DNA of 32,000 nucleotides from Prochlorococcus marinus str. NATL2A (GTDB lineage: Bacteria; Cyanobacteriota; Cyanobacteriia; PCC-6307; Cyanobiaceae). The stretch is from positions 630,001 through 662,000 of the forward strand of contig NC_007335.2 of NCBI RefSeq assembly GCF_000012465.1, read 5' to 3'. Position 1 is the first letter of the stretch. Every line of letters starts with the position of its first letter. Below are positions 1 through 32,000 of the stretch, in pieces. Under the pieces are notes generated by a model that searched no databases, was not told the DNA's origin, and saw nothing but the letters and a program-made list of their open reading frames with translations. Position numbers and translations under genes: made by a program.

Positions 1-503
1 CCAGATAATATAAGCCTTAAAAAAGCAGTATCATTGTCCATTTTATTTCTACTTCCAATAGCATCTCTTGGGATTAAAATGTTTAATCCTTGTTGTAAAA
101 GATCCATCGATGTTTGAAGAACACATATATGACTCTCAATCCCACTTACTATAATATTTTTAAAATTATAATCATTTATATACTTAATAAAGTTCTTATT
201 GTTAATACAACTAAATTCCATTTTTTCAAATTTAGGATATTCATTATTATCTGTAATAGATTCTAGAGTCTTCCCAAGCTTCAATGGATTTTGTTCCGTA
301 ATAGCGATACGAACATCAAGCAAATTGCAGGTATCAATAAGCTTTTTTATGTTAAATATTAATTGTTGATTGTCTTTTATATTCTTTATAAGCTTTTTTT
401 GCACATCTACTATAAGTAGTAATGTTTCATCCTCTACTATTATTTTATTATTATTATTATTTGTATTGATTGGGTTTGGATTTGTTTTTATGAATTGATC
501 CAT
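1..503 (-). CDS. isochorismatase-family (cysteine) hydrolase; C-terminus runs off the window
   Basis: Not in the ORF track because there is no stop in the window. My translation of the minus strand from ATG (503-501) reads MDQFIKTNPNPINTNNNNNKIIVEDETLLLIVDVQKKL...AITEQNP...NIIVSGIESHICVLQTSMDLLQQGLNILIPRDAIGSR. The LLIVDVQ, TEQ and GIExHICVxQT blocks are the isochorismatase/YcaC-type signature. Confidence 0.8.
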   Translation of the reverse strand, partial: MDQFIKTNPNPINTNNNNNKIIVEDETLLLIVDVQKKLIKNIKDNQQLIFNIKKLIDTCNLLDVRIAITEQNPLKLGKTLESITDNNEYPKFEKMEFSCINNKNFIKYINDYNFKNIIVSGIESHICVLQTSMDLLQQGLNILIPRDAIGSRNKMDNDTAFLRLILS

Positions 504-640
504 CTTAGAATTTCTTTCTGTTTATCTAAATATAAATCATCTAATAAATTTAAACATAATTTTTATCGAAAAGAATCTGAATAAGCTTTCCTTTTTGTTG
601 CGGGCTGTTCTCATTACGCTATGCTATTGAGAAAGCAAAG

Positions 641-1105
641 TTGATATTGGTTTCTCCCCCTGCCTATCGAAGTCATCCTTCTCCTTTTGAATCTGGCCTT
701 CGTTCAGATGGTAAAAGAATGACCCCTCAAAGGAAAAAGGTTCTTTCTCTGTTTGAAGAGATTGGCTCTGGAATCCATCTCAGCGCGGAGGAGGTACATT
801 CCAAGTTGACAATTTCTGGGGAGAAGGTTTCTCTTGCGACTATTTACAGAACTTTAAGACTCTTGGTCAAGATGACCTTCCTTAATGAACTTGATTTAAG
901 TGAGGGAGGGAATAGGTTCGAATTGCTTAGTCATGACCATCCAGATCATCATCATTTGATTTGTATTCGTTGTGGTAGAACTGAAGAGTTTGAAAATAAT
1001 AATGTTATTAATGCTGGTAAAGCAGCAGCTAAAAACTTTGGATTTAAATTATTGGAGTCATCGTTAAATGTGAGAGCTTTATGTCCCAAGTGTTCTAACA
1101 AATAA
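641..1105 (+). CDS. Fur-family metalloregulator (Fur/Zur/PerR type not resolvable)
   Basis: The motifs LRSDGKRMTPQRKKVL, SLATIYRTLRLL (winged helix), HDHPDHHHLICIRCGRTEEF and C-terminal CPKC are typical Fur-family metal sites. The N-terminal helix (GLRSDGKRMTPQR) lies upstream of the first ATG (719). The TTG at 641 or 647 is therefore the more plausible start. Confidence 0.85.
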   Translation: MILVSPPAYRSHPSPFESGLRSDGKRMTPQRKKVLSLFEEIGSGIHLSAEEVHSKLTISGEKVSLATIYRTLRLLVKMTFLNELDLSEGGNRFELLSHDHPDHHHLICIRCGRTEEFENNNVINAGKAAAKNFGFKLLESSLNVRALCPKCSNK

Positions 1106-1114
1106 ACCTTTTTT

Positions 1115-2059
1115 TTAAGTTAATTCTCCACCACAACTTGAACCCGCTCCAGCAGTACATCCAAAACAATGATTCCCTGTTGAAATAGGATTATTCTTTA
1201 AAGAGACAAGTGGAATCAATAGATCATTCAAATGCTTCACGTTACCATTTCTCTTCATCCCAAGTTGTTGGTTGAAATCACAATCATATAAAAAACCTTT
1301 CCAATCAACACTAAGAGTTGATCTACACATTACTGAATTAATATTTCCTGGATTATGATTATCTTTGAGTAATTTATTATACTCTTCTAGTTTTCCAATT
1401 GTTTTTAAATAGTTCTCATATCTATTAATTGGCATATTCGCTAAAACATATAAATTCGAGAAAAAAATACCATACCTTTCTTTTAGTTCGCGTCTATAAA
1501 TATCTTCTAGCTCTTTTTGAGATGGTGGAAGTTGTGGAGTACTTGGATTATAGACTAGATTCAAAAGCAGACCTTTATCTTTTATGCCGTAACCTAAATT
1601 GTTAAGCTGTTTAAGAGCTAATATACTTTTTTCAAAAACACCTTTTCCTCGTTGTTTGTCTACATTGCCCTCTAGATAACAAGGAAGAGATGCAGTTATT
1701 TGTACTTTATTTGATGCTAAAAAACCTGCTAAACTTTCGTAACCCGGCTCTTTAAGGATTGTTAAATTACATCTGTCCATAACTTCAACATTAAGACTAC
1801 GTACTTCTATTACTAATTGTTTAAATTTAGGATGAAGCTCGGGGGCTCCTCCGGTAATATCTAGAAGCTTAATTTCGTTAGCTTTGATAACTTTAGGTAT
1901 GAGTTTTATGATATCATCGCTCATCATTTCTGTTCTGCTTGGACTAGAATCAACATGACAATGACTGCAGGCTTGATTACATTTATAGCCTATGTTTATT
2001 TGCAAAGTATCAAGATAGTCTCTCTTGATTTTTGGGAATTTTTTTTTAATTATCTCCAT
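1115..2059 (-). CDS. arsS: radical SAM / Cys-rich C-terminal domain protein of the ArsS (arsenosugar biosynthesis radical SAM) family
   Basis: It has a CNQACSHC (CxxxCxxC) radical-SAM cluster motif near the N-terminus after LQINIGYKCN. The C-terminal tail is Cys/Gly-rich (NHCFGCTAGAGSSCGGEL), as in the radical SAM/Cys-rich family now named ArsS. Its length of 314 aa fits the family. Assignment is by remembered family features, not by search. Confidence 0.75.
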   Translation of the reverse strand: MEIIKKKFPKIKRDYLDTLQINIGYKCNQACSHCHVDSSPSRTEMMSDDIIKLIPKVIKANEIKLLDITGGAPELHPKFKQLVIEVRSLNVEVMDRCNLTILKEPGYESLAGFLASNKVQITASLPCYLEGNVDKQRGKGVFEKSILALKQLNNLGYGIKDKGLLLNLVYNPSTPQLPPSQKELEDIYRRELKERYGIFFSNLYVLANMPINRYENYLKTIGKLEEYNKLLKDNHNPGNINSVMCRSTLSVDWKGFLYDCDFNQQLGMKRNGNVKHLNDLLIPLVSLKNNPISTGNHCFGCTAGAGSSCGGELT

Positions 2060-2145
2060 AAAGATCTATATATGAAAAGCATCAACTTTCATTATAGTTA
2101 AAATATTTACTTAAGTGAGAATTTAAAAAAAAATTTACTAATAAG

Positions 2146-3345
2146 CTAAAAGTTACTAGCTAATTGTTTAAACCACTTAATATATTCTTTTGGCCCATCA
2201 TTAATAATCATATTGAATTTCAAATCATCATTAGGATCACTAACTCCTTTCATATCAGTTCCATTTATTCTTGGTCTTAATACCTGCTCGTTGCAGCTGT
2301 TGACAAATACAACTTGATTATCTTTCTTATATGATTCTCCCAACCTTTGGATCAATGTTAAGAAACCTCGATCACTTCCACCTCTTAACCAAGAATTATC
2401 TTTGTTATCTTTAACCGAGGTTACCGTATCGCCAACACCTACTAGAAGTGGCATTTGTTCGTGCGGTATTTTATCTCTGCATAGCTTTATTAATTGAGCA
2501 TGTGTCTTTGGAGCATTCCTGACATTGAAGTTTTCACCGAATGGATAAACGCCAGTTTTATTTGCTATGTATTTATTTAATAGAAATAAAAGGCCTGCTT
2601 CTTTTATTGCACCCTTGATAATGAACTGGATATCTGTTGTTCCAAATTCATTTTGAGTTGAATATTTCATTATTTCTCTGCCATCTCTTATCCCTAGATT
2701 AGGCATCAAATGCAGATAAAAAGAATTATCTAAGCCAAGATTTTTAGATTCTTCTAGTAAATTATTCATTATTTTTCCCATAATCAATTGCAAATCTTTA
2801 ACTTTTTGAAAATCATTTTTAACGTAGCTAAAGATTTCATTAAAATTCAAAGTAGGTGTAAAGCGTGTATCACATACAGCTACATCAATTAATTTATTTC
2901 TTTTCTCATTTGAAAGGTTTGGTAAGAATTTTTTTAATTCATTAGTTAACATTGAACTCATCATCTTTGGAACTTCTGCTAAAAAGTTAATCTCATTATC
3001 TTTGAGTCCTGGATAGGATGAATTACTAAATCTATCTTGATACTCAACTCCACACGCTGCAAGGCCAGGTAAGTATAAGCCATTTTCTTTTGCAGTTGTT
3101 TTCGAATCAAGTGCCTTTTCTACTAAGCGATTAACGCCTCTTTTGCCTTCATGCTCCCCGCAGGTTAGAACTGCAAACTTCTCTCTTAATTTTGAAACGT
3201 CCTTCACATATTCTTTGTTGATCTCTCTTTGAAGTGGGTCTTGAACTAGTGGAATACAAACGCCGTCAAGATCCTGAACTATTAAAATATTTTGTTCGTT
3301 GATTATAATGTTAATAAGTTCTTCTTTCATCTTAAATATTTTCAT
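2146..3345 (-). CDS. stpA: StpA/GgpP-family phosphatase (glucosylglycerol-3-phosphate phosphatase-like, HAD-type DxD motif)
   Basis: Blocks ILIVQDLDGVCIPLVQDPL, LTCGEHEGKRGVN, GLYLPGLAACGVEYQDR, GTTDIQFIIKGAIKEAGLLFLLNKY, GVGDTVTS and RGGSDRGFLTLIQRLG match my memory of Synechocystis StpA. The 399 aa length is comparable. It is co-directional with arsS-like, separated by an 86-bp gap. Confidence 0.7.
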   Translation of the reverse strand: MKIFKMKEELINIIINEQNILIVQDLDGVCIPLVQDPLQREINKEYVKDVSKLREKFAVLTCGEHEGKRGVNRLVEKALDSKTTAKENGLYLPGLAACGVEYQDRFSNSSYPGLKDNEINFLAEVPKMMSSMLTNELKKFLPNLSNEKRNKLIDVAVCDTRFTPTLNFNEIFSYVKNDFQKVKDLQLIMGKIMNNLLEESKNLGLDNSFYLHLMPNLGIRDGREIMKYSTQNEFGTTDIQFIIKGAIKEAGLLFLLNKYIANKTGVYPFGENFNVRNAPKTHAQLIKLCRDKIPHEQMPLLVGVGDTVTSVKDNKDNSWLRGGSDRGFLTLIQRLGESYKKDNQVVFVNSCNEQVLRPRINGTDMKGVSDPNDDLKFNMIINDGPKEYIKWFKQLASNF

Positions 3346-3508
3346 AAAAGAAGCCTTTAAATATTAGTTTACACTAGATCAAATGAAGATACACTTTCTT
3401 GATAGTTATTGTTCTTAAATAATTATATAGAGATATATTCAGTATAGTAAAAACTATTTTTAAAAGTTTCTAATTATTGTATATAATCTAATTGAATGAA
3501 AATGAACT

Positions 3509-5050
3509 GTGTTTGATAAGAATTTACGTAATAGCTTTTTTGCTGAGCCTTATTCAAGTGAGCCTTTAGCCATAAGAATCAGAGAGGTTTTGAATGGAAA
3601 AGTCGGATTTTACAGTGTCGGCTTATACCCTGCCTCTCTTGCCTATAACTGTGCGTTGCAAAATGAAGGCTTCAACATTCTTCTAGCCCCAAGAGACGGT
3701 AGAGAACTCTTTGGAGCTTTTTCTGATATTGATCTCTCTGAAATGGATAACGGTATAAAAAATAAAATTGAATCTATGGCAATCCCAAATGAAGATAAAT
3801 CAGGCAGATATAATACTCTTAAGGATTTATTGATTAACTGTGAATTAGTTGTTTTGAGTTCAAATAGTAAACATATAATAACTGACCTTGATTTAGCATT
3901 CAAGCTCAGAAAAGAGCTAAATCGAGATAATGTTTTAATTGCATGCTTGGTTGGATCATTTTGCCATGATCATAATTTGAACGAATCTTTTGTGTTGTGC
4001 GAAAAATTAAATAAACTAGCTTTCTTTTCAGGGTTTCATCGACACGGAGCTCTTCGAAATCCATTAGATAGTTTTACAGCTAACTTTTGTCATCCAGACT
4101 CTATGAATGCAATATTAGGTGCAAAATTATTAAATAAAATTTCACCAAATATTCAAGTTTCTGCAGGTATACATAATGTTGAAGGTCAATACATTAAAGC
4201 TGCTAAAAATATATCTTCAATCTTTGCGGGTTTTGGTCATACTTTTCATAAGAATAATCCTGGATTGCTACCAACTTTATTAACTCTATTATTAGATCAG
4301 TGCTTAGATCAGGCTGCCTACGTTTCAATGAGTCGAACAGATAGGGAGGACTTATATTCTAAACAACCTTTTCCTATTACCGAACTTGGATATAGCGTCC
4401 AACGCATAGAGGCCTCCTATGTTAAGGATGGAGATTTTGTTCAGGTTAGAGATCATACTTTTACTCAACTGAAAGCTATGGTTGCGGATGTGAGAGGGAG
4501 TATGATGTTGCCTGTAAGTGGTAACCCAACTAGGAATTTTCAAGCTGGTCAAGTCCTGGCTGAGAGGATGATTGAGTATAAAAGATGTCCAAAAGGTGTA
4601 GATGAATTTATAGAATGGTGCGAAAGATCGGGTCTTAAGCGTGGAGCTTTAGAAGGAATAAACTCTTTAAATTATTGGCCAAATATTTTAAGAAAGTATT
4701 CAATACCCTTGAATAATTCCTCAATGATTAATCTTTTATATATGTGTATATTGGGACCTGTTGAGATAAAAAATTGTATTTATAATGTTATGTCAAGTAG
4801 CCGTGAATTAGCCAACTATTGTCAAGAATCTGTTAAGTCATCACAAAACAAGAAAATATCTGAAGCACTAGATAATTTCCATTTAAAAACTTCTGTAGAT
4901 TTTGTAACAAAGTCACTAATTGATGATGATAAATTATTTTTTGAAAATAATGAGATTGGCTTTGATAATCCACTAGGAGCACAAAATATGCCGATTTATA
5001 ATAAAGTTATTGATTACATGGAGACCTATTTATTAGAATCTAATCTATAA
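3509..5050 (+). CDS. GpsA-like (NAD(P)-dependent glycerol-3-phosphate dehydrogenase fold) protein with a degenerate dinucleotide loop and a ~180-aa C-terminal extension; function unknown
   Basis: GTG start. The N-terminus KVGFYSVGLYPASLAYNCALQNEGFNILL aligns to GpsA IGAGSWGTALA...G..V.LW, but GxGxxG is replaced by SVGLYP. The central FFSGFHRHG...VEGQYIKAAKNISSIFAGFG aligns to GpsA ISGP.FA...GV.LGGA.KNVIAI.AG. The remainder has no family I recognise. Confidence 0.5.
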   Translation: MFDKNLRNSFFAEPYSSEPLAIRIREVLNGKVGFYSVGLYPASLAYNCALQNEGFNILLAPRDGRELFGAFSDIDLSEMDNGIKNKIESMAIPNEDKSGRYNTLKDLLINCELVVLSSNSKHIITDLDLAFKLRKELNRDNVLIACLVGSFCHDHNLNESFVLCEKLNKLAFFSGFHRHGALRNPLDSFTANFCHPDSMNAILGAKLLNKISPNIQVSAGIHNVEGQYIKAAKNISSIFAGFGHTFHKNNPGLLPTLLTLLLDQCLDQAAYVSMSRTDREDLYSKQPFPITELGYSVQRIEASYVKDGDFVQVRDHTFTQLKAMVADVRGSMMLPVSGNPTRNFQAGQVLAERMIEYKRCPKGVDEFIEWCERSGLKRGALEGINSLNYWPNILRKYSIPLNNSSMINLLYMCILGPVEIKNCIYNVMSSSRELANYCQESVKSSQNKKISEALDNFHLKTSVDFVTKSLIDDDKLFFENNEIGFDNPLGAQNMPIYNKVIDYMETYLLESNL

Positions 5051-5060
5051 AATAAACCCT

Positions 5061-6224
5061 ATGAATTTTGAAAAAATAAGTTTAATTACTTCCAATTTTT
5101 TTGATAACAGTAAACTTTTAAATATTGATTTTATAGATTCTGGCCTTATAAATAAAACGTATATTATTGAACATCTAATTAATGGGAAAAAGTCTAAATT
5201 TGTTTTACAGTGTCTTAGTAATATCTTTGAATCCTATGAGAAAATTAATATGAATCATAAATTAATAACTAATCATATTAAAAATAAAATTAAAGGAAAT
5301 TATCTTAAATCTAGCAATCAAAGATGGGAAGTTCCAAGTTTAATTAAGTGTAATTCTAATAACCTTTTTGTATTTCCTTTTTGCGAAGGTTTTTGGCGAG
5401 CTATGGAATATATAGATGACACTTTTAACTTTGATATTTTAGAAGATAATAAAATGGCTTATCAAACTGGTCTTGGTCTTGCTAAGTTTCATGAAATATG
5501 CTCTGATATTGACCTTGCAAAATTAGAAAATACTATTAAAGATTTTCATGATACAAAAAAATACATTGATCAATTTCATATGACTATTAAAGATTTTAAC
5601 TTTATTAAATTAGACGATAATGTAAATAAAAGGGTTCAAAATTTAATTGATAGTTTATCCAATCATATCTTATATATTGAATCTTTATTAGGATATTTAA
5701 ATAAAAAATCAATACAACCTTGTTTAATTCATGGTGATCCGAAGTTAAGTAATTTTCTTTTTGATATTCAAAATAAATATGTTGTTTCTTTGATTGATCT
5801 AGATACTGTATCTTCTGGTTGTTTGCCTACTGATTTGGCTGATTGTATTCGATCCATTTGTAATATTGCTGGCGAGGATCCAGATAATATAGAGAATGTA
5901 TTTTTTGATGTCGATTGTTTTAATTATTTTCTCAAAGGTTATTTCTCTTCTTCTAATAAAAATTATGATTACGGTTTTGGTCTCCTTCTCGAATTTATTT
6001 ATTTGATAATTGTTGAATTAATTATTAGATTCCTGAATGACTTTTTACAATCAAATAGGTACTTCAAAGTAAAATATCAAACTCACAATCTATATAGAGC
6101 AGAGGTGCAATATCGATTGCTTGCTAGTTTCATTACTCAAATTCCTACTTTGTCAAATTCACTTCTTGGAATTGGGATTTCTTCAAACTCAAATTTTGTC
6201 TTCGATGTACAAAATATTGTTTAG
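5061..6224 (+). CDS. APH/choline-kinase-fold phosphotransferase (small-molecule or sugar kinase-like)
   Basis: It has an N-terminal nucleotide-loop-like DSGLINKTYII and the catalytic block LIHGDPKLSNFLFD (HxDxxxxN). This is followed by SLIDLDTV, the metal-binding D of the DxD/DFG-equivalent. It starts 10 nt after the preceding stop and is very AT-rich. Confidence 0.7.
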   Translation: MNFEKISLITSNFFDNSKLLNIDFIDSGLINKTYIIEHLINGKKSKFVLQCLSNIFESYEKINMNHKLITNHIKNKIKGNYLKSSNQRWEVPSLIKCNSNNLFVFPFCEGFWRAMEYIDDTFNFDILEDNKMAYQTGLGLAKFHEICSDIDLAKLENTIKDFHDTKKYIDQFHMTIKDFNFIKLDDNVNKRVQNLIDSLSNHILYIESLLGYLNKKSIQPCLIHGDPKLSNFLFDIQNKYVVSLIDLDTVSSGCLPTDLADCIRSICNIAGEDPDNIENVFFDVDCFNYFLKGYFSSSNKNYDYGFGLLLEFIYLIIVELIIRFLNDFLQSNRYFKVKYQTHNLYRAEVQYRLLASFITQIPTLSNSLLGIGISSNSNFVFDVQNIV

Positions 6225-6278
6225 GGTTTCACATAATCCAACTTATCACTAAAGTAAAATCGATATTTATTTTTTCTT

Positions 6279-6974
6279 GTGGCAAAGGAATTAACCCATA
6301 GAGCCGATGAGCTTAAACAATTAGGTTGGAATCAGGAAGATTTGTACAAATACATTGAGTTATGGGATTACAGACAAAGGTGGGGCTCTATAAATCTAGA
6401 GAGAGAAGATAGGTTGTTTCTAAGAAAAGCAGAATCTTTATTGCCTGAAATTTCTAAAAGCAAAGTTTCAGTTAAAAAACCTCTCAAGGAAAAGTCATAT
6501 TATTGCTGGATTCAGTTTTTCCTGAATGAAATGAATGATTTTGAGTTGAATGAAAATTTAGACGATGGCATGAGAGGTATTTGGCCTATTTTTCTAGAGG
6601 AGGAACTTCGAGTAATTGATTATTTCGAACCAGTTTTAGGCTTGCCGGATACAATTAAGGCTAAATTAATCGGCCCAATTAGAGAGAACTTGGTCAAAAC
6701 AGCTTTAGAAATCTACAAAGATTCAGTTATTACAAAGCAATTTGATTTCCAAAGGGCTTTGGCTAATGCCAAATCTAGTGGTAAAAACTCTAGTTGGAGA
6801 TCTCTTAGAGATGGTGATTTTGAGAGCAATCAAGACTATCAAATTATTTATAAAGATAACGTTCTTGAATTCCGTAAGAAAGTCAATGAAAAGCTTTTAT
6901 CATTTATAAAAGAGAATTTACCATCTCTAGCTGAGTCAGATAAATCTTTACCTCCTAATGATTGGATAAATTAA
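6279..6974 (+). CDS. hypothetical protein (231 aa, soluble, charged)
   Basis: A long ORF with a GTG start, co-directional and tightly spaced with its neighbours (19 nt before metY). I recognise no motif. Confidence 0.55.
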   Translation: MAKELTHRADELKQLGWNQEDLYKYIELWDYRQRWGSINLEREDRLFLRKAESLLPEISKSKVSVKKPLKEKSYYCWIQFFLNEMNDFELNENLDDGMRGIWPIFLEEELRVIDYFEPVLGLPDTIKAKLIGPIRENLVKTALEIYKDSVITKQFDFQRALANAKSSGKNSSWRSLRDGDFESNQDYQIIYKDNVLEFRKKVNEKLLSFIKENLPSLAESDKSLPPNDWIN

Positions 6975-6987
6975 TAGCCAATTCTGA

Positions 6988-8352
<1,365 letters not shown>

Positions 8353-8358
8353 TTTTCC

Positions 8359-8365
8359 AAGGAGG
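8359..8365 (+). promoter_or_regulatory. Shine-Dalgarno AAGGAGG for metA
   Basis: AAGGAGG lies 9 nt upstream of the ATG at 8375, in the 22-nt metY-metA spacer. Confidence 0.6.
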
Positions 8366-8374
8366 TATATAGAT

Positions 8375-9268
8375 ATGGCTTTAATACTTCCTCGTAGTTA
8401 TCATAAAATTTCATCGATAGAAAAAAATCATATTTCATGGATTGAGCCTGAATTAGCAGAAAGACAGGATATTAGACCTCTTAGGATTGGGATATTAAAT
8501 ATTATGCCTTTGGGAAAACAATATGAATTTAATTTATTGCACCCTTTAGGACTGTCTCCTCTGCAAATAGAACCTATATGGATAAGATTGAAATCCCATT
8601 CATATAGGACTTGGGATCTAGAACATCTGAAAAACTTATATGTTCATTGGGAGGAGGCAATGTCTCCCATTCCTCTTGATGGGTTGATTATTACTGGAGC
8701 ACCTGTTGAGCACCTTCCGTTTGAAGAAGTTCATTATTGGAAGGAATTAGTAAACCTAATTGAGGAAGCAAAATTAAAATGTGCAAGTACCCTAGGATTG
8801 TGTTGGGCTGGTTTTGCAATGGCTTATATGGCTGGAGTTGAGAAAGAAAATTTTAATAAAAAGCTTTTTGGTGTATATCCAATGAGAAGTCTTGTTCCTA
8901 GCCATTCTTTAATGGGAACACAGGATGATGAGTTCTTCTGTCCCCAAAGTAGGCATGCTGGTTTACCAGATATCGAAATGGAAAAAGCAGAACAAAAAGG
9001 CAAGCTAAGATTATTGGCTCATGGAGAAAAAGTAGGTTACACAATTTTTGAAACACCTGACCAGAGGCAATTAATGCATTTAGGACATCCTGAATATAAC
9101 GTTGATAGATTAAAATCTGAGATGGAAAGGGATAAGAAAAGAGGCGATGTACCTCCTCCAGAAAATTTTGATTTGACCAAATCAAATACTTCATGGCGAT
9201 CACATAGAAACTTATTATTTCAACAATGGTTGTGGTTCTGTTATCAACGTGTAAGCCTGAGTGTTTAA
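8375..9268 (+). CDS. metA: homoserine O-acyltransferase, MetA family (succinyl/acetyl specificity not resolvable)
   Basis: RPLRIGILNIMP, GLIITGAPVE and the active-site Cys block STLGLCWAGFA support the call, as does HLGHPEY. The 297 aa length fits. Confidence 0.9.
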   Translation: MALILPRSYHKISSIEKNHISWIEPELAERQDIRPLRIGILNIMPLGKQYEFNLLHPLGLSPLQIEPIWIRLKSHSYRTWDLEHLKNLYVHWEEAMSPIPLDGLIITGAPVEHLPFEEVHYWKELVNLIEEAKLKCASTLGLCWAGFAMAYMAGVEKENFNKKLFGVYPMRSLVPSHSLMGTQDDEFFCPQSRHAGLPDIEMEKAEQKGKLRLLAHGEKVGYTIFETPDQRQLMHLGHPEYNVDRLKSEMERDKKRGDVPPPENFDLTKSNTSWRSHRNLLFQQWLWFCYQRVSLSV

Positions 9269-9312
9269 TTTTTTTGGATTTTTCAGGGATAAGCTTTTGT
9301 TGAAAAAATTGA

Positions 9313-10584
9313 CTATTTTAATGGTGGCATTATATTTCTTGGATCATGAATGGCTTTGAGCTCTTCTAAGTTTGGGAGCCAATCTTCGAATGCGGATGAT
9401 AATTCTTTTTTATGCCATTCTAAATGTGGGTGTATTTGCGCAAGATGAACCCCAGGGCATATGAATTCTAGATTATTCCAACACTCTGTCATCCATTCCA
9501 GCGTTCTTTTTCTCTTCGCTTGATTGTGGGCTTCCCAAGCACCGTTAATCCAAGGTTTCCAGATTGCATCACGATGAATAAAAGAAGTGTCAAGATCATT
9601 TAAATGTGTTAAACCTCCTAATTGTTGAGAAGCTATATAACAACTTTTGTTTGGCCTTTTATTTATTAATTCTTTAAGGATTTTTAATACTTGTTTATTT
9701 TTTTCTTGCCAAGCAGGGCCTAATAACCCAAGCACTTCAGAATGATTTGAATTATTATAATTATTGTTATTTCCAAAGCTTAAATTAGGTAAGGACTTCA
9801 TATTGTTGAATTTATTAATGATTCTATTTCGAGAGAATGGCAATTTTTCTAATAATTTAATCATGACGGATTCATCATCAGTATTTTTAATTTCACCAAT
9901 TGCATGAGCAAAAATATCGTCTCCATATATCCATTGAAGGCTAAGAGAATTAGGCCAACTTTCGGCTTGATTAATACATTCAGATAGCTCAGAAAATGAA
10001 AGATTTGCTGTCCAGCTTAATAGTGGTCTTAATGGCTGAGTCTTTAACTTTACCTGTGTGATTATGCCAAGAAATATAGCTGCTCCGCAAAGGGCTTTCC
10101 ATTCATTAGTCAACTCATTTTTGGTATTTGGTCGTAGTAAATGAAACTCTTTTCCATTTCCCCAAAAACCCTTAATCTCTATGATTTGATCAATTGCTAA
10201 TCCTTTGCTCCTACTGAGTGGACTTATTCCACCGGTCAAGATATATCCCATTCCTGTATTTCCAGACAAACCAATTGGAAAACTTCTTTTATGCTTTTCT
10301 AGAAAAGAGCATAATTTTCCCATCGTTACCCCGGCTTCAATTTCTACATGCTTTTTTTTTAAATCGAAAGATATTTTTTGGTAGTTTTTTCTTAGGTCTA
10401 AAATCCAATGTTTATCTGCGGCGGCTCTACTTGTGGTTCCTCCACTAGATACTAAAAATGGACTGGAAGTTTGTTGGGATGATTTCAGTGATTGAAAAAA
10501 TTCTGAGTTTACAGCTTCAAAAACCCCAAGGACATCACTATCATTGGAATTTTGATTTTGTAGTGATAACGAATTTCTAATAAT
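9313..10584 (-). CDS. FAD-linked oxidase (PCMH/FAD_binding_4 type with BBE-like C-terminus); 5' end extended beyond the ORF-track ATG to a putative ATT start
   Basis: The track ORF (9313-10323) begins inside the FAD-binding domain (GVTMGKL...GLSGNTGMGYILTGGISP). The same frame stays open for 91 more codons up to a TAG (plus-strand cta at 10597-10599). This stretch encodes ...PFLVSSGGTTSRAAADKHWILDLRKNYQKISFDLKKKHVEIEAGVT, the expected upstream part of the domain. There is no ATG, GTG or TTG in that stretch. AAGGAG (10593-10588) precedes ATT ATT (10584-10579). The C-terminus IHDPRNIMPP resembles a BBE tail. Confidence 0.6.
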   Translation of the reverse strand: MIRNSLSLQNQNSNDSDVLGVFEAVNSEFFQSLKSSQQTSSPFLVSSGGTTSRAAADKHWILDLRKNYQKISFDLKKKHVEIEAGVTMGKLCSFLEKHKRSFPIGLSGNTGMGYILTGGISPLSRSKGLAIDQIIEIKGFWGNGKEFHLLRPNTKNELTNEWKALCGAAIFLGIITQVKLKTQPLRPLLSWTANLSFSELSECINQAESWPNSLSLQWIYGDDIFAHAIGEIKNTDDESVMIKLLEKLPFSRNRIINKFNNMKSLPNLSFGNNNNYNNSNHSEVLGLLGPAWQEKNKQVLKILKELINKRPNKSCYIASQQLGGLTHLNDLDTSFIHRDAIWKPWINGAWEAHNQAKRKRTLEWMTECWNNLEFICPGVHLAQIHPHLEWHKKELSSAFEDWLPNLEELKAIHDPRNIMPPLK

Positions 10585-10668
10585 CTGCTCCTTTTTCTAT
10601 AATGAATTTCTTAAGTTAGTATTTTATAAAACTATATTCAATTAAAGTATATTATTGGCTAAAACATT

Positions 10669-11682
10669 TTGATTGCACCTGCATCAATTAACTATAAATA
10701 TCCATCTAATATTGGAATTTTGTTATGCGGACATGGTAGTAGAGATCCCAAAGCAGTAAAAGAGTTTATAAATGTAGTAAATAAAATAAAATCTAGAATA
10801 CCTGATATCCCAGTTGAATTCGGTTTTCTAGAATTTAATAGACCAATAATTAGTGAGGCCCTAGATCAGCTTAGGAGTTTGGGGGTTGAGAGAGTGATTG
10901 CTCTACCAGCTATGTTATTTGCTGCCGGGCATACTAAAAATGATATCCCTGCGGTTTTGAATAAATACTCCGCTGATAATGGACTTCTAATTCAATATGG
11001 CAGGGAGCTTGGATTGAATTCTTTGATGATTGGAGCAGCAGGAGCAAGAATCAAAGAAACAATTGATAGTAATCCAATATTTCCTCTTCATGAAACATTA
11101 CTTGTCGTAGCAGGTAGGGGATCGTCCGATCCAGATGCTAATTCAAATGTGTGTAAGATTACAAGGATGCTTGTTGAGGGATTTGGTTTTGGATGGGGAG
11201 AAACTGTTTTTTCAGGAGTAACATTTCCCCTCGTTGATCCTGGCTTGAGACATGCTCTCAAATTAGGTTTTAAAAGAGTAATTCTCTTCCCTTATTTTCT
11301 TTTTTCTGGAGTTTTAGTCAGTCGCGTTAGAGAACATTCTATGAGAGTTGCAAATGATAATCCTGATGTGAAGTTTCTAAACGCAAGTTACTTATCAGAC
11401 CAAGATTTAGTCATTGATACTTTTATGGAAAGAATTCAAGAAGTTTTTGATGGTGAGAATTTTATGAACTGTGCTTTATGTAAATATCGTTCTAATTTAT
11501 TAGGTTTTGAAAGCGAGGTTGGATATGAGCAGATCAGTCATCATGATCATGTTGAAGGTTGTCTAGACATTCGCCGAGAAAACAAAGAGCATAATCACGC
11601 GCATGAACATTTTCCTTATCCACATGCAAAGCATCCTTTCGGACCTGTCACGCTTCCCTCTTTAAACAAAAGCCAAATCTAA
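10669..11682 (+). CDS. cbiX: sirohydrochlorin cobalto-/ferrochelatase, long-form CbiX
   Basis: GILLCGHGSRD and a second-half GRGSSDPDAN indicate the duplicated CbiX fold. MNCALC matches the MxCxxC motif. The C-terminal tail is His-rich (SHHDHVEG...KEHNHAHEHFPYPHAKHP), as in CbiX-long. TTG start. Confidence 0.8.
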   Translation: MIAPASINYKYPSNIGILLCGHGSRDPKAVKEFINVVNKIKSRIPDIPVEFGFLEFNRPIISEALDQLRSLGVERVIALPAMLFAAGHTKNDIPAVLNKYSADNGLLIQYGRELGLNSLMIGAAGARIKETIDSNPIFPLHETLLVVAGRGSSDPDANSNVCKITRMLVEGFGFGWGETVFSGVTFPLVDPGLRHALKLGFKRVILFPYFLFSGVLVSRVREHSMRVANDNPDVKFLNASYLSDQDLVIDTFMERIQEVFDGENFMNCALCKYRSNLLGFESEVGYEQISHHDHVEGCLDIRRENKEHNHAHEHFPYPHAKHPFGPVTLPSLNKSQI

Positions 11683-12069
11683 AAAAAATAGGTTTAAATT
11701 AGAGAATCATTTGTCTCTTTCTTGCTTGTGACGCAAGGGACTCGTTATTTATACATTTTTTTAATGTTTAGTTTCAGCTCTTTTCCCCAAGTGATTTCCA
11801 CAACTAGTGAAGAGTTTTCCACTAAAAAAAACTAAAACTCTAGTTTTCGTGATGTACTTGTGGGATTCAATAGATACTTTAATAGTAATTTACACTTAGA
11901 TACTTTACGCAAAGAAAACTAATTTATTTCAAATGAACCTTCAAGAAGTATTGATATAAGGTGAGTCTATCTCTGTCTCGGATTTTCGATTCAGGTTTTC
12001 TTTATCTTTGACGTTTTATAGAAAATTTAAGATCCTTATTTCATTGAGTTCGAGCTTTTAAGAAAGGAG

Positions 12070-12339
12070 ATGGAGTTTAATCAAATTGAAACTCGTATTG
12101 ATGAGATGAAAACTGATGAGATTAGATGCTGTGAAAATGACTTGGACCTAATGTCTATAAGTCTTGAAGCTGAGGTGCCTGAAGCTCTTTATGTAGGCAT
12201 GAAGGATTTTATATGTGGGAATGAGAACTGGGATCAATCCAAGCTTATTAGCTCAGCTATCGCTAATTTTCTCTTTCAAAATGGTTCTGATGATAGGGCT
12301 GTTACAGAAAAATACTTAAATGATATTTTTAACCTTTAA
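12070..12339 (+). CDS. small conserved cyanobacterial protein (DUF2811-like)
   Basis: SISLEAEVPEALY...F...NENWDQSKLISSAIANFLFQNG resembles the DUF2811 family. The true start may be the internal ATG at 12151 (MSISLEAEV..., 62 aa). The 3' end overlaps the convergent GMC oxidoreductase by 11 nt. Confidence 0.6.
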   Translation: MEFNQIETRIDEMKTDEIRCCENDLDLMSISLEAEVPEALYVGMKDFICGNENWDQSKLISSAIANFLFQNGSDDRAVTEKYLNDIFNL

Positions 12340-13972
12340 AGTCTCTAATTGCCTTTTCGCAAGCTCTCTTAGTTATTGCCATCATTGTTAATGTTGGGCT
12401 TTGCCAAGATGAAGTAGGCCAGCAAGCTCCATCAACTACTAATACATTGTTGCATTCCCATAGACGATTCCAGTTGTCTAAAACACTATTTCCTTTGTCA
12501 TTTCCCATTGGTGCTCCTCCTACCTCATGTATGTAGTAACCAGGGGGTGGAGCATCGCTTTTAATAGCAACTGATTTGCTTAAAATTTGTTTGGTAAATG
12601 GAATCTTGAGAATCTCATTCACTGGAATAATTTTGCCATTACCAGAATTAATAATAAGTTCAATCATTCTGTTCATTTCTGAAACCATTCGTTTCTCATT
12701 TTCACGCCAAACTATTGATATGTGCGGTATGGAAATACCATATAGATCATTGGTATTTGAGAGAGAAACAGTGTTTTTTTGATTTGGGAGTACTTCTCCA
12801 TGACCAATAAGGAACCCAGTTTTTGTGTTTTTATATTTCTTAAAAACTTCTGGTGGTTCAAATCTATCTATTCCTCCCCAGATGCCATATCCACCAACAA
12901 AGTTTTTTTTAGTTGAGCTGTCTCTACCGATGGGAATAAAGAAGCTACCTGCTCCTGTTAAAAGATGATTATTATTTTTATCTGAATAATCATTGAAATT
13001 CTTCTCGATAGGGACACTGAAAAACCTACAGGTTGATATATGATCCATTAAGTTCATTCCTAATGAATTAGAGGGGTCAATTAGACCATTTGAATTATTA
13101 CTTTCTTCGGAACTTAATAGAATTCTAATTGTTTGGATTGTTGATGAACATAGTATTATTAAGTTACTTTCTAATTCACTTCGCTCTCCATTTTTTTGGT
13201 TTACTACAATAACACTTTTTGCAGACTTCCTATCCTTATTCAAAACTAATTTATCTACAATATGATTTGAAAGTATTTCTATTTTACCTAGCCTAGCGGC
13301 TTCTTTTAATGTGCTGCCTAAACTGCTATATCTGGGCCATTTCGTTTGATCTTCATTTGGTCCAAACCCTCTGGAATGTATAAAGGGAAGATTTAAATTT
13401 TTTTTTATATTGGAGGCAAATCTTGATTCACTTTCTGTAAATGGAAGTTTGCCAATATATTCACCATTAGGTAGTTGATTGAGATCGTCTTTGTTGCCAT
13501 ATATTTTTAGAAAACTCTCTATTTCCGAATAATGCGACTCAAGATCTTTGTAACTAATAGGCCATTCGAGGTTGTATTCTTTTTCTTTTGAGGCTTCAAA
13601 ATCCTCGTCAGATAATCTTAAGGTTATCCCTCCCCAAGTAAGGCTTCTTCCACCAACTTGATTGCCTTGCGTCCACATGAATGGGGCTTTTGGCGGGTGT
13701 GTATAAGGATTTGCTTTTTTGTTTGCGTACAGTAAGGGATTTGATTTCCAGAACCCTGGATGTTGAGGTTGATTTTGATAATTTCCAGTTGTTACCCCTA
13801 AAAGTCTCCGAATCATATTGCAAGGCTCTGTTCCTTTTGCCTGCTTGATCTCTAGTTCAGGACCTCTTTCTATTACTAGTACTCTTACACCAGCCTTAGC
13901 CATTGTTAAGGCTGCCATTCCCCCGGTTGCACCTGAACCGATAATTATGACTTCATAGGGCTTGTCAATCAT
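12329..13972 (-). CDS. GMC-family FAD-dependent oxidoreductase
   Basis: It has the N-terminal VIIIGSGATGGMAALTMAKAGVRVLVIERG (GxGxxG...E) motif. The C-terminal HEVGGAPMG...VLVVDGACWPTSSWQSPTLTMMAIT matches the GMC_oxred_C catalytic region. Confidence 0.8.
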   Translation of the reverse strand: MIDKPYEVIIIGSGATGGMAALTMAKAGVRVLVIERGPELEIKQAKGTEPCNMIRRLLGVTTGNYQNQPQHPGFWKSNPLLYANKKANPYTHPPKAPFMWTQGNQVGGRSLTWGGITLRLSDEDFEASKEKEYNLEWPISYKDLESHYSEIESFLKIYGNKDDLNQLPNGEYIGKLPFTESESRFASNIKKNLNLPFIHSRGFGPNEDQTKWPRYSSLGSTLKEAARLGKIEILSNHIVDKLVLNKDRKSAKSVIVVNQKNGERSELESNLIILCSSTIQTIRILLSSEESNNSNGLIDPSNSLGMNLMDHISTCRFFSVPIEKNFNDYSDKNNNHLLTGAGSFFIPIGRDSSTKKNFVGGYGIWGGIDRFEPPEVFKKYKNTKTGFLIGHGEVLPNQKNTVSLSNTNDLYGISIPHISIVWRENEKRMVSEMNRMIELIINSGNGKIIPVNEILKIPFTKQILSKSVAIKSDAPPPGYYIHEVGGAPMGNDKGNSVLDNWNRLWECNNVLVVDGACWPTSSWQSPTLTMMAITKRACEKAIRDFKG

Positions 13973-14033
13973 TTTTTGGAAGTTGTATATTTTGAATTTG
14001 GTAGATTTATGGAATTATTTTTTTAATATGTAA

Positions 14034-14253
14034 AATTTATATTAAATCATAGGGTTAGTGAATAGACCGTTGGAAAAATTGATTAATTTATATAGTTTTT
14101 ACTTTCTTTAATAAAGAATTAGCATGAAATGTTTTTTATTAGATGATTCTTAATAATTTGCACTGAAATAATTAAATAATTTATTTTGATTTGTTTTTAT
14201 GATTTAAGAGAGGTTATAGTATTTGTCTTTTAATATATAATTTATATTAAATC
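14034..14253. repeat. direct repeat in the divergent promoter region: perfect 15-mer AATTTATATTAAATC at 14034-14048 and 14239-14253
   Basis: Read directly. The extended copies are 14021-14048 (TTTTAATATGTAAAATTTATATTAAATC) and 14228-14253 (TTTTAATATATAATTTATATTAAATC). They differ by one substitution and a 2-nt indel. Confidence 0.85.
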
Positions 14254-14315
14254 CAATATTTAACTGTCAGACCCTTTTGAATTAAAATATAATCATTAGA
14301 AGCAATTAGAAAGTT

Positions 14316-14786
14316 ATGTTTAAACGTCTTCTTTTTTTTGTAAGCGCCGTTCTTTTTTTCTTTTATCCTCTGCCAGCTTATTCAGCTTTGGACTATGGAA
14401 AGCAAACCTTGATAGGTTCTGATTTCTCCAATATCGATTTAAAAGGTGCGACTTTCTATTTAAGTGATCTCCAAAATTCTGATTTTTCAGGAAGTGATCT
14501 TCAAGGGGCTAGTTTTTTTGATGCAAAGCTTGAAAACGCTAATCTAAGTAATACAAATATGAGAGATGTAACAATGGATGCAGCTATACTTAATGGCGCA
14601 AACCTTTCAAATAGCATATTAGAGGGTGCTTTTGCTTACAATGCAAAATTCGAAAATGTTATTATTGAAGGTGCCGATTTTACTGATGTCTTGATCGCAA
14701 ATGATGTTAGAAATAAACTATGCCTTATCGCAAATGGGATAAACAGTGTGACTAATAAAAAAACAAGTGAAACATTGGACTGTTAG
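14316..14786 (+). CDS. pentapeptide-repeat protein with N-terminal signal peptide (thylakoid-lumen/periplasm type)
   Basis: The hydrophobic N-terminus LLFFVSAVLFFFYPLPAYSA is followed by consecutive A(D/N)LxX-type pentapeptides (ANLSNTNMRDVTMDAAILNGANLSNSILEGAFAYNAKFEN). Confidence 0.85.
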   Translation: MFKRLLFFVSAVLFFFYPLPAYSALDYGKQTLIGSDFSNIDLKGATFYLSDLQNSDFSGSDLQGASFFDAKLENANLSNTNMRDVTMDAAILNGANLSNSILEGAFAYNAKFENVIIEGADFTDVLIANDVRNKLCLIANGINSVTNKKTSETLDC

Positions 14787-14794
14787 TAGCCAGT

Positions 14795-16891
14795 ATGCTT
14801 ATTAAGAAAAATATTAATCACTCTAAATATATTTTTTGGATTTCAATTTTATGTATATGGATTCTTTCGACCATAATTGATCGTATTTGGTGGAATTTAT
14901 ATAGCATTACTCCTTCATGGGATCAGGCTGACTATCTCAATAGTGCTATTGACCATGCCCGTGCACTCTCTTTTTTGGGAGCAGATGGAGCTTCAGACTT
15001 TAATTCTTTACTAGATAAATCGCCAAAAATTCCTCCTTTGGCTTCAATAATCAATGGAGCCGTAATTGCCTTTGCTGGTGATGCTCCTCATCAGGCGGCC
15101 TGGTCCTTAAGTTTTTGGAATGGATTCTTTATCTTTAATATTGCTTCGTGGGGACTTTATTTGAGTGGGAAAAAACTTGGACTTTTTTGTGTTCTTATTA
15201 GTGCATGTTCTCCTTTCTTATTTAATCTAAGAACTGATTATTTATTGGAGTTACCTTTAATTTCCGCTATTACATTTTATTTATTTCATCTAGGAAGGTG
15301 GAGTGATAAATCAATCGGAGGTAAATGGATTCAATTGATAATTGCTACTTTCGCATGCTCTTTTTCTTTATTGATTAAGCAAAGTTCTTTATTAGTTATC
15401 ATACCTTCCTTATTATTTGTCTTTGTGCTTTCTTTTAAAAGAGATAAAAAATTTCGATTACAATTTTTATGCTTAGTTCTTATCAATATTTTAGCAATTT
15501 TACCTTGGTTTTTTCACAATTGGATAATGATATTAAGTGGAACTTATAGAGCTGTTTTTGAATCGGCGGCGATAGAAGGTGATCCTTCTATTTTAGGTTT
15601 TAAAAGTATTTTCTGGTATTTCCCATATTTAGATAATCAGTTTGGAAGTATTATTTTCTTTTTTGGATTGTCAGGAATACTATTTGCATTTTTAACCTAT
15701 GTAAGATCTTTTAGATCTCAAGCAAGATTAGTCGATATTTTTAATGAGAATAATTATAAATGGACATGGATTTATTTTAATTTAATAACATGCTGGACTT
15801 TTACAACTTTCATTCCTAACAAGGATGAAAGATATATAGCATGTACAATCCCGTTAATTATTTTACTGCTAGGCTTTGGATTTACTAAGTGGAGTGATTG
15901 GCTAGATACTTATTTTAAATTAAACTCTTATATTTTATTATTTATTCCTGCTGTCAGTTTTCTATTTTCCAATTCTATTAATAAGTTTAACACTTTACAA
16001 AATATTGCAAGTAAATATTATCCTGTTAAAGATATTTTATCGATAGTTAGATCTGATCAGACTATCGATAAAAAAGAAACAGTTATTGTTGTTCCAAGCA
16101 CCCCTGAAATTAATCAGCATAATGTAAGCTATTTTGGAAGAATGCAAGGTGGAAATATTTTAGGCAGACAACTTGGGCAATCTCTTTTGCATATAGAACC
16201 AGTGCTTAAATACTCTAATTGGATTATTTTGGCAGACGGAGATCAAGGCTCAGTTCCAAGTAATTCACTAGTTCTAGACAAAGCGATTAGAGATAGTTCT
16301 CTTTTTATACAAGTTCAAGAATTTCCTAGAGAAAAAGAAGGAAGCTATACTCTTTGGAAGCGAAGATCAAGTTCATTTAATCCAAATGAATTTCATAATA
16401 GATTTATTGAACTAGCAAAGGGGATGGAGAAAGGTCCATTAGGTATTAAATTGATTTTTGATGAAATAGAAATAGAACATATGCTTGATGGGCATTTAAA
16501 ATATCAAAGTATAGTTAGAGATAAGGCATTATCCAAAATAAGTTCAGACCCTGAAAATGTTGAATCTTTATGGTCCTTATCGCTTTTGAAGATATTATCG
16601 AATAGACCTTATGAAGCTGATATTTATTTAAGAAATTTAGAAATCTTGTTGCCAAATAATCCTTGGCCAAGTGCTTATAGAATAATAGTTAACTTTGCCT
16701 CTTGGAATCCTTGGAAGGCCTCATTAATAGCCGATAAAGCTAATAAAAGAAATCCAAATTACTTTCTAAAAAGTTTGAGTGATATAAGTGCAATTTTTAG
16801 GGGATCCTTTTGGCGATTAAAGTCTGCTTTAAATAGTGTTCCGAATGCAATAAAAAGTGTTGATGAATCTCTAAAACCAATAGAAAAATAG
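14795..16891 (+). CDS. GT-C fold membrane glycosyltransferase (ArnT/PMT-like) with a soluble helical-repeat C-terminal domain
   Basis: There are about 10 or more predicted TM helices over the first ~400 aa. A first-loop acidic motif SWDQADYLNSAID resembles the DE/DxD loop of the ArnT/PMT family. The ~250-aa hydrophilic tail has TPR-like helical character. It starts 8 nt after the pentapeptide gene stop. Confidence 0.6.
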   Translation: MLIKKNINHSKYIFWISILCIWILSTIIDRIWWNLYSITPSWDQADYLNSAIDHARALSFLGADGASDFNSLLDKSPKIPPLASIINGAVIAFAGDAPHQAAWSLSFWNGFFIFNIASWGLYLSGKKLGLFCVLISACSPFLFNLRTDYLLELPLISAITFYLFHLGRWSDKSIGGKWIQLIIATFACSFSLLIKQSSLLVIIPSLLFVFVLSFKRDKKFRLQFLCLVLINILAILPWFFHNWIMILSGTYRAVFESAAIEGDPSILGFKSIFWYFPYLDNQFGSIIFFFGLSGILFAFLTYVRSFRSQARLVDIFNENNYKWTWIYFNLITCWTFTTFIPNKDERYIACTIPLIILLLGFGFTKWSDWLDTYFKLNSYILLFIPAVSFLFSNSINKFNTLQNIASKYYPVKDILSIVRSDQTIDKKETVIVVPSTPEINQHNVSYFGRMQGGNILGRQLGQSLLHIEPVLKYSNWIILADGDQGSVPSNSLVLDKAIRDSSLFIQVQEFPREKEGSYTLWKRRSSSFNPNEFHNRFIELAKGMEKGPLGIKLIFDEIEIEHMLDGHLKYQSIVRDKALSKISSDPENVESLWSLSLLKILSNRPYEADIYLRNLEILLPNNPWPSAYRIIVNFASWNPWKASLIADKANKRNPNYFLKSLSDISAIFRGSFWRLKSALNSVPNAIKSVDESLKPIEK

Positions 16892-16928
16892 ATTTTTAAG
16901 ACAGAATTTCTATTTTGAGATTCAGGAT

Positions 16929-17099
16929 TCAGAGTTGGTCTCTTTCAAATGTTTTTGTTATTTCTTTTAGAAATTCAACTATTTGAATATTTGTATACCC
17001 AAGCTCGGTTCTGAGCCCTTTACATGAAGAGGTAATCTCTTTCCAAATATCAGCTCTTACAATTGCTTCTCTGTCTTTTAAGTAACGCTCTTCTTTCAT
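16929..17099 (-). CDS. small hypothetical ORF (56 aa), below the ORF-track length cut-off
   Basis: My translation from ATG (17099-17097) to TGA (16931-16929) reads MKEERYLKDREAIVRADIWKEITSSCKGLRTELGYTNIQIVEFLKEITKTFERDQL. It fills an otherwise empty gap. I recognise no family. Confidence 0.35.
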   Translation of the reverse strand: MKEERYLKDREAIVRADIWKEITSSCKGLRTELGYTNIQIVEFLKEITKTFERDQL

Positions 17100-17146
17100 T
17101 TTGATTAATTATGCAAGGTATGGGTTTGTGGGCTTTTTAAGAAAGT

Positions 17147-17179
17147 CAACCTAGTAAATCTCAAATATTTACTAGGTTG
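17147..17179. repeat. perfect 13-bp inverted repeat (hairpin): CAACCTAGTAAAT - 7 nt - ATTTACTAGGTTG
   Basis: Read directly. The arms are 17147-17159 and 17167-17179, with loop CTCAAAT. On the plus strand it is followed by GTTTGATTG. Confidence 0.9.
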
Positions 17180-17432
17180 GTTTGATTGATATCAGGTCAG
17201 TATCTTAAAAGTCTTTTAAACCTATTTCCGGATTACCTTAACGAAAAAATAAAAGAATCATGAGAATTATGGCATTCTTGTATGCATTAAATATTTGATT
17301 TACTTATCTAAGTAGTCGAAAAAATAAAACATTTTTAAGATTTTTTGACTAATTGATCTAATATTTTGGTCTTTTTATCATATAGCAGGGGCAAAAGTAT
17401 AATTAAATACCTCCAAACTCCCCAACAAAGAA

Positions 17433-17519
17433 CGGAGAGTGGGGGATTCGAACCCCCGATGGAGTTGCCCCCATGCTAGTTTTCAAGACTAGAGCCATAA
17501 ACCACTCGACCAACTCTCC
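17433..17519 (-). tRNA. tRNA-Ser (anticodon UGA), 87 nt, long variable arm, CCA not encoded
   Basis: The minus-strand sequence is GGAGAGTTGGTCGAGTGGTTTATGGCTCTAGTCTTGAAAACTAGCATGGGGGCAACTCCATCGGGGGTTCGAATCCCCCACTCTCCG. The acceptor stem is GGAGAGT/ACTCTCC and the anticodon stem CTAGT/ACTAG, with loop CTTGAAA. The T arm is GGGGG-TTCGAAT-CCCCC and the variable arm stem is ATGG/CCAT. Confidence 0.95.
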
Positions 17520-17718
17520 ACTTAAGATTTTACCTTATTAGCTTCAGGAATCTTAAAAAAATTGCTCAAACGACAATTTCATCGCTTTTGCTATTAATTC
17601 AGTTTTAAATTTAATGCTTTTAAGCCTTTAAAAATTTCAGAACCTATAGATTCTCTGTTTGGACAAATGTCAATGAGATTATTTGTGCAATAATTTCAAA
17701 CATTGGTAAATCACATTC

Positions 17719-17913
17719 ATGGCAAGCAACAAGAGCCCACAATCTCGTTTCCTTGGAGACCTCCCAATGGAGGGTGGTATTAGTCAAAAAGAGAAATACC
17801 GTTATGTAGCTCACTTGATGTTCTTTATTGGATGCGCTCTGTTCTCCTTTGGTATTTGGGCTCTCTCTGGCTTTACTGCTTCAAGTGGGGCATCAGGACC
17901 ATTCCCTTTTTAA
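17719..17913 (+). CDS. small membrane protein (64 aa, one TM helix), hypothetical
   Basis: An ATG-started ORF with the hydrophobic segment VAHLMFFIGCALFSFGIWALSGF. No competing ORF. No recognised family. Confidence 0.45.
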   Translation: MASNKSPQSRFLGDLPMEGGISQKEKYRYVAHLMFFIGCALFSFGIWALSGFTASSGASGPFPF

Positions 17914-17964
17914 ATTGAGTGGAGTGTAAAATTAATCTTGAATTAGTAGACCTAAAATAAAAAA

Positions 17965-18246
17965 TTATTCTATCGACAAGTTAGTTATTGTATTTTCTCT
18001 ATCTTCAATGAGTGTTAGGAGCCATTTTGAACCTAATGCTCTAGATATACTTCTATTTTTTAATAGTTCACAAATTCTTTTATAAAGTTTGTCAGATTCA
18101 ATATTGGAATTGAACCATTTCTCGAATTTCAGAATTTCATCTGTGTTTTTACAAGCTCTCAATTGATCGATAAGTGCATCGTTAGCACTCGTACCACAAA
18201 TCTTTAATGGTTTATTAGTCGTAGTCATTGAAATTTTGAGGAACAC
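17965..18246 (-). CDS. hypothetical protein (about 87-93 aa)
   Basis: The ORF lies downstream of nrdJ on the same strand. The start is GTG at 18246 or ATG at 18228 (MTTTNKPLK...). No recognised motif. Confidence 0.4.
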   Translation of the reverse strand: MFLKISMTTTNKPLKICGTSANDALIDQLRACKNTDEILKFEKWFNSNIESDKLYKRICELLKNRSISRALGSKWLLTLIEDRENTITNLSIE

Positions 18247-18390
18247 AATACCTATTTAATAATTAGCCAAATTTTCTAATTTGGACAATTATCTTTAAAA
18301 CTTCTTTGAAAAACTAAACTTATTTTATTTGTTAAGCAACGTCCTTCGGATGATAAGAAAAAACCTTCACTCAAGATTGAATGACTGCTA

Positions 18391-20727
18391 TTAAGACGGT
18401 TTGGCCAGTGGAAGTAAGCATTTATCAGAATCGCAACCTGCTGGACCTGCTTCAGTAAGCTCCCCTTGATCATATCGACTAAGAGCTTCAAAGAAATCAC
18501 AAGTGTCTCTTCTTTTTATGACCTCTGATTGCATTTTTGTGTAGCATTCTTCATCAATAGGTTCAAAAGGAAGTCTGGGGAAGGTTGCATTTGCATCAAA
18601 CCTGGCTAGCAATGCCGCTGAAATATAACCTTTATTTTCACTGATTGAGCTATAAAGAGCTTTAGCTAAACCCTCTATCTCATTTTCTCTGAATTCAATA
18701 GTGGCAGAGGTGTTGTGGTCTGTATAGTTTGTTTGAACTTGCATATAAAAATCAAATTGTGCAAGAGCTGAGAAGTTATTGATATCTATTTCATCCGCAC
18801 CAGGAATGTTTGCCCAACTTACCTCAGTAGGTATTTCAACTAGCCACTCAGTACATTTTGGATCAAATGGATTGTCTAGTAGTTTTCCATTTTCATCTTT
18901 ATCTGACTGAGAAGGGACGATTGTGTATCCATAATCCATGCAAGCTAATGCGACTGGATCGTTCTTCCTAAACGTAATCCTTCTGATAAAACGCTGAGCT
19001 TTTGGAGGATGCCAACCTGGCGAAGCCCCTGTTAGAAGACTTTTTGTACCCGCAGGTTGAACTGTTGTACAACGACTTGGACGGCGAATATTATGTCTAT
19101 CACAATACTCCCAAACTGTATCGTTGACGATCTTCCTCCATCGACTCAAAAAAGTAGCTTCTTTGAGTTTGAAATCATTTCCTTCTTTTGTCTCAGGTCG
19201 TCCCGCCTCCCACCATTTTAGCCATGGAGTCCCAAAGGCATGAACAAAAAAGTCAAAAAGTCCTGTGAAGCTAACCCCAACAATGGGATCCCATTCGCGA
19301 CTTTTTCTGTACCGCTCTACTTCGAATCGATGATTAAGGAGACAGGCTACTGACAAAGCGGCTGCTTTGAAAGCATCCTCTTGTTGATTTATGTCTAATG
19401 GATCAATTTGATTAAGATGGATTTCTGCAAGATTACAGTGAAAATCTGAACCTAGAATTTCTCCGCAAGGATTTAGACCATATCTACTGAGTCTGTGAAA
19501 AAGCTCTTTATCATCAAATGGACCATAATTTGATTGAATCCATTTGGAAGCTTCTTCTTTACCTTGGTCACAATAGATCTCTATAAATTCATTCCTGAGT
19601 TCTACTGTTGAAAGTATGTCAGCATTTGAGCGAGCAATTGCCTCTGGTGCAAATTGAATAGCTCCCTCTCCTGAATGAAATTGTTTAATAACCGCATCGA
19701 CAAGAACTTTTAACTCAGGTTTGGTGTGGTAAACACGAGTATGGTTAGCCATTCTTAATGCATCCTTCTCTGGGTCAATACTCCAATTCCCCTCTGAGTC
19801 TTGCTTCCATAAATTTTCTTTAGCACCAGCTGCTTCTAAATCTTGCGAAGAAAATTGGCGCATACCTGCACTCCTTCTGATGTTGCCAGCAACGATTGTT
19901 ACGGCTGCTTCGTCGATAAGCAGACAACATTCAATTGAAGTTAGTTTTCTTCCTACTGCTTTGTTTAGAAGAGTTGCTACGCGCGGGTATAAATCTTTGA
20001 GTTTTACAGGGTTCGCCATGCCTCCGAAACCTTTGAGTGATTCACCCGCTGGCCTTACATCTTTTAAATCAATAGATACATTAACAACTTTAGAATTGAA
20101 GCTATTGTCACTGCTTAATTCAAGGATTTTTTGATAGCTATCAACCCATCCACGTCTACTATCCCCAACTTTTATGAGTACATTATTATCTTTAATAGAA
20201 AATGTAGTTTTTTCATTTCTTTCTTCAGAAGGGGTTAATCCAATTTCTGTAACATTTGCAATGTGAATTGTATTTCTAACTTCTGGCAGTTGATCAATTA
20301 AGTGTGGTTCAATTATCGCCCCTGTTCCGCAACCCATCATGGCTAAATCCATCATAAGTCCAAAGGCTTGCCAATCAACAAGATTCGTTGAGGTGCAATT
20401 GTAGGCTCCAGAAAAATTCTTCTCTTTTTCAATCCATTCTGTTCCCCCTATCCAAAGCCATCGACCTGATGGAAGAGCTTTTTTTTCTTGTTGCATTCTT
20501 TGCATTAAATTTATTTCTGCTTCGTTTAGTCCCCCAAGCTTCTTTAGACCATCTAGGTTTCTAGCATTTACTTGTTCCCAGCTTTCACGACCAGCTGGAA
20601 GTTTCCTACTATAAGTTCTGTAAAAGACAGGATTGGCTGCAGGTGCAGTTATTGGAAAATCAGTCGTATCATTTTCTTTACCCGATGCTGAATTATTGGT
20701 TTCGGGCTGACTAGTTGCAATTGTCAA
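18391..20727 (-). CDS. nrdJ: class II (adenosylcobalamin-dependent) ribonucleotide reductase
   Basis: PVFYRTYSRK near the N-terminus, the thiyl-radical Cys block GLNPCGEI and the C-terminal redox Cys pair GCDSDKC support the call. The 778 aa length fits. Only a TTG (20727) precedes the conserved N-terminal block, so a TTG start is inferred. Confidence 0.9.
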   Translation of the reverse strand: MTIATSQPETNNSASGKENDTTDFPITAPAANPVFYRTYSRKLPAGRESWEQVNARNLDGLKKLGGLNEAEINLMQRMQQEKKALPSGRWLWIGGTEWIEKEKNFSGAYNCTSTNLVDWQAFGLMMDLAMMGCGTGAIIEPHLIDQLPEVRNTIHIANVTEIGLTPSEERNEKTTFSIKDNNVLIKVGDSRRGWVDSYQKILELSSDNSFNSKVVNVSIDLKDVRPAGESLKGFGGMANPVKLKDLYPRVATLLNKAVGRKLTSIECCLLIDEAAVTIVAGNIRRSAGMRQFSSQDLEAAGAKENLWKQDSEGNWSIDPEKDALRMANHTRVYHTKPELKVLVDAVIKQFHSGEGAIQFAPEAIARSNADILSTVELRNEFIEIYCDQGKEEASKWIQSNYGPFDDKELFHRLSRYGLNPCGEILGSDFHCNLAEIHLNQIDPLDINQQEDAFKAAALSVACLLNHRFEVERYRKSREWDPIVGVSFTGLFDFFVHAFGTPWLKWWEAGRPETKEGNDFKLKEATFLSRWRKIVNDTVWEYCDRHNIRRPSRCTTVQPAGTKSLLTGASPGWHPPKAQRFIRRITFRKNDPVALACMDYGYTIVPSQSDKDENGKLLDNPFDPKCTEWLVEIPTEVSWANIPGADEIDINNFSALAQFDFYMQVQTNYTDHNTSATIEFRENEIEGLAKALYSSISENKGYISAALLARFDANATFPRLPFEPIDEECYTKMQSEVIKRRDTCDFFEALSRYDQGELTEAGPAGCDSDKCLLPLAKPS

Positions 20728-20760
20728 AATCTTTGTATCCCTTGGGTAAGTACCACGGTA

Positions 20761-20807
20761 ACGCCATCTATAGCGTTGGCAAGTTTTTTTAACACCATCT
20801 ACAGGGG
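20761..20807. promoter_or_regulatory. tandem NrdR boxes upstream of nrdJ
   Basis: ACGCCATCTATAGCGT (20761-20776) and ACACCATCTACAGGGG (20792-20807) start exactly 31 bp apart, 34-80 bp upstream of the nrdJ start. Both resemble the 16-bp NrdR palindrome acaCwAtATaTwGtgt. Confidence 0.6.
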
Positions 20808-20839
20808 CTTCAAATTAAAAAATTTATTTTTTTCTATTA

Positions 20840-21523
20840 ATGAATCGAACGCCGGAACCAGAGCTCATGCAAAGCCCTTCGCAGGTAAGGGCTTACGCGG
20901 ATGCAGATTTCTCTAGGAGTGATTCTATGGTGGTTAAATCGCTTGAAAAATATTTAAAAAAAGTAGGAAGAACTTTTAATAAAACTGATTTAATTTTTGA
21001 TATAGCATGTGGACCAGGCAATATTTCAGAGAGAATTGCCAAAAATTGGCCTTTCGTAAATGTTGTGGGAATTGATGGCTCAAAAGAAATGTTGGATGAA
21101 GCAGAAAAGAAACTTTCCAAAAATATTACGAAGAATCTCTCTTATCAATTGATTGAAATTAATTCAATAGCCAAAGGTGAAACACATTTTCCTTTTAAAG
21201 CTGATGTAATTGTCAGTAATAGTGCCTTGCATCATTTTCATTATCCTTATAGGTTCTGGGGTGCATTAAAAAAACTTGGTAGAACCAAGTGCATTCATGT
21301 TCATCGTGATTTAATAAGGCCTACTTCTGAAGAAAAAGCATTTGAGATACAAGAAAAACATCTTTCAAATTCCCCAGAAATTCTAAAAAAGGATTTTTAT
21401 GCATCTCTCAAGGCATCATTTACAGTTGATGAAGTAAATCAACAGTTAATTGATGCAGGGTTATCTCAATTAGAGGTCTTTCAAGTTGATGAGCTTTATT
21501 TTGAGATTATTGGGTGTACTTAA
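20840..21523 (+). CDS. class I SAM-dependent methyltransferase, substrate unknown
   Basis: Motif I is IFDIACGPGNISERIA, with the post-I acidic residue in VVGIDGS. The 227 aa length fits. It is divergent from nrdJ. Confidence 0.7.
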   Translation: MNRTPEPELMQSPSQVRAYADADFSRSDSMVVKSLEKYLKKVGRTFNKTDLIFDIACGPGNISERIAKNWPFVNVVGIDGSKEMLDEAEKKLSKNITKNLSYQLIEINSIAKGETHFPFKADVIVSNSALHHFHYPYRFWGALKKLGRTKCIHVHRDLIRPTSEEKAFEIQEKHLSNSPEILKKDFYASLKASFTVDEVNQQLIDAGLSQLEVFQVDELYFEIIGCT

Positions 21524-21559
21524 TCTTTCCCCTGAACAAATGCACAATCAAAAACAATA

Positions 21560-23227
21560 ATGAAATCAACTCCCCAAGACAAGACAAATTTAGATCCAAA
21601 TTTAGTAGAAGAATTAACTGTATCTTTAAGTAAAGAGGTTAGTAAAAGAAGAAATTTTGCGATTATTTCCCACCCTGATGCAGGGAAAACTACTTTGACA
21701 GAAAAACTTTTACTTTATGGCGGAGCTATTCAACAGGCAGGAGCAGTAAAAGCAAGAGGAGAACAGAGAAAAGTTACTTCTGATTGGATGGAGCTTGAAA
21801 AACAACGAGGCATATCAATTACATCGACTGTTTTACAATTTGCTTATAAAGATAAGACGATAAATTTATTAGATACCCCTGGCCACCAAGACTTCTCGGA
21901 AGATACGTATAGGACACTTGCCGCTGCTGATAATGCTGTAATGCTTGAGGATGCAGCAAAAGGTCTTGAACCTCAAACAAGGAAGCTTTTTGAGGTTTGC
22001 AGAATGCGTCAGATACCAATTTTTACATTCATCAACAAGATGGATAGGCCAGGTCAAGAACCGCTGGAATTATTAGATGAGATTGAGTCTGAATTAGGGT
22101 TATTGACCTTTGCAGTTAATTGGCCAATAGGTAGTGGTGAGCTTTTTAGAGGTGTTGTTGAGCGTGCTACCAAAGAAGTTGTTCTATTTTCTAGAGCGGA
22201 AAGAGGGAAGCAATCTAATGAAATAAGGTTAAAAATCAATGATCCTGAACTTAAAAACTTAGTCGAAGAAGAACTATTGACAAAAGCACTTGAAGAGATT
22301 GAGATCCTAGATGAGGCTGGTTGTGACTTAAATCAAGAATTAATCTTGTCTGGCGAATTAACTCCTGTGTTTTTTGGATCTGCAATGACCAACTTCGGGG
22401 TTAGGCCATTTTTAGATAATTTTCTTGATCTTTCTCAGGGACCTGTCGCTCGAAATAGCTTTGATGGGCCAATCGTTCCTACAAGAGAATCATTTAGTGG
22501 ATTTGTATTTAAATTACAAGCAAATATGGATCCAAAACATAGGGATAGAGTTGCTTTCGTGCGTGTATGTAGTGGGAGGTTTGAAAAAGATATGACAGTT
22601 CAACACGCCAGGACAGGTAAACAAATCAGACTCTCAAGACCCCAAAAGATTTTCGGTCAAGATAGGGCTGTTGTTGATGATGCTTATCCTGGGGATGTTA
22701 TTGGTTTGAATAATCCGGGGATGTTTTCTATTGGAGATACTTTATTTATTGGACCGAGAGTCGAATTCGAGGGCATCCCATGTTTTAGCCCCGAGATATT
22801 TAGTTGGTTAAGAAATCCAAATCCTTCAGCTTTTAAAAACTTTAGGAAAGGGGTCAATGAATTAAGAGAGGAGGGAGCAGTCCAAATTCTTTACGATAAA
22901 GATCAAAGCAAAAGAGATCCAATTTTGGCCGCAGTTGGTCAGCTTCAGCTTGAGGTGGTACAGCATCGACTTGCTAGTGAATATGGGGTGGAAACTCGGC
23001 TTGAACCAATGGGTTATCAAGTCGCCAGATGGGTAAAAGGGGGATGGCCTGCTTTGGACGAGGTTGGAAGAATTTTTAATTGCAAAACGGTTCAAGATGC
23101 TTGGCTTAGACCAGTACTGCTTTTTAAGAATGAATGGAATCTTAATCAGTTAAAGGAAGATCATCCTGAAATGGAATTAAACTCAGTTGCTCCGGTTGTT
23201 AGTGGTGTTGATCCTGTTTCTCTCTAA
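21560..23227 (+). CDS. prfC: peptide chain release factor 3 (translational GTPase)
   Basis: The GTPase motifs are G1 [17 protein letters not shown]3 [10 protein letters not shown] and G4 FINKMDR. The overall length (555 aa) and C-terminal domains are typical of RF3. Confidence 0.9.
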
Positions 23228-23282
23228 GGTAGATTAAAATCTAATATTAAAGAGAGTTCATAAATCTTTTTTTGAAAAATCT

Positions 23283-23972
23283 ATGGATCTTGGTAGCAAT
23301 TCACAATCAAATTCAAACTCACAAGATCCATATTTGATACTTGGAATAAATGAAGGTGCAAGTTTTGATGCTATTCAAGAAGCAAGAGATAAAAAGTTAA
23401 AAGAGGTTGGTGATGATCAAATTACTAAAGCAAAAATAGAAGCTGCTTATGATTCATTGCTAATGGTAAGTCTTAAGTCAAGACAACTTGGTAATGCAAG
23501 TAACGAGGCAATAAATGCATCAAAGAAAGAAAATGAAGCCAAGAAAGTTGGTGATATAGGACCTGGTTCGCTCCTCACTAGGTTGAAGAATTTAAATCTT
23601 CCTAAATACGAGGCTTCAACATCTAACTTTTTACCAAGCTTAGAGTTGCCCTCGGGACAAGAATTAAATATACGGATATCTCTTGGAATATTGGCCTTTT
23701 TACTAGTTTTAATTGTGCCTTCTGAAAGTGTTGAATTAATACTTTCATTTTCAACAATAGGTTTATTCATTAGTCAGTCTCGTAGAGGAAGACCTTTCTT
23801 TTCTTCTGTCATCTGGTGCATTCTTCTGCTTAGCATTGGACTTTTATCAGGTGCATTACTTATGGGGGGTGCCCAATCATTTATTGATAACGCTGGATCA
23901 TTATCTTCAGACAAATTTGAGGCGATACCTGCAGTATTTTTGCTTTGGTTAGGAGTGGTTTTCCTTGATTAA
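23283..23972 (+). CDS. J-like domain membrane protein (CPP1/DUF3353-like)
   Basis: The N-terminal DPYLILGINEGASFDAIQEARDKKLKE is J-domain helix I/II-like but lacks an HPD tripeptide. The C-terminal half has 3-4 TM helices (ISLGILAFLLVLIV, SFSTIGLFI, VIWCILLLSIGLLSGALLMG, AVFLLWLGVVFL). Confidence 0.6.
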   Translation: MDLGSNSQSNSNSQDPYLILGINEGASFDAIQEARDKKLKEVGDDQITKAKIEAAYDSLLMVSLKSRQLGNASNEAINASKKENEAKKVGDIGPGSLLTRLKNLNLPKYEASTSNFLPSLELPSGQELNIRISLGILAFLLVLIVPSESVELILSFSTIGLFISQSRRGRPFFSSVIWCILLLSIGLLSGALLMGGAQSFIDNAGSLSSDKFEAIPAVFLLWLGVVFLD

Positions 23973-23976
23973 TCCT

Positions 23977-24876
23977 TTAATCGATTAAAGATATCAATTC
24001 GTCCTCTTTAACAAGATAAACATTTTTACAGAATTGACATGTTAGTTCTGCTTTCCCATCTTCCTTTATCATTTTCTGAAGTTCATCTTTCCCCAAAATC
24101 TTTAACGCTGATAGGCTTCTTTCTCTTGAACATCTACATTTAAAATGAACTTCCTGAGATGTGCTAATAATATCTGAAGGTGATTGATCAAGATCTGGGA
24201 AAATCTCTTCAATAAGAGAAATAAGGTTATTCCCTTTTTTGTTTAATAACTCACTAAAAGAGTTAATCTCTTTACATCGATCTTCAAGTAAGTCAATTAA
24301 TGAATAATCTCGTTCTGCTTTAGGTAGTATTTGTGCTAAAAGTCCTCCGCTACAAACTATCCCATCCTGATTGATTTTTTCTCCAACAAACACAGCTGAG
24401 GGCGTTTGTTCGGAATGTAATAAATAGGAAGCTATGTCTTCACCTATCCCTCCATTAATTAATTCGACTGTGCTGTTGTGTGGCTCACCTTTCCCGTCAT
24501 CTCTAATAACGTGAAGATAGCCAATACCTGTAGCTTTTTTGAAATCAAATGTATAGTGATTGCTTTTATTCTTAATTAGGTCTAATTCAAGACTTGGATC
24601 GCCAACGTAACCTCTCACACTTCCATCTCTACCAGCATCAATAGTTAATCCTTTTAGTGGTCCATTTGAACTTATCCTCAAAGTCACCCTTCCATGATTT
24701 ACCTTCATTGAGCTTGCTAGCAAAAGGCTCGCACTCATTGCTCTACCTACAATTGCAGAAGTTAAATAAGAAAGTGAATGTCTTTCTTTTGCTTCTTTTG
24801 TAGATTCAGTCGTTGATACGGCGACTAGTCTGATCCCCCCTTTTGCAGCAGTAGCTCTAACTAGTGAATCTGTCAT
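23977..24876 (-). CDS. hslO: redox-regulated chaperone Hsp33
   Basis: The N-terminus [18 protein letters not shown] and the C-terminal zinc centre CRCSRE...CQFCKNVY (CxC...CxxC) support the call. The length is 299 aa. Confidence 0.9.
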
Positions 24877-24892
24877 TGATTAGTTGAATTGT

Positions 24893-25519
24893 TTATTGAG
24901 GGATAAGTTGACCATTGTGCAACTTGTAATTGTCGGTATTCAAATTTTTAAAAAGTTCGGGTTCATGGGTAACTATTAGAATGGTTTGTTTGTCTTTAAG
25001 CTTTGCGATTAATTCTATAATTCCTTTTCTCACTGACCAATCTAAACCCGCTGTTGGCTCGTCCAATAAGAGTACTTTTGGACTCCTTAATAGTTGAACA
25101 GCAATAGCTAGTCGTCGTTGTTGTCCTCCGCTAAGAGATTCTGGCGGCTTCTTTAAATCTAAGTTGATTAATCCCACTTTTGTGAGAGTTGAAATTAGTT
25201 CTTCAGTCGTTAACCTCTTGTGCCCAAGACGTAATTCTTGAGCTACGGATAATCCAAGAAAATATCTTTCTGGAAATTGAAAAACCAACCCACATAACCA
25301 CCTGCGCTGACGTGCATTTAGAGTTTTGTTTAACCATGTTATTTCTCCTTTCTGATATCCCGATAGACCGCTAATGATTTCTACCAATGTAGTTTTTCCA
25401 CTTCCACTGGGTCCCCTAACTATTGTGATTTTTCCAGTCTTAAATTTTAAACACAAATCTCTAAGGATTGGTTTCTCTGCTGTCGAGGGATGGTAATAAA
25501 TATTTTTTAAACTAAGCAT
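24893..25519 (-). CDS. stand-alone ABC transporter ATP-binding protein (ECF/CbiO-like), no adjacent permease
   Basis: Walker A is GPSGSGKTT, the signature is LSGGQQRR, Walker B is LLLDEPTAGLD and the H-loop is VTHE. The length is 208 aa. Confidence 0.85.
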   Translation of the reverse strand: MLSLKNIYYHPSTAEKPILRDLCLKFKTGKITIVRGPSGSGKTTLVEIISGLSGYQKGEITWLNKTLNARQRRWLCGLVFQFPERYFLGLSVAQELRLGHKRLTTEELISTLTKVGLINLDLKKPPESLSGGQQRRLAIAVQLLRSPKVLLLDEPTAGLDWSVRKGIIELIAKLKDKQTILIVTHEPELFKNLNTDNYKLHNGQLIPQ

Positions 25520-25634
25520 TCTTTTTTATTGAGGCTTTGATCAAATAACTAATGATTTTTCTATTTTCTTTATTCAATTTACATTAGATTATGTTGGATA
25601 TCTTTTAGTTTTTCTTTTTCAAGATCTATTGTTT

Positions 25635-26084
25635 ATGGAAGTTAGATTTCGTGAAGTTGATCCTTTCAATTGTTGGATATGGATTAGATATTCAGGTGTT
25701 CCAAGTAAAGGAGAAAAAGATTACATTGATGGAATTTTTGATTCTTGGTATGTGCTAGGCCGACTCGGGGGATTTAATTCTGAAAATTTACAAACGCACG
25801 AAATGGGTGCTGATGTCAGTTGGATGAGCTATGAAAATGACGATACCTCTTATAGTCTGCCATCATTGATGCATAATCTTGGAGAATTTGAATTTAACGA
25901 GTGTTGGGCTAGATGCTGGGTCGATTTAGGCACTTCTGACCTCATCGCAATTGATATTTTGATAAATGTACTAAAACAAATGGATGTTGATGTTTTGAAA
26001 ATAGAGGAACTAATTATCGGTGGAGTCAATGAAGATTGGCCAGTAGAGGAACATCCAGATGCAATTTTTTCTTCAACAGATTAA
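25635..26084 (+). CDS. conserved cyanobacterial/plastid-lineage protein (DUF3531-like)
   Basis: VRFREVDPFNCWIWIRYSGVPSKGEKDYIDGIFDSWYVLGRLGGFN resembles DUF3531. I prefer the ATG at 25635 to the track's TTG at 25629. Confidence 0.6.
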   Translation: MEVRFREVDPFNCWIWIRYSGVPSKGEKDYIDGIFDSWYVLGRLGGFNSENLQTHEMGADVSWMSYENDDTSYSLPSLMHNLGEFEFNECWARCWVDLGTSDLIAIDILINVLKQMDVDVLKIEELIIGGVNEDWPVEEHPDAIFSSTD

Positions 26085-26090
26085 TTTTCT

Positions 26091-26855
26091 ATGGCTGAGA
26101 AAAGAAGATTATTTATAAAACTAAATCGATTAAGAGATGAAATCGATTCAAATGGAGAGTTGAAATTGACCTCTAATGAATCACATTATTTATTCAGGGT
26201 TATGCGGATGAGATCGGAAGATCTTTTAGAAGTCATTGATGGAAAAGGTCGTCTTTGGAACGCTAAAATTGTTGAACAAAAAGCTATAAAACTTACCAAT
26301 GGTTTTGATAAGCCTCTTCAATTCGTTTCAAGAGAAAGACCATTAATAGGAATTGCCATAGTTATTCCTAAAAAGGGGTTTGAAAACTTTTTGCAAATGA
26401 GTTGTGAGATAGGAGTTGATATTATTCAACCATTAATTTCAAAACGATCAGTAGTTAAAGAATGCAATAACGAAAAAATTATTAGATATAAAAAAATTAT
26501 TTATGAAGCCGTTGAGCAATCCGAAAGACTCTGGAGTCCAGAATTAATGCAGGTATTAACATTTCCCAATTGGATAAATGATATGTCTTCGGAAGCTCAA
26601 GTCGGATTTGCTGCAACACGTATTGAAGACTTGCCAGATTGTGTGACTTGGGTAAAAGAAACACCACATGAAGTCAATCAAGTTTGGGTGGTGATTGGAC
26701 CAGAGGGAGGCTGGAATAAAGATGAAGAGGAATTAGCTTTTAACGCTGGATTCGTTGGGGTGTCTATGGGAGAAACTATTTTGAGGACATCAACAGCTGC
26801 CGTAAGTGCCTCACAAGTAATGACTTCATGGAGAAGACTTAAATCATCCTTTTAA
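26091..26855 (+). CDS. rsmE: 16S rRNA (uracil1498-N3)-methyltransferase
   Basis: The N-terminal PUA-like HYLFRVMRM and the C-terminal SPOUT knot blocks VVIGPEGGW and LGETILRTSTA support the call. The length is 254 aa. Confidence 0.85.
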   Translation: MAEKRRLFIKLNRLRDEIDSNGELKLTSNESHYLFRVMRMRSEDLLEVIDGKGRLWNAKIVEQKAIKLTNGFDKPLQFVSRERPLIGIAIVIPKKGFENFLQMSCEIGVDIIQPLISKRSVVKECNNEKIIRYKKIIYEAVEQSERLWSPELMQVLTFPNWINDMSSEAQVGFAATRIEDLPDCVTWVKETPHEVNQVWVVIGPEGGWNKDEEELAFNAGFVGVSMGETILRTSTAAVSASQVMTSWRRLKSSF

Positions 26856-26919
26856 GATTCAATATTTTTGATCATAAAAACGTCTATTGTTTATATACAG
26901 GCATGCTTAATAGAAACCG

Positions 26920-27663
26920 ATGGGTAACTTGTCTTTTGTTGGGGGTACTTGGGTTAATGCTTTTTTGATTAATTTCTTGTTGATATTTTTGGGACAAAGG
27001 CTTCCATTTTTAACTAAGAAAGGTTGGATTCATGCTGGAGTACTTGGAACACTTTTATTAGGATCTATTGGTTGGAATGGTTGGATATCAGTTTGTGTAT
27101 ATCTCTTGTTGGGGACATTAGTTACAAAAATTGGATATAAAAATAAGGCTTCCCGAGGTATTGCTGAAGCCAGAGGTGGTAAACGTGGCCCTGAAAATGT
27201 TTGGGGTTCTGCAGCAACAGGCTGCTCACTCGCATTATTAAGTTGTTTTTGGCCAAATTTTTTAAATTTATTCATGGTGGGTTTTGCTTCTAGTTTCAGT
27301 GCAAAACTCTCCGATACCTTTTCAAGTGAAATTGGCAAAAGATTTGGTAAAAGAACTTTTCTAATTACGACTTTAAAGCCAGTATCACCAGGAACAGAGG
27401 GGGCAATAAGCATCGAAGGTTCGATAGCTGGTTTGCTAGGAAGTTTTATCATGACTGTGTTTATGCTTAATCTATCGATCATTTCTGGACTATCTGTTGC
27501 TTTTATAGTCTTCTTATCTGGCTATTTAGCAACTTTTTTGGAAAGTTATATTGGAGCAATGGTACAAAATAAGATTAATTGGATGACTAATGAATTAGTT
27601 AACTCTATCCAGACATCTATAGCCGCTATTATTTCTATCTTTTTATATTTGAATTTTGTTTGA
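26920..27663 (+). CDS. DUF92/TMEM19-family integral membrane protein (family of plant VTE6 phytyl-phosphate kinase)
   Basis: It has about 6-7 TM helices. The loop RGGKRGPENVWGS and the block SSFSAKLSDTFSSEIGK are characteristic of DUF92. Confidence 0.65.
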   Translation: MGNLSFVGGTWVNAFLINFLLIFLGQRLPFLTKKGWIHAGVLGTLLLGSIGWNGWISVCVYLLLGTLVTKIGYKNKASRGIAEARGGKRGPENVWGSAATGCSLALLSCFWPNFLNLFMVGFASSFSAKLSDTFSSEIGKRFGKRTFLITTLKPVSPGTEGAISIEGSIAGLLGSFIMTVFMLNLSIISGLSVAFIVFLSGYLATFLESYIGAMVQNKINWMTNELVNSIQTSIAAIISIFLYLNFV

Positions 27664-27668
27664 AATAT

Positions 27669-28316
27669 TTATTTTAAATCAGCCCAATTCTTTAATGCTG
27701 GCCATTCATTAATTTGGTCATAAATCCATTTATGACCCTTAGTATTCAGATGTATTCCATCTGTTGAGAGTAATTCTTTAAATGATAATAAGTTGATCAT
27801 TTTTTTATGAATTGATAAAAACGGGACATTTAATTCTAAGCAAGTTTCTTCAATTTTATTTTCATACTTAGAACAAGCTAGATTTGAATACCAAAGACAT
27901 TCTGCAAAAGGCATTGAGTCTTCATTAACAGGAGTTAATCCAAGAACCATTATATTTACTTCATTCTTAATTTCATTTACTAATTGTTTTAAGCCAAATT
28001 TAAAAGCGTCCTCGCTAAGTTGTGGTCTTCCATCTTTTCTTCCAATTTTAGCTGTATCATTTAAACCAATTGATAGTAAAATACCTTCAGGAACTTTTCT
28101 CCTTAATTCTCCCCTTGTTGCCCACTCATTCTTATATCTTATAGCAACTTTCTCTAATCCATCTCCTCTTACTCCGAGGGAATAAATGATAGGGGCTCCA
28201 TCTATATTTAACCAGTTTTGTCTTAATCTTTCAGACCATCCGCCTCCTTCTAGATCTCCCCATCCGTAAACCCCACTATCTCCAAGTATGATTAATTTTT
28301 TCTGATATTTATTCAT
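27669..28316 (-). CDS. SGNH/GDSL-family hydrolase
   Basis: Block I is IILGDSGVYG, block III is SIGLNDTA (GxND) and block V is DGIHLN (DxxH). Confidence 0.8.
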   Translation of the reverse strand: MNKYQKKLIILGDSGVYGWGDLEGGGWSERLRQNWLNIDGAPIIYSLGVRGDGLEKVAIRYKNEWATRGELRRKVPEGILLSIGLNDTAKIGRKDGRPQLSEDAFKFGLKQLVNEIKNEVNIMVLGLTPVNEDSMPFAECLWYSNLACSKYENKIEETCLELNVPFLSIHKKMINLLSFKELLSTDGIHLNTKGHKWIYDQINEWPALKNWADLK

Positions 28317-28341
28317 AAGTCTATATGTTGAATAAAAATAA

Positions 28342-29892
28342 CTAACTAATGAAATTGTTGGTTGAATTGTTTAACCAATAATTTTGAGAAGTGTTAAATA
28401 AAAATTCTCCTGAAATTGTTAATAAAGAGAAAGTAGCAGTTATTATCATAACTTGTGCCCAATCGAATGAGCTTAGTGATTCCTGTAATTGCCACCCTAA
28501 TCCTACTCCTCCGACTGCTCCTATAATTGCTGTTTCCTTTAGGATTACGTCACTTCTGTATGCTCCATAAGCTAAGTAACTATTACTTTGGGGGGCTAAT
28601 ATTCCATAAAGCGTTGCTGATTGCTTGCTTGAACCATTGCTTTTAATCGCTCCATAAATACTTTTTTCTTGATTTAGTATGTTATCTGTAAGTAACCTTC
28701 CCATGACTCCCATATGTGTAATTCCAAGTGATAATGCGGCTACAGATATACTAGGATTAGTAAAAAGAAGAATAAGTATAGTGGTCAATGGAGGAGGTAT
28801 CAATCTAAAGAAGATCCAAATAAGATTTTGAACTTTTAGAGAGAATTTACCTGGAAATAATACTAGTAAAAGTGGAGGTGTCCCTATTGCAATCCCAGAG
28901 GCAAATAAAGTTACTAAAATTGTTGTAATAATTAGTTTAAACAGAGTTAAGTTATTAAATCCATTTCTTATCTCTACGAATGAAGGTAAATTTAAATACG
29001 AAAAGCTTAATGGAGTAAATAACTCAAAATTTAGATTATAAAGCAAACCAATACCTAACGATAGAGATAGTGTAAATATTGAGATTGAAATTAAGAAAGA
29101 ATTTTTTAAACTAATATTGTCAGATAAATAACTTCTAGAAAATCTTATAAATTTCTCTAATAAAATTATTACTAACCAAAGCATCCACAAACAAGTCCAC
29201 ATCTCATTGAACTCAAAGGATTTTAAAGTTAAATATAGTTCTGTTCCTATACCTCCTAATCCAAATATTCCAAGTAATGTTACACCCCTAATTGCACATT
29301 CAAATCTGTAACTTCCATATGTAGATACGATAGGTATTAACTTTGGTAGTAGAATAGTTATAAATGAGCCCATAATATTAGATCCAGTTTGCTTAATTGC
29401 TATTAGAGGTTGTATGTCAAAACTATCTAGTTGCTCTGAAATTACTCTTGCTGTTAAGGCTGAATAGGGAATGACTATAGATATAATTGCCACCCAAATA
29501 TTCAAACCTAAAATTTGAATAAATAGCAAGCCCCAAACTACTTCATGTATTGATCTTGGAATTGCTAATGAGTATTTTATGAATTTACCTAAATAAGAAA
29601 ATTTAGGAATACGTTTCCAAAATAAATCTGTAGATAGTACACCTAAAACAATTCCAATAAGCATACTTATAACCCAGCTAGTTAAAGCAGTAGCAATTGT
29701 TATTTGAAGTCCTTCCCATGCGCTTTTTACTACTTCTTGATTAAACGATGGTTTTATTGCTGAGCTTAAGAATTGAAATATGATATTTAGACCCCCAATA
29801 TGAAATCCTTTGATGATTTCTATTAGAATGGGAATGTAGGCTATTGATGGAATTAATGTTAATAAAGTTGATACTGGTTTTATTAATTTCAT
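28342..29892 (-). CDS. phnE: phosphonate ABC transporter permease (duplicated/fused PhnE, 516 aa)
   Basis: It is polytopic with two repeated permease halves, each carrying an EAA-like loop region. It lies immediately downstream of phnC (6-nt gap) in phnD-phnC-phnE order. Confidence 0.8.
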   Translation of the reverse strand: MKLIKPVSTLLTLIPSIAYIPILIEIIKGFHIGGLNIIFQFLSSAIKPSFNQEVVKSAWEGLQITIATALTSWVISMLIGIVLGVLSTDLFWKRIPKFSYLGKFIKYSLAIPRSIHEVVWGLLFIQILGLNIWVAIISIVIPYSALTARVISEQLDSFDIQPLIAIKQTGSNIMGSFITILLPKLIPIVSTYGSYRFECAIRGVTLLGIFGLGGIGTELYLTLKSFEFNEMWTCLWMLWLVIILLEKFIRFSRSYLSDNISLKNSFLISISIFTLSLSLGIGLLYNLNFELFTPLSFSYLNLPSFVEIRNGFNNLTLFKLIITTILVTLFASGIAIGTPPLLLVLFPGKFSLKVQNLIWIFFRLIPPPLTTILILLFTNPSISVAALSLGITHMGVMGRLLTDNILNQEKSIYGAIKSNGSSKQSATLYGILAPQSNSYLAYGAYRSDVILKETAIIGAVGGVGLGWQLQESLSSFDWAQVMIITATFSLLTISGEFLFNTSQNYWLNNSTNNFIS

Positions 29893-29898
29893 TATGAA

Positions 29899-30633
29899 TT
29901 AAAATAGCCAATCAAGCTCTGATTGATTAATATTATGAATTTGTCTATCTATTACAATCTCTCCATCTTTTAACCCAATAACTCTATTGAAATTATTTAT
30001 TAAATGAATTTGGTGAAGACTTATAAGTATGGTCTCAGGGATTTTAATTCTAAGATAATTTTTTTGATTTATAAATAAATTTAAGATATTTTTTGATAAT
30101 AGAGGGTCTAAATTTGAGAAAGGTTCGTCTCCAAGCAAGATCTCTGGTTCTTGTCTTAAAAGACGTGCAATTGCTATTCTTTTTTTCTGACCACCAGAAA
30201 GTTTATTTACATAGGAATAAATAGTTTTTTTTGGGAGAGAGACCGCTGCTAGGCAGTCTTGGCATAAACCTGTATCTATGACTCCTAGGAGATTTTTTAA
30301 AGCCCATATGAAATTGTGTTTACCTAATGCACCGCAGTTTATATTCTGAGCGACATTTAGCTCTTCTATTAAAGATAAATCCTGCCATATAGTTCCTATT
30401 TTTGAGTACTCAATATTTGAGATATTGTTAATGTGAAAACCTTTCCATATTACATCTCCTTCGTTCGGGATTAGTGATCCATTCGCGATCGAGATTAATG
30501 TACTTTTGCCGGAGCCACTCTTGCCGATAAGCGCTATCTTCTCACCTTGATTTATTGTTAAATTAATATCTTTTACTCTAATGCTTTCTTTACTCCTATG
30601 GCTTATATTCTTTAATTCTAGTAACTTAGTCAC
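29899..30633 (-). CDS. phnC: phosphonate ABC transporter ATP-binding protein
   Basis: Walker A is GKSGSGKST, the signature is LSGGQKKR and Walker B is LLGDEP. The GTG start overlaps the phnD stop (GTGA). Confidence 0.8.
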   Translation of the reverse strand: MTKLLELKNISHRSKESIRVKDINLTINQGEKIALIGKSGSGKSTLISIANGSLIPNEGDVIWKGFHINNISNIEYSKIGTIWQDLSLIEELNVAQNINCGALGKHNFIWALKNLLGVIDTGLCQDCLAAVSLPKKTIYSYVNKLSGGQKKRIAIARLLRQEPEILLGDEPFSNLDPLLSKNILNLFINQKNYLRIKIPETILISLHQIHLINNFNRVIGLKDGEIVIDRQIHNINQSELDWLF

Positions 30634-31541
30634 TTAATCTTTCCAATTGTTCTGCCTACCTTTTCTATTTGATTATAATTCTCGTTTTTTGATATTATAA
30701 ATTCCTTTGCGCTAAATAATTCAAGAATTTTTTTTTGTTTTTTTGACTTTTCATTGAAACGTAAAAATACATTTGTAAGGTCTTTCGTAAAACCTTTTTT
30801 GAACTTTTTATCTAGGTTTCCTTGAGCAATCCAATGATAATTATGATAAGAAGGAGTCTTCCAAATCACAAAGACTTTTGAGGGATCTACACGTCCACTC
30901 TCAAGATTTCTTTTCCATACTTCTTCGCTAAGAGCACCTGCCTCATATGAACCACTTTGCACAAGCATTAATGTTGCATCGTGGCTACCACTAAAGCCTG
31001 GGCTTGCACCTTTGAAATCTTTAAGTTGCAAACCTGCTTTGTTTAAAAAATATTGGGGCATCAATCTTCCTGATGTTGAACTTTCAGAGCCAAAAGTAAA
31101 ACGCTTGTCTTTTAGTGTTTTTAAGTCATTTATGTTATTTATTTTTTGGATTGAACTTTTCTTGTTTGCGATAAAAACACTATGGAATTTTTCATCAATA
31201 TCTCGTTGTGCTATTACCTTGGATCCTTTGCTTTGAAGTCTTGCTTGTACACCCGTTAAAGCACCGAACCATACTAAATCTAAATCTCCGGTCCTAAAAG
31301 CTGTTACAGCTGCAGCATAATTAGTAACTGGTTTATAACGGACCTGAACATTGAGCTGCTCGCTTAATTCAGAGGATAAAACCTTATATAAACGATTGAG
31401 GTGCTCTGGGTTTTGATCTGGTATTGCCCCAATATGAAGGATCTCTTCTGCTTTTAATGAACCAATAGAAAATAAATTAGATACTGATAAAACTGCAATA
31501 GCTATTTTTATAAGTTTTATTCCTCTTATCTTTTGATTCAT
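30630..31541 (-). CDS. phnD: phosphonate/phosphite ABC transporter periplasmic substrate-binding protein
   Basis: A signal peptide (IAIAVLSVSNLFSIGSLKA) is followed by LHIGAIPDQNPE and the DLVWFGALTG blocks typical of PhnD-type binding proteins. Gene order with phnC and phnE agrees. Confidence 0.8.
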   Translation of the reverse strand: MNQKIRGIKLIKIAIAVLSVSNLFSIGSLKAEEILHIGAIPDQNPEHLNRLYKVLSSELSEQLNVQVRYKPVTNYAAAVTAFRTGDLDLVWFGALTGVQARLQSKGSKVIAQRDIDEKFHSVFIANKKSSIQKINNINDLKTLKDKRFTFGSESSTSGRLMPQYFLNKAGLQLKDFKGASPGFSGSHDATLMLVQSGSYEAGALSEEVWKRNLESGRVDPSKVFVIWKTPSYHNYHWIAQGNLDKKFKKGFTKDLTNVFLRFNEKSKKQKKILELFSAKEFIISKNENYNQIEKVGRTIGKIK

Positions 31542-31546
31542 TCTTT

Positions 31547-32000
31547 TTAAAAATCATTTAATAGTCTTTCTAGCCTATTAACTCCATCTTCGATCATTTT
31601 ATTTGAAGCTGCGTATGAGATTCTTATACATTTGTCATCTCCAAAAGCAATCCCTGGAACTATTGCTAGACCGACCTTTTCTAGTGCCAATTTGCAGAAA
31701 CTTATTGAATCGATCTCCTCTAGATTAATTTCTGGGAAAACATAGAAAGCTCCATTGGGAGGGACAAAAGAAATATGTTTTATTTTTTTTAGTCTTTCTG
31801 TTATTAATAACCTCCTTTTGTTATAAATATTTGCCATTTCATGAACGCAATCTTTTGAGCCTTGAAGTGCTGCAATAGCCCCTTTTTGAGCAAAACTACA
31901 TACATTGCTTGTACTTTGACTTTGTAAAGCAATGGCTTTCTTTATTACCTCGGCGTTTCCTGTTAAGTAGCCAATCCTCCAACCAGTCATTGCCCACGCC
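31547..32000 (-). CDS. class I/II PLP aminotransferase (aspartate aminotransferase-like), C-terminal part; N-terminus off-window
   Basis: MTGWRIGYLTGN (the post-lysine GWRIGY block), QSQSTSNVCSFAQ and AFYVFP are typical of AspC-type aminotransferases. The frame continues to the window edge. Confidence 0.8.
   Translation of the reverse strand, partial: AWAMTGWRIGYLTGNAEVIKKAIALQSQSTSNVCSFAQKGAIAALQGSKDCVHEMANIYNKRRLLITERLKKIKHISFVPPNGAFYVFPEINLEEIDSISFCKLALEKVGLAIVPGIAFGDDKCIRISYAASNKMIEDGVNRLERLLNDF

Follow-up and report, generated by a model that had tools for sequence, protein, structure and literature searches.

The four genes for an ArsS-type radical SAM enzyme, StpA, ORF3 and a sugar kinase had been read as one route to a glycerol arsenoriboside. 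We conclude instead that they probably represent three separate units, rather than one four-gene pathway, on a conserved stretch of core chromosome in picocyanobacteria, with the divergent pair stpA and ORF3 forming a glucosylglycerol (GG) module. Within the window, the whole 32,000-nt stretch of DNA that was analysed, the ORF coordinates (Table 1) agree with the original prediction in the four reading frames, their strands and their spacings, with gaps of 86 bp between ArsS and StpA, 163 bp between StpA and ORF3, and 10 nt between ORF3 and the kinase.

Table 1. Features of the locus, in window coordinates
Feature	Position	Strand	Length	Basis or remark
Fur-family regulator	641..1105	+		PF01475 107.7 bits; context only, part of syntenic block
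ArsS-family radical SAM enzyme	1115..2059	-	314 aa	TIGR04167, PF12345, PF04055
StpA/GgpP, glucosylglycerol-3-phosphate phosphatase family	2146..3345	-	399 aa	TIGR02399, PF09506
Divergent intergenic region StpA/ORF3	3346..3508	.	163 bp	TTGTATATAAT block 3477-3487
ORF3, highly diverged GPDH-fold protein	3509..5050	+	513 aa	GTG start; AlphaFold2/Foldseek
NahK-like anomeric sugar 1-kinase (APH fold)	5061..6224	+	387 aa	PF01636, NahK profile match
o231, conserved protein, function unknown	6279..6974	+	231 aa	Context only; synteny

Profile-HMM searches established the identities of the two minus-strand proteins as proposed. ArsS passed the equivalog TIGR04167 (448 bits, cut-off 300), with further matches to PF12345 (177.7 bits) and PF04055 (40.8 bits). 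It thus resembles ArsS of Synechocystis sp. PCC 6803, with which it also shares the CX3CX2C motif and the DUF3641 Cys-rich C-terminal domain; the motifs CNQxCxHC and HCfGCTAg are kept across 62 orthologues, and dN/dS is 0.10-0.22 within LLI. Whereas Synechocystis arsS is reported to be co-transcribed with arsM, the window arsS, whose putative function is assigned from sequence, has no adjoining arsM. StpA in turn passed the equivalog TIGR02399 (536 bits, cut-off 365.5) and matched PF09506 with 592.6 bits. Its motifs QDlDGVC, GvgDTvTS and RGGSDRGF are common to the marine Synechococcus orthologues, and dN/dS within LLI is 0.12-0.20. A search of the window found neither GgpS nor ArsM, in agreement with the original prediction.

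The third protein, ORF3, gave no match to any Pfam or NCBIfam model, including those for gpsA. Its AlphaFold2 model (pLDDT 81.8) was then compared with known structures by Foldseek, and the 11 best PDB matches were all glycerol-3-phosphate dehydrogenases (GPDHs; E 4e-8 to 2.5e-6), with the same two-domain fold, TM scores of 0.57-0.71 normalised to the target length (0.71 for 1txg) and about 12% identity. The "GpsA-like" label is therefore correct at the level of the predicted fold only. A collinear, weak hhalign alignment with GPDHs (P = 0.0034) places K233-N234 at the Lys-Asn and R342-N343 at the Arg-Asn position. In the same weak alignment, the GxGxxG positions are occupied by S36, G38 and P41 (S-x-G-x-x-P), and Val, Ser and Pro stand where human GPD1 has K120, D260 and T264. 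As three catalytic residues and the GxGxxG motif appear to be missing in this weak alignment, redox activity of ORF3 is doubtful. ORF3 thus shares with GpsA and GPD1 (PF01210 and PF07479) the fold, the collinear alignment and the two conserved residue pairs, but differs in its low identity, its atypical nucleotide loop, the three changed catalytic positions and an additional helical region of about 150 residues at the C-terminus. Among 1.84 billion proteins, the family has only 122 representatives, almost all being sequences or fragments of picocyanobacterial type; outside picocyanobacteria, only two distant homologues were found, both with unrelated neighbours. ORF3 thus defines an uncharacterised GPDH-fold family that is linked to GgpP and hardly occurs outside picocyanobacteria, a novelty of modest extent.

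The kinase, expected to belong with the APH-fold anomeric sugar kinases, is indeed a NahK homologue. It matched PF01636 (37.9 bits, cut-off 23.2) and aligned with NahK chains across residues 9-358 in a profile comparison (E 1.2e-36), and its six top Foldseek matches were all NahK (E about 1e-16, TM 0.68-0.82; next best 5e-8). The other named possibility was not borne out, as 5-methylthioribose kinase was not among the top 50 structural matches. The catalytic HxDxxxxN and DxD motifs of Bifidobacterium NahK (4wh1, 4ocj) recur in the invariant forms HGDpKLsN and DLDT; identity to NahK, however, is only 21-24%, and no NCBIfam model was passed. The kinase evolves fast (dN/dS 0.27-0.35), with about 30% identity to its Synechococcus orthologues. 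It is missing from two loci that keep ArsS, StpA and ORF3 (L003 and L038), and five loci with enough sequence showed no kinase over at least 7 kb downstream. AmgK is a NahK relative that acts in cell-wall sugar recycling. A gene with an SLT domain lies two genes downstream of the kinase in Synechococcus. In the surroundings of the kinase, no genes of a MurU-like or lacto-N-biose pathway were observed.

An AT-rich divergent promoter had been proposed between stpA and ORF3. When the window was aligned with 11 related Prochlorococcus loci, the block TTGTATATAAT at 3477-3487, some 20 nt before the start codon of ORF3, proved to be conserved in the LLI genomes. A match to TATAAT also ends at position 3487, but taken together the promoter-like matches over 500-7100 numbered 35 against 31.8 expected, which is not above chance. 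Since the kinase starts 10 nt past ORF3 in LLI and the scan of the four-gene region found no terminator-like site, co-transcription of ORF3 with the kinase is possible, as it is for stpA with arsS.

The four genes belong to a larger block, Fur–ArsS–StpA–ORF3–kinase–o231–MetY–MetA, which is shared by low-light Prochlorococcus and marine Synechococcus. Neighbourhood conservation, which had been put forward as a check, was thus found in these two groups, but it does not discriminate, because the block is vertically inherited and also holds the plainly unrelated Fur, MetY and MetA. Finer comparison separates its parts. The steadiest companion of ORF3 is StpA: of the 57 loci that extend 9 kb or more upstream, 56 have StpA near ORF3 and 52 have ArsS. 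StpA and ORF3 are always divergent, with a gap of at least 79 bp, and their trees are congruent. The ArsS-StpA spacing varies, and in 16 of 61 loci further genes stand between these two. ORF3 stands without StpA within 10 kb in one locus (L085) and within 6.5-7 kb in two others (L043 and L052).

In three clusters of another Synechococcus lineage (L073, L072 and L082), the StpA and ORF3 orthologues are found in the order MscS-GlpK-GlpD-GH13-StpA<>ORF3-ABC ATPase-two permeases-binding protein-GgpS-HtpG. Their GgpS scores 733 bits against TIGR02398 (cut-off 569), and GlpK passes NF000756. ArsS, Fur, the kinase and MetY are all missing from the flanking sequence available, which spans 10 kb in L072 and L073, and an MscS orthologue frames both this arrangement and the ArsS/kinase block. 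The same gene order recurs on an independent metagenome contig (L090), and ggpS adjoins glpD in about 25 other loci, in line with a review in which glpD, glpK and gpsA are co-localised with ggpS (PMC6753628). Low-GC, Prochlorococcus-like ggpS-stpA contigs have no ORF3 within 3.5-4.5 kb, and in strain WH5701 a single cluster carries stpA and ggpS but no ORF3, indicating that ORF3 is dispensable for GG synthesis.

We thus propose that stpA and ORF3 form a module of GG and glycerol-3-phosphate metabolism, in which StpA would act as the GG-phosphate phosphatase (GgpP). ORF3 may bind or interconvert dihydroxyacetone phosphate (DHAP) and glycerol-3-phosphate, or bind the glycerol-phosphate end of GG-phosphate, as suggested by its GPDH fold and by the residue pairs which, in the weak alignment, correspond to those holding substrate and phosphate in GPDH; it would thereby provide or regulate the acceptor for GgpS. 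The arsS gene would be a stand-alone member of the ArsS family, adjacent to stpA through inherited gene order, and the NahK-type kinase would have a role of its own, perhaps in amino-sugar or cell-wall sugar recycling or in the salt response. The compatible-solute alternative unrelated to arsenic, which the original prediction also offered, comes close to this, except that the solute would be the known glucosylglycerol and not a new heteroside.

Compared with the cyanobacterial GG system (GgpS, GgpP/StpA and GgtABCD), the likeness lies in the GgpP equivalog passed by the window StpA and in the clustering of StpA<>ORF3 orthologues with ggpS, glpK, glpD and the four genes of a sugar ABC transporter. 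The differences are that the window has no ggpS, that ORF3 is not among the described components, and that Prochlorococcus is reported as a GG non-producer. According to the literature, every marine picocyanobacterium has ggpS and ggpP, as do 16 of 17 brackish and 2 of 67 freshwater ones (PMC9361551), and GG accumulates in marine Synechococcus, while reviews describe Prochlorococcus as lacking the GG synthesis genes and using sucrose and glucosylglycerate as solutes. In Synechococcus RS9907, whose genes were assigned from gene order and annotation and not from sequence, the presumed ggpP and ggpS are salinity-regulated, with ggpP salt-induced. The presumed kinase gene was in the significant salinity lists, whereas the presumed ArsS and ORF3 genes were outside them, and the latter was also outside the ggpS/ggpP expression cluster. 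A ggpS elsewhere together with salt-induced GG, named beforehand as a sufficient explanation of stpA, is thus found for Synechococcus but, by the literature, not for Prochlorococcus. The GG account is incomplete for the organism of the window, since Prochlorococcus is said to lack the GG genes and yet about 25 LLI genomes keep all four genes, StpA and ORF3 included, intact under purifying selection.

In the arsenosugar route, ArsS would form dimethylarsinoyl-adenosine, adenine would be removed, the kinase would phosphorylate the 5-arsinoyl ribose at C1, ORF3 would bind or supply glycerol-3-phosphate and assist its coupling, and StpA would take off the phosphate to leave the glycerol arsenoriboside. 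To our knowledge, the steps downstream of ArsS are unassigned to any enzyme, and the literature found on this route covers only the ArsS step. All four protein types are as first described, tightly packed and intact in LLI, StpA and ORF3 are left without an assigned job if ggpS is absent, and ORF3 seems to keep the phosphate-holding residues. We nevertheless judge this route highly improbable: the pair occurs in complete GG clusters that contain neither ArsS nor the kinase, genes intervene between ArsS and StpA at some loci, the kinase is missing from two loci where the other three are present and resembles NahK, the window has no ArsM, the salt response in RS9907 covers the presumed ggpP and kinase genes without the presumed ArsS, and no glycosyl-transfer enzyme is present. 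Quite unlikely, too, is a re-use of StpA and ORF3 in ggpS-less Prochlorococcus, for turning DHAP into free glycerol, for glycerol-3-phosphate homeostasis or for finishing a different glyceryl glycoside. Yeast Gpd/Gpp and the Dunaliella phosphatase-GPDH fusion are models for a two-step route from DHAP to glycerol. The ORF3 structural matches include the Dunaliella salina osmoregulatory GPDH 6iuy, which is this bifunctional enzyme, so that by analogy the pairing may follow its logic of a phosphatase and GPDH-fold unit in an osmotic-stress setting. Purifying selection on both genes and the unchanged StpA motifs would agree with re-use. Unlike in the fusion, however, the StpA-type phosphatase and ORF3 are separate divergent genes with no known glycerol production; the literature found on Prochlorococcus solutes reports no glycerol accumulation, action of StpA on free glycerol-3-phosphate is putative, the redox activity of ORF3 is doubtful, and the absence of ggpS from this genome is presumed from the Prochlorococcus literature.

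It is unlikely, though less so, that the four genes have no functional link at all, with the StpA<>ORF3 adjacency being merely inherited order and the role of ORF3 unrelated to GG. As nearly all ORF3 genes come from a single clade with vertical inheritance, there are few independent tests of adjacency, and the distant homologues with unrelated neighbours, the loci with ORF3 and no nearby StpA, the ggpS-stpA clusters without ORF3 and the expression of the presumed RS9907 ORF3 are all consistent with this. Against it, the pair persists while both flanks are exchanged, from ArsS/Fur and kinase/MetY to glpK/glpD/GH13 and ggt/ggpS, and the ligand suggested by the fold and kept residues of ORF3, a glycerol phosphate, belongs to the chemistry of its neighbour StpA. 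The GG module is our preferred reading.

As for the flanking genes, o231 gave no Pfam or NCBIfam match, but is syntenic in nearly all loci, where it always lies between the kinase region and metY, with dN/dS of 0.07-0.19. The Fur gene likewise precedes ArsS in almost every related locus; the public gene call for Fur on the same DNA covers 77 aa only.

We analyzed the four ORFs at the start of the window, which is of low GC content (~0.24-0.41) and has LLI (low-light clade I) Prochlorococcus (NATL/MIT0801-like) as its closest relatives. As the original prediction had it, the ORFs were found at the positions tabulated below, separated by 86 bp, 163 bp and 10 nt. The outermost minus-strand ORF was indeed assigned to ArsS, matching the TIGR04167 equivalog model over residues 11-313 with 448 bits (cut-off 300), and carries a Radical_SAM domain and a C-terminal Cys-rich DUF3641 domain (PF12345, 177.7 bits). 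The radical SAM motif CX3CX2C corresponds to C27-x3-C31-x2-C34, and the HCfGCTAg motif was kept in 62 orthologues. Judged by family membership, the enzyme is predicted to transfer the 5'-deoxyadenosyl group onto dimethylarsenite. In Synechocystis, arsS is co-transcribed with arsM, the substrate supplier, whereas a search with ArsM-type models found no ArsM in the 32-kb window, where the sole small methyltransferase scored ~20 bits against cut-offs of >500. The neighboring ORF was likewise confirmed as the phosphatase StpA/GgpP by the TIGR02399 equivalog (536.2 bits, cut-off 365.5), together with a full-length PF09506 match (592.6 bits, cut-off 25). Its motifs QDlDGVC, GvgDTvTS and RGGSDRGF were conserved at ≥97% or nearly so in 69 sequences, which included WH7803-type Synechococcus and the ggpS-cluster loci, and the LLI StpA retains every motif that it has in common with the Synechococcus enzymes. 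GgpS, the partner enzyme of glucosylglycerol (GG) synthesis, was absent from the 32-kb window, as anticipated. An Rfam scan returned tRNA only, and scans of the locus gave promoter matches at chance level and no terminators.

Features of the window and of the related loci compared with it
Feature	Locus	Position	Strand	Remark
Fur-family ORF	window	641-1105		154 aa
ArsS	window	1115-2059	-	
StpA/GgpP	window	2146-3345	-	
ORF3	window	3509-5050	+	513 aa
NahK-like kinase	window	5061-6224	+	387 aa
231-aa protein (o231)	window	6279-6974		no family match; in almost every picocyanobacterial locus, conserved between kinase region and metY; dN/dS 0.07-0.19
336-aa ORF	window	9313-10323	-	no family match
698-aa ORF	window	14795-16891	+	weak sub-threshold match to PMT_2 glycosyltransferase domain
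Small methyltransferase	window	20840-21523		
Phosphonate-type ABC transporter set	window	28342-31541	-	binding protein (PF12974), ATPase, large 516-aa permease
Kinase/SLT neighborhood	L001	13575-16364		
Kinase/SLT neighborhood	L042	11577-14306		
Kinase/SLT neighborhood	RS9907	peg.1866-1868		
MscS-type channel gene	L086	5302-6318		upstream of the window start
MscS-type channel gene	L073	2815-3852		
Distant ORF3 relative	L004	470-2500		uncultured bacterium
Distant ORF3 relative	L005	10001-11989		uncultured bacterium
stpA segment, present	L099	4288-6755		metagenome locus
stpA segment, absent	L102	5775-5778		metagenome locus

The kinase gave a weak match to the APH family (37.9 bits, cut-off 23.2), and its profile matched N-acetylhexosamine 1-kinase (NahK) chains over residues 9-358 with an E-value of 1.2e-36. 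The six best structural matches of its model (pLDDT 68.8) were also NahK, with E ~1e-16 and TM-scores of 0.68-0.82, while the next family followed at 5e-8. Furthermore, the catalytic HxDxxxxN and DxD motifs are invariant (H224-G-D226...N231 and D246-L-D248). The guess that the APH-fold protein is an anomeric sugar kinase was thus borne out in the form of a NahK homologue, of the hexosamine type. 5-Methylthioribose kinase (MtnK) was absent from the 50 best structural matches and gave no NCBIfam match; homoserine kinase type II, considered because metY and metA lie nearby, gave no NCBIfam match either, and NahK was better by about eight orders of magnitude in E-value. In marine Synechococcus, the kinase gene is followed by a gene for a ~190-aa protein without a family and by that of an SLT-domain lytic transglycosylase, which hints at cell-wall sugar recycling. 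A search on AmgK in cyanobacteria yielded nothing useful.

We then investigated ORF3, which had been called GpsA-like; the identical protein is present in assembly GCA_047285905.1. No family in Pfam or NCBIfam, including PF01210, PF07479 and the GpsA models, was matched at E ≤0.01, while these models gave a genuine GpsA 183 and 194 bits. A profile search of PDB sequences gave nothing significant, nor did a single-sequence hhalign comparison with E. coli GpsA. Only 122 matches emerged when 1.84 billion representative proteins were searched exhaustively; nearly all were picocyanobacterial-type sequences or fragments, and two were distant proteins. The AlphaFold2 model built with 30 homologues (pLDDT 81.8, pTM 0.84) nevertheless found NAD(P)-dependent glycerol-3-phosphate dehydrogenases (GPDHs) as all 11 of its best Foldseek PDB matches, with a TM-score of up to 0.71 (target-length normalized) at ~12% identity for the Archaeoglobus enzyme. 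The GpsA-like call is therefore correct for the two-domain GPDH fold, but not for membership of the GpsA family, whose models ORF3 does not match. The two distant relatives (662 and 676 aa, 27-29% identity) carry long C-terminal extensions and have unrelated neighbors, their contigs being uninformative; in one of them, the N-terminal domain of GPDH was matched below threshold (E 0.0094), and a follow-up search with both found no further relatives.

The ORF3 profile was also aligned to six GPDH sequences, of which the E. coli one was confirmed by Pfam and PDB. The alignment was collinear over nearly the whole GPDH length but weak (P = 0.0034), and placed the invariant K233-N234 of ORF3 on the GPDH Lys-Asn and the invariant R342-N343 on the Arg-Asn pair, which in human GPD1 grips the substrate phosphate. 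Among the human GPD1 residues K120, K204, N205, D260, T264, R269 and N270, four of the seven are kept according to this weak alignment, with V148, S331 and P335 replacing K120, D260 and T264. The GxGxxG dinucleotide-binding motif is not retained, the corresponding S36, G38 and P41 being invariant or nearly so within the family. ORF3 is therefore placed outside the GpsA family; binding of a glycerol-phosphate-like ligand is still plausible.

We used the ORF3 alignment to scan 185,579 species genomes, which gave 206 relatives, and located eight window proteins in the best 80 of these loci. The LLI Prochlorococcus carry Fur, ArsS, StpA, ORF3, the kinase, o231, MetY and MetA in an identical, tight order, which is preserved in marine Synechococcus and Cyanobium with extra genes inserted. 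There, among the best 80 of 206, the gap between ArsS and StpA varied from 76 to 2683 bp, with 16 of 61 loci above 300 bp, and that between ORF3 and the kinase reached 5.4 kb, the insert in the L001 locus being SbcC/SbcD. The four-gene neighborhood is thus conserved, but within a longer block that holds plainly unrelated genes, so that synteny alone reflects common descent and lends no support to an arsenosugar pathway. The most constant neighbor of ORF3 was StpA, found in 56 of the 57 loci whose upstream sequence reached 9 kb or more among the best 80 of 206, versus 52 of 57 for ArsS, and the StpA and ORF3 trees were mutually congruent. In five loci of the same set, no kinase was found in the 7 kb or more of sequence that follows ORF3; two of them (L003 and L038) lack it yet have ArsS, StpA and ORF3. 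No high-light-clade Prochlorococcus was among the ORF3 matches listed, down to 56% identity, suggesting that ORF3 is probably absent from these clades.

The divergent StpA-ORF3 pair was further found inside complete GG clusters. Three loci of a high-GC Synechococcus lineage (L072, L073 and L082) contain the adjacent pair in the order MscS, GlpK, GlpD, GH13, StpA, ORF3, ABC ATPase, two permeases, sugar-binding protein, GT20 and HtpG, and the same arrangement was present in the metagenome contig L090. The GT20 enzyme was identified as GgpS (TIGR02398, 733 bits, cut-off 569), with GlpK and StpA also above their model cut-offs. In all four loci, ORF3 is hence co-located with ggpS, a sugar ABC transporter and glycerol genes, in flanks unlike those of the window, and the available flanks of L072, L073 and L082 (10 kb in the first two) contained no ArsS, Fur, kinase or MetY. 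The adjacency of ggpS and glpD is common, occurring in ~25 other GgpS loci, and glpD, glpK and gpsA have been described as co-localized with ggpS (PMC6753628); a glycerol-3-phosphate-type protein beside a GG gene is therefore the expected pattern. An orthologue of the MscS-type mechanosensitive channel is encoded upstream of Fur in the Prochlorococcus loci too, so that the two arrangements have a common frame from MscS to the StpA-ORF3 pair and differ in the genes between, which suggests an old osmotic-stress neighborhood. Clusters of ggpS and stpA without ORF3 exist in low-GC Prochlorococcus-like contigs, where it is missing over 3.5-4.5 kb, and in Synechococcus WH5701, indicating that ORF3 is dispensable for GG synthesis. 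In this euryhaline strain, stpA, two GH13 genes, glpK and ggpS form one cluster by nadC (peg.2799-2806), and the gene list has no ORF3-like gene beside stpA (PMC12834511 supplement); picocyanobacterial GG clusters thus appear modular.

These results are best read as a GG-related StpA-ORF3 module with two neighbors, a NahK-like kinase and an ArsS gene unrelated to the module. The ORF3 family, which has a GPDH fold and occurs almost exclusively in picocyanobacteria, has not been described before, and ORF3 is a fixed partner of the GG phosphatase; what is new here is a diverged GPDH-fold accessory of the known GG system. The original prediction that the four genes form the pathway from ArsS to a glycerol arsenoriboside is unsupported, since the pair occurs in complete GG clusters without ArsS or the kinase and the kinase is missing in some loci. 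To our knowledge, the enzymes acting after ArsS in glycerol arsenoriboside synthesis are unassigned, and the proposal, if true, would supply the missing steps of marine arsenosugar synthesis in a highly abundant ocean phototroph; the evidence points elsewhere. ORF3 is instead a candidate for a missing component, either in glycerol-3-phosphate supply or in control, of the principal pathway by which marine Synechococcus are protected against salt. Among picocyanobacteria, ggpS and ggpP are present in all that are marine, in 16 of 17 brackish ones and in only 2 of 67 from freshwater (PMC9361551), GG is accumulated by marine Synechococcus (PMC6753628), and high salinity induces both genes in Synechococcus RS9907 (PMC12834511). 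The RS9907 gene order around ggpP (PMC12834511 tables) mirrors the L042 locus, with FUR, further genes, putative ArsS, ggpP, PaO, further genes, GST, putative ORF3, a COG2334 protein (the kinase), a hypothetical protein and an SLT-domain protein. The genes were matched through their order and annotation instead of their sequence; on this basis, ggpP and the kinase are listed as salinity-significant and belong to the high-salt cluster, a large one of 754 genes, and the genes taken as ORF3 and ArsS appear in neither. The supplement text of the NATL1A salinity paper, in the part available, does not mention these genes.

The window organism itself fits this GG-related reading incompletely. Prochlorococcus is reported in reviews to have no GG synthesis genes and to use sucrose and glucosylglycerate instead (PMC6753628 among them). 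StpA, ORF3 and ArsS are all intact in LLI strains with dN/dS of 0.10-0.22 (kinase 0.27-0.35, MetY 0.02-0.06), so that, given the reported loss of ggpS, the function of the StpA-ORF3 pair in this organism is not fully explained by GG. This leaves a small opening for the arsenosugar idea or for a glycerol-producing role. We consider it very unlikely that the LLI StpA and ORF3 synthesize or complete a glycerol-linked sugar distinct from GG, perhaps together with the putatively co-transcribed kinase and conceivably with ArsS; glycerol arsenoriboside would be the most striking candidate for such a sugar. The survival of StpA and ORF3 in an organism said not to make GG presents a puzzle of osmolyte evolution during genome streamlining. 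A metagenome scan for Prochlorococcus ggpS did find low-GC ggpS contigs, which we rejected as proof of ggpS in the window organism, since the StpA encoded beside their ggpS shares only 45-49% identity with the window protein and represents a different lineage.

In these Prochlorococcus-like contigs (GC 0.31-0.35), which perhaps represent the Prochlorococcus of the Red Sea for which GG genes have been reported, ggpS lies between a GAPDH gene and pyrB. A ~2.4-kb stpA segment follows ggpS in some of them and is missing in others with flanks ~99.6% identical, and is thus a presence/absence polymorphism within one population. Finally, the Fur-family ORF of the window starts from TTG, and its Pfam match covers residues 24-144, so that the public gene call of 77 aa on the same DNA is probably too short.
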